Source of the DNA: a virus
Lineage: Duplodnaviria > Caudoviricetes
Direction: 5' to 3' (one strand)
IMG/VR virus record: IMGVR_UViG_3300014838_000023
Location: 1-57,281 of that record
DNA: 57,281 nucleotides
The translations under genes were made by a program, and so were the position numbers. Below are positions 1-57,281 of this stretch, in pieces. The notes under the pieces were generated by a model, which worked only from the letters and a program-made list of their open reading frames with translations, ran no database searches and was not told where the DNA came from. Each line of letters opens with the position of its first letter. Position 1 is the stretch's first letter.

Positions 1-1079
1 GCCTTGGCGTTGGCCGCGCGCTTGGTCTCGGCCGAGTTCTGGATCAGCGTACCCAGGTCCTCGGGCTTCGTCGGGCCTTTCTTCGTCGAGAGCGCGCGCA
101 GGTTGTCGGCCAACTTCTTGTTCTGGTCGGCCAGTTGCTCGTTCAGGTCGCTGCGAGTGCTCTCGATGGCCGTCGGCTTGCCTGCAGCGCCCGTCTTGGT
201 GCCGGCGCGCAGCGCTTCCTGCTCCTCGAAGGTCATCTGAGCCGTGTTGCGCTGCACCTGGCCTAGCGTCGGCTTGTAGTCCTTCAACTGGCGATAGCGG
301 GCCTCTTCCTCAGGCGTGAGGGTGCGCAGCGGCGAGTAGTCCTTGCCTGGAACAGGCTTGTCCTGTGCCAAGGCCCCGGCAACGTCTGCAGCGCCGGCAG
401 CCGGCGGCACGCGGCCCCTGACGAGGCCTTCGGCAGCCTTGGGCAGAGGCGCCACGGCCAAGGCCGCCGGAATGACGTTCTCGCCGGCTGTGCGCCCCGC
501 CGCGCCGAACTTCATCTGCGTCTCAGGACTGGCTGGCATGCCGCCGATTTCGCCCAGTTTCCTGGCCTCGTACGTAGCTGCCTTGTCGAGTGCGCCACCG
601 ATGACGTTGCCGGCCATCGTGATCGGCTGGGTCAGCAGCGTGGCCACGTCCTTGCCTGACTGGGTCCTGGGCTTGTAGGTCAGGTCTTCGGCCGCTTTGG
701 CCCCACCTTCCATGGCCTTGTCGACGCCGATGAAAGGTGCAGTGGCCGCCGCTCGTGCGGCCCCATACAGCCCCCCGCCGACAGCCGTCACAGCACTCAG
801 AGCGTTCTCGCCGATGCCGGCGGCCAAGCCGTGCCCTTCCGAGTCCTCGCCATGGCCTACCCGGCCCAGCGTGCGCGCCGCCGCGCCGGCAAGATCTGGC
901 CCTTCTTCGGCAGGCGGCTTCGGCGTCTGACGGACTGCGGCCGCCGCCTTGCGGTCCTGTTTCGGGTTCGGGTGGATGTCTGGAAAATTCTTCTTGATCG
1001 CCGCGGCCATGTCCGGCTCGCTCATGCCGTCCGGAAACTCCAGGTCGCCGACCCCCGGTACGGAGACCGTCTGGCTCAT
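1..1079 (-). CDS. Internal virion/DNA ejection protein, runs off the left edge of the window
   Basis: ATG at 1079 overlaps the upstream stop (ATGA). MSQTVSVPGVGDLEFPDGMSEPDM N-terminus is typical of podovirus ejection proteins. No stop before position 1, so it is absent from the ORF track. Confidence 0.6.
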   Translation of the reverse strand, partial: MSQTVSVPGVGDLEFPDGMSEPDMAAAIKKNFPDIHPNPKQDRKAAAAVRQTPKPPAEEGPDLAGAAARTLGRVGHGEDSEGHGLAAGIGENALSAVTAVGGGLYGAARAAATAPFIGVDKAMEGGAKAAEDLTYKPRTQSGKDVATLLTQPITMAGNVIGGALDKAATYEARKLGEIGGMPASPETQMKFGAAGRTAGENVIPAALAVAPLPKAAEGLVRGRVPPAAGAADVAGALAQDKPVPGKDYSPLRTLTPEEEARYRQLKDYKPTLGQVQRNTAQMTFEEQEALRAGTKTGAAGKPTAIESTRSDLNEQLADQNKKLADNLRALSTKKGPTKPEDLGTLIQNSAETKRAANAK

Positions 1080-2896
1080 TTGAACGTGCCGGTGGCCGGG
1101 TCGTAGACCCGTTTCTTGGGCGTGTCGGCAGGATTTCCCGCAGGCGGCTTGATTCCGGCCTTCTTGCGTGCCGCGACAAGCTCGCGATCAAGCGCGGCCA
1201 CGTCGGCCTGGATGCGGGCTTTCTCGGCCGGATCTTTCTCACCGGTCAGCTTGTCGGCCGTCTCGTCGCGCTCGCGCATGAGAATGGCCACGGCATCGGA
1301 GTCTTCTGCTTTCTGCTCGGACTTCGGGACCGTCGGGTGGTTGTAGTCGTTCGGAGTCTTGCGCGGAGCCGATTCCTTGTATCTGTCGGCGATCGAGGGA
1401 TCGATCTTGCGGATCGTTTCGCGCGAGTGCTTGGACAGCAGATCGGGGTACCCATCGTCGGTAGCCATGCCGCGTTTCCACTGGTCGTCCAGCGAGTCGA
1501 TGCGCGATGCCAGAAGCGCCATGGCCGTCTTGGCGGCATCCCGGATCTGTTGCGGAGACCCTGCGGTGTCGAAGCGCTTTCGCCAAGCCTCGGCTTCCAG
1601 TTCCGAAGCACCCGCGCCACGGAAGGTTTTCATCAGTTCGTCGCCCAGCGCCAGGCGAGCCATGTCGAGGTTGTTGACCTCGGGATGGCCGAGTTCCGTG
1701 CGGGCGTAGTTGATGACCTTGTTCGCCAGCTTCACATCCGTGCCGCCCATTGCCTGGGCGTAATCCTCGAGCGTGCCGGCGTGCCCGATCGCAGTGTTGA
1801 TCGACGTGATGTTCCTCGACGTCGGGCCGGAAGTGAAATCCTTCTTGACGGCTTGCTTCGTCGGGTAGTCGGTGGCGCTGAAGCCCGGGTTGTATTGCGC
1901 CACGCGCTCTTCCATGGCCTCGCGCTGCCCACCTCGAACCGTGACCGTACTCAGAGGCACGTCGCCGTCAGAAATCTTCTTGACCGTGCTGGCCATACCC
2001 GTCGGCAAGGTCGACAGATAGGCGTCGCCATGCAGATCGGCGGCCTCTGGGGGAATGACGTCGCTGATCGACGATCCTGCGCCAGACACCGTCGACAGCT
2101 TCTTCAGCATTGCGTCATAGAACTCCTGAGAGATCAGATGTTGAGCAAGCAGGCCCTGCAGTTCACGAACATGGAGCTTGTCCCCGGCTGGTGTGGCAGC
2201 GATGAGACCTGCCTGCTCCGCGTTTTTCTTCGCCAAGGCTTCCGCCTCTTTGGACTGTGATTCCTTCAATCGCGTCTCGGCGAGGTCGTGGTAGGGCTTG
2301 CTCACCGTGACCGCTGCAGCAAGATGCTTGTAGTCCATCTGGCCAAAGGCCTGGATCTGCTCGGGAGTGAAGAGGGGTTGTCCTGTCGAATCCTTTGCCG
2401 CCGACAACTCCTTGAGTTTCGCAGCCTTGTTCTTCTCGAAATTGGCTTGCGCTTCCTGCTCGCCCTGAGACGCCGCATCGGCCTTATACGACTCGGTGAT
2501 GGGCACCAGTGCGCCCAGCACGGCGTTGTTCTTGTCCAGGAAGTTCTTCGTCTCGTCGGAGTTGAACTTCAGGATCTTCTCGCGCATGTCGATGTCGTGC
2601 TGCTTGAGCGCATCGGCCTGCTTGGCGATCTGACCGTAGGTGTTGAAGGAGACCTTGCCTCGCAGGTCTTCCTTGGCCTTGTCGATGCCTTGCGGCGTGT
2701 AGAGGTCTCCGCCTTGCTTCGTGTAGTCGGTGAGGACCTGCTTGTCGTTTTGCTGGTCCTGGAACTGCTGCTGGACGTCGGCCGTCTCGATCTGCTTTTG
2801 CTCGAGATCCATGCCGCGAGCCAACGAGCCCGGGATGTCGGGCACATTCAGCTTGGCCGACATCGGGATTTGCCATGCAGTTCCTTCGCCAGCCAT
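1076..2896 (-). CDS. DNA ejection/injection protein (P22 gp20-like position)
   Basis: 606 aa, helical and Q/K-rich. Ends in YDPATGTFK. Lies between ejection genes with coupled start/stop codons. Confidence 0.55.
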   Translation of the reverse strand: MAGEGTAWQIPMSAKLNVPDIPGSLARGMDLEQKQIETADVQQQFQDQQNDKQVLTDYTKQGGDLYTPQGIDKAKEDLRGKVSFNTYGQIAKQADALKQHDIDMREKILKFNSDETKNFLDKNNAVLGALVPITESYKADAASQGEQEAQANFEKNKAAKLKELSAAKDSTGQPLFTPEQIQAFGQMDYKHLAAAVTVSKPYHDLAETRLKESQSKEAEALAKKNAEQAGLIAATPAGDKLHVRELQGLLAQHLISQEFYDAMLKKLSTVSGAGSSISDVIPPEAADLHGDAYLSTLPTGMASTVKKISDGDVPLSTVTVRGGQREAMEERVAQYNPGFSATDYPTKQAVKKDFTSGPTSRNITSINTAIGHAGTLEDYAQAMGGTDVKLANKVINYARTELGHPEVNNLDMARLALGDELMKTFRGAGASELEAEAWRKRFDTAGSPQQIRDAAKTAMALLASRIDSLDDQWKRGMATDDGYPDLLSKHSRETIRKIDPSIADRYKESAPRKTPNDYNHPTVPKSEQKAEDSDAVAILMRERDETADKLTGEKDPAEKARIQADVAALDRELVAARKKAGIKPPAGNPADTPKKRVYDPATGTFK

Positions 2897-3867
2897 CAGT
2901 GGACCCTCCGATAGTCGACCATCCGCAGCCCTTGTGGATCCTTCGTCACAGCCCGGGGGTTGCTCTTCTCGATGTCCTGCGCCAGCACCCCCATTCGGGT
3001 GGGTCCACCACCTTTCATCCGATACGTGAAGATCGGTACGCCATCGTCGGTGTATCCGACGCGCCGCTTATCGGTCTTCAGACGCTCGTCCGAGTAGTCG
3101 CCAGCCGAGTTGATCGCAAGACCGGTGTTCTCGTTGTAGTTGGCTGACGTGTCGATTCCAGTGGCCCCCGTGTCGAGAGTCCCCGATGTGCTGGTGTACC
3201 CCGGCGTGTTGTAGCCGCTGCCGATGCCCTGAGGGTTCGTACCCGTATTGTTGAACAGCGAGCTGAGAGTCGTCATCTGGTTGGTCAAGGAACTAAGACC
3301 GCCACTGACGGCATTGGCCGAGCCGACCGTGCCGGCCGCAGCCGCATTCCCCGCACCGACCGTGAGGTTGGCGCCAGTGTCGGCCACGTTCGCCGCCGAC
3401 TGCATGCCTTCTCCGGCTAGGCTCTGCTGCGCGTTGATCTGCTGCTGGTTTTGCGCCAGCCACTGGTTGAAGGCCTGGCCCTGGTACTGCGAGGCGATGC
3501 CGGCGGCGTTGGTCTCGATCTGCCCCTGCTCGCCCGTGCCGATCAGGCCGCCTTGCGCCGCTGCCGAAGATTGGCTAGCGTCCAGAGCATTCTGCTGCGC
3601 GTACGTCTCGGCCGACGAGTTCGTCGCGTCGGCCATCGTGAAGTTGGTGTTGAACTGGCCCCCGGGCTGCGTCTCCTGAGCCAGTTGCGTGACTGCCGTT
3701 CCTCCGGCCGTCGTCCATGGCGCCTGGTCTTTCCTCTGCTGCGCGTTGGCTGCGTTGTCCGCGTTGATCTGGTCCTGGGACGCCGCATTGGCCGCATTGG
3801 CCGAGATGGCTGCACCGCCGATCGTGCCGGCGGCAGCGATCACACCCCCCGTAATGGCCAGCGTCAT
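2896..3867 (-). CDS. DNA transfer protein (P22 gp7-like) with C-terminal peptidase S74 chaperone/autocleavage domain
   Basis: A/G-rich N-terminus MTLAITGGVIAAAG and QAPWTTAG motif. C-terminal YSDERLKT...GVLAQD...VDY. Confidence 0.65.
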   Translation of the reverse strand: MTLAITGGVIAAAGTIGGAAISANAANAASQDQINADNAANAQQRKDQAPWTTAGGTAVTQLAQETQPGGQFNTNFTMADATNSSAETYAQQNALDASQSSAAAQGGLIGTGEQGQIETNAAGIASQYQGQAFNQWLAQNQQQINAQQSLAGEGMQSAANVADTGANLTVGAGNAAAAGTVGSANAVSGGLSSLTNQMTTLSSLFNNTGTNPQGIGSGYNTPGYTSTSGTLDTGATGIDTSANYNENTGLAINSAGDYSDERLKTDKRRVGYTDDGVPIFTYRMKGGGPTRMGVLAQDIEKSNPRAVTKDPQGLRMVDYRRVH

Positions 3868-4295
3868 GACGTGTTTCCTTCCAGGGCCAGATCCTCGCGG
3901 TCGCAGTACGCGAGCCGCCGTTCGAGCTCCTCGATGTCCCGGCAATTATCAGGGTTCGGGTGCACTGTCGTCCAGACTGTGTCCTCGTGGGCAAAAAGTG
4001 CCCGTTTCGTGCCCGGCTTGGTCACCATCATGAAAGGTGCCACGTAGCGCTTGACGCCCTCCAGGTCGCGCACGCTGACGTCGCCTTGAGAGATCACGTT
4101 GTAGCACTCGTTTCGGTGGACTCGGGTAGTCATGCCGACGTTCTTCGGAATGAAGATCGTGCGCGCGTACAGCTTGTCCGGGAACTCGTGAAATAGTTCC
4201 GTCGTGATCTGCGGAATCGTGAGCAGCAGGTCCTCGAAGGCGCGGATCTTCCCTTTCGCCTCGAGGACCCCGTCGATGGTCGCTACCTCCAACAT
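3864..4295 (-). CDS. Conserved phage cupin-like protein
   Basis: MLEVATIDG...HEFPDKLYARTIFIPK...PGTKRALFAHEDTVWTTVHPN. Start overlaps the tail fibre stop (TGATG). Confidence 0.6.
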   Translation of the reverse strand: MLEVATIDGVLEAKGKIRAFEDLLLTIPQITTELFHEFPDKLYARTIFIPKNVGMTTRVHRNECYNVISQGDVSVRDLEGVKRYVAPFMMVTKPGTKRALFAHEDTVWTTVHPNPDNCRDIEELERRLAYCDREDLALEGNTS

Positions 4296-5818
4296 CAGCT
4301 GTACTCGTCCACGATGCAGATCCCCGAGCCGCCGATCGCGCCCGTCGTGGTGCCACCGCTGGCGCCGCCGCCCGTGTTCGTCGCGCCGGCTGTGCCCGTG
4401 GCCGAGCCGAGCATGCCTGGAGCCCCGCCACCGAGCGCCGAGTTGCCGCCCGGGCCGAAGTAGATGTTGGCCGACCAGGAGCCGCCGTAGCCCGCCCCGC
4501 CGCCGACCAGTGTGATATCGCCCACGCCCGCTGCGCCGCCGGCAGCCCCTGCCGTGGTGCCGGTATTGCCCGTGCCTCCGTTGGCTGTCAGGAGGCTGCC
4601 GAACGTAGTGGCCGCCCCGTTGCCCCCGGCAACCGAGCCGCCGGCTCCGATGGTGACCGTGTAGGATGCCGCGGGGGCCGTGTTCCTGACCCGGGAGTAG
4701 CCGCCCGAACCTCCGCCCCCACAGCCGGTGCCGAACCCGTTTGCACCACCGCCTCCGCCGACTCCTTGGACGATGATCGAGCCGACGTCGGCTCCCTTGG
4801 TCCAGGTGCCACTGGCCGTGAAGACCGTGGTGCGCAGATAGCGGCCAGAGGGGTAGCCCGACAGCAGTACGAGGCTGGTGCCGTCGTAGACGACCTCGGT
4901 GATCAGGCCGGCGACGATCTGTGCGGCGACCTGCGTGCCTGCACTGTTGACCTGCACCAGGTTGAGCGCACCCAGGCCACTGACGTTGAGGGTCGGCGTG
5001 GCGCCGACTGCCGTCGACTGGTGGAACTTCACCAGCATCGGCGAGTTCGTCGCATAGGCACCCAGCACCTGGGTCGGAGTCAGGATGTAGGTCGGCGCCG
5101 TGCCGGTCGTGGTTGCCAGCGTGTCGCCTCGATCGAGTCGCTGGATTGGTGAAGCGATCGACACCGGGCTGGCCGGCGGCGTGATGCTCGCGTCGTAGGC
5201 CACGCCGATCGCGCTGACCGATGGCGCCGAGGCGAGGAAAAGACCGGTGGCGACAGTACTCAGGCCGGAGTCGAGCGGCGTAGCGCCATTGACGACCGTA
5301 ACCGTGGTGTTGGTCGAGAACGAGACTGCAGAGACCGTTGAGAACGCCGTACCGCCCGTGTTCGTCGTCTTGACACGCTCGCCGATCGGAAAGAGGGCTG
5401 TCTGGTTGCCCGGCACGCTGAAGGACGTCGAGGAGATGAACGACGGCGTGAGGCCTGTGGCCACCCACTCGGTATTCGGCGTGACCTGACCCGACGGATC
5501 GTTGATGCCCAGGACGTTGTCGTAGGCGATGCCGATCTGCACGCCGTTGACGTCCTTGATGATGTACTTCAAGGCCTGGCCTGCGGTCTGCCAGATCTCG
5601 ACATTGGTGGGCGTACCGGGCCGGCCAGACGAGTCAAGCGTGATGACGTTGCCGTTCGACACGGTGCCCGAGTTGTCGGACCAGGTCGAGGCGGGCGTCG
5701 TCGTGCCGGCCAGGAAGGTGCTGATCGAGCCGCCCGCGTTGACGACGCTGGCGCCGGACGTGGTGCTGGTAAAGCTCTGGTAGCCGGCACCGAAGGTCGG
5801 GGCAAGGTAGACGGACAT
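4295..5818 (-). CDS. Tail fibre/spike with head-binding-like N-terminus and Gly-rich C-terminus
   Basis: AGTTTPASTWSD...NVITLDSSGR N-terminal motif. FTASGTWT...GGGGGG glycine-rich C-terminal domain. Confidence 0.7.
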   Translation of the reverse strand: MSVYLAPTFGAGYQSFTSTTSGASVVNAGGSISTFLAGTTTPASTWSDNSGTVSNGNVITLDSSGRPGTPTNVEIWQTAGQALKYIIKDVNGVQIGIAYDNVLGINDPSGQVTPNTEWVATGLTPSFISSTSFSVPGNQTALFPIGERVKTTNTGGTAFSTVSAVSFSTNTTVTVVNGATPLDSGLSTVATGLFLASAPSVSAIGVAYDASITPPASPVSIASPIQRLDRGDTLATTTGTAPTYILTPTQVLGAYATNSPMLVKFHQSTAVGATPTLNVSGLGALNLVQVNSAGTQVAAQIVAGLITEVVYDGTSLVLLSGYPSGRYLRTTVFTASGTWTKGADVGSIIVQGVGGGGGANGFGTGCGGGGSGGYSRVRNTAPAASYTVTIGAGGSVAGGNGAATTFGSLLTANGGTGNTGTTAGAAGGAAGVGDITLVGGGAGYGGSWSANIYFGPGGNSALGGGAPGMLGSATGTAGATNTGGGASGGTTTGAIGGSGICIVDEYS

Positions 5819-5841
5819 TTGTGACTCCCTACGCTATTGTG

Positions 5842-6561
5842 TCAGAGCCCGTGCGCCGGGAACGGCCCGTTAGGAACTGCGTCCGGCCTGCAAAATCCCT
5901 GAGTCATGCGCCACTCGTCCATGTTGCCGATGACCGAAGAGGCAGACGCCGTGCCGAAGTTGCCGAAGAAGACATTCGCAGCATTGACGAGAAGCTGAAC
6001 GCCCACGTTCGTCACGCTCGCTTCAACCCCGCCGTCCAAGGTGCAACTGAAAAGGTCGCCCTTGCGCTTGCCTTGAACGAAGTGCCAAGCGCCCGTGGTG
6101 ATGGTCGTGGTCCCGACGATGCTATAGGCGGCTGCGCTGACCGTGTTCCAGCCCTCAAAGCCTAGTTTCCCGGCGGCGCTGATGTAGAGGCCGTAGGGAG
6201 TGACCCCAGTGCTTGCGTTCTTATAGCAAAGCACTTGAGGGTGGGTGTTGTTCGTCAGGAATATCCACCCTTCAATCGTGAAGTCGCCGGTGGTGTAGTT
6301 GAACCACGTCTGGTCGTTAACGTGAATGAAATCTGTTGCTGATGTAGAGACGGTCGAGATCAGCAGGCTTTGTGCGCCGAATTTGACCGGAGAAGAAACA
6401 AGCGAGCAGCCGTTGAAGCCTGGTACAGCGGCGTGAATACTGCTATCGACGAGCGTGCCGGCGCCTCCGCTGCCAGCGCCATCCATGTGCAGCAGTATCC
6501 CGACCTTGGAGAACTGAGAGTCCCCGACGTATGGTCCACCACGATAGGCGCCCCACCTCAC
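5842..6561 (-). CDS. LamG/concanavalin-like lectin domain protein (tail-associated)
   Basis: LLHMDG...DFTIEGW...WHFV...GNMDEWRMT motifs. GTG start overlaps the upstream stop. Confidence 0.7.
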   Translation of the reverse strand: MRWGAYRGGPYVGDSQFSKVGILLHMDGAGSGGAGTLVDSSIHAAVPGFNGCSLVSSPVKFGAQSLLISTVSTSATDFIHVNDQTWFNYTTGDFTIEGWIFLTNNTHPQVLCYKNASTGVTPYGLYISAAGKLGFEGWNTVSAAAYSIVGTTTITTGAWHFVQGKRKGDLFSCTLDGGVEASVTNVGVQLLVNAANVFFGNFGTASASSVIGNMDEWRMTQGFCRPDAVPNGPFPAHGL

Positions 6562-7403
6562 GATGTATCCCCCTCGATCAGCCACTCGTCCGTTGCGAGC
6601 TGGATCATGGTCCCCGAGGAATACTGAGTCCGCGAGGTCAGCGAGCCCGAAGTGCGGAACGTCACGCCTGCCGCTGGAGTCAAAGTCGTCTGCCCCGACC
6701 CATACTGCTGCCAGCCGACAGTAACGCCGATGGGATAGGCCGTGGTCGAGTTCTTCGCCACCGTCAGCGTGTTGGCTCCTGCGAGGTTCATCTGCACCAT
6801 CGTCGGCGTCGAGAGGGAAACGTCTGCGAGGACGAGCGTGTAGCTCACTGTCTGCTTGTTGAAAGTTACCGCAGGAACACTCCCGCTGCCGTTCGACGCT
6901 GCCGTAATCAGTCCTTTAGCATTCACGGTGAAGGTCGAATTGACGAAGGTGCCCACGTTCCCGTTTACTGTTGCAAGAGTCAACGCCGCAGCCCCGGGTC
7001 CGGTTGCCGTTCCATCACCCGTGAGCGAAGTGATCGCAGAGCCGCTAGCGGCCGCCGTGACCCTTCCGTTGCCATCGACCGTGATGTTGGCGTCGCTGTA
7101 AATCCCGGCAACACCTGAGATCGGCTTCAACGTCGCGATGACTGATCCTGTGCCGGCCGCGAGCACGTCCCCAGTCAACTGAGTGATGCCTCCTCCGCCT
7201 CCTCCGCCCGACCCCGTGATCCACTGATTAGGCCATGTGCCTCCCAGTGCGATTCCTGTGCTTCCAGTCCCAAGCGTGAGACCTCCGCCCAGGAACGACT
7301 TGACCGCGGCATAGAGCTGGTTGAGCGAGCGAAGCCACGGCGCCGTGAACTTCTTCGTGGAGTCGACGGCCTCGCCGTTGAATGGTGCGGGGTCGAGATT
7401 CAT
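6558..7403 (-). CDS. Tail needle/fibre-like protein
   Basis: Repeated ITQLTGD / ITVDGNGRVTAAASG fibre motifs. Follows the gp10-like gene with ATGA overlap. Confidence 0.6.
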   Translation of the reverse strand: MNLDPAPFNGEAVDSTKKFTAPWLRSLNQLYAAVKSFLGGGLTLGTGSTGIALGGTWPNQWITGSGGGGGGGITQLTGDVLAAGTGSVIATLKPISGVAGIYSDANITVDGNGRVTAAASGSAITSLTGDGTATGPGAAALTLATVNGNVGTFVNSTFTVNAKGLITAASNGSGSVPAVTFNKQTVSYTLVLADVSLSTPTMVQMNLAGANTLTVAKNSTTAYPIGVTVGWQQYGSGQTTLTPAAGVTFRTSGSLTSRTQYSSGTMIQLATDEWLIEGDTS

Positions 7404-8842
7404 TCGTTGTTGACCGTCTCGGTGCCGGGAGCCACCGTCGCTTCGCCTAGCGTGATGATGAATTTCACCGGGTCGGTTACCGTCCACATGAACACGAAGT
7501 CGCGTGCGCTTCCCAGTCGAGTCCAGCGAACTCTCTTGAAGTACTTGCCCTTCTTGCCAAGAGGCTTCCACCGCTCCGGGCCGAAGGTCTTGCCGCCGTC
7601 CTTGCTGACCCGCATCATGATCTGTGGATCGGACCCTTGGCCTGAGTCGAGGCCGACTCCCGTCTCCATCTCGAGAACGATCTCCGCGATCGAGAACTCG
7701 TTGCCGTTGACCTGCACGTGCCGACTCACCACCTGACGCTTGATGGCCGCGCCACCGACATCGGTGTAGACATTCGGGTCGAGCAGATAGATGTTTCCCG
7801 TCGTCGTGTCGGAGACGAAGTTCTTCGTGTTGAAGACGATGCTCAGGTTGGCGGCGTCGCGTCCGATGTAGCCGACTCCCGTCTGCGACTCGCCCCAGAA
7901 CCCGGTCACCGCGTCGTAAATGAAGGTGCGGTTCGCACTCGGAAATGTGAGCTGGTAGATCGGATGGCCGTCCAGCATGTAGGTAAGGCCGATGGCGTCA
8001 CTGTAGACCGGGAACGACGAGATGATGTTCTCGATGTCGGACGTGCTGATGCGCTGAGGCGTGTAGCCGTTGAGCATCAGCACCTGGACCCCGCCTTGTG
8101 GGTTCTGGCCCAGAAAAGCCATCGTGTTCGCAAGCTGAACCCGGCTGTGCAGCGCTGCCAGGCCCCAGGTCTGCGACGCGCCGTTGATGCGGCTGTAAGG
8201 AACCGCGGGGGCCGCGTTGCCGTTGTCCTGCCAGCACTCCATGTGCGTGGCGCCCCACAAGACGATAAAGCCATTCAGGACGTCGACTGCGACCAGCAGG
8301 TCGCTGCTGTTTTCCTTGGTGCCTTGCAGAAGCGGCGACCAGGTCCCTCCGGCCAGCAGTTGGCAGACGTTGAAACTGCGCGAATTCGGAACGGGCGCAA
8401 GGGATCGGCTGTCGAGCGTGGCGATCGATGTGCAACCGTTCGGGAAATTCGGATCGGTGATCAGCGTGGGAGACCCGGACGGCAATGGCACCGAGTAACC
8501 CTGCTGGCCATCCACGATCGTCATCGTGAGACTGTCATCGGTGATGCCGACGAGCTGGCCCGAGTTCGAGATCTTGCCCAGCAGGACGACGTTGCCGCCG
8601 TAGTCCATCGTGAAGACCGAGGCTCCGGCCACGATATACAGCAAGTAGTTGACGACCCACCATCCTCGGATAGGGTTGTCAGGCAGCGTCACGTACAGGC
8701 TCTTGCCAGGCGTGCCACGGATGATGATGTTCGACTTGTCGCCGTCCGGACGGATGTCGTAGATGCAGCCGATGCGTCGCTGGGCCGTGACGGTCTGGCT
8801 GAGCGACTTGATGCCCGCGCCGAAGAGGGGGATCGGATTCAT
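7400..8842 (-). CDS. Packaged DNA stabilization/tail hub protein (P22 gp10-like)
   Basis: 480 aa with RISTSDIE, YQLTFP, METGVG...DPQIMMRVSKDGG...WTRLG motifs. Confidence 0.8.
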   Translation of the reverse strand: MNPIPLFGAGIKSLSQTVTAQRRIGCIYDIRPDGDKSNIIIRGTPGKSLYVTLPDNPIRGWWVVNYLLYIVAGASVFTMDYGGNVVLLGKISNSGQLVGITDDSLTMTIVDGQQGYSVPLPSGSPTLITDPNFPNGCTSIATLDSRSLAPVPNSRSFNVCQLLAGGTWSPLLQGTKENSSDLLVAVDVLNGFIVLWGATHMECWQDNGNAAPAVPYSRINGASQTWGLAALHSRVQLANTMAFLGQNPQGGVQVLMLNGYTPQRISTSDIENIISSFPVYSDAIGLTYMLDGHPIYQLTFPSANRTFIYDAVTGFWGESQTGVGYIGRDAANLSIVFNTKNFVSDTTTGNIYLLDPNVYTDVGGAAIKRQVVSRHVQVNGNEFSIAEIVLEMETGVGLDSGQGSDPQIMMRVSKDGGKTFGPERWKPLGKKGKYFKRVRWTRLGSARDFVFMWTVTDPVKFIITLGEATVAPGTETVNNE

Positions 8843-9198
8843 ACCCAGTCCACCGAAGGAAGCGGGACCGTCTGGTTGGCGAGCGCGTGCGTGCAGTCGC
8901 CGAGAAATTGGATGCTGCCGTCGGTGACGTACGAATGGCAGACCAGGGGCAACGGGGCTCCTTCCGCGTCACGCTCGTACTCGCCAGTCCACCTTCCGTA
9001 GGGACGATGGATCGCCCTGACTCCGGTCACCTTGATCGATGGCCTGAACGTCGGCTTGTGGGCACTACCGTTCCAACTCCAGCACGGATGCGGGTCCGTG
9101 CCGATCCTTAGTGCATGGTGGTCCTTGCACCCTGGGCACATGAACGTCAGGTAGCGGCCCCCTTCGCTTCTCCGAAGAACGCGCGACAACTGACTCAC
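8839..9198 (-). CDS. DUF6527-like Cys/His protein
   Basis: FMCPGC...H...WSWNGS...PTFRPS...CHSYVTDGSIQFLGDCTH pattern. Confidence 0.65.
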   Translation of the reverse strand: MSQLSRVLRRSEGGRYLTFMCPGCKDHHALRIGTDPHPCWSWNGSAHKPTFRPSIKVTGVRAIHRPYGRWTGEYERDAEGAPLPLVCHSYVTDGSIQFLGDCTHALANQTVPLPSVDWV

Positions 9199-10163
9199 GA
9201 CAGCCCATCCTCACCCGGCTGGAAGAACATGGTCGTGACCTCACGGTCCTTGCCGAAGGCGAGCACGACGGCCTCGTCCTTCAGTGCCTTCATCGACGGC
9301 GTCCAAACCTTGAAGAACATGGGCGCGATCTGCTCGGCCAGGAGCCACGTCAACGCGAGGAAATACTCCTGCGGGTACTCGGGAGCATCGGTCGGATTGT
9401 TCAGGTCCTGCACCGGCTCCATGTACGCCATGACCAGGTACTTCGTCACGTCGGCCGACGAGCCCACGTCCGTGCCGAGCGAACTCGACCCCAGCTTGAA
9501 CTGGTAGAAGATCGCCGACGGGTCGCCGCTATTGAACGGGTTGTGGCGCTGCGAGTAGCTGTCGTAGTCCTGGATCGTGCGCAGGATCTTCACCGGCACG
9601 TCGTTGAACTGCGAGTCGCGCAGGTTGCAGGTCTCGATGTTCAGCGGCTGCTGGGCGGCCGCCACGTACGAGTACGCCACCGCGTTGTTGTTGATGACGT
9701 CGGTGGTGGGGGCCGTCAGCGTGATGACATTGCCGACCGGGGCGATCGACACCGTGGTCCAGAAGATCGTGCCGCCGTTGGTCTGCAGGCCGATGAACGA
9801 GCCCATGGCAATGCCGGTCACTGACGCCAGCGTGACGGTAGTTCCACCCAGCGCGCAGCCTGCGGTCACCGTCGTGAAGATCGGGGTGTTCGTCCAGCCG
9901 TTCGCCGTGGGTCCGACCTGGTAGCCGCTGGTTGTTCCCGACAGGAAGAGATACCCGGTCTTGCGTGTCCAGACCTTCAGGCCTGCGGACTGGTCGGCGC
10001 GTCCCATCCTTTGCTTCACGATCATGTTCAACTGGAACGCGCAGTCCTGCACGTCGACCGCATCCATGGTGTCGTACGGGTCGAGCTTGCCGATGTTCTT
10101 CATCGCCTGCGCGATGACCTGGTCGCGCGTGACGCCGAAGGAATACGTGCCGCTGGTTGCCAT
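9195..10163 (-). CDS. Head-tail adaptor (P22 gp4-like)
   Basis: MATSGTYSF...IAQAMKNIG...PQEYFLALTWLLA. Located upstream of the gp10-like gene. Confidence 0.65.
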   Translation of the reverse strand: MATSGTYSFGVTRDQVIAQAMKNIGKLDPYDTMDAVDVQDCAFQLNMIVKQRMGRADQSAGLKVWTRKTGYLFLSGTTSGYQVGPTANGWTNTPIFTTVTAGCALGGTTVTLASVTGIAMGSFIGLQTNGGTIFWTTVSIAPVGNVITLTAPTTDVINNNAVAYSYVAAAQQPLNIETCNLRDSQFNDVPVKILRTIQDYDSYSQRHNPFNSGDPSAIFYQFKLGSSSLGTDVGSSADVTKYLVMAYMEPVQDLNNPTDAPEYPQEYFLALTWLLAEQIAPMFFKVWTPSMKALKDEAVVLAFGKDREVTTMFFQPGEDGLS

Positions 10164-10164
10164 C

Positions 10165-10314
10165 TCAGAACCTCACGATCGCTTTGCCGTTGGTCGTCTT
10201 CGAGATCTTGAAGACCCCGATCTCGACGAAGCATCCCGGCGGCGTTGAGGCGGCCTCCTCACGCAAGCACATGATGTCGGTTTCGCCAACGACCGAAGGG
10301 GGTGCTTGGGTCAT
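10165..10314 (-). pseudogene. Internally deleted TylF/MycF-type O-methyltransferase remnant
   Basis: 49 codons: ...PPGCFVEIGVFK joined directly to a short tail ISKTTNGKAIVRF. Start overlaps the stop of the glycosyltransferase gene. Confidence 0.45.
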
Positions 10315-11891
10315 GCCGCTTCCAGTTCCGACTTCTTGACCATCACCGACACGATCGCGTCCCATACCTCTTCTCCGCCGATGTCGGCCTGACACTGAGC
10401 CACGCCCATCGGCTCCCCATCCGCAGCCATGGCCTTCGTGCAGGCGTCCCAGTTGTAATGAAGCTGATGACACGCCGGGGCTTCGTTGTCGCCACGGCCC
10501 TTGCAGATCGTGCTTTTCGACCAAAGAGGCGTCGTGTTGACCCAGTCGCGAGTCAGGTTCTCGTGCGTCGAGTGCGACAGGAAACAGATCTTCGGCATCG
10601 GCTCGCAGCACATCGCGTTGAGCACGCCGGTCTCGGGGCCGATGATCAGGTCACACTCGAGTGCGAAGGCCAGCGATTGACGAATGCTCCACTTGCCGCA
10701 AGTCCGCATCACGCGCGGCTCTTTTTCCCAAGCCGCTTCGAGAAGCACGCCGTCAGGTCCACCGACCAGCACCACCTTCACATCGGTGTGGAGCATGAAG
10801 GTGGCAATAATCGGATCCAGGCCTGCCCACGTCTTATGGACCGCGCTCCCGGCAAGGGACCAGAGCACGACAGGCCCATCGCCCAGATCCTTGCGAATCT
10901 TCCGAGCCCAAGCCTTCTCTTCCGCTGTCGCATAGAACTTCACCTGAGGCTTGTGAGGGACCTTGGCCAGCGCGTGCTGGTACTCGAGATAGTTGTGATT
11001 GGCCACCATGTGGCGCGCGCCAGGCGCGGCCAGGAACAGCGACCGGCCGGGGATCGCGAGGAAGGCCCCTTCCACCGATTCGCTGAGGTTGACGAAGCGG
11101 TCGTACTTCTTCGCGTGCCATGCCCAGAACGGCCCCAGATCGCCGTTTGGCACCTGGTCCTTGTCGAAGAGGACCATCTTGTCGATGTGCGGGTCGTGCT
11201 TGAGCACGTCGCTGCCCGGGGGAGACGCAAAGAGCGTGATGTGAAATCCCTGCTCCTTCAGTCCGGCGAGAACCGAACTCGCCTGAATGTTGTCACCAAA
11301 GGCGCCGTAGCGGATCACGAGCGCCGTCTTCTCGGGCTTCGCTGCCTCCCACGTGTGGTAGTTGGCCTTGCCGAACGGCATCTTCTTGAAGACCAGCAAG
11401 AACGAGTACTCCCGGTCCTCGTTGCGGTCCTGCTTCTCGATCAGATCCCACCCGTTGGGCATCTTCGCAATGACATCGTCGGGCATGAAGTCGTGAAGGT
11501 GCGTCGGGTTGCCTCCGGGCTGGCCGATGTTCGGATAGAAGAGCTTGTGCGGCAGGTAGAGCACGAGCAAGCCATTCGGCTTGACAACCCGCCACCATTC
11601 GCGAAGCACCGCCTCGGTGTCCTTGAGATGCTCGAGCGTGTGACTGCTGAAGACCCAGTCCTGGGACTGGCTGGCAATCATGTCCAGCTTTTCCACGTTG
11701 CACCGGATGTCGGGTCGCATCGGATGCCCGAACACGATCGAGTGATTCAGATTGTCGACCGTCGTCGCGTGCGGCAGGATGCGGAAGTCCCCGGCACCCA
11801 GATCGAGGCCGCGGCCGCGCAGATAGGGCGCGACTTCCCAAACGATTTTTCGGGCCTCGTTGCCCATCGGATCTTCAGCTTTCCAGACCAT
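10311..11891 (-). CDS. SAM methyltransferase fused to GT9 (heptosyltransferase-like) glycosyltransferase
   Basis: N-terminal GLDLGAG...FSSHTLEH...WWRVVKPNG. C-terminal VIRYGAFGD...K.W...DLIIGPETG. Confidence 0.8.
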   Translation of the reverse strand: MVWKAEDPMGNEARKIVWEVAPYLRGRGLDLGAGDFRILPHATTVDNLNHSIVFGHPMRPDIRCNVEKLDMIASQSQDWVFSSHTLEHLKDTEAVLREWWRVVKPNGLLVLYLPHKLFYPNIGQPGGNPTHLHDFMPDDVIAKMPNGWDLIEKQDRNEDREYSFLLVFKKMPFGKANYHTWEAAKPEKTALVIRYGAFGDNIQASSVLAGLKEQGFHITLFASPPGSDVLKHDPHIDKMVLFDKDQVPNGDLGPFWAWHAKKYDRFVNLSESVEGAFLAIPGRSLFLAAPGARHMVANHNYLEYQHALAKVPHKPQVKFYATAEEKAWARKIRKDLGDGPVVLWSLAGSAVHKTWAGLDPIIATFMLHTDVKVVLVGGPDGVLLEAAWEKEPRVMRTCGKWSIRQSLAFALECDLIIGPETGVLNAMCCEPMPKICFLSHSTHENLTRDWVNTTPLWSKSTICKGRGDNEAPACHQLHYNWDACTKAMAADGEPMGVAQCQADIGGEEVWDAIVSVMVKKSELEAA

Positions 11892-11894
11892 GGC

Positions 11895-12683
11895 TTAGTG
11901 TGTGTAGGTGTAAGTGGAATGGAGGGGCTCGGTCACCAGAGGCAGGCCGACGAACTCGACCTCCTTCGGAACGCAGAGCATATTCAACGAGTAGATCTCA
12001 CCGAACACGTTGACCGGATTTCCCTTGCTGTTCTTCTCGTTGAAGAGCGGGACGAGATGCCAGTGACAACGGTAGCCGAGGTCTTCAACACAAGCAATCA
12101 AAGACGCCGACTTGTCCTTGCGATCGTTCTCGACATAGAGGAAGGGCCGGCATTCTCGGATCATGTCAGCCGAGCCACGTAGCACGTCTTCTTCCATGCC
12201 CTCGACGTCGATCTTCATGAAATTGCACTTGACGGTGAAGCGCACCAGTGGGACCGAATAGGTCTGATACTCCTTCGGAAGCTCGGGCAGCGACAGCGCC
12301 CCCGCGTTGCTTCTCGGATCCGACAGATCGAAGTCACCGCATGGGATGCTCCCGTCCTCGATGCCGACCGCTCCATGGATCGGAATCACATTGAAGAGCA
12401 TGTTCAGAGCCAACGTGCCACACAGCGCGTTGTAGATCATGCGCTGCGGCTCGACTGCATAGACCAGGCGCGCTTTCTTCGCGAAGACGAGGGTGTGCGC
12501 GCCGAAGTTTGCGCCGAGATCAGCCACGACCATGCCGGGCTGCAGCAGGAAGTCGAACAGGTCGGCTTCGCCCTGTGAGAACTCCCCGTACTCGAGGAAG
12601 CTCCTGGCGATGTACTTGTCTGCCAGAGGCAGCAGGATGCGGCCGTAGCGGCCCTCGACGACCTGAAAGGTCTGATTGCTCAA
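11895..12683 (-). CDS. FkbM-family methyltransferase
   Basis: DLGANFG...AVEPQ...KIDVEGME motifs. TTG start with AGGAG RBS. Confidence 0.8.
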   Translation of the reverse strand: MSNQTFQVVEGRYGRILLPLADKYIARSFLEYGEFSQGEADLFDFLLQPGMVVADLGANFGAHTLVFAKKARLVYAVEPQRMIYNALCGTLALNMLFNVIPIHGAVGIEDGSIPCGDFDLSDPRSNAGALSLPELPKEYQTYSVPLVRFTVKCNFMKIDVEGMEEDVLRGSADMIRECRPFLYVENDRKDKSASLIACVEDLGYRCHWHLVPLFNEKNSKGNPVNVFGEIYSLNMLCVPKEVEFVGLPLVTEPLHSTYTYTH

Positions 12684-12769
12684 AGCGGGCGCTCCTGCGA
12701 TGGGATGCCCGTGATTGTAGCGATGGCCGGTTACGAATCCGGCTACCTTCGCCGCAGTGGCTGGTACGG

Positions 12770-12928
12770 TTACAGCTTGCCGAGAAGCAGCAAGATCAGC
12801 ACGACAATCAGGATGAAGCCGATCGCGCCGCTGGGAGCATAGCCGTAGCTCGTCTGCGCAACTCCCGGGAAGGCCCCGACGAGCAGCAGGATCAAGACAA
12901 CCAGAAGGACCAGGCCGAGCGTGCTCAT
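12770..12928 (-). CDS. DUF3309-like small membrane protein
   Basis: Manual translation: MSTLGLVLLVVLILLLVGAFPG...YGYAPSGAIGFILIVVLILLLLGKL (52 aa). Confidence 0.7.
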   Translation of the reverse strand: MSTLGLVLLVVLILLLVGAFPGVAQTSYGYAPSGAIGFILIVVLILLLLGKL

Positions 12929-13179
12929 ACCATTTTCTCCGAAGCCGTCTTCTGCGCCGCCGCATCGGCCGCCTTGGCGGCGTCGTCCAGCGAGAAGAGA
13001 GCGGTCAGTTGCGCATCCGTGATGTCGGCGCCCGACGTGTTGGCCGACTGTACGGCGGCCATGACGCCTTGCACCAGCGTCAGCGCCAGCGTGACGTTCG
13101 GAGGCAGGAAGGGCATCACTGCCGGCAATGCGGCCTGGAAGTCCTGCGCGATCGTGGACAGGGTTGCGTTGGTCGTCAT
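12925..13179 (-). CDS. Hypothetical protein in lysis cassette
   Basis: 84 aa with coupled start/stop codons on both sides. Confidence 0.55.
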   Translation of the reverse strand: MTTNATLSTIAQDFQAALPAVMPFLPPNVTLALTLVQGVMAAVQSANTSGADITDAQLTALFSLDDAAKAADAAAQKTASEKMV

Positions 13180-13517
13180 GGCGTGGTCACTCCGGTCTGA
13201 GTCTTGAGGGCCGCGAGTTGCGCGAGCTCGGATGTGAGCTGCGACGCCGCGTTCGTCGGATCGGTGGCACTCAGCGTCTTGGCCAACTGGATACCGGTTC
13301 GGATCAGGTCGAGCTTAGCTTGAATGGCCTGGTCCTGCGCCACCGTGATCTTCTTGGCGACGAGCAGCGCCGTGGTGGCCTGGCGCACGGTCGTCACGGC
13401 CTGGATGCCAATGGCCGCCTTGTCGTTGAAGGTGGCTGTCGGGACCACCGTGGTGCCGGTGGTCGTACAGGCGACCATCCAGACACAGAAACACAGGGCT
13501 GTCAGGAATCGCTTCAT
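13176..13517 (-). CDS. Lipoprotein, possible spanin component
   Basis: Signal peptide with lipobox-like MVAC, within the lysis cassette. Confidence 0.55.
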   Translation of the reverse strand: MKRFLTALCFCVWMVACTTTGTTVVPTATFNDKAAIGIQAVTTVRQATTALLVAKKITVAQDQAIQAKLDLIRTGIQLAKTLSATDPTNAASQLTSELAQLAALKTQTGVTTP

Positions 13518-13957
13518 GGTGCGCCTTTCGTTGGGGGTGTTGGGGGTTTCATGCCTGCAGCAATGATCTGAGCATCAGTCCATCCGTCTTTGACCATGGT
13601 GTCATAGGCGGCTTGCGGCAACTCGATCAGGTACGAAGAAGCGGGCGCCGGGGTTGGTGCGGGCGCTGCCACTGCCGCAGCAGGCTTGGTCGTTGCGGTG
13701 ACGAGGATCGCCGGCTTCGTAGGATCGGGCACGCTGACCGTAGTCGTCTTGTCGGGAGGACTATCGGCCGCGCCATCGAAGAACCACCCGAAGGCCGTCG
13801 CCTTGCCTCCGCCGATCTCACGGATGACGAGAGTCGCGAGTCCGACCGCGACCGCACTCAGGTTGTTGGCGTAGATGAAGATGCCGACGCCGGCAGCGAT
13901 GAGCCCGAGGGTACAAACAAACGCAAGGCAGAACCGCTGCCAGTTCAGACGTCTCAT
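13514..13957 (-). CDS. Membrane protein, holin candidate
   Basis: Two N-terminal hydrophobic segments, immediately downstream of the endolysin. Confidence 0.5.
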   Translation of the reverse strand: MRRLNWQRFCLAFVCTLGLIAAGVGIFIYANNLSAVAVGLATLVIREIGGGKATAFGWFFDGAADSPPDKTTTVSVPDPTKPAILVTATTKPAAAVAAPAPTPAPASSYLIELPQAAYDTMVKDGWTDAQIIAAGMKPPTPPTKGAP

Positions 13958-13964
13958 GGGCTCG

Positions 13965-13976
13965 CAGCATATGCTG
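13965..13976. promoter_or_regulatory. Palindromic operator-like site CAGCATATGCTG
   Basis: Perfect palindrome in an intergenic gap. Related copies at 31309, 41720 and 41759. Confidence 0.45.
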
Positions 13977-13990
13977 ACTGAGCGGGGGCG

Positions 13991-14512
13991 TCAAGGAGCC
14001 AGCAAATCCTGGGCTGCGGCTCTCAGGTCGATGGAAATTCGCCCCGCCCAGCCTCTGCCCGCAGATGGCCAGTTCTTGAGCGAGCGCATGAAGTCCAGCC
14101 GCTCGGCGATGAAGTTGAGATCGAGCACCGCGGGGTTGGCTGCAGTCGCCGCGGCCTTGGTGACCGGACCCCAGTTGCCGTCAGCTGCCACGCCGAGCGC
14201 GCGCTGCAGACACAGGACGGCCTCGTGGATGCCGCTGTTGACCGCAAAGTCGAGGGCTTGGAATGCGAAGCGGTCGGGCATCTGATCGGCGTCGACCTTG
14301 AGCCAGAAAAGCTGGTAGTAGATGGCCTGCGCTTGCGCTACGGTCAGATTGGCGATGGTCGTCCCGGCGGGAACGCCGATGTTGAGCGCGACGGCCTCGC
14401 GCAGGACCGGCCAGGTGATGCCGAAATTCGTCTCGCCGCCCGGATCTGCCGGGTCGTTGACGTAGCCCCCCTCGGCTTGCAGGACTCGCGCGATGGCAGT
14501 GGCGAAGCTCAT
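13991..14512 (-). CDS. Endolysin, glycoside hydrolase family 108
   Basis: EGGYVNDPADPGGETNFGIT and DFAVNSG motifs, followed by a peptidoglycan-binding region (LQRALGVAADG). Confidence 0.9.
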   Translation of the reverse strand: MSFATAIARVLQAEGGYVNDPADPGGETNFGITWPVLREAVALNIGVPAGTTIANLTVAQAQAIYYQLFWLKVDADQMPDRFAFQALDFAVNSGIHEAVLCLQRALGVAADGNWGPVTKAAATAANPAVLDLNFIAERLDFMRSLKNWPSAGRGWAGRISIDLRAAAQDLLAP

Positions 14513-14823
14513 TTGTTGAGGAAAAACCGAACGGCACTCCAAAAGGTCAACGCAAGCATCCAGATGCCGATGCCTCGGTTGACCCATTTGGCCAGATCGG
14601 CCGTCACCGCATCGATCCGGGTCGAATTCACTGCAGACTGCGTCTCAAGGTCTCCGAGACGTTGCCCCTGATTCATCTGCCGTTCTTCCACTCGGATCAG
14701 GGTTTGAAGAGCCTCGGCCATCCTGTCGACTTTTTGCTCGAGACGCACGAAGTCGAACTCTGAGACCGCCTTCATTCGAGAAGGATTGAGCGGCATGTGG
14801 TCGCTGTCTTGGTCGTCGTTCAT
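14509..14823 (-). CDS. Coiled-coil plus C-terminal TM protein (holin/XhlA-like)
   Basis: LIRVEERQ coiled coil and one C-terminal TM helix, directly upstream of the endolysin. Confidence 0.55.
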   Translation of the reverse strand: MNDDQDSDHMPLNPSRMKAVSEFDFVRLEQKVDRMAEALQTLIRVEERQMNQGQRLGDLETQSAVNSTRIDAVTADLAKWVNRGIGIWMLALTFWSAVRFFLNK

Positions 14824-15440
14824 CGCACTCGTCGAGCTCGCAGGGTCCCGTAAGCCGAAACAGTGCCGGCCGAGAAGGTCGCGGAGGCCACCAGATACAC
14901 GGTCGTCGTCGCAGAGATCGACAATCGCACGTCGTTGCCACCTTCAGTCTGCAGACCGGTGTCGAGAGTCAGACTGGACTGGTCTTGAGCCAGGGCGTCG
15001 GGGCCCAGCCCGCTGCCTCCAGCCTGAGTCGGCAGCGTCGCACTGACGAGAGACGGGCCACATTGCATAAGGTTCGACGTCGCCGCTCCGAGATTGAAGT
15101 CGACGATACCATTCACGTCCCAGTCTCCGGCCGTCAAGCTGATCGAGGTGACGTTGGCTGGCGTTACAGTAGTCAGACTGACGGCGGACCCGGAGGCCAC
15201 CGTCGAAGTGACGATCTCACCCACGTACCCTGCCGCAGCGTTGCTGTTCGTCGTGACGCCCAGCACGCCGTTGCGCGCCGCCGCCTGCGAAGGATCGACG
15301 TAGCCCGTCGGGACCGTGGTGACCGTTGCAGGGTTGCTGCGCAGGTAGTACGTGCCGCTCTGGAAGTAGGCTTGCCACGGCGAGCCATCGGCGTTGATGC
15401 CTTCGGCAAAGGCGTACGGCTGGGTGCTGTCGAAGGCCAT
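14820..15440 (-). CDS. Virion structural protein
   Basis: AAAGYVGE...SISLTAGDWDV...LRARRVR beta-rich domain seen in phage structural proteins. Confidence 0.55.
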   Translation of the reverse strand: MAFDSTQPYAFAEGINADGSPWQAYFQSGTYYLRSNPATVTTVPTGYVDPSQAAARNGVLGVTTNSNAAAGYVGEIVTSTVASGSAVSLTTVTPANVTSISLTAGDWDVNGIVDFNLGAATSNLMQCGPSLVSATLPTQAGGSGLGPDALAQDQSSLTLDTGLQTEGGNDVRLSISATTTVYLVASATFSAGTVSAYGTLRARRVR

Positions 15441-15500
15441 GGGTCAGGTCTTTCTGTAGAGAGCGAGCATTTCGTCAGCATCGAGAGGAACAATTATCCG

Positions 15501-15932
15501 TCAGGACCTATCAAGCATATTGTTCCGCTCGATAAATCCGCCGGTATCTCCATACCAGAGATCTGTGTGTTCTCCCGTGTAGAGATCGTCCGTTCCCTTC
15601 ATGTCGATGCGCTTGAAGCCCTCGCGAAACGACTCGGGGTTCGTGTCCTTCGACACGTCCGTTTCTCCGGCTGTGACGAGCGGCATCGACTCGATGTCGG
15701 CAGCCCACTGGTTGTCGAGTTCCATTCCCGGCGGCATGCCATTGAACTTGCTCGTGTCGAAGTCGGCCGAGTCCTTCGCGAGGAACGAAGGCACGTTTTC
15801 CTGCGACTTGCGGGCAGCACCAAGAACCGGCGCAACACGGGAATTCGACCATGGCGCCCACTTGTCCGGAACCTCGTCGTTGTGCACGACGGGGCCGCTG
15901 ATCTGGCTCTTTTCTTGAAAAAACCCGGGCAT
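15501..15932 (-). CDS. Hypothetical virion-associated protein (paralog of 16010-16438)
   Basis: Shares a KFNxxPPGMxxxNQ motif with the neighbouring gene. AGGAG RBS. Confidence 0.55.
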   Translation of the reverse strand: MPGFFQEKSQISGPVVHNDEVPDKWAPWSNSRVAPVLGAARKSQENVPSFLAKDSADFDTSKFNGMPPGMELDNQWAADIESMPLVTAGETDVSKDTNPESFREGFKRIDMKGTDDLYTGEHTDLWYGDTGGFIERNNMLDRS

Positions 15933-15945
15933 GTTGATCTCCTAG

Positions 15946-15972
15946 AAAAAAGGGCCCACGAAAGGGCCCTTT
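15946..15972 (-). terminator. Rho-independent terminator
   Basis: Minus strand AAAGGGCCC-TTTCGT-GGGCCC-TTTTTT after the capsid gene block. Confidence 0.7.
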
Positions 15973-16009
15973 GCAAAAACGTGATGGCCTTGCTCGACCT
16001 CGTCGGAGC

Positions 16010-16438
16010 TTACTCCGGAATGTCGCGCGGCTTCGGCATCCATCCGTCACCGGGATAGGACTCCTCGGTGACCTTGTAGAGCTTCATCTCGTTGATCTCG
16101 GCATTCTCCTGGTTGGAGATGTCCATGCCGGGCGGCAAGAAGTTGAACTTCGCCGCCTCGCCGTAGGTCGTGCCGCCCTTGTCGAGATAGCCGTCCACGA
16201 CGAAGCCTGAACGCTCGCCGATGTCGTCGTACAGACCTTCCAGGCCCCCGATCTTCGCGGGCGGCCCATCGTTCAACGGATCGGCGAACTTGTCGCGCTG
16301 GGCGTTGCCTTTCATCTGGCCATCGTTGATGGCCGGACGATTCGGAGCGCTCGCCGAGCGCGGTTGCGTGGCCTTGGCGACCGGTCGCTCTGCGTACTTG
16401 GTGCCGTACTCTTTGGCGGTCGAAACATTCTTCGGCAT
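16010..16438 (-). CDS. Hypothetical virion-associated protein
   Basis: MPKNVSTAKEY..., with an AAGGGG RBS after the preceding gene's stop. Confidence 0.55.
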   Translation of the reverse strand: MPKNVSTAKEYGTKYAERPVAKATQPRSASAPNRPAINDGQMKGNAQRDKFADPLNDGPPAKIGGLEGLYDDIGERSGFVVDGYLDKGGTTYGEAAKFNFLPPGMDISNQENAEINEMKLYKVTEESYPGDGWMPKPRDIPE

Positions 16439-16449
16439 GTCGTTCCCCT

Positions 16450-16965
16450 TCAGTTGCTCACCAGAGCGTTCGGCTGGATGCTGTACTCGGCCGCGAAGAC
16501 GGAGACCGCCGTCGCATCCGTGCCGCGCACGATCTGCAGCGTGTCGCCGGGCTGCATCACGAAGCCGCCGTCGACCGAGGCCCCCTGCTGCACCGTCGCC
16601 GTGCCGGTGCCCGACAACTGAACCCGCGTCACGATGCCCACCGTCGCGGTCGTGGTCGCCGTGCCGGTCGACAGCGAGAACGGCCCGTGCGTGGCCGTCG
16701 TGACGGCCGTGCCGTTGTTGACGTGGATCACGCTGAAGTTGTCGGCCGCGATCGAGACGACCGTGCCGGTGCCGTTCCACAGCGTCTGCGTCGACGTGCT
16801 GACGGCGCTCGTCGCCGCCTCGACCGCGAATACCAGCAGGTTGGTGAAGGCGACGAACTTGCTGAACTGCGTCGCCGAACCGGCGCCGGCTGCGTTCATG
16901 CCGAAGTTGTGCACCAGCCGCGCGACCGTCGCCGCGTTGTCGTACGCCATGCTTTTCTGGGTCAT
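16450..16965 (-). CDS. Capsid decoration/cement protein candidate
   Basis: T/A/V-rich beta protein immediately downstream of the major capsid gene. Confidence 0.55.
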   Translation of the reverse strand: MTQKSMAYDNAATVARLVHNFGMNAAGAGSATQFSKFVAFTNLLVFAVEAATSAVSTSTQTLWNGTGTVVSIAADNFSVIHVNNGTAVTTATHGPFSLSTGTATTTATVGIVTRVQLSGTGTATVQQGASVDGGFVMQPGDTLQIVRGTDATAVSVFAAEYSIQPNALVSN

Positions 16966-16978
16966 GTCGTTCTCCCTT

Positions 16979-17968
16979 TCAGACCACGCTGTCCCACTTC
17001 ACGATGCGAGCGTTCGCAGCGAGAGTGTGGACGATTCCGAAACCACCGAGGTAGTAGTAAGCCACCCCCTTGGACCGGCCGTAATCGGTCGGGATCTTGC
17101 CGCGCATTTCCTCTGGCACGGCGATGGCCTCGGCCACCGTGTCGTTGCCGAAGAAGAAGATCCAGTCCGATTTGGCCTGAGACCAGCCGACCATGTCGCC
17201 GCCGTTCGCCGTCGAGATACCGGTCGTGCCGATGCCCTTGGCGATGTTGGTCTGCTCGACGTACCGGACGTTCTCGTAGCGGCCGATCTCGCCGTTCATG
17301 ATCAGCTTGAATCCGGTGTCCGAGTACTGGTGGATCGTCTCGAGGTTGTTCTTGAAGGCGCGCAGCGTCGTCGGCCATGCCAGGGCGTAGTAGTCGTCGC
17401 CCAGGTACGCCGGGATGTTGCGTTCCTTCATCAGGTCGACCAGCGACTTCGCGTGGGCGTTGCCGTAGGCGATCGTGTTGGTGCCGGTGACCGTGCCGTT
17501 GGTGTACAGCGTCAGCGCCGCGGTGTCCGTGCCGGAGACGGGGATCACGCGCAGCAGCGTCGCATTGAACTGCGTCCATGCCAGGCGGTCGAACGTCTTG
17601 ACGGCGTCGTTCTTCAGGACCTTCTGGATCAGCTCCATCACCGGGAACTTCGACAGGTTGTCGAGCTTGCCGGTATAGGGAACGCTGTTGCCCGCTTCCG
17701 TCATCGTCAGGGTGCCCTGCGTGATCGTGAAGTTGGTCTCGGGCATCGTGTTCGTTTCCGTCAACACGCCGCCGGCCGTAGCTACGTCAGAGAAGACGTC
17801 CCACGTGAAGATGTCGCCCTTTTTCTTGCCTTGCTGCGCCGCGTCGCGAACGTCGGCGAACTGCCGGAATTTCACGAGCGGTTGGACCGCCATGCGCAGC
17901 ACGTTGCTCAACTGACGCGAGTACATGTACCCGCCCAGCGAGTTCACCGCCCAGACCTGACCTGCCAT
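16979..17968 (-). CDS. Major capsid protein (N4-gp56-like)
   Basis: 329 aa with VKFRQFADV, GEIGRYENVRYVE and DYGRSKGVAYY. Follows the scaffold gene. Confidence 0.85.
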   Translation of the reverse strand: MAGQVWAVNSLGGYMYSRQLSNVLRMAVQPLVKFRQFADVRDAAQQGKKKGDIFTWDVFSDVATAGGVLTETNTMPETNFTITQGTLTMTEAGNSVPYTGKLDNLSKFPVMELIQKVLKNDAVKTFDRLAWTQFNATLLRVIPVSGTDTAALTLYTNGTVTGTNTIAYGNAHAKSLVDLMKERNIPAYLGDDYYALAWPTTLRAFKNNLETIHQYSDTGFKLIMNGEIGRYENVRYVEQTNIAKGIGTTGISTANGGDMVGWSQAKSDWIFFFGNDTVAEAIAVPEEMRGKIPTDYGRSKGVAYYYLGGFGIVHTLAANARIVKWDSVV

Positions 17969-18011
17969 GTCCGTTCTCCCTGCAGAGAACCGGCGGATCA
18001 GACCTGGGGTT

Positions 18012-19112
18012 TCAGCCCCTCAGTCTGTGAGACCCCCCGCGAGCCTTGCTCATTTGCGCGAGGATCTCTTGCACCGACGGTTCAGGTTCGTCTTCCGACT
18101 GCGTCGGCGGCGCCTTGCCCCCTGCGGGAATCGGCACAGCCGGAGCAGCTGCCTTGCGAGCCGCCTTCTCGAGGAGTGGATCTGCGGGTGGTGCCGCAGC
18201 AGTTGGTCCGGCAATCGACTTGACCCAGGCCCTGACTTCGTCACCGATTTCCCGGTAGCGGACCATGAACGGGCGTTTGTCGCCTGCCTTGACCATCTCG
18301 TTGTCCTTGTCCATGATCATCCGGTCCAGCCGGGGATCCTTGACGAGGTCAGCGTATTCCGTCTCGAAAGTGCGAATCGCGTCGTTGAACGCGAGCTTGG
18401 CGTCGATCGCTCTGTACACCTCGTCCGCAGAGACTGCGGGTGGAGGCGCAGGCGCCTTCAGTTTCCTGAGGGCAGCGACTGCCTCTTCGTCAGTGCCGAC
18501 TTGTAGGGCCCGGGCCAGGGCCAACAGCTCTGCGCTGTCGTCTGCAGAAACGTCCTTGACGGGTGGCTTCGGTGCAGCAAGGCTTTCGGCCTCGGCCCGT
18601 AGCTTAGCAGCTTTTTGAAACGTGTCATCAGCCGCCGCACTTTTTTGTGCAAGTTCGAGCAGTTCGTCTTCCGTGACTTCCTTCTCGACCCCGTTAATTT
18701 TCAGCTTGCGCTTGGCCGGCGGGGCCTCGGCAGCAGCGGCCGCTTCCGCGGCGGCACGAGCTTCGGCCGCAGCCTTCTCCTCTGCTGCGGCAGCGGCTTC
18801 GGCGGCCGCAGCCTCGTCGACCACTGGATTCCCGTCGTCGTCGATCTGACCTGGAACGAACTTCGAAGTCGTGTCGTCGTCGTGCACATCCACGAGCTCG
18901 TCGGCACGATCCTCGTCGGACTTCAGGCCGATGGCATTCAGCTTCGCCAAGCGCTTCTCGTTGGCGTTGCCCGTCTGCTCGTCGCCGGCCTGGATCTCGT
19001 CGAGAAGCGCCTGCTCCCCTTCGGTGATGGCGAGCAACATGCCGATCGGCGCAACCGTGCCGAGACCTCGCAGGTAGGGGAAGACTCGCGCTGTGCTATT
19101 CAGGTACTTCAT
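18012..19112 (-). CDS. Capsid scaffolding protein
   Basis: Acidic/Ala-rich, KLKINGVEKEVT motif, located between portal and capsid genes. Confidence 0.7.
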   Translation of the reverse strand: MKYLNSTARVFPYLRGLGTVAPIGMLLAITEGEQALLDEIQAGDEQTGNANEKRLAKLNAIGLKSDEDRADELVDVHDDDTTSKFVPGQIDDDGNPVVDEAAAAEAAAAAEEKAAAEARAAAEAAAAAEAPPAKRKLKINGVEKEVTEDELLELAQKSAAADDTFQKAAKLRAEAESLAAPKPPVKDVSADDSAELLALARALQVGTDEEAVAALRKLKAPAPPPAVSADEVYRAIDAKLAFNDAIRTFETEYADLVKDPRLDRMIMDKDNEMVKAGDKRPFMVRYREIGDEVRAWVKSIAGPTAAAPPADPLLEKAARKAAAPAVPIPAGGKAPPTQSEDEPEPSVQEILAQMSKARGGSHRLRG

Positions 19113-19413
19113 CTTGTCGACCTTCGAGTTGATGTTCGGCCATCAGACCGGTATTGATGGCTTCGGTGAGCCACCCGCGGAAATTCAACGCCCGCTTGGC
19201 GTCGCTTTGCAACCCCAGGATCTTGTCCGAATCGAATGCGCTGCACGCAGAGAGAGCCTTCAGGGCGTCCGCATACTCGCGGTCGACGCGCAGCATCAGG
19301 TAACGGCCGACGCCCGAGTGCATGAAGTCGTCGACCTCTCGGCCCAAGGCCGCGTACTCGAACAACTGCCTGCGCTTCTCCTCTTCGGAGATCTCTTCGC
19401 CTTCCTCGTCCAT
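19096..19413 (-). CDS. Small conserved protein downstream of portal
   Basis: 105 aa, coupled to the portal stop codon. Confidence 0.55.
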   Translation of the reverse strand: MDEEGEEISEEEKRRQLFEYAALGREVDDFMHSGVGRYLMLRVDREYADALKALSACSAFDSDKILGLQSDAKRALNFRGWLTEAINTGLMAEHQLEGRQDEVPE

Positions 19414-21509
19414 CAGGCTGCCTTCTTCTTCGGCGCGGGGGTTGGCGGAGCGCTATGCGGGGCAAGCAGCGCCGTGAAATGAGTCGCAAGAGCGCGCTTG
19501 TTGGCGGCCTCTTCCTGGATCGCAGCAACCTCTTTCTTGGTCTGCTGAGTCTCGCGGTTTTTCTGCACGCCCGCGACGATGCCGGTCGTCTTCTCCTTGA
19601 CCTGTGTCTGGAGCTTGTCGATCATCTGCTTGGCTTCCTGCAGCGCCTGCTCGAGTTGCGCGACCTGCGGATTGTCGACGGTGAGGAACCGCGAGCCGTC
19701 CTGGTAGCCCATCGTCGCGAAGATTTCCTTGCCGACCTCGGACGTGTTCAATCCGGGTGCGGGCTTCTGCACGATGTTGCTGAAGGCCGTGACGCCAGAA
19801 ATCAGTTTCTGGAGCTTCTGCGCCGGATCCGTGGCCCCCATGCCGACGTTGACCTTCATCGTCAACTCCTGGCTCAGAAGCTCGTCCGTCACCTCGTCGA
19901 TACCGAAGCGCTGGAAGAGTTGCGCGCGGTTCGCGCACAGGCCCAGCACCACGCGATCGGTCTCGTACTCCTGCTCGAGCAGGATGAGCTGGCGCAGCAC
20001 CGGCATGATGAAGGTCACCACGTGCGTTCGGATCAAGTACTCGACCAGTGTGCCGTTGCTCTGGCCCAGCATCGCCATGTTGCGGGCCGGCGAGTTCGCG
20101 CCGCCGTTGGCCATGATGGCGGCCGGATTGAAGTTCCCCAGCAACTCGTCGGAGTCCCGGTCGATGCGGTTTTGCGTCTCGAAGCTCGAACCGGTGACGT
20201 CGGGCCACGAGATCTCGCGCACGTCGTTGACCGGGTCGTCCAGCATGACGACGCCGCCCGGCACGTTGCGCACGAGGCCGGCCACGTCGGCTTCCTTGCC
20301 GCGCTTGACGAACCACTTCTTGTTCAGGACGAACTTGACGTTGTCCAGCGACTGGTTGACGACCTCGTTGGCCTCGTCCTGCAGGCCCCGATTGAGCATC
20401 GGCAGACTCGAGGGAATCGTCTTGTGCGTCTCGATGATGCAGCAGCCGCAGACGTAGGGCCGCTCGCCGTGAAAGACGATCTCCACCAGCGGCTTGGGCT
20501 CGCAAAGGAGGATCGTGTCGCCGATCGTGTAGAACTCGACGTCACCCTTCGCACCATCCTTGTGGATGTGGCGCTGCACCCAGACGATCTGGTAGGCATC
20601 GATCTCGCGGTCGTCGGGAGCGTAGGGGTCCTGCGCGTCCTTGCCACGCGCCGCGCGCGTGCTGTCCGTCATGCCGGCGCTGGCCGCCACCATGGCGCCG
20701 TCGGCGATGTCGTACCACTCTCCGGTTTCCATGCGCTCCTTGACGTCCTGGGCGTACATGGGAATCAGGTGGATCAGGTAGGGCGAGGTGCCGATCGGGT
20801 CGACCCAGCTGGCGCTCGGATCGAAGCGGAAGTTCTCGATCGGAATCAGGTCGATGCAGGGGCGATCCCGCTTCGCGCTCTTGGGCTTCTTCGGCTTGGC
20901 AACGCTGTCGTCGTTGGCCGCCTCGTAGCCCTGACTCATCGTCGGCTGCCGGACCTCATCCTCTTCATCGGGAGCGACATAGGACCAGTAGACATGGGCA
21001 ATCGATACCCCCACGGTCTGCGCGTCCTGGAAGCCCCCCAGCACGACCTGGAACCACGGGATCGACTTGTCGAGACGGTACTCGACCAACTGCTTCATGA
21101 CCGAGGAGGAGGCGACCTGTGCCTTGCTGGACATGTCGAGCGCTTCGACCGTGAGCACGTCGACGTTGGAGAAAAACGCAGCGGCCGCGGCGGCCTCGTT
21201 CTTCCTGATCACGCTGCGGGTCTTTGGCCGGTAGAGGTGGCTGCGCTTGTCGTACGCCGGCTGGCTGTACTTGCTGTCGCCCGGATGCTGGCTGTTGAAA
21301 GCCCGGATCGAGTCGTCCCACCCCTTGCGGTAGTTCGAGTCGATGTACGAGGTGCTCGAGCGGTACGCGCTCTGCGCACGGGTGAGCCACTTGCTCTGCG
21401 CTTCAGGGGCCTGCTTTCGGCGCGAGACGAGCGCCTCCGACCCCGCCGACGGCTGCGCTTTTTGCGCAGTCGGAGGCGAGTTCTGGGGGTCGTTCGACGC
21501 CCAGGCCAT
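19413..21509 (-). CDS. Portal protein
   Basis: 698 aa with RSHLYRPKTR, ENFRFDPSA and LQDEANEVVNQSLDNV. Position matches a podovirus portal. Confidence 0.85.
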   Translation of the reverse strand: MAWASNDPQNSPPTAQKAQPSAGSEALVSRRKQAPEAQSKWLTRAQSAYRSSTSYIDSNYRKGWDDSIRAFNSQHPGDSKYSQPAYDKRSHLYRPKTRSVIRKNEAAAAAAFFSNVDVLTVEALDMSSKAQVASSSVMKQLVEYRLDKSIPWFQVVLGGFQDAQTVGVSIAHVYWSYVAPDEEDEVRQPTMSQGYEAANDDSVAKPKKPKSAKRDRPCIDLIPIENFRFDPSASWVDPIGTSPYLIHLIPMYAQDVKERMETGEWYDIADGAMVAASAGMTDSTRAARGKDAQDPYAPDDREIDAYQIVWVQRHIHKDGAKGDVEFYTIGDTILLCEPKPLVEIVFHGERPYVCGCCIIETHKTIPSSLPMLNRGLQDEANEVVNQSLDNVKFVLNKKWFVKRGKEADVAGLVRNVPGGVVMLDDPVNDVREISWPDVTGSSFETQNRIDRDSDELLGNFNPAAIMANGGANSPARNMAMLGQSNGTLVEYLIRTHVVTFIMPVLRQLILLEQEYETDRVVLGLCANRAQLFQRFGIDEVTDELLSQELTMKVNVGMGATDPAQKLQKLISGVTAFSNIVQKPAPGLNTSEVGKEIFATMGYQDGSRFLTVDNPQVAQLEQALQEAKQMIDKLQTQVKEKTTGIVAGVQKNRETQQTKKEVAAIQEEAANKRALATHFTALLAPHSAPPTPAPKKKAA

Positions 21510-21755
21510 TTAATCCTTGCTCGCGCGCTTCTTCAGCATGCTGGCCGGAGGCGTGCGTGGGGGCGCCTTGCGCGGGGGACTGCCGTCCTTGTAGCCCGAG
21601 AAATCGGACTGCGGCATATCGCCCTTGCCGAAGGACTCGTCCCACGACTTGCCGAGCTCGCCCGCATCGGAGCCCTCGGCTTGCGAGAGCCGCTTGTCGA
21701 CGACGCGCTTGGGGTTGGTGACCCCGCTTAAGTCTGCTGCTTTGTCGGCCATCAT
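21510..21755 (-). CDS. Hypothetical protein
   Basis: MMADKAADLSG..., abuts the portal start. Confidence 0.45.
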   Translation of the reverse strand: MMADKAADLSGVTNPKRVVDKRLSQAEGSDAGELGKSWDESFGKGDMPQSDFSGYKDGSPPRKAPPRTPPASMLKKRASKD

Positions 21756-21762
21756 TCGTCCT

Positions 21763-22020
21763 TCACAGAGTCGATCTGGCTGTACGCATCGATGCCGACA
21801 TAGGCCGGCTCGACCCACGGCTTGCCGCCTCCCAGTTCGAAAACCGAATCCTCGGATCCGAGTCGAGATAGTCGTCGATGGAGTCGTAGAAGGCGAACCG
21901 CTTGGCCGCTCGCTCATTCATCACCGGGGCCTGCTCACGGATCTCGTTAACGATGGCCGGCGGAGTGGCGATCGACGGCGCAGCGTCGGAAGAGCCGCTT
22001 CCAAAAAGATAGTCGAACAT
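21763..22020 (-). CDS. Hypothetical protein
   Basis: MFDYLFGSG..., GGAGG RBS, coupled to the upstream stop. Confidence 0.45.
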   Translation of the reverse strand: MFDYLFGSGSSDAAPSIATPPAIVNEIREQAPVMNERAAKRFAFYDSIDDYLDSDPRIRFSNWEAASRGSSRPMSASMRTARSTL

Positions 22021-22241
22021 TACGCCATCCTCCGCGCCCAAGGCATGCCGATCTCTCCGGCATCGACACCTGGCGCTGCGCCGCGGCCGACGGGCATGAT
22101 GCCCTGACGGGCCGGCAGAATCTGCGGCATCGGCCCGTTGGCCGGGTTGCCGATGGCATGGCCCGGCGCCACTGCAGGCGCAGGCTGGACCGTGTTCGTC
22201 ATGCTGGTCGGCAGACCGCTCGTGAGCCTCGGATTGAACAT
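22020..22241 (-). CDS. Hypothetical protein
   Basis: 73 aa with AGGAG RBS. Confidence 0.45.
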   Translation of the reverse strand: MFNPRLTSGLPTSMTNTVQPAPAVAPGHAIGNPANGPMPQILPARQGIMPVGRGAAPGVDAGEIGMPWARRMA

Positions 22242-22250
22242 GGCATTCTC

Positions 22251-22610
22251 CTAGAGCGTGTGCAAATGCTTCGGATCGGCTCCGTCGACGTGCGTCGCGA
22301 ACTCCCCGTTCCACTCGCCGCGCTTGAATCCGCAGCGCTCGAGCAACTCGCCGCCCGCAATCATAACGGTGTGCTCCAGGTCCGACGAGGAAAACGCCTT
22401 GCAGGCGTCGATCGTGAACCCATAGTTGCCGGGAATCGCCATGTTTCTCACGACCAGCGTCATGCCCGGCGCCCAGCCGACGACCCACAGATGCGCCGGG
22501 TAGTGCCGGACCAGGACCTCGCAGGCCAGTTTGGCCTTGGCCTCCATCTCGACGGTCTCTTCGTCGAACGAGGAGATGTCGACAGTCTGGATGTCGGGGT
22601 TGTCAGTCAT
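22251..22610 (-). CDS. Conserved phage protein
   Basis: LVRHYPAHLWVV...AGGELLER motif. Confidence 0.6.
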   Translation of the reverse strand: MTDNPDIQTVDISSFDEETVEMEAKAKLACEVLVRHYPAHLWVVGWAPGMTLVVRNMAIPGNYGFTIDACKAFSSSDLEHTVMIAGGELLERCGFKRGEWNGEFATHVDGADPKHLHTL

Positions 22611-23878
22611 ACGACGAAGTTCAGTCTGTTGTAGCCGGCTGGCGGGGCCGTGACCGTGGTGGTGACGCCCAGATTGTAGGAACTGGAACCGATATTGGAC
22701 CCGCTATTGTCCTGAGCTGCAATCCACAGAATGAAGTTCTGGTTCGGCAGCGTAAAGGCCGGATTCGCTTCCGTCACAGGGTTCTGCGTACCGATGAATG
22801 TGCCGTTGATCGAGAAGAAGCATTTGCCAGTGGCGCCATCGATCGCTATGCCGACGACGTCATTCGCGTTGATCGTGTACGCCGCGTTGGCACCGAGCAC
22901 TCCCGCAGCGATCAGACCCGGGCTGTTTCCTGACTGATTACAGCCAGCGAACATGTAGGCCGAGGCCACGCCGATCGGGTTGGCGAGCACCGTCAGCGCA
23001 TCGGCAGCGCCGATGAACCCGACGTCGACGCCCATGTTCGTGGTCGCCGGTACGTTCTTGACTTCGAAATACCGCTTGTCGGTAATTTTGTAGGCAAGCG
23101 CTCCCTGGTTGTTCGAGATGAAGGCACACTTCCAGCCCGTCTGGTTGTCGGAGTGAGTCGCGACACTGTTGCCGACTCCGGACAGGGCCATGCCCGTGGC
23201 TTGCGGCTCGATGAAGTATCCCGACGACCCGTAGGTCGGGGTATGGGAAGTAGGGCAAGAATGGATGTCTGCCCACTTCGTCGGGCACGTGGCCTCCCCA
23301 CTGTCGTTATAGAACGCCAATGTGTCGATCAGGTTTGCCGAATGGGCATTGACAAACGCCTGATTGATGACGACCACTCCGTCCGACAGCCGAGTGATTG
23401 TGCAAGTCGAGTTGCCGGCCCCCGCGACGATCGAGATGTCCATCTGGAACCAGTTGCCAAGAGTGATTTCGCCCCCGGCCCCCAGTTCGATGGTCTCGGT
23501 ATCCAGAGACACCCAGGCTCGACGAAGCGAGTCAAAGGCTTGTTCCCGCCTCGGATTGAACGTCATCACGAAGGCGCCGCTAGAGAGCCCGAACATCACC
23601 CCGGCGGAGTCGTCTTCGTTGTCGGAGACTACTTGGAACTTTCCTGAAAAGCTGGTTGCCGAAATCGAGTTTGTTGGCCGCCTTATTTCTGCAAAGGTCC
23701 CGGAGGTCTGCGACGCACAATCCAATTCTTCGCCGTATGTTCCTTCTGCGACGGTAAACACTGCCCCATTACCATTGAAAACTGTGTATGGAGTCAGCCC
23801 CGCCGCGAACTGCTCGAGGAAACACAGAGGCAGAACCGAGCTCTGGGGGATGAGGGCCCCGAGCTGCAGAGGCGTCAC
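22607..23878 (-). CDS. Lectin-like protein with C-terminal SPRY-like domain
   Basis: KRYFEV...NDVVGIAID...GKCFFSING SPRY-like pattern. GTGA overlap with the upstream gene. Confidence 0.55.
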   Translation of the reverse strand: MTPLQLGALIPQSSVLPLCFLEQFAAGLTPYTVFNGNGAVFTVAEGTYGEELDCASQTSGTFAEIRRPTNSISATSFSGKFQVVSDNEDDSAGVMFGLSSGAFVMTFNPRREQAFDSLRRAWVSLDTETIELGAGGEITLGNWFQMDISIVAGAGNSTCTITRLSDGVVVINQAFVNAHSANLIDTLAFYNDSGEATCPTKWADIHSCPTSHTPTYGSSGYFIEPQATGMALSGVGNSVATHSDNQTGWKCAFISNNQGALAYKITDKRYFEVKNVPATTNMGVDVGFIGAADALTVLANPIGVASAYMFAGCNQSGNSPGLIAAGVLGANAAYTINANDVVGIAIDGATGKCFFSINGTFIGTQNPVTEANPAFTLPNQNFILWIAAQDNSGSNIGSSSYNLGVTTTVTAPPAGYNRLNFVV

Positions 23879-24348
23879 GTCTGATCTCCGCCCAGGCTCC
23901 ATTCGTTCGTGATGTCACTGAGGATCAGGAACAGGAACGAGTACTGGTTCTTCGCCGTGGCTGAACTCGAAAACCTCAAGGTCACACCTCCCGCAGGCGT
24001 GATCGTCAGCGTGCCGACTCCATAGCGTTGGATGATGACGTTGACTCCGGAAGGAACTGCCACACCGCCGTTCGCAGTCGCCAGCGCGGCCGCCGTCGGA
24101 ATCGTCACCGCCATCGCTCCGGCGTTGGCCATGATGAGCCAGGTCGGCAAGAGCAGGTCGGCCGGAGACAACGTGTAGGACGTGCCCGTCTGCCGATTGA
24201 TCCTCATGCCGAACAAGTTCGACAGATTCGTTCGCCTGGTCGTCGGCGCGCCGTTGACGACCTGATCGATGACGATCGAGTCGCTGGCGCCGATTCCTAC
24301 CGCCTGCGGCAGCTGCGAGATGTAGCCCTTGCCAGGAGGTGAGCTCAT
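23875..24348 (-). CDS. Structural adaptor protein, paralogous to the C-terminus of 6558-7403
   Basis: NRQTGTSYTL..AD...Q.YG.G...ITPAGGVT.R...QYS...EW...GD matches the tail protein C-terminus. Confidence 0.55.
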   Translation of the reverse strand: MSSPPGKGYISQLPQAVGIGASDSIVIDQVVNGAPTTRRTNLSNLFGMRINRQTGTSYTLSPADLLLPTWLIMANAGAMAVTIPTAAALATANGGVAVPSGVNVIIQRYGVGTLTITPAGGVTLRFSSSATAKNQYSFLFLILSDITNEWSLGGDQT

Positions 24349-24674
24349 CAGTAGTCCAGTGACAGTTCCTGCGCGGAACCGTAGCCGTTGTTCGCTGCCC
24401 CGGGATTCGAATAGCCGACAGCGATGATGATCGAGTCGCGCATGTCGGGATACTGCGTACCATCGAGCAGAAGCACGGTGTCTCCGATCACCCCGTAGAC
24501 GCCCGTGATGCCGCGGTCGGTGCTGTCGAAGCCGCGGCCGTTCGACCACTTGTAGACGTCGTGGTCCGGGGCCTGGAACTCGCTGCCCCACGCGCGGATG
24601 CACAGGTCGAGCCACGACGTCTCGCGAAACGTCGTCGGACTGCCGAGGTTGTAGTAGCTCGGGTTGGCGACCAT
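24348..24674 (-). CDS. Hypothetical protein
   Basis: 108 aa, coupled to the downstream gene. Confidence 0.45.
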   Translation of the reverse strand: MVANPSYYNLGSPTTFRETSWLDLCIRAWGSEFQAPDHDVYKWSNGRGFDSTDRGITGVYGVIGDTVLLLDGTQYPDMRDSIIIAVGYSNPGAANNGYGSAQELSLDY

Positions 24675-24690
24675 GATGCTCGATTATGCG

Positions 24691-26304
24691 TCAGGTGTAC
24701 TCGGGCTCGGCGTACGACGGTTCGCTGTAGCGCGGCGCCATCGGTTCCATATCGTAGATTCGACTCGCGGCATCGAGCACGTCGACCCGGCCCCCGAATG
24801 GGAAGAAGTGGATCTGGTTGCGAAAGCGCTTGCTCAGATCGTAGATGCGGCCGTTCTCATCGTGCCGGCGAATCGGCTGCGCGATCCGGAAGTCGTAGCC
24901 CTGCTCCTTGACCTTCCTCTGGTTCGCGGTCAGGTTCTTCGGATCGGTCTCGTAGGGGGTGAACAGCTTGTGGTTTCGGATGTCGGGGCCCAGCCTCTGG
25001 ATGCGGTCTCGCTTCGATCCCTCGCCCTCGCGTGGCCACTCGAGCTCGATGATGTCGAAGCGCTTGTTGGTGAGCCGTTGCTGCTCCTCGAAGTACTGCA
25101 GGTCGGCGATGGCTCCGTACTTCTCGTACCCAACCTTGATCGACTGCACGCCGGGCGCGCTCTTCCACTTCTCGTAGAGGCCCAGCATGTACTGCCAGCG
25201 CGCCAGCAGGTCCATCTTCCTGTCGTAGCCATCCAGCAGGTACTTGTTCATCGCATAGTCGAGCCCGAGCACGACCATCGCGGTGTTCGCCGAGCCCTTC
25301 TTGTTCGACCTCGCGGGGTCGACCAGGATGTAGACGTTGATGATCGAGGGCCGGATCTCGTAGACGCCGACATGTTCGATGTTGAACTCGCGCTGCTTGC
25401 CGGCCAGCGGGTTCTGGAGCATCTGCGTCGCGATCGTGCTCTCGCCTTGATCGCGGACCTTCTTTTCCCATGTCTCCTGACTGAAGAGCACGGGATTGCC
25501 GTCGATCGTGCCGTCGTCCGTGGCCGGGTGGACCCGAGGCGACGCAGCGTTTCGGTTCATCACCTCCTCGTAGGTGTCGCCATAGTGGTAGCGCGTGCCG
25601 ATCATCCACTTCTCGCCGCCGATCGCGCCCAGGTTGTCGCTGATCTCCCAGGCCTCCGTCGTCTTGGCGATCTGCTCGGGCGTCGACACCGAGCTGGGCA
25701 CCACCACGTCGTCGTAGACCAGCAGCTGGAAGTGGCGCGACGTCGGCATGCCGTCGACCAGGCCATGCGCCTCGATCGTGGCCTCCTTCGGGTTGGTCTT
25801 TCGCTTGACGGTGATGCCGGCATCGAGCGACCAGACCGGCGAGTCCTTGGCCGGGTTCAGGTAGAAGATCTCGGGGAAGAGGCCGCGCAGCGCCTCGTTG
25901 CTCTCGAACTCCTTCTGGATCTGGCGCAGGAAGGCCTTCGAGATCGGCTTGGTGTGGCTGAAGATGCCGATCGTGATCTCGGGGTTCTTCAGCACCTCCT
26001 GGATGCAGCCGGCATACGTGATGATGGTCGACTTGTAGTGCTCCCGGGCCCAGAGGTCCAGATGCCCGTTCGGCGACGCCTCGACCTCGCGGCATCGCTC
26101 GTAGAGCCACGGGTGCATCATGTCGAGCCGGTTGAGGATGCGGACCAGCAGGTAGAAGCGGTCGTTGCGCGCCAGCCAGCGCTGGCCGGCCGCCTCGAAG
26201 TCCTCCTCGAAGGCGGCCCATAGGTCGGGCAGGAGGGCCATCGGCGCGCCGTGCAGGTCCTCCTTGATCTCGATCGGGACGTCGAGGTCGGGGGTGGGTT
26301 TCAC
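24691..26304 (-). CDS. terL: Terminase large subunit
   Basis: Deviant Walker A (AREHYKST), Walker B (LLVYDD), GTRY, and RNase H-like nuclease residues (VDPA...DVLDA). Confidence 0.85.
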   Translation of the reverse strand: MKPTPDLDVPIEIKEDLHGAPMALLPDLWAAFEEDFEAAGQRWLARNDRFYLLVRILNRLDMMHPWLYERCREVEASPNGHLDLWAREHYKSTIITYAGCIQEVLKNPEITIGIFSHTKPISKAFLRQIQKEFESNEALRGLFPEIFYLNPAKDSPVWSLDAGITVKRKTNPKEATIEAHGLVDGMPTSRHFQLLVYDDVVVPSSVSTPEQIAKTTEAWEISDNLGAIGGEKWMIGTRYHYGDTYEEVMNRNAASPRVHPATDDGTIDGNPVLFSQETWEKKVRDQGESTIATQMLQNPLAGKQREFNIEHVGVYEIRPSIINVYILVDPARSNKKGSANTAMVVLGLDYAMNKYLLDGYDRKMDLLARWQYMLGLYEKWKSAPGVQSIKVGYEKYGAIADLQYFEEQQRLTNKRFDIIELEWPREGEGSKRDRIQRLGPDIRNHKLFTPYETDPKNLTANQRKVKEQGYDFRIAQPIRRHDENGRIYDLSKRFRNQIHFFPFGGRVDVLDAASRIYDMEPMAPRYSEPSYAEPEYT

Positions 26305-27071
26305 GTCGCCACCGCCACGGGCTTCTTGACCGCCATCAGGATCTGCTCGAACCGGCCCTTGATCGCGTCGAAGGAGGTCGCCTGGACCATCGTCACGGTG
26401 GCCGCCGCCTCCTTCTTGGCACGCTCGGTCGCCGCGTCCACGTAGCCGTCAGGCAGGCCCGCGGCCTGCCTCTCGAGCGGAATCAGCGCGCGCAGCGAGT
26501 TGCTGAGCTTGAGTGCAAGGTCGGTGCGCGACGGCAGGCTGATCAGGTCGTGGAAGGCCTGGCGCAGCTTGTTGATCTTGTGCGTCATCTCGCCATCCTC
26601 GTCGACCGGGTTGCAGACATCGGCGATGACCTCGAACAACTCGTGCATCGTGATGGCGGCATCCAGCTCGGCAATCAGGCCCATGACCAGGCGGCGCGTC
26701 TCGGCGATGTCGACACGGTGCTGGCCGACCAGGTCGTCCTGCAGGTTGCCGGTGAACTCGACGACATCGCGGCCCTGCGGCTCCTCGGCTCTCTCGATCT
26801 GCTCGAGGATGAGCTGGCCGATCGGCGAGTCGACAGGCGTTCCAGCGAGTTGCGCGGCCTGCGCCGAGCGCCATGCGTCGCTGAGTGTCGCCAGCGCTGC
26901 CGTCGGGGCCTCGACCGGCTTGACGGCGCGCGGGATCAGTTTGGTCTGCGGGCGCGCGTCACGATAGACCTGCGCCTTCGATTTCTTGCCGGTGACCGAA
27001 ATCGGCGACCGGCCCCCCTTGTTCTTCTTGGGCTGGACCGCCGTCGTGCGCAGGAACTTCGGCTCGGTCAC
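26301..27071 (-). CDS. Terminase small subunit candidate
   Basis: Directly upstream of and coupled to terL. Helical, with LIPLERQA motif. Confidence 0.55.
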   Translation of the reverse strand: MTEPKFLRTTAVQPKKNKGGRSPISVTGKKSKAQVYRDARPQTKLIPRAVKPVEAPTAALATLSDAWRSAQAAQLAGTPVDSPIGQLILEQIERAEEPQGRDVVEFTGNLQDDLVGQHRVDIAETRRLVMGLIAELDAAITMHELFEVIADVCNPVDEDGEMTHKINKLRQAFHDLISLPSRTDLALKLSNSLRALIPLERQAAGLPDGYVDAATERAKKEAAATVTMVQATSFDAIKGRFEQILMAVKKPVAVAT

Positions 27072-27301
27072 AAGACCCCCGAACCGGCGCGCTCCTTCTT
27101 CGGCATGCGGGCCTTGCCCGGCGCGCCCTTGCCGACCTGCTTCTTCGTCTTCTTCACGGCGGCATTGGCGATGCGGATGGCCTGCGCGTCATCGCCGGTC
27201 TTGCCGAGCACGGAGTTGGCCACAGCGGCCCACTGATTCTTCTTGGCCGGCGTCGAGGCCTTCTTCGTCTTGCGCGCCGAGTCCTCGGACGTCCAGGGCA
27301 T
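27068..27301 (-). CDS. ChaB-like small basic protein
   Basis: MPWT...QWAAVANSVL...AIRIANAAVK. Confidence 0.5.
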   Translation of the reverse strand: MPWTSEDSARKTKKASTPAKKNQWAAVANSVLGKTGDDAQAIRIANAAVKKTKKQVGKGAPGKARMPKKERAGSGVL

Positions 27302-27302
27302 C

Positions 27303-27947
27303 TCAGAACCTCCGCTCGTCCTGCATTCGAAGCAGCGCGGCTCGCGGTCTCTCGTGCTCGCGCATCTCGTAACCACAGCCGGTGACGCCGCCCTTCCACG
27401 AGCCCGACTTCTCGCCTACCTCTGCGTCGAATGACACGTCGATACTCTTCGACACACGACGCCAAGGAAACCACGGGCGAGTCCAGAGTCGTGTCTCGAC
27501 CTTGATCGTCGCGTTTCGGCGTTGCACCTCGCCAGATCGAAGCAGGTAAGCGTACGGGTGCGTCTCGGGTTCGGTCAAGACCTTGTGTTCACGGTGTCGC
27601 CACTGCCACGGCATGGCGAAGCATTTGCTCGGATCGTCCCGCTTGCCGTGATTCTTGCCCCAGCACAAGAACAGGACATCGCTGAAGAAGCTGAAGCCGA
27701 ACGTCGGGCCAGAGCATTGCATGTCGTCCGGCACGACCCAAGGCCACGGGAAGGCAACGCCAAGACGCACGAGACCCAGACCAATCCGCACCCAGCCCAT
27801 GCGCTGCTCATGCCAGTCGGACGGGAACTCGACTTCGAAGCACAGACCGCTCAGGCCGAACTTCACATAGGCGACCTCGGCCCACCGCGCCATGAAGAAG
27901 CGCAGCAGCCAGCCGCCGTACTCTCGCTCGACCAGTGCTCGCATCAC
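27303..27947 (-). CDS. Hypothetical Trp-rich phage protein
   Basis: 214 aa with EVGEKSGSWKGG motif and GGAGG RBS. Confidence 0.55.
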   Translation of the reverse strand: MMRALVEREYGGWLLRFFMARWAEVAYVKFGLSGLCFEVEFPSDWHEQRMGWVRIGLGLVRLGVAFPWPWVVPDDMQCSGPTFGFSFFSDVLFLCWGKNHGKRDDPSKCFAMPWQWRHREHKVLTEPETHPYAYLLRSGEVQRRNATIKVETRLWTRPWFPWRRVSKSIDVSFDAEVGEKSGSWKGGVTGCGYEMREHERPRAALLRMQDERRF

Positions 27948-28502
27948 TTCCTCCGTGTGTGGTTGCCGGGATTGCCCGGCGCCGCCGGCACGCGCGGCTG
28001 CGGCTGGCGCGGCTGCGCCGGAACCGGCGTCACGGGCGGGCGCTTCGGGATCGCGGCCACGTCAGACCCAGCCGGGGTTCTTGGGGACGGCCGAGACAGG
28101 AAGGCCGGGGAGCGGCGGCACGAGCGGCGATACGAGCACGGGCGGCGTCGAGGCCATTGAGGCGACGCGCGCCCGCTCCCACTCGATTGCCTTGTTCCAG
28201 ACCGCCTTCAGGCCGGTCATGTGATCGTTTTGCGCGCCGACGTCGTAGACGCCGTGCAGGTCCTTGTCACTCAACATGATGGTCTCCTGGATGGTGATGA
28301 TGCCTCGGGGTGATGGCGAAAAGAGCCGGCTGGCACGGGTCGGGGACGCAGATCGAGACCGGCTGCGGATGCCGGTGATGATGCCCGGGGCCCTGCAGGA
28401 TCTCCAGCTGCGCGGCGTCCCAGACGGACTCGAGGCCCGCCAGGTGGCTCACGATGGCGCCGTCGTCGTAGAACTCCTGGAGCTTGTCGGGGGCGATCAT
28501 GA

Positions 28503-28835
28503 TCAAACGATGTGGGTTTTGCTGGCGGCAGCCGCAGCCGCAGCCGCAGCGACCCTCTCGGCCGTTTCCGTCTTTGCCGCCTGACCCTTCTGGTACGGCA
28601 TCCACTCGGCGAAGTCGCCACCTAGCGGCCGCGCCTCGTCCTCCTGGATCAGGACGATGTCGGTGTAGCCGTGCGGCACGCCTTGCACGTCGAAGACGCA
28701 CAGGCTCACGGCCGAGGGGCCGCAGACCGCGGCGATGACGGCTGCCAGCGGCTGGTTCGGCTGCTTGGCGATGTTGTCGTCTCGGCGCGGCCAGAAGAGG
28801 ACCATGCGGCCGACGGTCGGGGGGATGTGGGCCAT
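28503..28835 (-). CDS. Conserved phage protein
   Basis: PPTVGRMV...PLAAVIA...EWMPYQKGQA. Confidence 0.6.
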   Translation of the reverse strand: MAHIPPTVGRMVLFWPRRDDNIAKQPNQPLAAVIAAVCGPSAVSLCVFDVQGVPHGYTDIVLIQEDEARPLGGDFAEWMPYQKGQAAKTETAERVAAAAAAAAASKTHIV

Positions 28836-29443
28836 CAGTCCCCCTCGACGGCCGGCGCGATCGTCAGCCAGAACTTCTGGCCGGCGTGGAACTGGCCAGC
28901 GTACTCCAGCGGGAGGTGCAGGTCCAGCTTCGAGACGTGCAGGCCGCGCTCGCTGAGCGTGCCGGGGGCGTTGCGCGGGACCCGATGCAGCGTCATCGTG
29001 ACGCCCAGCGCCTGGGGCTGGTCGTCAGCATCACGGTGCATCTCCACTCGCGTCGCCGTGAACTCCTCGCGCAGGATCGGCGGCTGGTGGTCCGGGACTC
29101 GGATCACGCCACCGGGCCGGGTCTCGTCTTCTGGCGGCCGCACGGCCAGCAGGCCGTTGACTCTGGCGATGCTGTCGATATCCAGCGTGCGGACCGTGTT
29201 GGTGCGTTTCTGTTCGGCGGCGATCTCGTTCAACTTCGTCACGAACGTTTCTTCCAGTCTGGCCCCGGCGACGGCGCCGGCCTCCTTGCGCAACGCGTCC
29301 TGCAGGTCGGAGTGCGTGAAGCGCAAAGGTTCGATGTCGACCGCGTCGTAGGGCCCGGACAGCTTCCCCGCGGCCTTGTCGGCCCGGTAGTCGTCGATGG
29401 TCTTGATCGGCGGGTCGGCGATCGGGATGCGGCCGGCCATCAC
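28835..29443 (-). CDS. Hypothetical protein
   Basis: 202 aa with coupled start/stop codons. Confidence 0.45.
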   Translation of the reverse strand: MMAGRIPIADPPIKTIDDYRADKAAGKLSGPYDAVDIEPLRFTHSDLQDALRKEAGAVAGARLEETFVTKLNEIAAEQKRTNTVRTLDIDSIARVNGLLAVRPPEDETRPGGVIRVPDHQPPILREEFTATRVEMHRDADDQPQALGVTMTLHRVPRNAPGTLSERGLHVSKLDLHLPLEYAGQFHAGQKFWLTIAPAVEGD

Positions 29444-29672
29444 TCGTCTCCCGAGTAGCCGCTGTAGCCCGAGTACGCGGACCGCGGGCCGTAGTTCTCG
29501 CCCTGCTGAGACCGCAGGTACATGCTCAGGCGCTTGGGGACGTCGCTGTTCGAATTCACCTTGATGGCGCCGTCGAGCTCAAACGAACCGGTCATGTTCG
29601 GGACAGTCCGCCACTCTTTCGGGCAAACCTCGTGCTCAAGAAAACCTCGGGGTTGGCGAATTTTGGCTCTCC

Positions 29673-30164
29673 TCAGATCGTGCAGCCCGAATGGTACTGC
29701 CGTTTTGCCTTCAAGTACGCTTCGTGCGCTTGCTCGACGGTCAGAAACACTCCAACATGGTGAGACTTTCCGTCGTATCTGATGTTCGCGTGAAACTTGT
29801 CGCCTCTGCGATAGACGCCGAGCACTCCCGTCGATTTGTTGTGCGCCCTAGCCGATTTGAGGTTCTGACAGTTCACAGAGCGAGTGGCTTCCCGCAAGTT
29901 CTCGAACCGATTGTCGGCCTTCATCCCGTTGATGTGATCAAGCTCAGAGCGTGGCCACTGGCCCGTCTTGGCTCGCCAGACAAGTCGATGCGCGCTGTAC
30001 GCTCGCCCCTTGACTTTGATCCAGCGATAGCCTGACGGTCGAACGTGCCCGGCCTCATCCCCGGCGTCGGTGTCTTGGCTCACTCGCGCTTTCCAGCGCG
30101 GGGGATCGACCGAAAAATCGAGCAAGGCTTGAATCTGCTCGGCGGTAAGATTCGATTCAACCAT
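29673..30164 (-). CDS. HNH homing endonuclease with AP2-like C-terminus
   Basis: AHRLVW...DHING...DNRFENLREAT...N...STGVLGV. Lower GC than the flanks. Confidence 0.85.
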   Translation of the reverse strand: MVESNLTAEQIQALLDFSVDPPRWKARVSQDTDAGDEAGHVRPSGYRWIKVKGRAYSAHRLVWRAKTGQWPRSELDHINGMKADNRFENLREATRSVNCQNLKSARAHNKSTGVLGVYRRGDKFHANIRYDGKSHHVGVFLTVEQAHEAYLKAKRQYHSGCTI

Positions 30165-30263
30165 TCGTCGCACTCCACTGCTTCGGTTGGCCAGAAGCCC
30201 CGTTGCGCATCAACGCATTCGGGGCTTCGTTTTGTCAAGGTTCCACGTGGAACCTTCCGTCAA

Positions 30264-30575
30264 TCAGGGGCTGGTCAGCACCGCGGCCTGCGTCGCGTCG
30301 GGGACGGACAGCGAGACGGGGGTCGTGCCGCCGCCAGTCGACAGCGTGAGCGGCAGGCTGGGCAGGCTCGAGATCGTCGATCCGGCCACGGTCTTGCTGA
30401 CCACGCCCGTGAAGACGCCGGCCGGCAGGTCGAAGGCGCCACTGGCTTGGCTCTGGCTGAACGGCGTGGTGCCATCGGCCAGCGTGCCGGTGACGGTGTA
30501 GTTGAACGTGCCGTCGGTGGTGCCGGCCGGGAAGGTCTGGTTGACGACGGCGGCAGCGAGGGTGGATGCGGTCAT
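30264..30575 (-). CDS. Small beta-rich protein, first late gene
   Basis: MTASTLAAAVVNQTFP..., GGAG RBS. The upstream extension in the ORF track looks non-coding. Confidence 0.5.
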   Translation of the reverse strand: MTASTLAAAVVNQTFPAGTTDGTFNYTVTGTLADGTTPFSQSQASGAFDLPAGVFTGVVSKTVAGSTISSLPSLPLTLSTGGGTTPVSLSVPDATQAAVLTSP

Positions 30576-30959
30576 TTGGAGGCTCCTGACTGATGTTGGG
30601 TCTCTGAGAAAACCGCGCCAGTGTATCGCCGATTCCCGGGGTCGGTGTAGGACTTCTGGCCAAAATTTTTTGGCTGGGTGGGGGCCGATCTGCGCTGCCC
30701 AGACCGGGTTGCGGCGACTCACGGGCAGCTGAGCCGCTGGCTTCGGCTCGGATTCAGCGCACAGCGGCGCCGCCGGCCTGGCGAACCTCGATTCTCGGCT
30801 TTCGACTCGCGGATTGGTGGGTTTCATGTAAAAAATTTCCATGCCCATCTGGGGGAAAACACTGCCCGCAGCGAAGGGGATCGTCACGACAACTTCGTGA
30901 ACCCCCGTCGTCTGGTCGGAATGCCTTTCGACCTGGCCGCCGAGCTCTGGATGGGACCC

Positions 30960-31300
30960 TAAAGCTATAAGAATCATAGACTTAGCTAGAGTTTACATAT
31001 TATTCATTGTCGCGCAAGCCTTGCAAATCAATGACTTAGCGTCGAAAGCTCATGCTCCACTGTATGGATTCGAAGGCCGCCGGCCGATAGCTTGCGGCTA
31101 TCGATTCGCGGTTTTCGATAGCTCAAAGCTAACTATCGACTGAGCCGAGTCGATAGGTCATAGCTATAGGCTATCGGTTCCTGGCAGTCGATAGCCTTTG
31201 CCGCGTTATGTCACACGATGCCGCGTTTTGTCACTCGAGACTGACGTAAAAGCGTCGCATCGGGTCTTGTTTCGGCGTCGACGCAACGCAATTCGATAGG
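30960..31300. repeat. Non-coding strand-switch region with clustered CGATAG/CTATCG repeats and a TGCCGCGTTWTGTCAC direct repeat
   Basis: About 8 CGATAG copies in both orientations at 31085-31299. 16-bp direct repeat at 31199 and 31219. AT-rich stretch at 30960-31040. Confidence 0.6.
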
Positions 31301-31314
31301 CACGATTCTAGCAT
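31298..31314 (+). promoter_or_regulatory. Sigma54-type promoter (-24/-12) for early genes
   Basis: AGGCACGATTCTAGCAT has GG-N10-GC spacing and is close to the TGGCACG-N4-TTGC consensus. Confidence 0.55.
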
Positions 31315-31410
31315 ATGCTGTACTCCCTTCACCCCTCACTGACTTTTCAGAAGGTCAAAGGCTTGCGATGCCCGAAAATCCATCCCATCGCAAGCCAACT
31401 CGGAGCCATC

Positions 31411-31611
31411 ATGACCGCAGCCCAGATCGCCCAACGCATCGCGCAGAACGTCGCTGACGTTGACGCAGACCGGATTACTTGGGACGAGTTCAGCAAGAGG
31501 AACCGTGCCGCTTGGGACGATGTGGCGCAAGGTGAACTGAACATCATCGGCAGTGCGTGTGACAAGCGGCACATGGCCGTGAAGCGCGAACTCGCTCGGA
31601 TGGAAGCATGA
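31411..31611 (+). CDS. Early hypothetical protein
   Basis: MTAAQIAQ..., GGAG RBS. Confidence 0.5.
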   Translation: MTAAQIAQRIAQNVADVDADRITWDEFSKRNRAAWDDVAQGELNIIGSACDKRHMAVKRELARMEA

Positions 31612-31771
31612 GCGAAAACCTGCCAATGCTGTGGAACCCGGACGGGGATCTCGGGTGGCGACGAATTGAAAACGTCTGCCTTCGAACAATTGCTCGCGAT
31701 GCGCTAGAACGTACGGGTTAGCGGGTTCGCCTGCTAACCCGCGCACTTTTGCGCACTTTGGAGATAGCACC

Positions 31772-32050
31772 ATGCATATCAAGGCCTTGCAAGAATTCAT
31801 CCGCTCGCACGGGTTCGCCTGGCCCGGTGGCTATCAATGCGCGTTGCTGATGGCCGACGGAGAGTGTATCGACGCGCAGTCTGCACGCGAAAACTACCGC
31901 CAGATTCGCGACGCGATGCGCACGAACGACTGGCGCAGCAGCTGGGCTCCGGAGGCAGTGTTTGTGCACTGGGAAGGCGAAAGCCTCTACTGCGCCCATT
32001 CGAATCGCGAGATTCCATCCGCCTATGGCATTCCCGAAACGGAGAATTGA
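31772..32050 (+). CDS. Early hypothetical protein
   Basis: FAWPGGY...DGECI...HWEG...YCAH...IPSAY. GGAG RBS. Confidence 0.6.
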   Translation: MHIKALQEFIRSHGFAWPGGYQCALLMADGECIDAQSARENYRQIRDAMRTNDWRSSWAPEAVFVHWEGESLYCAHSNREIPSAYGIPETEN

Positions 32051-32052
32051 AA

Positions 32053-32586
32053 ATGCCCACTACCTACCCGAATCTCTCCATCCCTGCGCCGCGCCGTCTC
32101 GCGATCTTTCGCGCCGAAGCCGCAGAGAAACACTGGGCCCGCCCGATGACCTGGCGCGATGTGCGTTTCGCAACCCTGCGAAGCTCGAGCGGGCTGGACC
32201 AAGGCCTGAACGACGAAACGCCGATCTGGTACACCACCGACGAGCAATTCCGAAACGAACGCGACGCGCACGACGTCGCCCGACTGGGCCATCATGGCTG
32301 GTTCACGGACGCCGAAGGGTTCCCCGAAGACCTGGCCATCGGCATCGTCGCGGGCTTGCCGCACGGCCGATTCCTGACAGGCTATCGCCTGACCATGAAC
32401 GACGAGCGCGTTTATTTCGGCGAGATTTTCGACGACGAAGGCGACGCGGCGCGCATGGCGGACGAACATGCGCGCATCGTCGGCGAATCCGAAAGCGAGT
32501 ACGCAGCGAAAGAGCGCGCCGAGATGGAGCGCGAAGATGCCGCGCAGCTGCAGGAAGACGCCGACGCGATGATGGCGGGCCTATGA
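32053..32586 (+). CDS. Early hypothetical protein
   Basis: MPTTYPN..., GGAG RBS, acidic C-terminus. Confidence 0.55.
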   Translation: MPTTYPNLSIPAPRRLAIFRAEAAEKHWARPMTWRDVRFATLRSSSGLDQGLNDETPIWYTTDEQFRNERDAHDVARLGHHGWFTDAEGFPEDLAIGIVAGLPHGRFLTGYRLTMNDERVYFGEIFDDEGDAARMADEHARIVGESESEYAAKERAEMEREDAAQLQEDADAMMAGL

Positions 32587-32897
32587 AAACTACATTTACG
32601 CCCAGATTCGCAGACGACTCGGGCAAACCGTTTGCAGCTGAAACCGTTTCTATTCTCGGTCTGTCGCTGGTGCTGCATCGCACGCCAGATCCGCAAACCG
32701 GTCTCGAGACGAAATGGCATCGTTGGAGCGTCAGCGACCCCGATAGTCGCATGCGAATCGTCCAGCATTGCGCCAGCAAGGCACAAGCGATCGCGGCCGC
32801 AGAAGCACGCATTCTGCAGGTCGGAGGAGTCGAGACATTCCACAAAGCCGTGACTGCATGGAAAGCGAAACACGCAGCATCCGAGGTGCAATCATGA
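32583..32897 (+). CDS. Early hypothetical protein
   Basis: MKTTFTP..., ATGA overlaps on both sides. Confidence 0.5.
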   Translation: MKTTFTPRFADDSGKPFAAETVSILGLSLVLHRTPDPQTGLETKWHRWSVSDPDSRMRIVQHCASKAQAIAAAEARILQVGGVETFHKAVTAWKAKHAASEVQS

Positions 32898-33331
32898 CCG
32901 CCTACAAACACCTCACCGAGCGCCGGGCCAAGGATCGAAAGATCATGGCCGACAGTATCGCCACGCTGGCGCGAAGCCTCGGGGCATCCGCCGACATCGT
33001 CGAATTCGGGCCGCGATCGATCATGGTCGAGATTGAAACGCCGCAAGGGTTAAACGTCGGAGTCGCTCTCGAGCAGTGCGACGCGCAACTAGACGACACG
33101 TTGGCCGACAAACTCCGCAAGGCTGAAACCGAGCGAGACAACGCCCAGTCGCGTCTACGCGAGACGGACGCCGACGGCGCCAAGTGGCGCAACCTGCGCG
33201 ATACCGTGAACTATCTGCTGTCGCCCTACACGGGAACGCGTTACGGCCGGCAAACAGGCAAGGCCACGAAACCCGCGCCGAAGTGGGCCCAGCATCTCAT
33301 CGGCACGCTGGCGCGTCTGGAAAAGCAATGA
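32894..33331 (+). CDS. Early hypothetical protein
   Basis: MTAYKHL..., GAGG RBS. Confidence 0.5.
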   Translation: MTAYKHLTERRAKDRKIMADSIATLARSLGASADIVEFGPRSIMVEIETPQGLNVGVALEQCDAQLDDTLADKLRKAETERDNAQSRLRETDADGAKWRNLRDTVNYLLSPYTGTRYGRQTGKATKPAPKWAQHLIGTLARLEKQ

Positions 33332-33597
33332 CGCGCCTGACCCGCGCCGTCCTCTGGCTCGCGGGCATCGCCATAGCGCTGGCCTTGCTTGCGCGCCTGA
33401 TCCGGCCACCTCACAAACCGCGAAGGAGATTCGAGCATGAATGATGAAGACGCGATCCCCCTCCGACCGATCCCGATCACGGATCTGCCGGACGTCGAAA
33501 TTCTGCCGGACGACCTGGGCCGCGCCATATGGCTCGAAGCCCTGCGCATGCTCGAGAACCGATTGCATCTCCAGTTCAAACACAAAGGCTACACGTC

Positions 33598-34215
33598 ATG
33601 AAAAAGTACGAACTGACTGCCGAAACGAAAATCGTCTTCGGCATCACCCTCCACCGCATCCGCGCGCTCGTAAAAATCGGATTAAGCGTCAAAGTCGGCG
33701 ACTTGGGCGGCTGGATCGAAACCGAGAAACACCTATCGCAAACCGGCAATGCGTGGGTCTACGGCAATGCTCAGGTCTACGGCAATGCTCAGGTCTACGG
33801 CGATGCTCAGGTCTACGGCGATGCGTGGGTCTCCGGCAATGCTCAGGTCTACGGCAATGCTCAGGTCTACGGCGATGCTCAGGTCTACGGCGATGCGTGG
33901 GTCTCCGGCGATGCTCAGGTCTCCGGCAATGCTCAGGTCTACGGCAATGCGTGGGTCTCCGGCGATGCGGGGGTCTACGGCAATGCGCGCTGTCTGTTGA
34001 CCGTCGGGCCGATCGGCTCGCGCAACACAACCCTGACCGCCCACGCTGACGCGAAGCTCGGCCTTCGTTTCACGACCGGGTGTTTCTCCGGATCAGAAGC
34101 CGAATTCCGTAAAGCCGTCTCCGAATCGCACGCCGGAACCGACTTCGAGAAAGCCTACCTCGGCGCCGCGAACCTCGCCGCCTTCCTCGTCGACCCACCC
34201 AAGGACCAATCATGA
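33598..34215 (+). CDS. Hexapeptide-repeat (left-handed beta-helix-like) phage protein
   Basis: MKKYELT...GDLGGWIE...(G[ND]A[QW]V[YS])n...TGCFSGS. Confidence 0.8.
   Translation: MKKYELTAETKIVFGITLHRIRALVKIGLSVKVGDLGGWIETEKHLSQTGNAWVYGNAQVYGNAQVYGDAQVYGDAWVSGNAQVYGNAQVYGDAQVYGDAWVSGDAQVSGNAQVYGNAWVSGDAGVYGNARCLLTVGPIGSRNTTLTAHADAKLGLRFTTGCFSGSEAEFRKAVSESHAGTDFEKAYLGAANLAAFLVDPPKDQS
33745..33987 (+). repeat. 18-bp tandem coding repeat, 13 units
   Basis: Units such as GGCAATGCTCAGGTCTAC and GGCGATGCGTGGGTCTCC. Confidence 0.9.
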
Positions 34216-34574
34216 ATCGCATCCTCATCGAATCCAAACCGTACGCCGACATGCGCTATCCGACCTTGGGTGATTGGTTCTATTCCGGAGATACGCTGCA
34301 GATCATCACGGCATCGACCGACGAGCGCGGCCTACCCGTGAGCGAGCAGGAACAATTCCTGATCGCACTGCACGAGCTCGTCGAAGTCAAGCTATGCGAA
34401 GCGCGCGGCATCACGCAAAAGGCCGTCGACGACTTTGATCTGGCGTACGCAGGCCTGGACGAACCCGGAGACGAGCCCCTTGCACCCTACCGACGCGAGC
34501 ACCGATTCGCCATGCTGATCGAGCACCAGATGGCGCACGAGCTCGGCATGGTGGGTTACGGGGAAGTGCGATGA
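34212..34574 (+). CDS. Hypothetical protein with HExxE motif
   Basis: RYPTLGDW...LHELVE...EPGD...APYRREH. Confidence 0.6.
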   Translation: MNRILIESKPYADMRYPTLGDWFYSGDTLQIITASTDERGLPVSEQEQFLIALHELVEVKLCEARGITQKAVDDFDLAYAGLDEPGDEPLAPYRREHRFAMLIEHQMAHELGMVGYGEVR

Positions 34575-34974
34575 CACCGAACCTCGAGCAGCAAATCGCC
34601 CTGCTGCGGGCCCGCTATACGGCCAAATCCGCGCCAGAACGCGCCCGAGGCCTCCTCATAGCCGCCGGCATCCCGTGGCGCCTGGCGGGCGGATTCGTCC
34701 TGGACGCGCGCCGCCGCGGCCGAACCACCGGGAAAACCCCATGACCGACCCTATCGCCTATGCCAGCGCCATCGAGGCGCACCGCCGGCCGCGCTTTCGC
34801 CTGAACGTCGACGAATGGGTGGCCGCCATCGCCATCATCTGCCTGGGCGTCGGACTGATCGCCGGCAGCATGCGCGGGCCCGACTCCGCCGCCCCGTCCT
34901 GTTACAACTCGACGCCGGCGCGGCGCTGATTTTCGACCACTCCGACGCGAAGCCCTGTTTTTGCTTTTTTCAAC

Positions 34975-35093
34975 ATGTCGTCTATGTCGTCTCCTGCAGG
35001 GTAAATTCCCTATCTTTCGCGGGTGCGCGCGCGAACCTCTTTCTATTACGGGAGAATAGGAATTTGCCCTGCAACGGGCGACATAGACGACAT
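34975..35093. repeat. Long imperfect inverted repeat, candidate replication origin
   Basis: ATGTCGTCTATGTCG pairs with CGACATAGACGACAT, and TGCAGGGTAAATTCC pairs with GGAATTTGCCCTGCA. Intergenic, just beyond the primase 3' end. Confidence 0.55.
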
Positions 35094-35140
35094 TTCGGAC
35101 CACGACGACACCATTTCGAGGGTTAACCCTTAGACAAAAT

Positions 35141-37561
35141 CTAGTCCGGCATCAGCCTCACGCCCCTGATGAAACGGACGTCCCGACGCCTCCCATTGCC
35201 CATCGGAACCTTGCCTTTTTCAACAATTCCGTCCACAACGCGCAAAATATCGTCCTGAAAACGCGACTTTGCAAGCGCATGGATGCCTCCTTCGCGGCAC
35301 CATTCGACATACGCGGGGTACAGGCCGCCACCCAACCCCTCGGTCATCGGCTCGCGATGCTCTAGCCCTCTCTCGCAGCACTCCGCCACGAACTGGCCGA
35401 CCCGGTCCTGCTCGAGCTTGTAGGCATCCGAGGCCGCGCGCACCACTGCCGGCGCCCGCAAGCCCCCCTGCGTGGCCCACTCGACCGCGCCCCGCACGCG
35501 CCAAGCCAGGATGCCCTCCAGCTCGCCCCTGAGCCGCTCCACGAGTCCATGGTCGATCAGGTGCGTGGCGCGCCCGCCGAGCACCGCCGCCTCGTCGCCG
35601 AACGACGCCTCGTAGGGCACCAGCAGCACGCGCCGCCAGATGCCCTGGTCCTGCCCCTTGACGGCCGGCTTGTGGTTGGTCAGCAGTTGCAGCTTGTGGG
35701 TGGGCGCGAAGTCGAAGAAGTCCTCGCGCATGAAGCGCGCCGACAGCCTGTCGCCCCCCGTGGCCTGCTTGATGAAGTCCTCTCTCAGCACCACCCCCTC
35801 GCCGCTCTCGTGCGCCGTGACCATGCGCTTGCCCATCAGCGAGGCGATCTCCGTGGGATGCCGCTCGCCCTTGGCCGCCAGCATGAGGCCCGGCGCGGCC
35901 ACGCCTGCGTAGTCGCCCATGGTGGCGGCCAGCAGATCCAGCACCGTCGACTTGCCGTTGCTGCCGTCGCCCCAGTGGACGACGAAGCACTGCTCCACGA
36001 CCGACCCCGTCAGGCAGTAGCCGGCCCAGCGCTGCAGGAAGGCCTGCAGCGGCTCGTTGCCCATGCAGATCTGGGCCAGCGCCCGCTGCCAGACCTCGCA
36101 CCGCGCATCCGGCACGTAGGCCACCGGCACCAGCCGCGTGATCATGTCGTCCACACAGTGCCCCCGCAGACTGCCCGTGCGCAGATCCACCGTCCCGTTG
36201 GCCACGTTGAGCAGCCACGGATCCGCATCTAGCGTGTCGACCTCCACCGTCAGCATCTTGCGCGCCAGCCCGACCGCCGCCTCGATGGCCCCCTTCATCT
36301 CGCTCTTGACCGCCCACGCCTCGAGCGCCTTGGCGATGCCCTCGGCCTTGGCGATGGCCGCCGCATCGCCCGTGCTCCCCCTGGCCCGCACGGCCTTGGC
36401 CTCCCCGTGGACGAGCAGCGAGAGGCGACACGCGTACCGGTAGACATCGGCGTCATCGGCGATCCACCTCTTGCCATCCCAGACGTGCCAGCGGCCCGCC
36501 GCGACGAGGACCTGGCGGCCGTACGCGTTGACCAGCCGGTTCGCGTTGGCCTGGTCGGTGCACAGGTGCTGCGCCTCGGGGATGCCGCCACGCTCGGCCT
36601 TGACTCTGACGCCCGGCGACTTCGACTTCTTGCTGGAGCTCGGAGTTTGCGCAACAACTGCCGGCGCGTCCTCCGGGACGACGTCGAACGTGTCTTCGAT
36701 CGGTTCGATCCATCCGGCCTCGCCGGCCAGCACCTTCAAGGTGCCGATGCCGACCAGGGCGTTCGGTCGGTTCTTGATCGATGGCCAGACTCGACGCAAC
36801 AGATCTTGCTCGTTGAACTTGGGGCTGCGCCCGCTGACTTCGAGCGCGAGACGCAAGCCGATATCCGAGCCCCCTGTCTCGCGGTGGATGGCCGCGACCA
36901 TGCGGAACCACTGGTCGTAGTCGAGCTCGTGCTTGCCCGTGTTCGGGATATTGGCCAACACCATGGCCAACTGCTCTACCGTGGCGGTCTGGGCCGGAGC
37001 ACGCACGGCGATGCTGCCGTCGTCCGACCCAAACCGGGCCTCGTACAGATCGGTCACCGCGCCGTTGACGTGGTCGAGTACCCCAGAGAACGCGAGCTCG
37101 CTGGCCTCGGTCTCCTGCCCCGTGAAGGTGAGGAAGCCCTTGGCGCAGAAGACCTCGAAGCCGGGCGACTTTCGATCGGGAAGCGATCCGCTCAGGAATG
37201 CGTGGATGCCCGTTCCCGAGGGCGAGAACTCGCTGTAGGTGGCCCCGACGAGGCCCATAATCGAACTGTCAACTCGGCCGTCGACGACGCACTGGTCGAA
37301 GTCGAGTCCGACCAGCCCCCACTCGGGCAGCATCGCGAAGCCCAGACCCGTCCAGCGGCCGGCCAGATCCGCATCGAGCAGCGCCGACACGGTCTCGTAG
37401 GTGGCCAGGCGGGCCCGGTCGAGCTCGCTGCCTTGCTCGCCGCGGCGGCGCGTGCCGTCGGCGTAGCAGGGCACCTTCAGCGGCTTCTTGCCCGGTTTCG
37501 GGTTAGGCTCGAGACGCCAGAGGAGCCATCCCTTGCGCGATCGCAGTTCGGCGGGGATCAT
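35141..37561 (-). CDS. Primase-helicase (AEP primase + PriCT-2 + D5/P4-family SF3 helicase)
   Basis: GLDFD...EFSPSGTGIH primase motifs, YDQWFRMVAAIH (PriCT-2), Walker A GDGSNGKST, IKQATGGD, TNHKP. Confidence 0.9.
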   Translation of the reverse strand: MIPAELRSRKGWLLWRLEPNPKPGKKPLKVPCYADGTRRRGEQGSELDRARLATYETVSALLDADLAGRWTGLGFAMLPEWGLVGLDFDQCVVDGRVDSSIMGLVGATYSEFSPSGTGIHAFLSGSLPDRKSPGFEVFCAKGFLTFTGQETEASELAFSGVLDHVNGAVTDLYEARFGSDDGSIAVRAPAQTATVEQLAMVLANIPNTGKHELDYDQWFRMVAAIHRETGGSDIGLRLALEVSGRSPKFNEQDLLRRVWPSIKNRPNALVGIGTLKVLAGEAGWIEPIEDTFDVVPEDAPAVVAQTPSSSKKSKSPGVRVKAERGGIPEAQHLCTDQANANRLVNAYGRQVLVAAGRWHVWDGKRWIADDADVYRYACRLSLLVHGEAKAVRARGSTGDAAAIAKAEGIAKALEAWAVKSEMKGAIEAAVGLARKMLTVEVDTLDADPWLLNVANGTVDLRTGSLRGHCVDDMITRLVPVAYVPDARCEVWQRALAQICMGNEPLQAFLQRWAGYCLTGSVVEQCFVVHWGDGSNGKSTVLDLLAATMGDYAGVAAPGLMLAAKGERHPTEIASLMGKRMVTAHESGEGVVLREDFIKQATGGDRLSARFMREDFFDFAPTHKLQLLTNHKPAVKGQDQGIWRRVLLVPYEASFGDEAAVLGGRATHLIDHGLVERLRGELEGILAWRVRGAVEWATQGGLRAPAVVRAASDAYKLEQDRVGQFVAECCERGLEHREPMTEGLGGGLYPAYVEWCREGGIHALAKSRFQDDILRVVDGIVEKGKVPMGNGRRRDVRFIRGVRLMPD

Positions 37562-37615
37562 GGCCTGCACTCCATGAACGACCTCACCCACGCTTCGGCT
37601 TGTTGTAGTACGCCG

Positions 37616-37807
37616 TCACGCAACCACTCCCGCCTGCTGCCGAATCCAGGACTCGACGAGATCTCTTCGCCATAGCGAGCGGCGCAGGATCTTCACAGGC
37701 GGCGGGAAGCCTTGGGTGCGGATGAGGATGTAGATCGTCGAGCGAGACACGGGCAACAGCTCGCGTATCTGCGTGGTGGTCAGCAGTTGCACGGCGTCGT
37801 GCTCCAA
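37616..37807 (-). CDS. AlpA-family HTH regulator/excisionase-like
   Basis: VSRSTIY...GFPPPVKI...SLWRRDLVESWI. Confidence 0.75.
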   Translation of the reverse strand: MEHDAVQLLTTTQIRELLPVSRSTIYILIRTQGFPPPVKILRRSLWRRDLVESWIRQQAGVVA

Positions 37808-37890
37808 TGTCCTGGGGGGTCGCCCACTGTAGCCTTGCGTTGGCCCATGGGCAATGGCATCATCACTATTTTGTGAAGGACTGCACTTCG

Positions 37891-38247
37891 ATGAAGCTCG
37901 ACCGCACCAAGTCTTTCGGCGTCGTCTACGGCCACGACGAGTTCCAGTACGTCCAGAACGGTGTCTACTACGACGGCACCGAGCAGTCGATCGAGCGCAC
38001 GGAAGACGGTGCCGAGCCGATGATCCTGCGCGGCGATCGCAAACCCGACGAGATCGAGAATGCCAAGAAGTTCCTGGCCCAGATCCTGAAGGAAGGCCCG
38101 ATCATGAAGTCGGCCGTCTTCAAGGAGGCAGAAATGAATAACCAACCGTGGGATGCGGTGACGCAGGCCCGCGTGCTGATGGACATCTCCGAGACCAAGG
38201 GCCCGGGGGGCAACCTCCGCTGGAGGCTGCCCGAGTCACTTCACTGA
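37891..38247 (+). CDS. Hypothetical protein (possible winged-helix C-terminus)
   Basis: MKLDRTKSFG..., AAGGA RBS. Oriented opposite to its neighbours. Confidence 0.55.
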   Translation: MKLDRTKSFGVVYGHDEFQYVQNGVYYDGTEQSIERTEDGAEPMILRGDRKPDEIENAKKFLAQILKEGPIMKSAVFKEAEMNNQPWDAVTQARVLMDISETKGPGGNLRWRLPESLH

Positions 38248-38256
38248 ATCGCGGGG

Positions 38257-38721
38257 CTAGCCGCGGCAAGTCGACGGCAGGTACTTCGTCGGCACCGGAT
38301 TGGCTGCGCCGGGGCCGCAGATCCAGCGCGCGATCGTGCCGCCGGCAACAGGTGCGACGACCAGCGCCAGATCGCTCGAGGGCACCAGCTGCAAGGTGCC
38401 GCCATCGATCGTCGCGTCACCCGTTCCTTGCGTCGTTGCGGTGATCACGCCGTTGCCGTCGACGGTAATCGAGGCGACGTACTTCGACACAGGAGTGCCG
38501 ACTGTCGACTCGCAGCCCCATGCGCCTGCAGCCGGCAAGGCCGAGAGAGTGGTCACCGTCTCGGTCACGGTCTCCCGGCATGGCGCCGTGGCCAGGATGA
38601 CCTCGGTCAGCTTCGTGCGCTTGATGTAGTTGTTGTAGGCCGGGAAGGCCACGGCGGCCAGGATGCCGATGATGGCGACGACCACCATCAACTCGATCAA
38701 AGTGAAACCACGGTTTTTCAT
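38257..38721 (-). CDS. pilA: Type IVa major pilin (PilA-like)
   Basis: MKNRG|[24 protein letters not shown] class III signal with Glu5. C-terminal disulfide loop WIC...[15 protein letters not shown]. Confidence 0.9.
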
Positions 38722-39298
38722 GTGAGCTCTCCCAAGAGAAGTTTGCGGCGCTGGGTCCTGCGCGCCGCGATCAGGTTTTTCAAATTCGTGCCTCGAGCAC
38801 AGGTCGAGGCTGTTCACCGAATAATGCAGGAGCTCGCACCATAGGTGATGCGCGCTTCGCGAGACGTGGCTATGCGCGCAGTTGTGACAGCCGAGGCGCG
38901 CGCGCCGCGGTGTGAATCCGAGCAGCAGCTTGCGCTCAAGAACTGCGACGGTCGGCGCACTCATTCCTACACAGCCGTCTTCACGACAGCGGTCGCTTGT
39001 AGTCAGGCTCACGTTCTTCGCGTCTATCGGCACTGTGATGCACCAGCACCTTGCCGTCGAACGTAGGTTGGCACCAGCAGTTTTCTGGCAGATGCCTTCG
39101 AGTGTCGGCGACCGGAACCACGTGCGGCGTGGCGGTCTTCTCGGTGAGCCGGACCCGCCACCCGTTATTCATGGTGCTGCCTCCCGTGAATAGCCGTTGT
39201 GCTTGTCGTCAGCACCGAAGGAACGTCATCAACCTCGCGCGTCGCCCTCCGCAATTCGTCTGGGAAGCGCCCGAGCTGCACGGTCACGGTGATCTTGC

Positions 39299-39517
39299 TC
39301 ATGCTGCCGGCGCTGCCTTCGTCTCGTCGCTGGCGACGGGGTTGGCTGAGAGCCATTCGAAGGAATCATAGGACTTGGCGTGTGCTTCTGGGTCGGGCTT
39401 CCTCTCCGATTTAACGAAGCCATCGCACCAAGGACAGCGCCAAACACCATGCAGCCATTGCCCCCATTCGTGGGAGCGAGGGCCCTTGCCGTATCGAATC
39501 GTTCTCGGTTGATTCAC
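39299..39517 (-). CDS. Small hypothetical protein (Zn-ribbon-like)
   Basis: WRCPWC motif. Ends in the shared ASDETKAA repeat. Confidence 0.4.
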   Translation of the reverse strand: MNQPRTIRYGKGPRSHEWGQWLHGVWRCPWCDGFVKSERKPDPEAHAKSYDSFEWLSANPVASDETKAAPAA

Positions 39518-39702
39518 TTCTTCACCTTCAAATGCCGTCGTCTCTGTGCAGTGGCGCGCTCATTGCGCCGAACCCGCATGAACAAACGCTTGCCGAACAC
39601 GGACCAAGCCACATCATGGATAAGCCCGCAGTCACAGCACCCGAGGCGAGAGACGCGCGGAAGCTCGAATACCTCGTCCTCAGCAGTGCGGGCGTATCTC
39701 AC
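39514..39702 (-). CDS. Small Cys-rich phage protein
   Basis: GTG start overlapping the upstream stop. CCDCGLIH...RRNERATAQRRR. Confidence 0.55.
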   Translation of the reverse strand: MRYARTAEDEVFELPRVSRLGCCDCGLIHDVAWSVFGKRLFMRVRRNERATAQRRRHLKVKK

Positions 39703-40226
39703 TGCGCTGCCTTCGTCTCGTCGCTGGCCTGGGTGGGTGGCAGATAGATGGCGAACCATTCGATAGGCGCAACATCCTCGTTTGGAAACGGGCGAGGGTC
39801 CACGAGGCTCGTGTAAGTCGCGCCCGGGAAGCGCCGATAAACGTAGACCTTAGGTCGGTCCGGCACCCCCGCCGTCTCGGGCGGCGATGCGCGTCCATCG
39901 GATGACAATGCGCAGACCTTGCAGATATGGCGTCGCTTGTGTCCGATGAACGTGCGCAGGCAATGGACGCAGCAGTTCGAGTAGCTGCCGTTCTCGTGGC
40001 TCGCGTCCTCGGAATAAGACCGCTCGTCATGCGTCGTGTCTTTGAGCAGCTTCCAGCCTTTCGGCACCCCCGCCGTCTCGGGCGGCGATGCGCGTCCTCC
40101 ATCGGATGAGGGAGGGGTGGCGCGGATGGCACGGGCAAAGCCACGAACACGCTCTGTGATCCCGTGGTAATCGGAGCAGCATAGGGCGTCTTCCCACATT
40201 TCATCTATCTGCTTGTCCGTCATCAT
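39699..40226 (-). CDS. Mosaic hypothetical protein with internal repeats
   Basis: Two RASPPETAGVP repeats flank a HENGSY..CC..C...GHKRR..C..C module. Confidence 0.55.
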   Translation of the reverse strand: MMTDKQIDEMWEDALCCSDYHGITERVRGFARAIRATPPSSDGGRASPPETAGVPKGWKLLKDTTHDERSYSEDASHENGSYSNCCVHCLRTFIGHKRRHICKVCALSSDGRASPPETAGVPDRPKVYVYRRFPGATYTSLVDPRPFPNEDVAPIEWFAIYLPPTQASDETKAAQ

Positions 40227-40232
40227 TGCTTC

Positions 40233-40463
40233 TCAGCTTGCGCCGCCTCCAGCTTGGTAAGCCAAGATCCAATCGCGCACTTCGTTTGCTGCCTTGAGGT
40301 AGTCGGGGCTGGGCGTCTTGGTCACCTCTTGCCCACGTCGATACGTGCGCCATATCTCGTCGCGCAGCCTCTTCGGCAGGGAAAACCAGTGCGGCTTGCA
40401 CCCCCACATTGCGGGCGGTACTTCGGCTGTGCAACCGGGCCAGTGACAGGTATGGCCGCTCAC
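40233..40463 (-). CDS. Small Zn-binding phage protein
   Basis: HTCHWPGC...MWGCKPHW...IWRTY. Confidence 0.6.
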   Translation of the reverse strand: MSGHTCHWPGCTAEVPPAMWGCKPHWFSLPKRLRDEIWRTYRRGQEVTKTPSPDYLKAANEVRDWILAYQAGGGAS

Positions 40464-41422
40464 GTCTGCTCCTTGGGTTCGCGTCCCTCGGATGAGGGAG
40501 AGGCGGCAAGAATGGCATTGATGGATGCGAGCGTGAGATTGACCGCTACCGCGCCTCGCTGATCGTTTGTCACCGGCCCGTCAGCAGGGTTGCCGCCGTC
40601 GTTGAATCCCATGTCGTAGAGGCCTTCGAGTGCTGGACGCAGCATGTCCGCCACCGGCTCACTCTGCGGGGCTGGCGTCTGTGCGACCAAACCGTTGATG
40701 GCGTGCTTGATTGCGTTCGCCAAGAACGGCTCTCGATCTTCAGCCAAGCCGAAAGGCTCAGCGAGACATGCCAATAGGAACTCACGAACGTCTTCAGCGC
40801 TACGCAAGTGCTCCGAGACGACAAACGGTCTGATCTGCAGGCCGGCCTTGGTCAGCGGCTCACTCTGCGGGACTGGCGTCTCGGGTGGTGATGCGGCGAG
40901 GGCCGTTCGGAGCCGTTCGATGTTGGCTTCGTGTTCGGCTCTTGGCGTCTCTCCGTCCTCGCGCCACAAGCCACCCGCCATCTTTCCCGGTGGTGATGGC
41001 CGACGAGTGAAGCCCGCCTGTCGCATCTTCTCGCTGCGGGTCTGCGGGACTGGCGTCTCGGGTGGTGAGGCGGAAATAGCGCGGCCAAGCCCTTCGCTAT
41101 CCTGCCCGGCTGTTTGCGGAGAAGGACGCTCTCGTGTCGCTTCGCTGGTTGGCGGTTCGGCCCATGGGCGTGTTTTTGCTTGTTGCCAGAGTCGTTCTTG
41201 CCTCTTGGCCTCTTCGTAGTCCGATAGCGGGATAGGCGGCTCGGTGGCTCCCTCGATGGGGGCTGCGTAGAGGGGCACGGAATAGACTTCATCGGGGGCG
41301 GCGTATAGCCAAACCTGAGTCTCGTGCGACAGGCAGACACGAGCAAGTGAACGCGGGCTGATCCACGCTACCGGCTCAGGCGCGGCTCCCTGCTGCTCTG
41401 GACGAGCGACTTTTTTGGTCAT
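40460..41422 (-). CDS. Mosaic Ea22-like hypothetical protein
   Basis: EPVAW...PLYAAP motifs and repeated ASPPETPVPQ linkers. Confidence 0.5.
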   Translation of the reverse strand: MTKKVARPEQQGAAPEPVAWISPRSLARVCLSHETQVWLYAAPDEVYSVPLYAAPIEGATEPPIPLSDYEEAKRQERLWQQAKTRPWAEPPTSEATRERPSPQTAGQDSEGLGRAISASPPETPVPQTRSEKMRQAGFTRRPSPPGKMAGGLWREDGETPRAEHEANIERLRTALAASPPETPVPQSEPLTKAGLQIRPFVVSEHLRSAEDVREFLLACLAEPFGLAEDREPFLANAIKHAINGLVAQTPAPQSEPVADMLRPALEGLYDMGFNDGGNPADGPVTNDQRGAVAVNLTLASINAILAASPSSEGREPKEQT

Positions 41423-41435
41423 GATTCAATCCTTT

Positions 41436-41708
41436 TCATCCTGCCCGGCTGTTTGCGGCGCAAGCCCGGGCATACTCACAGCCGCGGCATGTCTCGTTCA
41501 AGTCCATGCGGGTCAGCGGCGGCAGGCCGCCCCCGATCTTCGCGGCGGCCTTCTCGATGCGAATTGCCTTCTCGGAGCTCGCCTTGCGGTCGCCGGCCGA
41601 CAGCTGGTACAGCATGCCGACGGACGTGTTGGCCAGCCTGGCGAGCTTTTCCTTTTGCTCGAGACTGGCCGCGGACATCCACTTCTTCAAGGCCTTGTTC
41701 GTTGCCAT
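41436..41708 (-). CDS. Cro/YdaS-like HTH repressor
   Basis: KLARLANTSVGMLYQLSAGDRKASSEKAIRIE HTH, next to divergent promoters. Confidence 0.7.
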   Translation of the reverse strand: MATNKALKKWMSAASLEQKEKLARLANTSVGMLYQLSAGDRKASSEKAIRIEKAAAKIGGGLPPLTRMDLNETCRGCEYARACAANSRAG

Positions 41709-41713
41709 GGGGC

Positions 41714-41779
41714 ATCCTACAGCGATTGCTGAAAAAATGTCAAATAGTTCTTGCAGGTCTGCAAATGCTGTGATAAATT
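41714..41779. promoter_or_regulatory. Divergent sigma70 promoters with two operator-like palindromes
   Basis: Leftward TTGACA(41743)-N18-TAGGAT. Rightward TTGCAG(41751)-N17-TAAATT with TGn extension. CAGCGATTGCTG at 41720 and CTGCAAATGCTG at 41759. Confidence 0.6.
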
Positions 41780-42039
41780 TTCCTCCAACCACACGGACCC
41801 AAGGCCATGAGACCGCATTTCCTTCGAGGCTGGAGCGACACGCAACCCGTGGTGCACGTCTGCTCTAGTTGCGGAGGTGATTGCCCGACGCCTGCGGCCT
41901 GCCACTGGCCGGATGATCCCGATCACGACGTCGGGCGATGGCCCGCGTTCTGGGTCGCCGTGCTTCTCGCCGCTTGCTGCGCGACGGTCGGCTGGGGCCT
42001 CTTTCTGATTTTCCACCACACGCCTTGAAAGGGCACGAC

Positions 42040-42459
42040 ATGATGACCTCTGTTCACCTCGAGTTCGCCGACGCCGATGAGGCTGCCGCATTCTTCATTG
42101 CGTACCACGCCGGCAGGAAGGCCCCGGGAGCCTCTGCCTCCGCGCCGAAGACGCCAACTGCGGCTGCCGATCATCTGCAGAAGGTCAAGGAGGCCGCAGC
42201 CGCTCCCGCCGCAGCCGCGCCGGCTCCGGCGGCTGCCGCACCCCCGCCTCCCGCGGCAGCCGTGACGTACGCGACGTACGCCGAGAACGGCAACCTGCTG
42301 AGCGACACCATCGCCAAGCTGGTCGCCAAGGACCAGTCCAAGGCCGTCGCGATCCTGAGCGAGCTTGGCGTCAAGCGCGGCCCACTGCTCACAGCCGAGC
42401 AGTGGCCCGTGGCCATGGCCAAGTTCAGCGCGGCGCTGTCGGCTGCCGAGTTGGCGTAA
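42040..42459 (+). CDS. Ala/Pro-rich protein upstream of DUF2800
   Basis: Typical of APSE-like modules. C-terminal ILSELGVKRGPLLTAEQW. Confidence 0.6.
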   Translation: MMTSVHLEFADADEAAAFFIAYHAGRKAPGASASAPKTPTAAADHLQKVKEAAAAPAAAAPAPAAAAPPPPAAAVTYATYAENGNLLSDTIAKLVAKDQSKAVAILSELGVKRGPLLTAEQWPVAMAKFSAALSAAELA

Positions 42460-42620
42460 GTCATGGACATGCCGGACGACGATTGGGAAGATCTCGACGG
42501 CACTCCCATGCCGCCACCACCCTTGTCCGAACGGGCGCCGACGCCAACCGAGCCGGTTCCGTATCGGTACGAAGACCAGTACGGAAATGAGCGCTGGTCC
42601 GACACGCACGAGAAGGTGCG

Positions 42621-43232
42621 ATGAGCGAACACGCCAAGCTATCGCCAAGCTCCAGCAAGGGATGGCTGAAGTGCGCCGGCCGAATCGCTCTTGAGTCCGC
42701 GTTCCCCGACTCGTACAGCGCCGCTTCCGACAAGGGCACGGCCATCCACCTGGTCAGCAAACTGGTGCTGACCGAGCCGGTCGAGTGGCCAGCCGCGATC
42801 CGTGCCATCGGCACCAACGTGCCGGTGCACAGCCCCGGCGAGCTAACGCGCGTGGTCTGGTTCACGCAGGACATGGCCGAGATGGCCCAGGACTACGTCG
42901 ACACGATCAAGGCGCTGAGCAAGGGCCACATCGTGCTCATCGAGCACCGGGTCGACTTCAGCGAGTTCGTGGGCGTGCCCAACAGCTTCGGTACGGCCGA
43001 CTGCATCATCCTGATCGCTCTGCCCGACGGCGGCTACGAGCTTTTCATCATCGACCTGAAGACGGGCTGGATCCGTGTATTCGTCGAGAACAACACGCAA
43101 GGCATGCTGTACGCGCTGGGCGCCATTGCCGAGCTGGGAATCAGCTACGACATCCGCCGCGTGCGCATCGGCATCTTCCAAAAAGAGCACGGCGGCTTGA
43201 GCGAGTGGGTCATTCCGGTTGGAGATATGTGA
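42621..43232 (+). CDS. DUF2800 (Cas4-like PD-(D/E)xK nuclease), N-terminal part
   Basis: HAKLSPSS..W..C, GTAIH, FGTAD...IDLKTG, QGMLYALG. Confidence 0.85.
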   Translation: MSEHAKLSPSSSKGWLKCAGRIALESAFPDSYSAASDKGTAIHLVSKLVLTEPVEWPAAIRAIGTNVPVHSPGELTRVVWFTQDMAEMAQDYVDTIKALSKGHIVLIEHRVDFSEFVGVPNSFGTADCIILIALPDGGYELFIIDLKTGWIRVFVENNTQGMLYALGAIAELGISYDIRRVRIGIFQKEHGGLSEWVIPVGDM

Positions 43233-43705
43233 TGAGCGAACGATGGGATCGACATTTTCTAGGGCTTGCTCTGTATCACTCGAAACTGAGCAAGGACCCA
43301 TCTACCCAAGTCGGCTCGGTGATCGTCGGTCCTGACCGCGAGATTCTGTCGGCAGGATTCAACGGCTTCCCGCGAGGAATCGCCGATACGCAAGAGCGTC
43401 TCAACAACCGTGATGTGAAGCTGAAACTTGTCGTGCACGCTGAGATGAATGCATTGCTCGCTGCGGCACGAACAGGAATGCGGCTCAAGGGGTGCTCGTT
43501 GTATCTGGCCGCCACTGACGAGTCGGGAATGGTCTGGGGTGGCCCTCCGTGCACACGCTGCACCGTGGAGATCATCCAGGTCGGCATCGGCGAGATCGTC
43601 AGTTTTCCAATGAAAACCGCACCATCCAGATGGCACGAAGACCTTGCGTTGGCACGCAAGTTGATCGACGAAGCCGGGATCATGTACCGGGAAATTCAAC
43701 CGTGA
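43232..43705 (+). CDS. dCMP deaminase
   Basis: SKDPSTQVG, GFNGFPRG, HAEMNA, PCTRC. Confidence 0.9.
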   Translation: MSERWDRHFLGLALYHSKLSKDPSTQVGSVIVGPDREILSAGFNGFPRGIADTQERLNNRDVKLKLVVHAEMNALLAAARTGMRLKGCSLYLAATDESGMVWGGPPCTRCTVEIIQVGIGEIVSFPMKTAPSRWHEDLALARKLIDEAGIMYREIQP

Positions 43706-44421
43706 CCGAATTCAAGACCCTTGCCGAGTTCGCGGCCTACGCCAAGGACCGCGCAAAGAAAGTCGAAGCCGCGATCGAGTATCACGGCAAGATGGAGCAA
43801 GCGACTTGGGAGAAGGTCTACCTCCACCCCAATCCGAATGAGGAAGACTGTCGATTCTGCAAGGCCATGGCCACGTGTCCGGCGATGGCCAAGAAGGTCC
43901 AGGAAACCATCGGCGCGTCGTTCGACGTGGTCGTCGAGCAGGGCATCCCGGTCGAGGCCATCGTCCAGGAAATGACACCGGACACGCTGGCCACGCGGAT
44001 GTCTGCCACCGGCCTGCTCGAGGACTACATCCGCTCCATCCGCGCCGAGACCGAGCGCCGGCTGCTCGCGAACATCCCCGTCGCCGGCTGGGGCCTCGAG
44101 TTGGGCCGCGAAGGCCCGCGCAAGTGGACCGATCCGGTGAAGGCCGAAGAGCACCTCCGCAAGAATTTCCGGCTCACGGTCGAGCAGTGCTACGACATGT
44201 CCGTCATCAGCCCGACGTCGGCCGAAAAGCTCCTGAAGACCCCGGCCAAGAACGGCAAGGCGATGCTCTTGAGCAAGCGCCAGTGGACCAAGCTGCAGGA
44301 GATCATCGTGCGCAACCCGGCGGTGCCGTCTGTCAAGCCGGCGTCCGCGATCAAGACACCCTACACCCCCGGCGATCGGACACCGGTCGACGACTTCGAA
44401 GCTGTTCCGGAGGACACATGA
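43702..44421 (+). CDS. DUF2800 nuclease, C-terminal part
   Basis: CRFCKAMATC Fe-S ligand cluster, GWGLELGREGPRKW, SPTSAEK. GTG start overlaps the deaminase stop. Confidence 0.8.
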   Translation: MTEFKTLAEFAAYAKDRAKKVEAAIEYHGKMEQATWEKVYLHPNPNEEDCRFCKAMATCPAMAKKVQETIGASFDVVVEQGIPVEAIVQEMTPDTLATRMSATGLLEDYIRSIRAETERRLLANIPVAGWGLELGREGPRKWTDPVKAEEHLRKNFRLTVEQCYDMSVISPTSAEKLLKTPAKNGKAMLLSKRQWTKLQEIIVRNPAVPSVKPASAIKTPYTPGDRTPVDDFEAVPEDT

Positions 44422-44891
44422 GCGAGTTCACCGAGCGGGTCAGTCTTGCTTGGCGCATCCTTCGCGGCCGTGATGGTGGCATCGCTGCCCATGCCAAGCG
44501 AGAACTGGCCTACGACAAGGACGCGCTTGCGATGGTCCTGGATGTCGTGCGAACCTTCGCCACACAAGGCCATAGCGGCGGCAGCGCCCCGATCACGATC
44601 AATATGATTGGCGCCATCCTATCGTTCAAACCGATCGGCCCGCTCCTGGGCACGGACAACGAATGGGTGGACGTTGCCGAAGTATCAGGTAGGGTGCTCT
44701 GGCAGAACAAGCGTTGCAGCCGAGTCTTCAGGGAAGGCGACGGGCAGGCCTACGACATCGACGGGATTGTCTGGAAGGAAACCGACCTTGACGGCGCAGT
44801 CACGACCTTCACGAATCATGAGAGTCGCGTGCCAGTGACATTTCCCTACTACCCAACCACGGAGTACCGGGACGCACCGGTATCAGCATGA
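44418..44891 (+). CDS. Conserved phage protein
   Basis: HAKREL...FATQGHSGGSA...PL.G.D.EW...QNKRCSRVF...VTFPY. Confidence 0.65.
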   Translation: MSEFTERVSLAWRILRGRDGGIAAHAKRELAYDKDALAMVLDVVRTFATQGHSGGSAPITINMIGAILSFKPIGPLLGTDNEWVDVAEVSGRVLWQNKRCSRVFREGDGQAYDIDGIVWKETDLDGAVTTFTNHESRVPVTFPYYPTTEYRDAPVSA

Positions 44892-45196
44892 GACTCGAGC
44901 CAAAAACGCCGTGGTTCACGGCCCTGCAAAACCCGGCGCGTCCTGGCAAATACGAGGCCCAGTTGTACTCGTTTCACACGCATACTCTGGGGCCGGTCGT
45001 CATGCTGTATTGGGACGGCCGGCACTGGTCGAACGAGGAGATGTGCTGCAGTGAAGACCGCTGGCGCGGCCTCACGTTTCCGAGACTTTCCCCAACCCCC
45101 ACTTCAAGGAGACCAATCCGTGGGCATGAGTATCAAACTGAAAGACGTCCGCTGCAGCTTCCTCGTGCTCGCCGAGCCCGAGTATTTCGGCGGTAG
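44888..45196 (+). CDS. Hypothetical protein
   Basis: TPWF...PARPGKYE...YWDG..W...WRGL motif. Its 3' end overlaps the SSB gene. Confidence 0.45.
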   Translation: MRLEPKTPWFTALQNPARPGKYEAQLYSFHTHTLGPVVMLYWDGRHWSNEEMCCSEDRWRGLTFPRLSPTPTSRRPIRGHEYQTERRPLQLPRARRARVFRR

Positions 45197-45722
45197 CAAG
45201 AGCAAGCCCGAGGACAAGCGGCGCTGGTCCGCGACCGCGCTGATCCCGGCCGACAGCGAGCAGCGCAAGATGGTCGACGACGCGCTGCGCGCCGTGGCCA
45301 AGGAGCAGTGGCCGCAGAAGTGGGAGACGATGCTGGCGAACATCCTGCCCGACCCGAAGGGCTGCTGCTGGGTCGACGGCGCGCGCAAGGACTTCGACGG
45401 CTACAAGGGCCACTGGGCGCTCACCGCGCACCGCACCGAGGACAAGGGCCGGCCTCTCGTCTTCGATAACTCGAAGGAGCCGATCTACAAGCCCAACAAC
45501 GAGCTGTACGAGGGCAAGGCCGGGCGCCTGTTCTCGGGCTGCTACGTCAACATGCAGGTCGAGATCTGGGCGCAGAACAACAAGGCCGGCAAGGGCCTGC
45601 GCGCCACGCTGCTGGGCATCCAGCGCGTGCGCATCGGCGAGGCCTTCGGTGGCGGCCGTCCCCCGGATCCGAACGACTTCGAGGAGATCGCGGGCGAGGA
45701 TGACGGGGAGTCTCTGTCGTGA
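45120..45722 (+). CDS. DUF2815 ssDNA-binding/annealing protein
   Basis: VRCSF...SGCYVN...IWAQ...LLGIQ...GEAFGGG with acidic tail. AGGAG RBS before the GTG. Confidence 0.85.
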   Translation: MGMSIKLKDVRCSFLVLAEPEYFGGSKSKPEDKRRWSATALIPADSEQRKMVDDALRAVAKEQWPQKWETMLANILPDPKGCCWVDGARKDFDGYKGHWALTAHRTEDKGRPLVFDNSKEPIYKPNNELYEGKAGRLFSGCYVNMQVEIWAQNNKAGKGLRATLLGIQRVRIGEAFGGGRPPDPNDFEEIAGEDDGESLS

Positions 45723-46090
45723 CACCTGTGGCCGCGGTCGGATGGCCGGTCTGGCTTCATCGCTACGTCCAGATCGCCTCTTTCACAGGCTGCGCGGTAC
45801 CTATGAATGGCACCGTGCTGTGAAAACCGTCGTGGTCGACTTCGACGCACTGCACGCCAACCCCGTGCACCGCGCCTTGAGGTTGATCAAGCTCCTGCGC
45901 GATGAGGGCATCCCCGCGTTCGGAGCTATCGCGCTCGAGGGGGTAGAGGCCGGCGTGCTGTCGATCACCGCTGCCGACCTGGCCACTGGCAAGGTCACGT
46001 ACAGCTGGGCCGAAAGCTGAATGTAAAGTACACCACAACAACTACAACAACAGCTAGAGTCACGGCTCGTCGCGCACTGTGGTGCGTACA

Positions 46091-46163
46091 TGCAAATTAG
46101 CTCATCTGGTAGAGCATAGGTCTCATACACCTTTGGTAGCTGGTTCGATTCCAGTATTCGCAA
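46091..46163 (+). tRNA. tRNA with CAT anticodon (elongator Met or Ile2), no encoded CCA
   Basis: Acceptor TGCAAAT/ATTCGCA (1 mismatch), D arm GCTC/GAGC, loop CTCATAC, T arm GCTGG-TTCGATT-CCAGT. Confidence 0.75.
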
Positions 46164-46233
46164 CGGCCCTTAAAAAAGGTCTCGCACTATCGAATTCGCG
46201 ACGAACTGAACAAGGAGAAGTCCAACAAGTTTC

Positions 46234-46354
46234 GTGACAACTGATCGGCTTACATGCACTGTTAATGCGGAAGTTGTGGGTTCGAATCCCATCGACCCTC
46301 TCGGGGGACGTAGGTCAACTGGTAGACCGCCTAGAAAGCCGATCGACTCGTCAC
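46234..46354 (+). ncRNA. YrlA/Y-RNA-like circularly permuted tRNA mimic with Asn(GUU) anticodon loop
   Basis: Terminal stems GTGAC/GTCAC and GATCGGCTT/AAGCCGATC enclose an anticodon hairpin GCA-CTGTTAA-TGC, a T arm, a loop-closed acceptor stem and then a D arm. Confidence 0.75.
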
Positions 46355-46361
46355 ACTAAAT

Positions 46362-46437
46362 TGCGGGGTAGATCAGTTGGTAGATCGCCGGGTTCATACC
46401 CCGGAGGTCGTGGGTTCAAGTCCCACCCCCGCTTCCA
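46362..46437 (+). tRNA. Initiator tRNA-fMet(CAT) with CCA end
   Basis: Unpaired 1:72, A11-U24, three G-C pairs at the bottom of the anticodon stem (CCGGG-TTCATAC-CCCGG), T loop TTCAAGT, CCA. Confidence 0.9.
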
Positions 46438-46438
46438 G

Positions 46439-46572
46439 GTTCGCCGTCACTTTGAGAGGTTTCATGCTTCTGGTGCACGAGGTGGCTGGGTTCGATTCCC
46501 AGCTCGGGGCCCCACCGGCTCCGGTAGCTCAGCGGGAGAGCGCGTAAAAAGCCACTCGAGACTTACGGCAAC
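46439..46572 (+). ncRNA. YrlA/Y-RNA-like circularly permuted tRNA mimic with Gln(CUG) anticodon loop
   Basis: Terminal stems GCCGT/ACGGC and TTGAGAGGTTT/AAGCCACTCGA enclose TGC-TTCTGGT-GCA, T arm GCTGGG-TTCGATT-CCCAGC, an acceptor stem closed by a CCA-containing loop, and D arm GCTC-AGCGGGA-GAGC. Confidence 0.75.
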
Positions 46573-46604
46573 AGTTTTTCTCACTCAGCACGGAGGTGCT
46601 TACC

Positions 46605-48044
46605 ATGGAACGAGGTCTCACCAAGAACGCAGTCATCAGCGAACTCACCCGCAGCCCGCACGGTGATCTCGCGCAGTACCTTCCCGTCGGCCTGAAGGCC
46701 GCCGCGGAGGACCCGAACTTCTTCGCCCACCTCGTTGCCTGGAACCAGGCCAAAGGCGCGATCCGCGACGCCAAGGTGGCACTCCCGGTCATCGCGCTGA
46801 CGGCTACTGGCGACGACGTCGAGCTGCGCGACAACGCGCTGGCGCACGTCGTGTCGCTCGATCCGCGCAACCTCGTGCGGGCCGTGCGCTTCGCCAAGGG
46901 CCAGAAGGGCGTCAAGCAGCGCCAGCTGTACCGCACGGTCGAGCGCTATCTGCGCGAGCGTGAGGAGTCGCCAGGCCGATTCGAGCGCGCCGCGCTGCAG
47001 CACAAGGCTTCGATGAAGGAGCTCTATGCGCTCCTGCACATCAAGCCGGGTGCCGGCGCGCAGAAGATCCTCTTCGAAGGCGCCAAGATGGGAGTCTTCG
47101 CGGACGTGGCCAACATGAAGTTCATGGCACCCGACGAGATCGCCGGCACGATCATGCGCCGCAAGATCCCGTTCCTGGTCGCCATGGGTGCCCTGGGCGC
47201 CAAGGCGAAGGATCCGGCCGTCGTGCAGGCGTTGATCGGTGCAATGTCGCCGACCGAACTGGTCACGAACTCGAAGATGCTCGAGCGCCTGGGCGTGAAG
47301 AACACCCCGTCGCTGCGCGCCGCGTACGAGGCCGGCCTGCAGAAGGTCGCCACGTCGAAGGTGTCCACGCTGAAGACGACGCGCGCTGCGGAAGCCATCG
47401 GTGGGAAGACCGCCGAGAAGCTGAAGGGCGTGCAGGAAAAGCAACTGGACAACCAGGCAGTGGAAGGTGACTGGGCCATCCTCGCCGACAAGTCCGGCTC
47501 GATGCAGCACGCGATCGAGGCGGCTCGCCAGGTGGCGGCCATCCTGGCGCGGGTTGCGGCTGGCAAGACGCATCTCGTGTTCTTCAACTCGGCGCCGACG
47601 TACTACGACGTGACGGGCATGGCGCTGGACAAGATCATGGAGATCACCAAGCGCGAAATCGCGTCCGGCGGCACGTGCATCGGCTGCAGCCTCGACTACC
47701 TGCTGAAGAAGAAGATCGAGGTCGACGGCATCGCGGTCGTGTCGGACGGCGGTGAGAACCAGCCGCCGGCATTCCGCGAGGTGCACGCGTCGTACACGGA
47801 GAAGTTCGGCAAGGAGGTGCCGGTCTACTACTACAAGCTCAAGGGCGACAGCAACGACACGTTCCTGCCGAACTGCGAGAGGAACGGCCTGGCGCTGAAC
47901 ACGTTCGACCTGACCAAGGGGGTCGATTTCTACAGCCTGCCGAACCTGGTCCAGACGATGCGCACCAACCGCTACTCGCTGGTCGACGAGATCATGAGCG
48001 TGCCGCTCCTGAGGCTCGAGGATGTTTTCAAGCTCGCGGCCTAG
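46605..48044 (+). CDS. Ro60/Rsr-like TROVE-vWA RNA-binding protein
   Basis: Basic helical N-terminal region (DPNFFAHL...IRDAK, MSPTELVTN...LERLG) and C-terminal vWA MIDAS (DKSGSM, GGT, VVSDGGEN). GGAGG RBS. Adjacent to Y-like RNAs. Confidence 0.75.
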   Translation: MERGLTKNAVISELTRSPHGDLAQYLPVGLKAAAEDPNFFAHLVAWNQAKGAIRDAKVALPVIALTATGDDVELRDNALAHVVSLDPRNLVRAVRFAKGQKGVKQRQLYRTVERYLREREESPGRFERAALQHKASMKELYALLHIKPGAGAQKILFEGAKMGVFADVANMKFMAPDEIAGTIMRRKIPFLVAMGALGAKAKDPAVVQALIGAMSPTELVTNSKMLERLGVKNTPSLRAAYEAGLQKVATSKVSTLKTTRAAEAIGGKTAEKLKGVQEKQLDNQAVEGDWAILADKSGSMQHAIEAARQVAAILARVAAGKTHLVFFNSAPTYYDVTGMALDKIMEITKREIASGGTCIGCSLDYLLKKKIEVDGIAVVSDGGENQPPAFREVHASYTEKFGKEVPVYYYKLKGDSNDTFLPNCERNGLALNTFDLTKGVDFYSLPNLVQTMRTNRYSLVDEIMSVPLLRLEDVFKLAA

Positions 48045-48068
48045 CCGCATTTTTTGAAGGAGAAAGAG

Positions 48069-48374
48069 ATGTTGTTTCAACGAATCCGGACTCTCCAAGT
48101 CGATCGTCTCGACGTGGACGAGGCCATCGAACTGGTCACCTTCGGCCGCATTGCCGAGACCACGTACTCGGGCTACAACGTTCCGACGCCCGAGTGGCTG
48201 AAGGACGGCATCGCGCAGCTGGACACCGAGATCAAGCGGCGTCGGCGCGACATGCTCGAGGCGCGGGCTAAGGAACTCAAGGCCAAGCTCTCGACGCTCA
48301 AGTCGCGCGAGGAACGCAAGTCGGAGACCGAAGCCGAACTGGCCAAGCTCAACGATGCGCTCGGAACCCCGTAA
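48069..48374 (+). CDS. Small coiled-coil protein downstream of the TROVE gene
   Basis: AAGGAG RBS, 101 aa, coiled-coil C-terminus. Confidence 0.65.
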   Translation: MLFQRIRTLQVDRLDVDEAIELVTFGRIAETTYSGYNVPTPEWLKDGIAQLDTEIKRRRRDMLEARAKELKAKLSTLKSREERKSETEAELAKLNDALGTP

Positions 48375-48378
48375 TCCG

Positions 48379-48516
48379 GTGCTCCGGAAGGCAGACCCCG
48401 AAAAGCGGGTCTGCCTTCACTGCGGCTTCCATTGGTTGCCGCGGATCGAGGCTCGGCAACGCAAGTGTCCGCAATGCCAGAGTCGGAAGTGGGACGTGAA
48501 GCCGAACGGCAAGTGA
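48379..48516 (+). CDS. Small Zn-ribbon protein (45 aa)
   Basis: Manual translation: MLRKADPEKRVCLHCGFHWLPRIEARQRKCPQCQSRKWDVKPNGK. Confidence 0.5.
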   Translation: MLRKADPEKRVCLHCGFHWLPRIEARQRKCPQCQSRKWDVKPNGK

Positions 48517-48525
48517 TGCTTTGAT

Positions 48526-48665
48526 GAGGGTTCTGCGGGCCACTAGGCTTGGGCAGGGTATCCATGAACCTGCTGCTCCAGTGACCCGACAAGGCCGGGT
48601 AGGAGCTAGTTGGCCAACAGTTAGGGTGTGTCGGTTCGATCCCGAAGCGCGCCTGCAGAACTCTC
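48526..48665 (+). ncRNA. Candidate structured RNA with T-loop
   Basis: 15-bp closing stem GAGGGTTCTGCGGGC/GCCTGCAGAACTCTC. Internal hairpins GCAGG/CCTGC, GCTCC/GGAGC, ACCCG/CGGGT and TCGG-TTCGATC-CCGA. Confidence 0.5.
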
Positions 48666-48675
48666 TTCAAAGCAA

Positions 48676-50469
48676 ATGTCAACATTGGTTTTCGACACGG
48701 AATGTTTTCGTGACTACTGGCTCATTTCATTCCGCAATATCGAGACCGGCAAAACCGCCCACTTCGAGCTCTACGAAGGCCACCCGATCCCCGCGCCCAC
48801 CGTTATGGAAATCCTGCGCAACCACACGCTGATCTCGTTCAACGGCCGGTCCTACGACATGCCAATCACGATGATGGCGTGCATGGGCGAGTCGAACCAA
48901 AGGCTCAAGGACGCCAGCGACGCGATCATCGTCAAGAAGCACGCATACTGGTCCGACGAATTCAAGGCCGCCTTCCCTGAGGCTTCCTACGGTCGTGACG
49001 AGTTCGATCACATCGACCTGATCGACGTGGCCCCCGGCCAGGCCTCGCTGAAGATCTACGGCGGCCGGCTGCACGCCAGGCGCATGCAGGACCTGCCGAT
49101 CGATCCGGCCGACAGCATCACGCCGGAGCTTCGTCCGCAACTGGTCGAGTACTGCGGCAACGACCTGCAGACCACGGTCGACCTCTACATGGCCCTGCAG
49201 GAGCAGCTCGACCTGCGCCAGCGCATGGGCATGCAGTACGGCATCGACCTGCGCAGCAAGTCCGACGCCCAGATCGCCGAGAACGTGATCCGCGGCCGCG
49301 TCCAGAAGGACACCGGCAACCGGATCAATGCGCCGGTCATCAAGCCCGGCACACAGTTCCAGTACAAGGCTCCCGACTTCGTGCGCTTCTCGACGCTGCA
49401 TCTGCGTGAGCTGGTGGTGGCCATCGAGGCAGGCTACTTCTACGTATCCGGCACGGGCGCCGTAGAGATGTCGGACGTGCTGGCCAAGACGAAGATCACG
49501 ATCGGGGATTCGGTGTACCGCATGGGGATCGGCGGGCTTCATTCGAGCGAGACCTGTGCCGCCCACGTGGCCGGAAACGGCATTCTGCTGCGAGACCGCG
49601 ACGTGCGAAGCTACTACCCCGATATCATCCTGCGCCAAGGCCTGTACCCGAAGCAGATGGGCCCGCACTTCCTGGCCGTCTATCGCGACATCCTGAATCG
49701 CCGCCTGCGGGCCAAGGACGCCGGCAAGAAGGTCGAGGCCGACAGCCTCAAGATCGTGGTCAACGGCTCGTTTGGCAAACTTGGCAGCAAGTACAGCAGC
49801 CTCTACAGCCCTGACCTGCTGATCCAGACGACCGTCACCGGCCAGTTGTGCCTGCTGATGCTGATCGAGCAGCTCGAGGGGCACGGGATTGCCGTCGTCA
49901 GCGCGAATACCGACGGCGCGGTCATCAAGTGCCCGGCCGAGCTCGAAGACACCATGCTGCGCATTGTCTGGGTCTGGGAGGTCGCCACCGGCTTCGTGAC
50001 CGAAGAGACGGCCTACGACGCGATCTATTCGCGCGACGTCAACAACTACATCGCGCTGAAGCAAGGCGGCGGCACCAAGCTGAAGGGCGCCTTCGCGCCG
50101 CCAGGCCTGCAGAAGAACCCGACGAACCAGATCTGCGTGGATGCAGCCGTCAACTTCCTGGAACTGGGTGTGCCTGTCGAGTCCACCGTCAGGTGCTGCA
50201 CCGACGTGAGGAAATTCGTCAGCGTGCGGCGCGTCTCCGGCGGCGCGGTCAAGGACGGTCAGTATCTCGGGAAGGCGATCCGCTGGTACATGGCCAAGGG
50301 TGTCGAGGGCGTCATTCAGATGCAAGGCAGCGGCTACACGGTGGCCCGCACCGAGGGCGCCAAGCCGCTGATGGTGCTGCCCGACTCGCTGCCCGATGAC
50401 CTGGATCTGGACTGGTACGTGCGCGAAGCGAAGAGCATCTTGGCCGACGTCGGCTGGAAGGAATCGTGA
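48676..50469 (+). CDS. Family B DNA polymerase with 3'-5' exonuclease
   Basis: Exonuclease motifs FDTE, FNGRSYD, YCGND. Polymerase motifs DVRSYYP, KIVVNGSFGK, NTDG. Confidence 0.85.
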   Translation: MSTLVFDTECFRDYWLISFRNIETGKTAHFELYEGHPIPAPTVMEILRNHTLISFNGRSYDMPITMMACMGESNQRLKDASDAIIVKKHAYWSDEFKAAFPEASYGRDEFDHIDLIDVAPGQASLKIYGGRLHARRMQDLPIDPADSITPELRPQLVEYCGNDLQTTVDLYMALQEQLDLRQRMGMQYGIDLRSKSDAQIAENVIRGRVQKDTGNRINAPVIKPGTQFQYKAPDFVRFSTLHLRELVVAIEAGYFYVSGTGAVEMSDVLAKTKITIGDSVYRMGIGGLHSSETCAAHVAGNGILLRDRDVRSYYPDIILRQGLYPKQMGPHFLAVYRDILNRRLRAKDAGKKVEADSLKIVVNGSFGKLGSKYSSLYSPDLLIQTTVTGQLCLLMLIEQLEGHGIAVVSANTDGAVIKCPAELEDTMLRIVWVWEVATGFVTEETAYDAIYSRDVNNYIALKQGGGTKLKGAFAPPGLQKNPTNQICVDAAVNFLELGVPVESTVRCCTDVRKFVSVRRVSGGAVKDGQYLGKAIRWYMAKGVEGVIQMQGSGYTVARTEGAKPLMVLPDSLPDDLDLDWYVREAKSILADVGWKES

Positions 50470-50732
50470 TGAGCCGAGCCAGAGATCGCGACGAACATCG
50501 AGGCCACACCTACGAGGATCAAATGATGAGCGCCACGACTGACGACGGCATCGATAGCGAAGGCGATCTCGAAGGCTTCCCCTGCCGCTACTGCAAGACC
50601 CCGGTCTACTGGGGCGACCACTACAACTCGACAGGTGAACCCGGCCGTCGCCTGTTCACGGCCTCGAATAGGCGGCTGCATGCCTGCGGCAGCAAGCTCG
50701 ACCCTGACGCATTTGCGGCGGTGCCGGAATGA
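50466..50732 (+). CDS. Small Zn-finger protein
   Basis: CRYC...W...RLF...HAC, ends DAFAAVPE. Confidence 0.55.
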   Translation: MMSRARDRDEHRGHTYEDQMMSATTDDGIDSEGDLEGFPCRYCKTPVYWGDHYNSTGEPGRRLFTASNRRLHACGSKLDPDAFAAVPE

Positions 50733-50950
50733 CACAGACGCTTGCCGAGCTTCGTAAAAACCTCGCCGAGGTAAAGGCGAAAATTCGCGAGATCGGTGGG
50801 CCGAAGGGCGACTACTGCAAGAAGTGCGGATCGACTGATGTGTTCTGGATGTTCGGTGTCTTCAAAAAAGGCGATGCGGTGCTGTTCAACAACAGCGCCC
50901 CCGGTAGACACATTTGCATCAAGGACGATTTCGAGGCGGTCCCCGAATGA
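50729..50950 (+). CDS. Small Zn-finger protein
   Basis: CKKCGS..VFW...LF...HIC, ends DDFEAVPE. Confidence 0.55.
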   Translation: MTQTLAELRKNLAEVKAKIREIGGPKGDYCKKCGSTDVFWMFGVFKKGDAVLFNNSAPGRHICIKDDFEAVPE

Positions 50951-50973
50951 AAGCCGGCTCTCCGGAATAGCGT

Positions 50974-51603
50974 GTGGAAACCATCATGACTGAGCAACCC
51001 CCAAAAACGGAATATCGTGTGGAAACGACGGCCAGGATTGGGTACGCAGACCCGCCGTATATCGGGTGCGCTCACCTCTACGCTGACCACCCGGACTATG
51101 CGGGAGAGGTCGACCACGCAGCGCTCATCGAACGCCTCGAAAGCGAGTTCGACGGGTGGGTTCTCCATGCGTCGGCGACCGCCACGAGCATGGCAATACT
51201 CGCCCCGCTGGTCGCCAAGACCGGCGCTCGATGGATGTCCTGGGTGAAAGGCTTTGCGGCCTTCAAACGCAACGTGAGCGTGGCTTACGCCTGGGAGCCT
51301 GTCATCGTCAAGCCGGCTCGGAAGCCCGTCGTCAGCAAGCGGCTTGTGATGCGGGACTGGGTGCAGGAGTCCATCACTCTCAAGCGCGGGCTGACGGGCG
51401 CCAAGCCAGAAGCGGTTTGCCATTGGGCGTTTGAGATGGTCGGCGCCAGGCCAGACGACCACTTGGTGGACATCTTCCCCGGCACCGGGGCGGTCTCCGT
51501 AGCCTGGAAGACGTGGCAAGGCAAGTTCACCCTGCCCGGTGATGGCACGCCTCGATTCCACACACAGCCAGTCAAGAGCCATGACCTGTTTTCCACACAG
51601 TAA
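50974..51603 (+). CDS. Orphan amino-DNA methyltransferase (N6A/N4C)
   Basis: Catalytic YADPPY motif precedes the SAM-binding motif DIFPGTG (beta-like order). KP motif present. Confidence 0.7.
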   Translation: METIMTEQPPKTEYRVETTARIGYADPPYIGCAHLYADHPDYAGEVDHAALIERLESEFDGWVLHASATATSMAILAPLVAKTGARWMSWVKGFAAFKRNVSVAYAWEPVIVKPARKPVVSKRLVMRDWVQESITLKRGLTGAKPEAVCHWAFEMVGARPDDHLVDIFPGTGAVSVAWKTWQGKFTLPGDGTPRFHTQPVKSHDLFSTQ

Positions 51604-51817
51604 TCCGGAGAGCCTGAAAGCCAAGGCCAAGGCGGAGCAGGGCTACGAGGCCTCGCCGCCCCTGTGCCGCAACTGCGACCACTTCCTGAACGGCGGCCTG
51701 CGCCCGCATCCCAAGACGGGCTTCGTCTCGCATCGCTGCGCCCTCGGCAAGTTCAACACGTCACACTACTCGATCTGCGACAGGTGGACATCCAAAGGTG
51801 AGGTACTTCTCAAATGA
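51581..51817 (+). CDS. Small Cys-rich protein
   Basis: QGY...CRNC...RCALGKF...ICDRW. Confidence 0.5.
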   Translation: MTCFPHSNPESLKAKAKAEQGYEASPPLCRNCDHFLNGGLRPHPKTGFVSHRCALGKFNTSHYSICDRWTSKGEVLLK

Positions 51818-51943
51818 ATCGCCCCTTCGCTTCCGGCCTGGCCTTCACCGCTCCGTTCCTGCTGACCGGATTCATGGGCCTGCCCGCCAACGTGTTCGTG
51901 CTTATCGGCGTCGGCTTCGCCCTGGCACTGTTCGTCGACCACT

Positions 51944-52246
51944 ATGCGTGAACGAGACATCAGGAAAGCCCTGAAGTCCAGGGTCGAGGACTACGGCGGC
52001 GAGATCCGAGCCGTGAGCTGGCTGGGTCGACGCCATGCGCCGGATGTGATGGTCCTCTTCCCCGGAGAGACACGAGTGGGCTGGGTGATGCCAAAGGGCC
52101 ATCCCTTCGTCGAGACGAAGGCCCCCGGCGGCGTGCCGACAGATGGCCAGTCGCGTGAGCATGCCCGTATGTGGGCGGCCGGCTGCACGGTGCTCGTGAT
52201 CTCGACCGTCGAGCAGCTCGACAAGTGGCTGCCGCCATTGCCATGA
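51944..52246 (+). CDS. VRR-NUC domain nuclease
   Basis: ERDI...APD...FVETKAPGG...Q.REH. Confidence 0.85.
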   Translation: MRERDIRKALKSRVEDYGGEIRAVSWLGRRHAPDVMVLFPGETRVGWVMPKGHPFVETKAPGGVPTDGQSREHARMWAAGCTVLVISTVEQLDKWLPPLP

Positions 52247-52621
52247 AGTACACGCGCGAGCAGCTTAGGGCGAAGGGATGGGGGCGTCGATTCGTCGCCT
52301 ACTTCTGGTACACCGGATGGTCGAACCTTTCGTTTGGAGTCAACATTGATCTCGCTCAGCCGAACATCGAAATCCATCTCCCGGTCTGGTTCTTTCGAAT
52401 CGGCTGGATCGGTAGGCTCGATCTTCGTGGTCTAAAGCACCATCAAGCTCGTTCGTTCGGCTACGGTGTCAAGCGATGATCGACATCAAAGCGTTGAAGG
52501 CCGAAGCCTACCTGCGCAAGCTGGAGCCGGGGCAACCGAAACGGCATTGCCAAATTCTTGAACAGATCGCCAAAGAAAACGGCTTCAAGACTTGGGCGGC
52601 ACTACTCGCATCTCAGAAAAA

Positions 52622-52990
52622 ATGAAGACCATCATCGCCGGCTCGAGATTCGACTGGTACGACGAGGCCTTGCGTGCTCGCTGGAGGAAGGTTCTCTACG
52701 CCGCGGCCGACGAGTTCTACCTGGCCTACGGCATCACCAAGGTCTTCAGCGGCACGGCCTCTGGCTGCGATAGGCTGGGCGAGGAGTGGGCGCAAAAGAA
52801 CTGCATCGGCGTCAAGTACTTTCCAGCGGCTTGGGAAAACGGACGACAGGCCGCTGCGAGAAACGCGGAGATGGCCAAGGAAGCCGACGCGCTGATCGCG
52901 GTCTGGGATGGAGTCTCGCCAGGGACCCGGCTCATGATCGACATGGCGCACAAGCGAGGCTTGACGGTTTGCCTTCGGATATTCGGATGA
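52622..52990 (+). CDS. YspA/DUF2493 SLOG-family protein
   Basis: IIAGSR...SGTASGCD..GEEWA...RNAEMA...WDGVSPGT..MID. Confidence 0.8.
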   Translation: MKTIIAGSRFDWYDEALRARWRKVLYAAADEFYLAYGITKVFSGTASGCDRLGEEWAQKNCIGVKYFPAAWENGRQAAARNAEMAKEADALIAVWDGVSPGTRLMIDMAHKRGLTVCLRIFG

Positions 52991-55380
52991 TCGGCCGCCC
53001 CCGCGAAACCCCAACGCCGACTCCCGCGCGCGAGTTCGTGCCCAGGCCTTGGCAGCCGCCGATGATCGATTTCGCGCTGTCTCACAAGCGGTGCAACATC
53101 CTGGCGCGCATGGGCATGGGCAAGAGCTCGGCCATCCTGGCAGCCCTCGACGCGCTCATGTTGAGTGGGGCCGTCAACAAGCCGCTGGTGCTGGCGCCCT
53201 TGCGCGTGGCCCGCAGCACCTGGCCCGAAGAGGCCAGGAAGTGGGAGCAGTTCGAGTACATGAAGATCCAGCCGATCGTCGGCCAGATCGACGCTCGAAA
53301 GAAGGCCCTTCTGAATACCGACGCCGAGATCTTCACCGTCAACTACGACGTGCTGCCCTGGCTGGTCTCGCACCTGGGCCGCAAGTGGCCGTTCGACTGC
53401 GTGGTTGCCGATGAATGTTTTGAAGCTAGTACTCCGATTCTCACACAACAAGGCTTAAGACGTATAGACTCCGTTCTTGAAGGCGAGCTTGTTGCTACCG
53501 CCTTCGGTTTCAAACGGGTGTCATATGTCTTCAAAAAGAAAGCCTCGTCGCTCGTCCGACTCCATCTGTCCGACGGAAGAAAAATTGTCTGTACTCCAAC
53601 TCACTCATTCTGGGCTGAAGGTCGTTGGACAGCATCCGAAAACACAACCGGACTCGCTCTTGTTTGTTCTACGGACGTGCAAGCACTGCGACGCGCAATT
53701 CGGAATCCGAGCTTCGCAACTGACGTCATCGAAAAGAGGCCAGTATTGCAGTCGGTCCTGCTCGACCTTGGCATGGACATCAACCAAGCCGAAGGTATGG
53801 TTTCAAGAGCAGGCCATGAAAGACCTGTTGCCTTGGATCAAAGCGAACGGATCCTGGAATTCAGGAATTCCGATGCGAGAGTCGACACGCGAAAAGCTGT
53901 CTGTGCAAGGCCGTCTTCGAGGCGATCCGTTCACGTCAAAGACTCGCGGCGGGAATGGAACAGGCATGAGCGACTGCGAAGTAATTTTGAGCCGAGTTCT
54001 GGAGCCGGGATGGTTCTGGAACATGTCGATCAGTACGAGAGTGTTGACGAGAGCGGGATGGAAAGGTTTGCCCTCGAACTACAAACCGGATTTCGCATGG
54101 CCGGAGCGCAAGACCTGCTTGGAAGTGGATGGAGCGACACACAACACAAAGATTGGAAAAGAGCGAGACATAAAGAAGACCGAAGCCCTCGAAGCGTTAG
54201 GGTGGACCGTGTTGAGAATATCGAATGCGGAGGTTCGGTTGCGGTATGGGATCTCGAAGTAGAGGATGCACATCATTACTTCGCGAATGGGATCCTTGTG
54301 CACAACTGCACCAAGCTGAAAAACCATCGCCTCACGCAAGGCGGGCAGCGTGCGCAGGCTCTGTCCGATGTCGCCTTCTACGATCCGAAGAAGCCTACGG
54401 ACGTGCTTGTGGATCGCTGGATCAATTTGAGCGGCACCTTCTCGCCGAACGGCCTGGCCGATGTGTGGGGCCCGATGTGGTTTTTGGATCAAGGCTCGCG
54501 ACTGGGACGGTCCTACTCGGCCTTCGAGAACCGATGGTTCGGGTATCTGCGCGCCAAGGACGCCGTCAACGCCCACAAGACCCGCATCAAACGCATCGCG
54601 TTCCCGCACACCTTCGCCGAGATCACCGGCCTCATCAAGGACGTGACGATCTCGTTCGATCCGAAGGACTGGTTCGACGTCAAGTACCCGATCGTCGAGC
54701 GCATCTACGTCGACCTGCCGCCCACGGTCAGGGGGAAGTACCGGGCCATGGAGCGCGAGATGTTCACGCAGATCGCCGGCTACGACATCGAGGCCTTCGC
54801 CTCGTCTGGCAAGGTTATAAAATGTTTGCAACTGGCCAACGGCGCGGTCTACACCGGCAGCGAAGAGGAGATCGTGGCAGACGTCTCGCACTGGGTCGAA
54901 GCGCACGACGAGAAGCTGCAGGCCGTCGAGGAGGTCATCGAAGAGGCGCAAGGCGCGCCCGTGATGATCGTCTATCACTTCAAGCCCGATCTCGTGCGTC
55001 TGAAGAAGCGCTTCCCGGAAGGCCGGCACATCCACACCAAGCAGGACGAGGACGACTTCAAGGCGGGCCTGATCGAGATCGCCTTCGTGCACGCCCAGAG
55101 CATCGGCCACGGAGTCGACGGCTTCCAGAACGTGTGCAACATCATCGTCTTCTTTGCTATATCATGGGACCTTGAAACACATGACCAAATTATTGAAAGG
55201 ATTGGGCCGATGCGTCAGATGCAGGCCGGGCTCGATCGCGAAGTCATGGTCTACCTGATCCTGGCCAGGAACACCGTGGACGAACTGGTCGACCGGCGTC
55301 TCGTCATGAAGCGCGCGACGCAGGACGCGACGTTTGACAGTTTCGCGTACAAGCCGCCACCTGAGGAACGACTCTGGTGA
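52987..55380 (+). CDS. SNF2-family helicase containing an intein
   Basis: RPWQ, MGMGKS, APLRVA..TW, DE|C, LSGTFSPN, LQLANG, GHGVD, RIG..RQ. Confidence 0.9.
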   Translation: MIGRPRETPTPTPAREFVPRPWQPPMIDFALSHKRCNILARMGMGKSSAILAALDALMLSGAVNKPLVLAPLRVARSTWPEEARKWEQFEYMKIQPIVGQIDARKKALLNTDAEIFTVNYDVLPWLVSHLGRKWPFDCVVADECFEASTPILTQQGLRRIDSVLEGELVATAFGFKRVSYVFKKKASSLVRLHLSDGRKIVCTPTHSFWAEGRWTASENTTGLALVCSTDVQALRRAIRNPSFATDVIEKRPVLQSVLLDLGMDINQAEGMVSRAGHERPVALDQSERILEFRNSDARVDTRKAVCARPSSRRSVHVKDSRREWNRHERLRSNFEPSSGAGMVLEHVDQYESVDESGMERFALELQTGFRMAGAQDLLGSGWSDTQHKDWKRARHKEDRSPRSVRVDRVENIECGGSVAVWDLEVEDAHHYFANGILVHNCTKLKNHRLTQGGQRAQALSDVAFYDPKKPTDVLVDRWINLSGTFSPNGLADVWGPMWFLDQGSRLGRSYSAFENRWFGYLRAKDAVNAHKTRIKRIAFPHTFAEITGLIKDVTISFDPKDWFDVKYPIVERIYVDLPPTVRGKYRAMEREMFTQIAGYDIEAFASSGKVIKCLQLANGAVYTGSEEEIVADVSHWVEAHDEKLQAVEEVIEEAQGAPVMIVYHFKPDLVRLKKRFPEGRHIHTKQDEDDFKAGLIEIAFVHAQSIGHGVDGFQNVCNIIVFFAISWDLETHDQIIERIGPMRQMQAGLDREVMVYLILARNTVDELVDRRLVMKRATQDATFDSFAYKPPPEERLW
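53416..54306 (+). mobile_element. Intein (297 aa) inserted in helicase motif II
   Basis: Begins CFEASTPI after VVADE. Block B CTPTHSF. Ends VWDLEVEDAHHYFANGILVHN followed by a Cys +1. Lower GC than the flanks. Confidence 0.9.
53477..54262 (+). CDS. DUF559/Vsr-like endonuclease with Zn finger, nested in the +1 frame of the intein (start uncertain; first ATG at 53525)
   Basis: CKHC...YCSRSC, SWNSG...ESTREKLS (NUMOD-like), YKPDFA...LEVDGATH...D..K...L...GWTVLRISN. Confidence 0.75.
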   Translation: MKASLLLPPSVSNGCHMSSKRKPRRSSDSICPTEEKLSVLQLTHSGLKVVGQHPKTQPDSLLFVLRTCKHCDAQFGIRASQLTSSKRGQYCSRSCSTLAWTSTKPKVWFQEQAMKDLLPWIKANGSWNSGIPMRESTREKLSVQGRLRGDPFTSKTRGGNGTGMSDCEVILSRVLEPGWFWNMSISTRVLTRAGWKGLPSNYKPDFAWPERKTCLEVDGATHNTKIGKERDIKKTEALEALGWTVLRISNAEVRLRYGISK

Positions 55381-55913
55381 GAAACCGAGACTTGCCCCCT
55401 GTCGACTACTTGCGATCTCGACTTCGTCTTGATCGAAAGATGGGGCAACTGTTCTGGAAACATCGGCCGGACTGCCAGTTTGTCGACCCAAAGTACGCTC
55501 TGACTTGGAACAAGAAGCATGAAGGAAAAAGAGCAGGAGGTAAGAAGGGTCGAGGCTATCGAATGGTGAGAATAGACGGTGTCGCGTACCTTGAGCATCG
55601 TGTCATTTTCGCCTTGGCCAACAATGCGGATCCGGGCCGATTCCAGATCGATCACCGTAAAGGAAACGGATCGAACGCACCAGCAAATCTGCGCTTGGCC
55701 ACTCATTCCCAGAACCTTCAAAATCGAAGGAAGACGGTGTCAAACAATACGAGCGGGGTCCGGGGTGTGCACTGGAGTACCCAGGCTAAAAGGTGGATGG
55801 CGATCATTCCGTTCGAAGGAAAACGCGTCTACCTTGGGGTCTTCAAAGACCTCAAAGAAGCGGCGAAAACTCGACGTTCGGCCGAACGATTTTTCTACGG
55901 AGAGTTCTCATGA
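55377..55913 (+). CDS. HNH endonuclease with AP2 domain
   Basis: YLEHRVI...IDH...N...NLRLAT..QN...NTSGVRGVHW...YLGVF. Confidence 0.85.
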   Translation: MRNRDLPPVDYLRSRLRLDRKMGQLFWKHRPDCQFVDPKYALTWNKKHEGKRAGGKKGRGYRMVRIDGVAYLEHRVIFALANNADPGRFQIDHRKGNGSNAPANLRLATHSQNLQNRRKTVSNNTSGVRGVHWSTQAKRWMAIIPFEGKRVYLGVFKDLKEAAKTRRSAERFFYGEFS

Positions 55914-56581
55914 CCAGCGACCCCATCCGCCTTCTCGACCACGGTCTCGTCCGACTGATCGATCACATGGGCGACGACATGACGATCGTCAGATCGGCTC
56001 GTGTCAGCTACAACGCCGAGCCGAGGGGCGACGGCAGCGATGCCAAGCTCATCAACTACCTGATGAAGAACCGGCACACGTCGCCATTCGAGGCCGTGTC
56101 GTTCCTCTTCGAAGTGAAGGCGCCGATCTTCGTCTTCCGGCAGTGGCATCGCCACCGCACGTGGAGCTTCAACGAGGTATCGGCTCGCTACACCGAGCTG
56201 CCCGAGGAGTTCTACACGCCCGAGCCCGATCAGATCACGACGCAGTCGACCACCAACAAGCAGATGCGCACGACCGAGCAGCACGAGCGCGCTAGCACCT
56301 GGGCGCAGGTCATGGCCATGCACAATCGCACGAGCTTCACGATGTACAAGTCGATGCTCGAGGACGGCGTGCCGCGCGAGCTCGCCCGCACCGTACTGCC
56401 GCTGGCCACCTACTCGCACATGTTCGCATCGGTCGACCTGCACAACCTGTTCGGCTTCTTGAGACTGCGCCTGCACGAGCATGCCCAGATGGAGATTCGC
56501 GTCTACGCTACGGCGATGCTCGAACTGATCCGGCCGATCGTGCCGGTGGCTGTGACGGCGTTCCTGGAGTATGGGCTATGA
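55910..56581 (+). CDS. thyX: FAD-dependent thymidylate synthase
   Basis: SARVSY, HTSPFE, RHRTWSFNEVSARY, ELARTVLP, HAQMEIR. Confidence 0.95.
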   Translation: MTSDPIRLLDHGLVRLIDHMGDDMTIVRSARVSYNAEPRGDGSDAKLINYLMKNRHTSPFEAVSFLFEVKAPIFVFRQWHRHRTWSFNEVSARYTELPEEFYTPEPDQITTQSTTNKQMRTTEQHERASTWAQVMAMHNRTSFTMYKSMLEDGVPRELARTVLPLATYSHMFASVDLHNLFGFLRLRLHEHAQMEIRVYATAMLELIRPIVPVAVTAFLEYGL

Positions 56582-57120
56582 GCATCACGAGCTATCGCGC
56601 CTTGGGCGAGCCTCATAGCGTCGACTGCCGGTACTTCGGGGAGAAGACGGGATTCGTTCTCCGATTGCCAGGCGGCGTCGACTACACACCCGACCCGACG
56701 AACCCGAAAGACATGATCGGCGCCACCAAGTTGCCGCTGGGCCTCATTCCGGATACGGTCGACGTCTATGCGGCCATGGCGTTTGCCGAGGGCGCGTCGA
56801 AGTACGGCGCCTTCAACTGGCGTGCGGCCGGCGTGCGGTTCTCGATCTACCTGGAGGCCTTGCGAAGGCACTGCATTCGCCTCTCGAACGGCGAGTGGGA
56901 AGACCCGAAGACCCGGGTCCCGCACCTGGCCAGCATCATCGCCTGCGCCGGCATCATCGCCGACGCGAAGCTATGCGGAAACCTGATCGACGACCGGCCT
57001 CCGTCCGTCGACATGAACCCGCTGATCGAGGTCTCGGAAGAAGTGACCAAACACGTCAGGACGATCAACGCGGACAAGACACCGCATCACTGGACGATCG
57101 GTGACAACCTCAAAACCTAG
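56578..57120 (+). CDS. DUF5664 dATP/dGTP diphosphohydrolase-like protein
   Basis: NPKDMIGATKLPLGLIP...GASKYGAFNWR...HLA...DDRP. Confidence 0.75.
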   Translation: MSITSYRALGEPHSVDCRYFGEKTGFVLRLPGGVDYTPDPTNPKDMIGATKLPLGLIPDTVDVYAAMAFAEGASKYGAFNWRAAGVRFSIYLEALRRHCIRLSNGEWEDPKTRVPHLASIIACAGIIADAKLCGNLIDDRPPSVDMNPLIEVSEEVTKHVRTINADKTPHHWTIGDNLKT

Positions 57121-57281
57121 ACTCTACAAGCTCTCGCCCGGTGTGTGGGGCTGCAAGAGTCCGGAGTTCCTTGGCGCCGGAAAGACCGCGATCGCTGCGT
57201 ACGAGAACTGGTGGGAGTACCTGCAGAGCATCGAGTCGTATGTGAAGTACCGTGCGGTCGCGCGCGGATCTAGCCCTTCCC

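Follow-up and report, generated by a model that had tools for sequence, protein, structure and literature searches.

Two RNA elements encoded upstream of a Ro60-like gene in an uncultivated phage are Y RNAs of the Ro60 type, and their tRNA module consists of an entire tRNA in permuted order whose anticodon is selectable. Both were found in the window, that is, the whole stretch of DNA analysed, which is a complete virus record of 57,281 bp with a G+C content of 62% and is present in peat and permafrost metagenome runs. As far as the literature accessible in full text shows, a Y RNA with a complete permuted tRNA and what appears from its sequence to be a genuine anticodon loop would be new for Y RNAs. 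Neither Y RNAs with complete anticodon arms nor phage permuted tRNAs were found in that literature; the supplement of Chen 2014, which covers more than 250 YrlAs, phage ones among them, could hold a case with an anticodon-like hairpin.

Organization of the locus and the Ro60-like protein

The elements belong to an array that is flanked on one side by an ssDNA-binding protein gene (Pfam Enc34_ssDNA-bd match) and on the other by a DNA polymerase gene. The array contains, in this order, a tRNA-Met gene (46091-46164), element 1, a second tRNA-Met gene (46362-46437), element 2 and the ORF 46605-48044, which begins 36 nt downstream of the end of element 2. The second tRNA-Met(CAU), on the plus strand, is an ordinary one and lies between the two elements, outside any cassette of the type described below. 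A Tad3-like anti-Thoeris gene is located 1.7 kb upstream, which provides context for counter-defence.

The ORF 46605-48044 (plus strand) encodes a Ro60-like protein of 479 aa, in which a helical-repeat ring is followed by a VWA domain according to the AlphaFold2 model (pLDDT 84.9) and Foldseek. The top 12 listed Foldseek matches of this model in the PDB were all Ro60/TROVE proteins, the best being 9kop (E 2.5e-11, TM 0.63); the Ro60/TROVE matches come from Thermus phage phiLo, human, Xenopus and D. radiodurans. In the structural alignment, identity to the phiLo Ro60 structure was 15-16%. The ORF matched phrog_850 'RNA-binding protein', but a search against Pfam gave no TROVE match and only a sub-threshold VWA match, and no sequence match was obtained in the PDB. 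The ORF is thus predicted from its model to fold like Ro60, and because of this modelled fold the array was taken to be a Ro60 locus. Among 8000 candidates scored, 933 relatives of the protein were found at E <=1e-5, nearly all of them on metagenome contigs, and a search of a cultured-phage collection yielded one distant record.

Structure of the two elements

The two elements share one fold, in which a stem P1, an internal loop and a stem P2 lead to a three-way junction bearing a full tRNA body. From 5' to 3', both consist of the 5' strand of this handle, a linker, tRNA positions 29-31, the anticodon loop, positions 39-43, the variable loop, the T arm, positions 66-72, a closing loop, positions 1-7, U8-A9, the D arm, position 26, positions 27-28, a linker and the 3' strand of the handle. 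Both tRNAs are broken at position 28/29, where the handle enters, and the anticodon arm is composed of a local 3-bp hairpin with a 7-nt loop and of 2 bp formed with the bases that follow the D arm. Because there is no base between positions 41 and 42, the hairpin can stack on the 27-28:42-43 helix as a normal 5-bp anticodon arm. As a chance estimate for the split arm, five random pairs would all be standard with p ~0.007.

Element 1 (46234-46354, plus strand) is a Y RNA with a permuted tRNA of anticodon GUU and scored 34.2 bits against Rfam YrlA. Its handle is formed by P1 (46234-46238 with 46350-46354) and P2 (46242-46250 with 46337-46345), its linker is ACAU (46252-46255), and its flanks read GGCUUACA...UAGAAAGCC. 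In the 5'-proximal part of the anticodon arm (46256-46270), positions 29-31 (GCA, G46256-C-A46258) pair with positions 39-41 (UGC, U46266-G-C46268) around the loop CUGUUAA (46259-46265), in which the anticodon GUU (Asn) occupies 46261-46263. The following GG (G46269-G46270, positions 42-43) pairs with C46330-C46331 (27-28) and thereby forms the split helix. After a 5-nt variable loop, the tRNA body (46276-46331) contains the T arm (46276-46292), a closed acceptor hairpin (46293-46310) with the loop CUCG and one A-A mismatch, U8-A9, the D arm (46313-46328), G26 and C27-C28, with the arms all in tRNA register. Relative to the Rfam YrlA model, the anticodon hairpin of element 1 is a 15-nt insertion.

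Element 2 (46443-46569, plus strand) scored 28 bits against Rfam YrlA and carries the anticodon CUG. Its P1 is formed by 46443-46447 and 46565-46569, its P2, with one A-A mismatch, by 46451-46462 and 46549-46560, and its flanks read GGUUUCA...UAAAAAGCC. The 5'-proximal part of the anticodon arm (46465-46479) consists of UGC (U46465-G-C46467), the loop UUCUGGU with the anticodon CUG (Gln) at 46470-46472, GCA (G46475-C-A46477), which pairs with UGC, and C46478-G46479 (42-43), which pairs with C46543-G46544 (27-28). In the tRNA body (46485-46544), the T arm (46485-46503, with a 6-bp stem) is followed by an acceptor hairpin (46504-46524), the D arm (46527-46541), G26 and C27-G28. The acceptor loop CCCACCG corresponds to C73 followed by CCA at 46512-46514.

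When the cargos were circularised in silico, that of element 1 was called by ARAGORN as tRNA-Asn(gtt) and that of element 2 as tRNA-Gln(ctg); on trimmed circular cargos this program is permissive, and only the class and the anticodon were taken from its calls, not where precisely the break lies. Single-sequence folding did not return the cloverleaf for either element (z -0.82 and -1.42). The cloverleaf of element 1 was predicted at -37.1 kcal/mol against a predicted minimum of -42.6 kcal/mol, 5.5 kcal/mol above it. For element 2 the values were -42.4 and -53.1 kcal/mol, and this difference of 10.7 kcal/mol was counted against the reading of the element as a tRNA mimic. Because single-sequence folding gave no cloverleaf, the analysis relied on homologues.

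The earlier note on this DNA, made from its letters, had described split anticodon arms in both elements, a common break at 28/29 with shared flanks, an N-CCA inside the loop that closes the acceptor of element 2, and a resemblance to the permuted tRNA mimics of the YrlA type. Every pairing that it listed is present, the break and flanks are as it described them, CCCACCG can indeed be read as C73-CCA, and the YrlA resemblance is borne out by Rfam, which aligns both elements end to end at sub-threshold scores.

YrlA is described as a permuted-tRNA-like mimic, and further processing of some YrlAs has been raised, without evidence in the accessible parts of these sources (PMC4201824, 10.1101/312249). 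According to the accessible text of Wang 2018 (10.1101/312249), YrlA lacks an anticodon loop, and the equivalent of the anticodon stem is the 5'/3' stem. In the accessible text of Chen 2014 (PMC4201824), an anticodon-like arm is mentioned for D. radiodurans Yrn1 only, with a loop of 6 nt. The elements studied here resemble YrlA (RF02553) in the adjoining Ro60 gene, in the long 5'/3' stem, whose conserved internal loop is probably equivalent, and in having a T arm, a D arm and a closed acceptor in the matching permuted order. However, their scores are below the gathering score of 69, only 2 bp of the anticodon stem are formed here from the two strands, the inserted hairpin has a true 7-nt anticodon loop, and UACAYG replaces the consensus CUA. 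Canonical YrlA was also sought in Mycobacterium phage Myrna, where only partial matches were found, at tandem-tRNA junctions.

Covariation in homologous loci

Homologous loci were fetched through the Ro60-like protein and not through the RNA, which gave 79 viral, 3 MAG and 80 metagenome loci. They were scanned with a strict structural scanner. To be counted, a match had to show T and D arms, a closed acceptor of 7 bp, a 7-nt loop with the three hairpin pairs complete, and the two 27-28:42-43 pairs. The scan gave 50 matches on the plus strand, which is that of the Ro60 gene, and 1 on the minus strand. After duplicates and plain tandem tRNAs were dropped, 34 distinct split-arm elements in 32 loci remained. 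A covariance model, R1, was built from 9 split-arm elements; elements 1 and 2 scored 90.1 and 100.1 bits with it. In the first 84 sources R1 gave 183 matches, 182 of them on the strand of the Ro60 gene, and in 71 further sources all 87 matches were on that strand. The matches were mostly upstream of the Ro60 gene. Relatives scored 25-46 bits against Rfam YrlA.

Covariation was counted on the 21 best matches in an alignment fitted to R1, which leans towards the model, and controls with slid partners and shuffles are therefore quoted alongside. In the 21 homologues 97.0% of the cells were paired, whereas shuffling gave 66.0% and sliding the partners gave 33-42%. Changes on both sides were seen in 22 of 26 pairs, and none of 500 shuffles reached any of the covariation measures. 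All three hairpin pairs covaried. The split pair 42:28 occurred as CG (10), AU (4), GC (4) and UA (1), and the pair 43:27 was always G:C. RNAalifold, run independently on the R1-fitted alignment, predicted P1, P2, the hairpin, the T arm and the D arm. MAFFT alignments A2, A3 and A4 had been replaced; in them the hairpin stood in two registers and the acceptor stem was misaligned. Covariation across the split stem, which the earlier note had proposed as the decisive check, was thus found in the 21 homologues, and the loops match real anticodon loops.

Covariation extends to P1 and P2, and the 3' strand of the handle has a conserved motif that reads CGACU, CGAAU or CGAUU. The conserved internal loop with its CGAA-type motif is probably the site of Ro60.

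The wider cassette family

The Ro-type cassette carries many cargos, 170 distinct ones in 197 full-length matches. An ACA- or UCA-type triplet is present within the first 9 nt in 167 of the 170, and when anchored on this triplet the cargo start reads U-A-C-A-Y-G, with 161-167 of 167 agreeing at each position. UACAYG is near-invariant whatever the cargo and overlaps the hairpin stem; the 3' linker is A-rich.

Cargo classes were assigned by feature order and ARAGORN, automatically and therefore roughly. They include ordinary unpermuted tRNAs, some with suppressor-type anticodons, in which the handle extends the acceptor end; cargos in which a small GNRA hairpin comes after the D, anticodon and T arms; tRNAs with the break in the variable region, some of them with suppressor-type anticodons, or in the D loop; and 30 cargos without a T arm. 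Six of these 30 (L032:620, L135:553, L033:1376, L029:1364, L165:90 and L013:1353) are little more than an anticodon-like hairpin whose loop has U33 and R37. The window itself contains a cassette with an ordinary cargo. Cassette 1 (46069-46202, plus strand), which R1 matches at 46061-46207 with 32 bits and E 2e-6 and whose pairings were read from the sequence, has P1 at 46069-46074/46197-46202, P2 at 46080-46086/46183-46189, UACA at 46087-46090 and a UCGAAUU loop at 46190-46196. It encloses the ordinary, unpermuted tRNA-Met(CAU) at 46091-46164.

This variety, with 170 distinct cargos in one cassette type, ordinary tRNAs among them and several break positions, can be read in favour of an explanation in which the Ro60 handle is a general one that serves the biogenesis, storage or quality control of phage tRNAs. 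The 28/29 forms would then be by-products of recombination between tandem cassettes, tolerated since Ro60 needs the stem only, and the anticodon would have no role. The structural scanner also catches plain tandem tRNA pairs, showing how such junctions can arise, and in one locus (L003) there is a decayed copy from which the T arm is missing. Against this explanation, the split arm and its 7-nt loop are kept, with covariation, over 34 distinct elements, and the loops themselves, described next, bear on it further.

Anticodon loops of the split-arm elements

U33 was present in 31 of the 34 split-arm elements and a purine at position 37 in all 34. Positions 36 and 37 were coupled: G36 was followed by G37 in 14 of 15 cases, and U36 by A37 in 12 of 12. 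For most anticodons, the heptamer was identical to that of an ordinary tRNA in these loci (CUUCUAA, UUUGGGA, CUUUUAA and CUGAUAA, among others). As judged from these sequence features, the split-arm loops are genuine anticodon loops.

The most frequent anticodons were Pro UGG and Gln UUG (5 each), Lys UUU (4), Arg UCU and Ser UGA (3 each) and Thr UGU (2), and twelve further anticodons occurred once each. U34 was found in 25/34 elements compared with 65/154 ordinary tRNAs (p 0.001), and the anticodons CCA, CAU and CUU were found in 0/34 elements compared with 42/154 ordinary tRNAs (p 1e-4). In the loci L002 and L003 the heptamer CUUUUAA was kept while the T and acceptor stems differed by compensatory changes. 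The maintenance of U33, R37 and the 36/37 coupling, the anticodon spectrum unlike that of ordinary tRNAs, and the constancy of the loop in L002 and L003 are not what would be expected if the 28/29 forms were recombination by-products with a roleless anticodon, an origin that we regard as improbable.

Another explanation is that the hairpin is a structural brace of the three-way junction, a relic of a tRNA ancestor whose loop is not read. At the site of the anticodon hairpin some relatives do show a hairpin with a GNRA cap or a loop of 6 nt (L058:318, L027:1080, L143/L112), which also speaks against a bait for anticodon readers, and the UACAYG motif that overlaps the hairpin stem is conserved whatever the cargo. 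However, a brace needs neither U33 (31/34), R37 (34/34) nor the 36/37 coupling, and it needs neither the heptamers of working tRNAs nor a changing anticodon on a uniform body. A purely structural role of the hairpin therefore seems quite unlikely.

Mimic or tRNA gene

Acceptor loops of 5 nt or fewer were found in 13 of the 34 elements, including element 1, and six of these were GNRA or UUCG loops. N-CCA, followed by a spacer like that of a pre-tRNA 3' end, was present in 7/34 elements, including element 2, compared with about 3% expected by chance (p 6e-5). Among the ordinary tRNAs of these loci, 115/163 had CCA at the 3' end in a crude check. The three elements with a Ser anticodon had variable loops of 3-5 nt and no long variable arm. 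The 1-72 pair was mostly G-C regardless of the anticodon, and both elements of the window have C73. A discriminator C is non-cognate for Asn and Gln, and Ser tRNAs are expected to have a long variable arm under the identity rules. Body identity was 66.5% between elements with different anticodons and 63.7% between ordinary tRNAs with the same anticodon. Body identity between same-anticodon and different-anticodon pairs was also compared; in effect size this comparison did not set the split-arm elements (0.03) apart from the ordinary tRNAs (0.04).

Contigs of four metatranscriptome runs cover 45950-46097, 46091-46258, 46163-46213 and 46453-46603; DNA carry-over is possible, and such RNA-library contigs prove neither transcription nor ends. 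The start of one contig, which extends to 46258, coincides exactly with that of the first tRNA-Met (46091). Another contains a variant of element 2 in which the anticodon arm is unchanged, an acceptor U-G pair is replaced by C-G, and one C of the C-CCA is missing. The joined 28/29 form was absent from the RNA-library contigs of the covered parts, which cannot show rare forms.

The reading to which we incline, tentatively and at somewhat less than even confidence, is that the elements are non-translating tRNA mimics carried on Ro60, which serve as bait for anticodon-reading proteins, probably in counter-defence; Ro60 binding, the lack of charging in vivo and the decoy role are the parts of it that we infer. 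The P1/internal-loop/P2 stem would be the Ro60 handle, its loop bearing the conserved ACUG and CGACUY-type motifs, and from the end of P2, marked by UACAYG, the three-way junction would carry the complete circularly permuted tRNA body. Because the body is full and the anticodon arm real, the RNA would resemble a specific tRNA (Asn GUU or Gln CUG) to proteins that read shape and anticodon. With its acceptor end closed, the element would be unable to enter translation as made. Such a bait on Ro60 may bind and absorb readers of anticodon loops, most plausibly tRNA-cleaving nucleases of host defence or toxin systems, and it may bring them to Ro60 and to a host exonuclease recruited by Ro60 RNPs. 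Consistent with a mimic are the sealed acceptors, the loss of CCA, the short variable loops of the Ser elements, the uniform bodies, the anticodon choice unlike that of ordinary tRNAs, the six cargos reduced almost to an anticodon-like hairpin, and the absence of a bulge-helix-bulge and of the two RNA ligase families searched. On the other side stand the N-CCA in 7/34 elements, the presence in the same cassette of presumably translating tRNAs, and the fact that the anticodon of a split-arm element was never duplicated by an ordinary tRNA of its own locus (0/34). This last test is weak and of low power because few duplicates are expected by chance. Closure of the loop is also no proof of closure in vivo, since in M. 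smegmatis RNase P opens YrlA, to which CCA is added (Chen 2014, as relayed in the accessible text of 10.1101/312249).

The same M. smegmatis precedent, and the same unduplicated anticodons, can be read in favour of true permuted or split tRNA genes. RNase P, 3' trimming and CCA addition would open the acceptor loop. This would leave a two-piece tRNA whose parts the Y stem keeps together; if the RNA were also cut and ligated at 28/29, a normal tRNA-Asn or tRNA-Gln for translation by the phage would result. The tRNA calls after circularisation, the authentic anticodon loops and the excess of N-CCA with its spacer agree with this. So do the ordinary tRNAs in the cassette, where the cargo always starts directly after UACA(YG), the position of the 5' end of the enclosed tRNA-Met, and the related cassettes broken in the variable region, some of them with suppressor-type anticodons. 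A helix protruding in the variable region is tolerated in class II tRNAs, and such breaks would be sterically harmless.

Several findings speak against a maturation of this kind. By inspection there was no bulge-helix-bulge and no 3-4-3 motif at the junction; two linkers of varying length, 2-7 nt on the 5' side and about 3-7 nt on the 3' side, lie opposite one another at the three-way junction. The RtcB and RNA_ligase families, the two searched, had no match in six frames of the complete phage genome, and a bacterial splicing-type endonuclease is unreported according to the accessible text of 10.1101/312249. The tetraloop-sealed acceptors, the loss of CCA relative to ordinary tRNAs, the Ser anticodons on bodies with short variable loops, the mostly G-C 1-72 pair and the C73 of both window elements also argue against functional tRNAs, as do the missing C of the C-CCA in the close variant of element 2 and, weakly, the lack of the joint in the RNA-library contigs. 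True tRNA genes are thus unlikely, if somewhat less so than a brace or a recombination by-product. The earlier note was right to pose the alternative of decoys and true permuted tRNA genes, and its leaning towards decoys agrees with the evidence, which does not decide between the two.

A broader version of maturation, which we consider doubtful to a degree similar to the brace, would make the cassette a universal Ro60 socket. As cargo it would take unpermuted, ordinary tRNAs as well as tRNAs whose break lies at 28/29 or near 7/8, in the D loop or in the variable region, and the permuted ones would mature to tethered two-piece or ligated tRNAs that are charged and used. If true, this would be a permuted/split tRNA pathway of the bacterial world independent of the splicing endonuclease.

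Relation to known systems

Circularly permuted tRNA genes are known from Cyanidioschyzon merolae and an archaeon (cited in the accessible text of 10.1101/312249). Like the elements described here, they have the 3' half first, a loop-closed acceptor and ends paired next to the break, several break positions occur among related cassettes, and circularisation gives a cloverleaf. Unlike the present elements, in which no such motif was seen, they have a bulge-helix-bulge at which the splicing endonuclease cuts, and ligation then gives a circle. The paired ends are here a conserved Ro60-type stem. A precedent in bacteria is the permuted ssrA gene, tRNA-like in form, from which a tmRNA is made that functions as two pieces paired with each other. 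The tmRNA has neither an anticodon arm nor a Ro60 handle, and its role is ribosome rescue.

Among phages, a close system is that of Thermus phage phiLo, whose Ro60 binds two upstream Y-like RNAs (Yrl1/Yrl2) and the host PNPase (PMC12135203). The phage Ro60, the Y-like RNAs encoded upstream and, probably, the CGAA-type bulge are common to both systems, but no tRNA-like or anticodon module was found in Yrl1/Yrl2 in the accessible text of that report (PMC12135203). Bas63 gp130, a Ro60-like protein encoded beside tRNA genes, counters the Ppl defence, and the accessible part of the PhageMaP preprint guesses that some Bas63 'tRNAs' are Y RNAs (10.1101/2024.10.10.617714). Phage tRNAs are also reported to counter tRNA-cleaving defences (PMC10264068, PMC11464382, PMC11555353). 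Such tRNAs resemble the present elements, in the role proposed for these, in being phage RNAs whose host-like or variant anticodon loops face nucleases that target the anticodon. They are, however, ordinary, chargeable replacements of cleaved tRNAs, whereas the elements here are closed, permuted and placed on a Ro60 handle.

Significance

Mimicry of tRNA by Y RNAs has been taken to stop at the upper half and the elbow; here it reaches a specific, changeable anticodon. Such an anticodon suggests partners that recognise the anticodon loop and offers a concrete route to finding ligands of the tRNA-like module. The split-arm design is common to dozens of related phages, with 34 distinct elements in 32 loci. 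The finding would link phage Ro60 to tRNA-targeting immunity. The preprint cited above recently reported a counter-defence role for a Ro60-like protein. The circularly permuted tRNA architecture, in the accessible literature so far known from algae and one archaeon, is common in a large group of uncultivated phages.

Results and discussion

Cargo start and first tRNA-Met cassette of the array

The motif UACAYG was found at the start of the cargo in nearly invariant form across all of the cassettes (Ro60-type Y RNA stems, or handles, that enclose tRNA-like cargo), being retained at 161-167 of 167 per position independently of cargo type. In the elements of the window, this region lay at 46251-46256 and 46460-46466. 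UACAU is the recognition pentad of the MazF/EndoA-type toxins of Firmicutes. A Ro-type cassette with P1, P2 and a UCGAAUU loop (46069-46202) surrounded the first tRNA-Met (46091-46164), and UACA was located immediately 5' of the +1 position of this tRNA, whose 5' end, 46091, was the exact start of one RNA-library contig.

In element 2, the permuted tRNA with anticodon CUG, the T stem within 46485-46524 comprised 6 bp. In the same interval, C73 could possibly form an additional pair with the base preceding position 1, which would give an acceptor hairpin with 8 stacked pairs.

Upstream of the RNA array, by 1.7 kb, was an ORF (43875-44891) with a strong Pfam match to Tad3, a type I Thoeris inhibitor (E 3.1e-30), and a cytidine/dCMP deaminase-like ORF was present at 42785-43705.

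Variation among related cassettes

Among the homologous loci, designated L, a decayed cassette copy (L003:2100-2190) had lost the T arm and retained the handle and a hairpin with a 7-nt loop (UUUUGGC). On the permuted tRNA bodies at L058:318-460, L027:1080-1223 and L033:974-1117, a GNRA-capped hairpin replaced the anticodon loop of class-A cassettes, which carry a permuted tRNA split at 28/29. In L058, it is the bases before this hairpin, not those after it, that seem to pair with the two bases 3' of the D arm.

Two adjoining class-A cassettes, L015:702-836 and L015:837-976, had P1, the T arm and the hairpin stem in common and differed in their loops (CUUGGGG versus AUUUUAA, respectively). The pair looks like a duplication followed by an anticodon change.

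tRNAs or permuted tRNAs with the anticodon UCA or UUA were found in the related cassettes L026:172-309, L036:356-504, L094:1169 and L055:3917-4053. Such anticodons would read stop codons and may point to the use of suppressor tRNAs, or of recoding, by some related phages.

Follow-up and report, generated by a model that had tools for sequence, protein, structure and literature searches.

A phage helicase intein with a putative homing endonuclease gene in an overlapping +1 reading frame

Where is the homing endonuclease of an intein whose own reading frame encodes no recognizable nuclease? The question is raised by positions 53416–54306 of the window, as we call the whole 57,281-nucleotide stretch of phage DNA analysed here (IMG/VR record IMGVR_UViG_3300014838_000023). 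The locus is very probably a mobile class-1 intein placed in motif II of a phage helicase (DE↓C, the arrow marking the insertion point), with its homing endonuclease encoded as a separate gene that is overprinted on the same strand in the +1 frame.

The helicase gene and its insertion site

The host gene, the insertion and its presumed target are located as follows.

52987–55380, + strand: helicase precursor gene (SF2/SNF2-like phage DNA helicase), from the ORF and its translation, with weak ResIII/DEAD Pfam matches
53416–54306, + strand: intein, Cys1 to His-Asn, followed by Cys+1 at 54307, from Pfam Intein_splicing and the exact gap relative to Bbp47
53410–53415, + strand: upstream half of the presumed homing site (GAT GAA, the D-E of motif II), the downstream half running from 54307, with a predicted cleavage position

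The helicase frame stays open between 52786 and 55380 (ORF list and translation), and the gene probably begins at ATG 52987, overlapping the stop of the upstream ORF; the start was placed there because that ORF ends at 52990. Outside the intein, the protein is 49% identical to the Bbp47 DNA helicase of Bordetella phage BPP-1, which lacks exactly the 297 intein residues and reads VVADE↓STKLK where the window reads VVADE-intein-CTKLK. The insertion point lies in helicase motif II, between the E and the +1 residue (VVADE↓C...HN↓CTKLK). Among the 35 loci with the closest helicase C-exteins, 33 are intein-free and read ADE↓(A/S/C)T(K/R)xK, one carries the intein and one is cut before the junction. 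The intein is inserted in frame, at a conserved host site, and is missing from homologues (Bbp47 and the 33 loci); its presence in only one of the 35 closest loci would favour mobility. The GC content is 0.475–0.545 inside the intein, compared with 0.60–0.68 in the flanks.

In GenBank phages, DNA matches were confined to the C-terminal part of the helicase (66–72% identity), with no record reaching at least 80% query coverage, and a protein search for intein-bearing helicases gave at least 80% coverage of the precursor in none of 1541 matching records. A scan of 52500–55500 for promoters and terminators gave background levels (2 sites resembling promoters, with 0.9 expected, and 2 resembling terminators, with 3.2 expected).

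The intein frame

The intein spans 891 nt, or 297 codons. Its Cys codon (53416–53418) directly follows VVADE, and its His-Asn (54301–54306) is followed by Cys at 54307. A Pfam search of this frame returned Intein_splicing above its cut-off (E=3.2e-11, 43.7 bits against 35.8) and otherwise splicing/Hint models alone, with no nuclease family among the matches. Three regions can be distinguished.

53416–53691, + strand: N-terminal splicing (Hint) domain, about residues 1–92, including block B TPTH, from AlphaFold2 and conservation
53692–54195, + strand: host-frame linker, about residues 93–260, stop-free and otherwise unconstrained in frame 0
54196–54306, + strand: C-terminal splicing domain (blocks F/G), residues 261–297, from AlphaFold2 and conservation

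In the AlphaFold2 model, 10-residue blocks over residues 1–90 have a pLDDT of 93–98, and residues 261–297 have a pLDDT of 97, with strands at 261–282, 287–290 and 293–296. The linker (residues 100–260) reaches a pLDDT of 40–66 despite an alignment of 52 sequences, and the core of the host frame is accordingly modelled as disordered. Across the 52 family members, C1, F2, I17, H63 and N297 are invariant, while V295 and H296 are at least 90% conserved. With Cys1, terminal His-Asn, Cys+1, the block B TxxH and similarity to splicing domains, 53416–54306 is by its sequence a class-1 intein of the Hint fold, and would be expected to splice. It departs from canonical bifunctional inteins, in which the endonuclease lies within the intein polypeptide in the same frame.

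The nuclease in the +1 frame

The second coding frame of the same DNA contains the following features.

53525–54262, + strand, +1 frame: homing endonuclease gene, 245 aa, ATG to TAG, from the ORF list, homologue starts and the model
53678–53761, + strand: four-Cys zinc ribbon of the endonuclease (C52, C55, C75 and C79 of the 245-aa protein), from conservation and the model
53945–53959, + strand: RGGNG motif, invariant, upstream of the nuclease core, from the family alignment
54077–54238, + strand: DUF559/Vsr-like nuclease core, residues 185–238, from Pfam, invariant residues, PDB profile and Foldseek

The +1 frame opens at 53468, and its first start in the ORF list, TTG 53477, gives an ORF (53477–54262) of 261 aa. 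It matches Pfam DUF559 (PF04480; E=1.4e-9, 38.3 bits against a cut-off of 20.6) and ends 44 nt short of the intein end, within the C-terminal splicing strands. The nuclease model has an overall pLDDT of 82.2 and is confident from about residue 45 onward, with strands 47–51 and 58–62 of the zinc ribbon at 81–96. Among 65 family sequences, C52, C55 and C75 are invariant and C79 is at least 90% conserved; K187, D189, E200, G203, H206, K218, G226, W227 and N234 are likewise invariant. The conserved motif is E200-V-D202-G-x-x-H206, not EDxHD.

A PDB profile search matched the DUF559 structure 3hrl_A (E=6e-4) and, marginally, 3r3p_A (E=0.59). Foldseek with the nuclease model gave no match at E≤1e-3; it ranked a mitoribosomal protein first, 3r3p_B second (probability 1.00, E=1.5e-2, target-normalised TM 0.58) and 1vsr fifth (probability 0.94). 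By E-value, the model resembles I-Bth0305I and Vsr only weakly in structure.

These results bear on the original prediction, which had described a 297-codon open intein frame with normal splicing motifs at both ends and no recognizable endonuclease in its core, overlapped by a nuclease with Zn-finger, NUMOD-like and DUF559/Vsr-type parts that stops inside intein block F. The intein coordinates are exact, its core is free of nuclease matches, and the nuclease stop lies where it was placed. The zinc finger and the DUF559 domain are both borne out; the NUMOD-like part finds no Pfam backing in the window, where NUMOD3 has no match at E≤0.1, and a single one of the 65 nuclease family members, another than that of the window, matches NUMOD3 at E≤0.01.

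A family of related elements

Nineteen protein homologues were found, together with 188 relatives in IMG/VR. We inspected the layout in the best 80 of the 188, and in all 80 the nuclease ORF lies in the +1 frame relative to a spanning open frame of 448–2863 aa, with the third frame closed. The same layout occurs in two cultured phages, Pseudomonas phage MR14 and Vibrio phage 1.194.O, and in the only two relatives among GTDB species genomes, both short MAG contigs, bringing the count to 84 of 84 related loci. The 80 loci and the window form 53 clusters at ≥90% identity, taken as non-redundant elements. The host frame is free of stops in all 53, where synonymous shuffles predict 3.7–18.3 per element, and 50 of the 53 host-frame segments match Intein_splicing. 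In 52 of the 53, Cys directly follows helicase motif II/Walker-B residues and the intein ends in (H/S)N followed by C or S; the one exception is cut by a contig end. The residues before Cys1 are mostly DE, with DEAH/DEGH-type residues also found and ESHY in one case. The inteins range from 274 to 440 aa, and all 65 nuclease sequences match DUF559.

In a split intein, the host frame would stop after the N-intein and the C-intein would have a start of its own; no such interruption occurs in the window or in the 84 loci. The arrangement is instead that of a non-canonical intein, with a distinct ORF that lies on the same strand, in another frame, and the host frame open. A search for longer, fused nuclease proteins found none among 2213 candidates at E≤0.001, which is weak evidence. 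In the records of MR14 and 1.194.O, the helicase is the sole annotation over the element, and in GenBank 30 of 30 among the matches listed fall under a single host-gene annotation.

Selection on two frames

In the window, 2000 synonymous-codon shuffles of the +1 ORF gave a mean of 7.8 stops in the host frame, which was open in none of them; the real sequence has no stop. The third frame, with 10 stops where 8.5 are expected, does not depart from expectation. The double openness of the two frames therefore exceeds chance. The two coding sequences overlap structured parts of the intein at both ends.

53525–53691, + strand: 5′ overlap, where structured codons of the intein N-domain also encode the low-confidence N-terminal tail of the endonuclease and the first strand of its zinc ribbon
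54196–54262, + strand: 3′ overlap of 67 nt, endonuclease residues 224–245 and intein residues 261–282, both confidently structured

In the 5′ overlap, endonuclease residues 1–40 have a pLDDT of 42–57, compared with 93–98 for the intein residues from the same DNA, and the relatives show host-frame constraint there, with rates of 0.125/0.051/0.316 at host positions 1/2/3. The intein core in relatives gives 0.334/0.143/0.154 (nine independent pairs, eight gapless), so that the substitution peak, at host position 3 in the exteins and N-domain, lies at host position 1, the nuclease wobble position, in the core. Over its final 135 nt, the intein evolves slowly at every codon position in the relatives (0.142/0.132/0.193). 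In the relatives, this pattern points to purifying selection on the endonuclease frame across the overlap, while the host-frame core shows only stop avoidance. The pairs represent sub-clades with inteins of 280–293 aa (seven from the 289–293-aa group, plus L049/L077); the window's own sub-clade lies outside them and shows conservation at the protein level only, at 50–66% identity.

It had been proposed from the sequence that the element is dual-coding, with the nuclease as a separate ORF, and that the helicase frame tolerates a junk insert. Both ideas hold up, the first through the +1-frame ORF conserved across the family and the second through a core that is predicted to be disordered and avoids stops. 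A nuclease always in frame in homologues was to count against the proposal, and the opposite was found at all 84 loci; the comparison of selection per frame, suggested at the same time, gave the shift of the core substitution peak to the nuclease wobble position in nine pairs of relatives.

Proposed mechanism and translation of the nuclease

The proposed mechanism begins with a helicase ribosome that would read through the N-terminal Hint half (~92 aa), the disordered linker (~165 aa) and the C-terminal Hint half (37 aa), with the absence of stops as the linker's sole requirement. The two Hint halves would then associate and splice the helicase together. Separate ribosomes would start at ATG 53525, within codons of the intein N-domain, and stop at TAG 54262, in codons of the C-domain; their product would be 245 aa long and combine a zinc ribbon with a nuclease domain of DUF559/Vsr-like (PD-(D/E)xK) type. 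Helicase alleles without the intein are the expected targets of this nuclease, which would cleave them at or close to ADE↓xTKLK, and repair from the intein-bearing copy may then spread the whole element.

How the nuclease is started is the step at which a different account has most to offer. It could be made by programmed +1 (or -2) frameshifting from the helicase/intein frame, as a fusion of N-extein, N-terminal intein part and nuclease, an option already named in the original prediction. In favour of this, ATG 53525 has no strong Shine-Dalgarno sequence, only a weak GGTG upstream; it lies within a predicted hairpin (z=-2.5), and the A-rich run TTCAAAAAGAAAG lies downstream. The weak GGTG and the hairpin also leave the efficiency of initiation at this codon uncertain. 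However, the eight closest homologues (50–66% identity) all start at the residue aligned with ATG 53525, and in 16 of 52 representatives the first ATG lies 0–3 codons past the upstream stop in the nuclease frame, which leaves almost no room for upstream slippage. In 21 of the 31 representatives scanned, a Shine-Dalgarno-like match of 4–5 nt (GAGG, GGAG, AGGA or GGAGG) precedes a start codon at +151 to +157. The +1 ORF is entered anywhere between +40 and +283 nt, which gives no sign of a fixed shift site. Frameshifting is therefore an unlikely route, and we favour internal initiation.

A 291-nt contig from a metatranscriptome library spans 53612–53902, which is no proof of transcription, strand or ends.

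Alternative explanations

The nuclease could also be a still-intact relic, the intein being a mini-intein with a long linker that no longer homes. Homing cycles predict that the nuclease decays after fixation, and the element is present both in the window and in contig L002, from another IMG/VR record. Against this, the +1 ORF has its full length, the +1 frame is under purifying selection in the family, and the window protein has all the invariant residues of the 65-member family, as it must by construction, being the reference row of the alignment. The closest helicase alleles are intein-free, so that targets exist, and the sharp GC contrast suggests that the element has not been ameliorated. 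We consider the loss of homing very unlikely.

Splicing itself is the point contested by a further account, in which the insert is a tolerated surface loop, like the HNH insertion of ShiLan, or the helicase is dead. There is a precedent in the available text on ShiLan, which describes an out-of-frame endonuclease insertion lacking any splicing domain (Arsenault et al., 2025; PMC11855218). Here, however, Cys1, the invariant block B His, terminal His-Asn and Cys+1 are all present, and the Intein_splicing score is above its cut-off. The insert separates the DE of motif II from the next residues, which a helicase should not tolerate, and viable cultured phages have the same layout. Such a non-splicing insert is extremely improbable.

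That two compensating sequencing or assembly indels shifted an in-frame nuclease domain out of frame, which had been considered from the outset, can be dismissed as far as assemblies can show, since independent assemblies are indel-free (L002, with one substitution and no indels across the 891-nt intein, and contigs of metagenome runs X4, X5 and X6, from three separate study codes, P4–P6, none flagged as a possible source, with no indels over 53200–54500) and the same frame relation recurs at 84 of 84 related loci. The window and L002 differ at one position in the tract 53237–54506, but divergence across the helicase is very patchy, so that this near-identity does not speak clearly for recent homing between the two.

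Comparison with known systems

I-Bth0305I (EDxHD family, PDB 3R3P) and E. coli Vsr (PDB 1VSR) are among the top Foldseek matches of the nuclease, and the DUF559 fold class agrees. Unlike the window nuclease, I-Bth0305I is said to be encoded in a group I intron (work attributed to Taylor and colleagues, 2011), and its motif is E-D-x-H-D as opposed to E-V-D-G-x-x-H. An out-of-frame intein endonuclease was reportedly found by Gorbalenya in 1998. The novelty implied by the original prediction was too high, as out-of-frame and antisense intein endonucleases have already been described.

The available portion of a survey of actinobacteriophages reports inteins with endonucleases in another frame or strand, proposed to arise when a free-standing endonuclease gene invades an intein (Gosselin, Arsenault and Gogarten, bioRxiv 10.1101/2025.01.02.630785). 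As here, the intein is contiguous, its splicing domain is conserved, the endonuclease is a separate internal ORF, and Vsr-like/EDxHD-like nucleases are among the types. In that portion, however, the Vsr-like type is antisense and the sole same-strand, out-of-frame type is endonuclease VII-like and in frame 3, whereas the window nuclease is sense and +1. Its hosts are given as DNA polymerase, minor capsid, terminase and thymidylate synthase; our family occupies helicases and other P-loop NTPases of non-actinobacterial phages, and is large (188 IMG/VR relatives, 53 clusters inspected).

A cyanobacterial dnaX intein contains an out-of-frame LAGLIDADG endonuclease (Phillips, DeSimone and Gogarten, bioRxiv 10.64898/2026.09.14.751524). 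According to the accessible part of that preprint, it shares with our family a same-strand overlapping ORF, purifying selection on the endonuclease frame and relaxed constraint on the extein frame in the overlap. It differs in nuclease type (LAGLIDADG rather than DUF559/Vsr-like), frame (+2 rather than +1) and host (bacterial dnaX rather than a phage helicase).

In fractured genes, the two halves of a split intein flank a free-standing endonuclease gene of Vsr-like or GIY-YIG type (Dassa et al., 2009; PMC2677866). As far as the available text goes, they too associate a Vsr-like homing endonuclease with phage inteins in DNA-metabolism genes; the 3′ end of the endonuclease overlaps the C-terminal intein coding region by 6–69 bp there and by 67 nt here, and some members have a hairpin near the endonuclease start, as is predicted in the window. 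There, the host frame is broken: it stops after the N-intein, the C-intein has a new start, and splicing occurs in trans. In our family, 84 of 84 loci have an unbroken host frame, from which a precursor that splices in cis is expected. The same text deems structural Zn unlikely for that family, whereas ours has a conserved four-Cys ribbon.

The out-of-frame HNH insertion of ShiLan, located in a phage methylase (Arsenault et al., 2025; PMC11855218), resembles our element in hiding an endonuclease in another frame of an insertion kept stop-free in the host frame; it is described in the available text as having no splicing domains, whereas the window element is by sequence a bona fide intein. We did not find the same-strand +1 Vsr-like type in helicase inteins at such scale in the accessible literature, and preprint supplements might list further cases.

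Implications

None of the 84 loci inspected, from 53 distinct lineages, has an in-frame nuclease or a split intein. The +1 layout may be a stable ground state, kept by selection in a large and old family of phage inteins, and no rare accident of transition, and overprinting may be adaptive; we propose this only tentatively. The family would then have hopped among Walker-B/motif-II sites (DE↓C, DEAH↓C and others) of several P-loop NTPases. Overprinting would uncouple nuclease dosage from helicase dosage and keep the Vsr-like domain out of the splicing precursor, with intein codons recruited as the ribosome-binding site (e.g., V-E-V = GTGGAGGT) and stop of the nuclease. The linker would be a clear natural case of a peptide selected solely for having no stop codons.

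Such layouts are called rare in the available text of recent preprints, and this family suggests that environmental phages harbour at least one type that is both common and long-lived. Alternative-frame homing endonucleases are missed by annotation. The family sits between the fractured genes of Dassa and canonical bifunctional inteins, offers many natural replicates for testing how inteins acquire endonucleases, and is a test case for two proteins sharing ~70–170 nt of structured coding sequence. Its candidate tools are a ~130-aa splicing core with a dispensable ~165-aa linker and a Vsr-like nuclease that is predicted to be, probably, very specific.

An intein and an overlapping nuclease in a phage helicase gene

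The window is a complete IMG/VR virus record of 57,281 bases, and its helicase gene contains a second protein-coding layer:

52786-55380, + strand, open frame of an SF2/SNF2-like phage DNA helicase gene (ORF translation, Pfam), with a probable start at ATG 52987 that overlaps the stop of the upstream ORF
53416-54306, + strand, intein of 297 codons in the helicase frame (frame 0)
53468-54262, + strand, nuclease ORF in the +1 frame, open from 53468, with ATG 53525 and TAG 54260-54262

The intein interrupts helicase motif II, where VVADE is followed from 53416 by Cys-Phe-Glu-Ala-Ser-Thr, and it ends in Leu-Val-His-Asn at 54306, ahead of Cys-Thr-Lys-Leu-Lys. Pfam Intein_splicing matches the helicase frame above its gathering score (E=3.2e-11), and the exteins are 49% identical to the intein-free helicase Bbp47 of Bordetella phage BPP-1, in which exactly the 297 intein residues are missing (VVADE↓STKLK, compared to VVADE...CTKLK in the window, the arrow marking the junction). 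Both results bear out the original prediction of an intein with splicing motifs at either end, as does a Pfam search of the intein frame that returned splicing/Hint models only, the central part of the frame having been described as free of recognisable endonuclease motifs.

The +1 product matches Pfam DUF559 above the cut-off (E=1.4e-9), with a weaker match to REase_MTES_1575, and its sequence profile matches the DUF559 structure 3hrl_A (E=6e-4). Nineteen homologues came up in a protein search; in each of the eight nearest (50-66% identity, 240-264 aa), the first residue aligns with Met 53525. In an alignment of 65 sequences, four zinc-ribbon Cys, RGGNG, YKxDF, E-V-D-G-x-x-H and G-W-x-V-x-R-x-x-N are invariant or nearly so. 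DUF559 was matched by all 65 sequences and NUMOD3 by just one; thus the nuclease is DUF559-type as predicted, while the "NUMOD-like" label given to it is unsupported. The AlphaFold2 model has a mean pLDDT of 82, with a nuclease core at 96-98 and a low-confidence tail at residues 1-40. A Foldseek search of the PDB with this model gave no match at E<=1e-3; its top hits include the I-Bth0305I catalytic domain in second place (probability 1.00, target TM 0.58) and, in fifth, E. coli Vsr (probability 0.94), behind a mitoribosomal protein in first.

The double open frame is neither chance nor artefact

Two compensating indels could in principle have created the overlap. L002, a different IMG/VR record from a related phage, differs from the window at 73 alignment columns over 52622-55331, of which one base and no indel lie within the intein, and contigs from three more metagenome runs span 53200-54500 without an indel; these runs have different study codes (P4-P6), and none was marked as a possible origin of the window. 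At the level of assemblies, these sequences rule out a sequencing or assembly artefact. Chance is excluded by permuting the synonymous codons of the +1 ORF 2000 times, which gave a mean of 7.8 helicase-frame stops and an open helicase frame in 0 of 2000 shuffles; the third frame holds 10 stops, with 8.5 expected.

Divergence between the window and L002 is very patchy (1 difference in 53237-54506 versus 50 in 55100-55331), which suggests mosaic recombination near the helicase 3′ end. The two also differ by a 3-nt indel at 52851.

The layout is conserved across a large family

An IMG/VR scan with the nuclease alignment recovered 188 relatives. In all of the best 80 of these, the third frame is closed and a spanning open frame of 448-2863 aa has the nuclease ORF in its +1 frame; this ORF measures 108-377 aa between stops, with contig ends truncating the shortest examples. 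The same is true of two MAG contigs from GTDB genomes and of two cultured phages. Clustered at ≥90% nuclease identity, the 80 loci and the window fall into 53 groups. No host-frame stop occurs in any of the 53 representatives, where synonymous shuffles give 3.7-18.3 and the fraction of shuffles left open is at most 0.009 for each, and the third frame has 13.6 stops with 12.9 expected.

Intein_splicing was matched in 50 of the 53 host-frame segments (Pfam). The hosts are SNF2/ResIII helicases (37-38), XPB-like proteins (3), DNA polymerase III delta'-like or AAA proteins (2) and others. Cys1 directly follows helicase motif II/Walker-B residues in 52 of 53 inteins, the remaining one being cut by a contig end; these residues are DE in most, also DEAH/DEGH-type, and ESHY in one. 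The inteins measure 274-440 aa and end in (H/S)N followed by C/S in 52 of 53. Of 52 representatives, 49 have the nuclease stop within the C-terminal splicing codons (33 of the 49 at 8 nt short of the intein end) and three have it past the intein end. In loci L054, L062/L063, L066 and L120, inteins follow DEAH/DEGH-type motifs and the host frames are giant, staying open for 2055-2863 aa and often past the end of the locus.

Selection acts on different frames along the intein

We compared substitutions in nine phylogenetically independent pairs of relatives of the window (72-92% nucleotide identity), eight of them gapless over ~1470 nt.

Table. Substitution rates at host codon positions 1/2/3
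N-extein: 0.20/0.12/0.38
Intein upstream of nuclease ORF: 0.11/0.10/0.37
N-domain overlap: 0.125/0.051/0.316
Core: 0.334/0.143/0.154
C-domain overlap: 0.142/0.132/0.193
C-extein: 0.15/0.11/0.37

In the core, the wobble peak falls on the nuclease frame, so that openness is the sole selected property of the host frame there. The intein dictates the N-terminal tail of the nuclease, and both frames constrain the final ~135 nt. The frame-0 model fits this pattern, with pLDDT of 93-98 at residues 1-90 and 97 at 261-297 and only 40-66 at residues 100-260, even with a 52-sequence alignment. The proposal that the helicase frame tolerates a junk insert is supported for the core. The window has two overlap zones:

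53525-53691, + strand, N-domain overlap
54196-54262, + strand, C-domain overlap, encoding confident predicted structure in both proteins

Probable translation of the nuclease

Internal initiation is favored, because the closest homologues share an aligned Met start, the first ATG lies 0-3 codons past the upstream in-frame stop in 16 of 52 representatives, and Shine-Dalgarno-like matches occur at likely starts. In 21 of 31 representatives scanned, a TTG, GTG or ATG at +151 to +157 has a 4-5-nt match at normal spacing (GAGG, GGAG, AGGA or GGAGG), mostly formed by V-E-V codons of an intein strand. Against these features, production of the nuclease by ribosomal frameshifting seems very improbable. 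Where internal initiation would occur in the window, only GGTG precedes ATG 53525, and the ATG sits in a predicted structure:

53479-53563, + strand, predicted RNA hairpin (-28.7 kcal/mol, z=-2.5; matched in stability by 3 of 200 shuffles)

The hairpin is predicted to pair the weak GGGUG 5′ of the ATG with downstream sequence, recalling the translational attenuators known from free-standing endonuclease genes; nuclease expression in the window may thus be low or regulated.

Mobility and cultured carriers

The intein is carried by just one, the L002 contig, of the 35 IMG/VR loci whose helicase C-exteins are closest (39-98% identity); 33 have the intein-free junction ADE↓(A/S/C)T(K/R)xK and one more is cut before it. 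Related inteins reside in far more distant helicases (15-38% identity of host-frame segments), and GC is 0.475-0.545 in the insert versus 0.60-0.68 in the flanks. Together, these observations fit horizontal acquisition of the window intein by homing.

A tblastn search with the nuclease of 50,697 GenBank phage records matched 36 (33 Vibrio, 2 Corynebacterium, 1 Pseudomonas). Two of these records were inspected, those of Pseudomonas phage MR14 (where the annotated gene is gp44, "putative helicase") and of Vibrio phage 1.194.O (NVP1194O_69, "coil containing protein"). In both, the match is +1 to that gene, inside an intact ORF of 241 or 261 aa that bears the family motifs, and the sequence of the host protein is QDE↓CFPAGT...VVVHN↓CHH. 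Viable phages therefore carry the layout; neither of these two records annotates the nuclease.

Relation to known out-of-frame endonucleases

The concept of an out-of-frame intein endonuclease is already known, though recent and supposedly rare. Actinophage inteins contain antisense LAGLIDADG, antisense Vsr-like and same-strand frame-3 endonuclease VII-like endonucleases, and free-standing endonuclease genes are proposed to have invaded inteins (Gosselin et al., 2025; bioRxiv 10.1101/2025.01.02.630785); a cyanobacterial dnaX intein holds a +2-frame LAGLIDADG gene, with the same selection signature as the present family, in a layout labeled a rarity and credited to Gorbalenya 1998 (Phillips et al., 2026; bioRxiv 10.64898/2026.09.14.751524); Vsr-like endonuclease genes lie between split intein halves with 3′ overlaps of 6-69 bp (Dassa et al., 2009; PMC2677866); and in ShiLan an HNH insertion lies out of frame and lacks splicing domains (PMC11855218). 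A search of open-access main texts turned up neither a same-strand +1 DUF559/Vsr-like endonuclease in a contiguous helicase intein nor a family this large. The observation in the original prediction is confirmed and its interpretation supported, with splicing, internal initiation, cleavage and homing as steps that we infer. What is added is evidence that the overprinted layout has been conserved throughout a large and diverse family of phage inteins, most of it unannotated.

Neighboring genes

Nucleotide-metabolism genes flank the helicase, and a second homing-endonuclease-like gene lies between it and thyX:

52592-52990, + strand, gene preceding the helicase, for a YspA/SLOG-like protein (E=5e-6, just under the cut-off)
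55377-55913, + strand, free-standing homing-endonuclease-like gene
55793-57120 region, + strand, ThyX (Thy1, E=7e-53) and a dATP/dGTP diphosphohydrolase N-domain protein (E=1e-19)

The free-standing gene matches HNH_3 (E=3.4e-6) and, weakly, AP2 (Pfam), sits in a low-GC patch (0.505-0.54), and its start overlaps the helicase stop by 4 nt.
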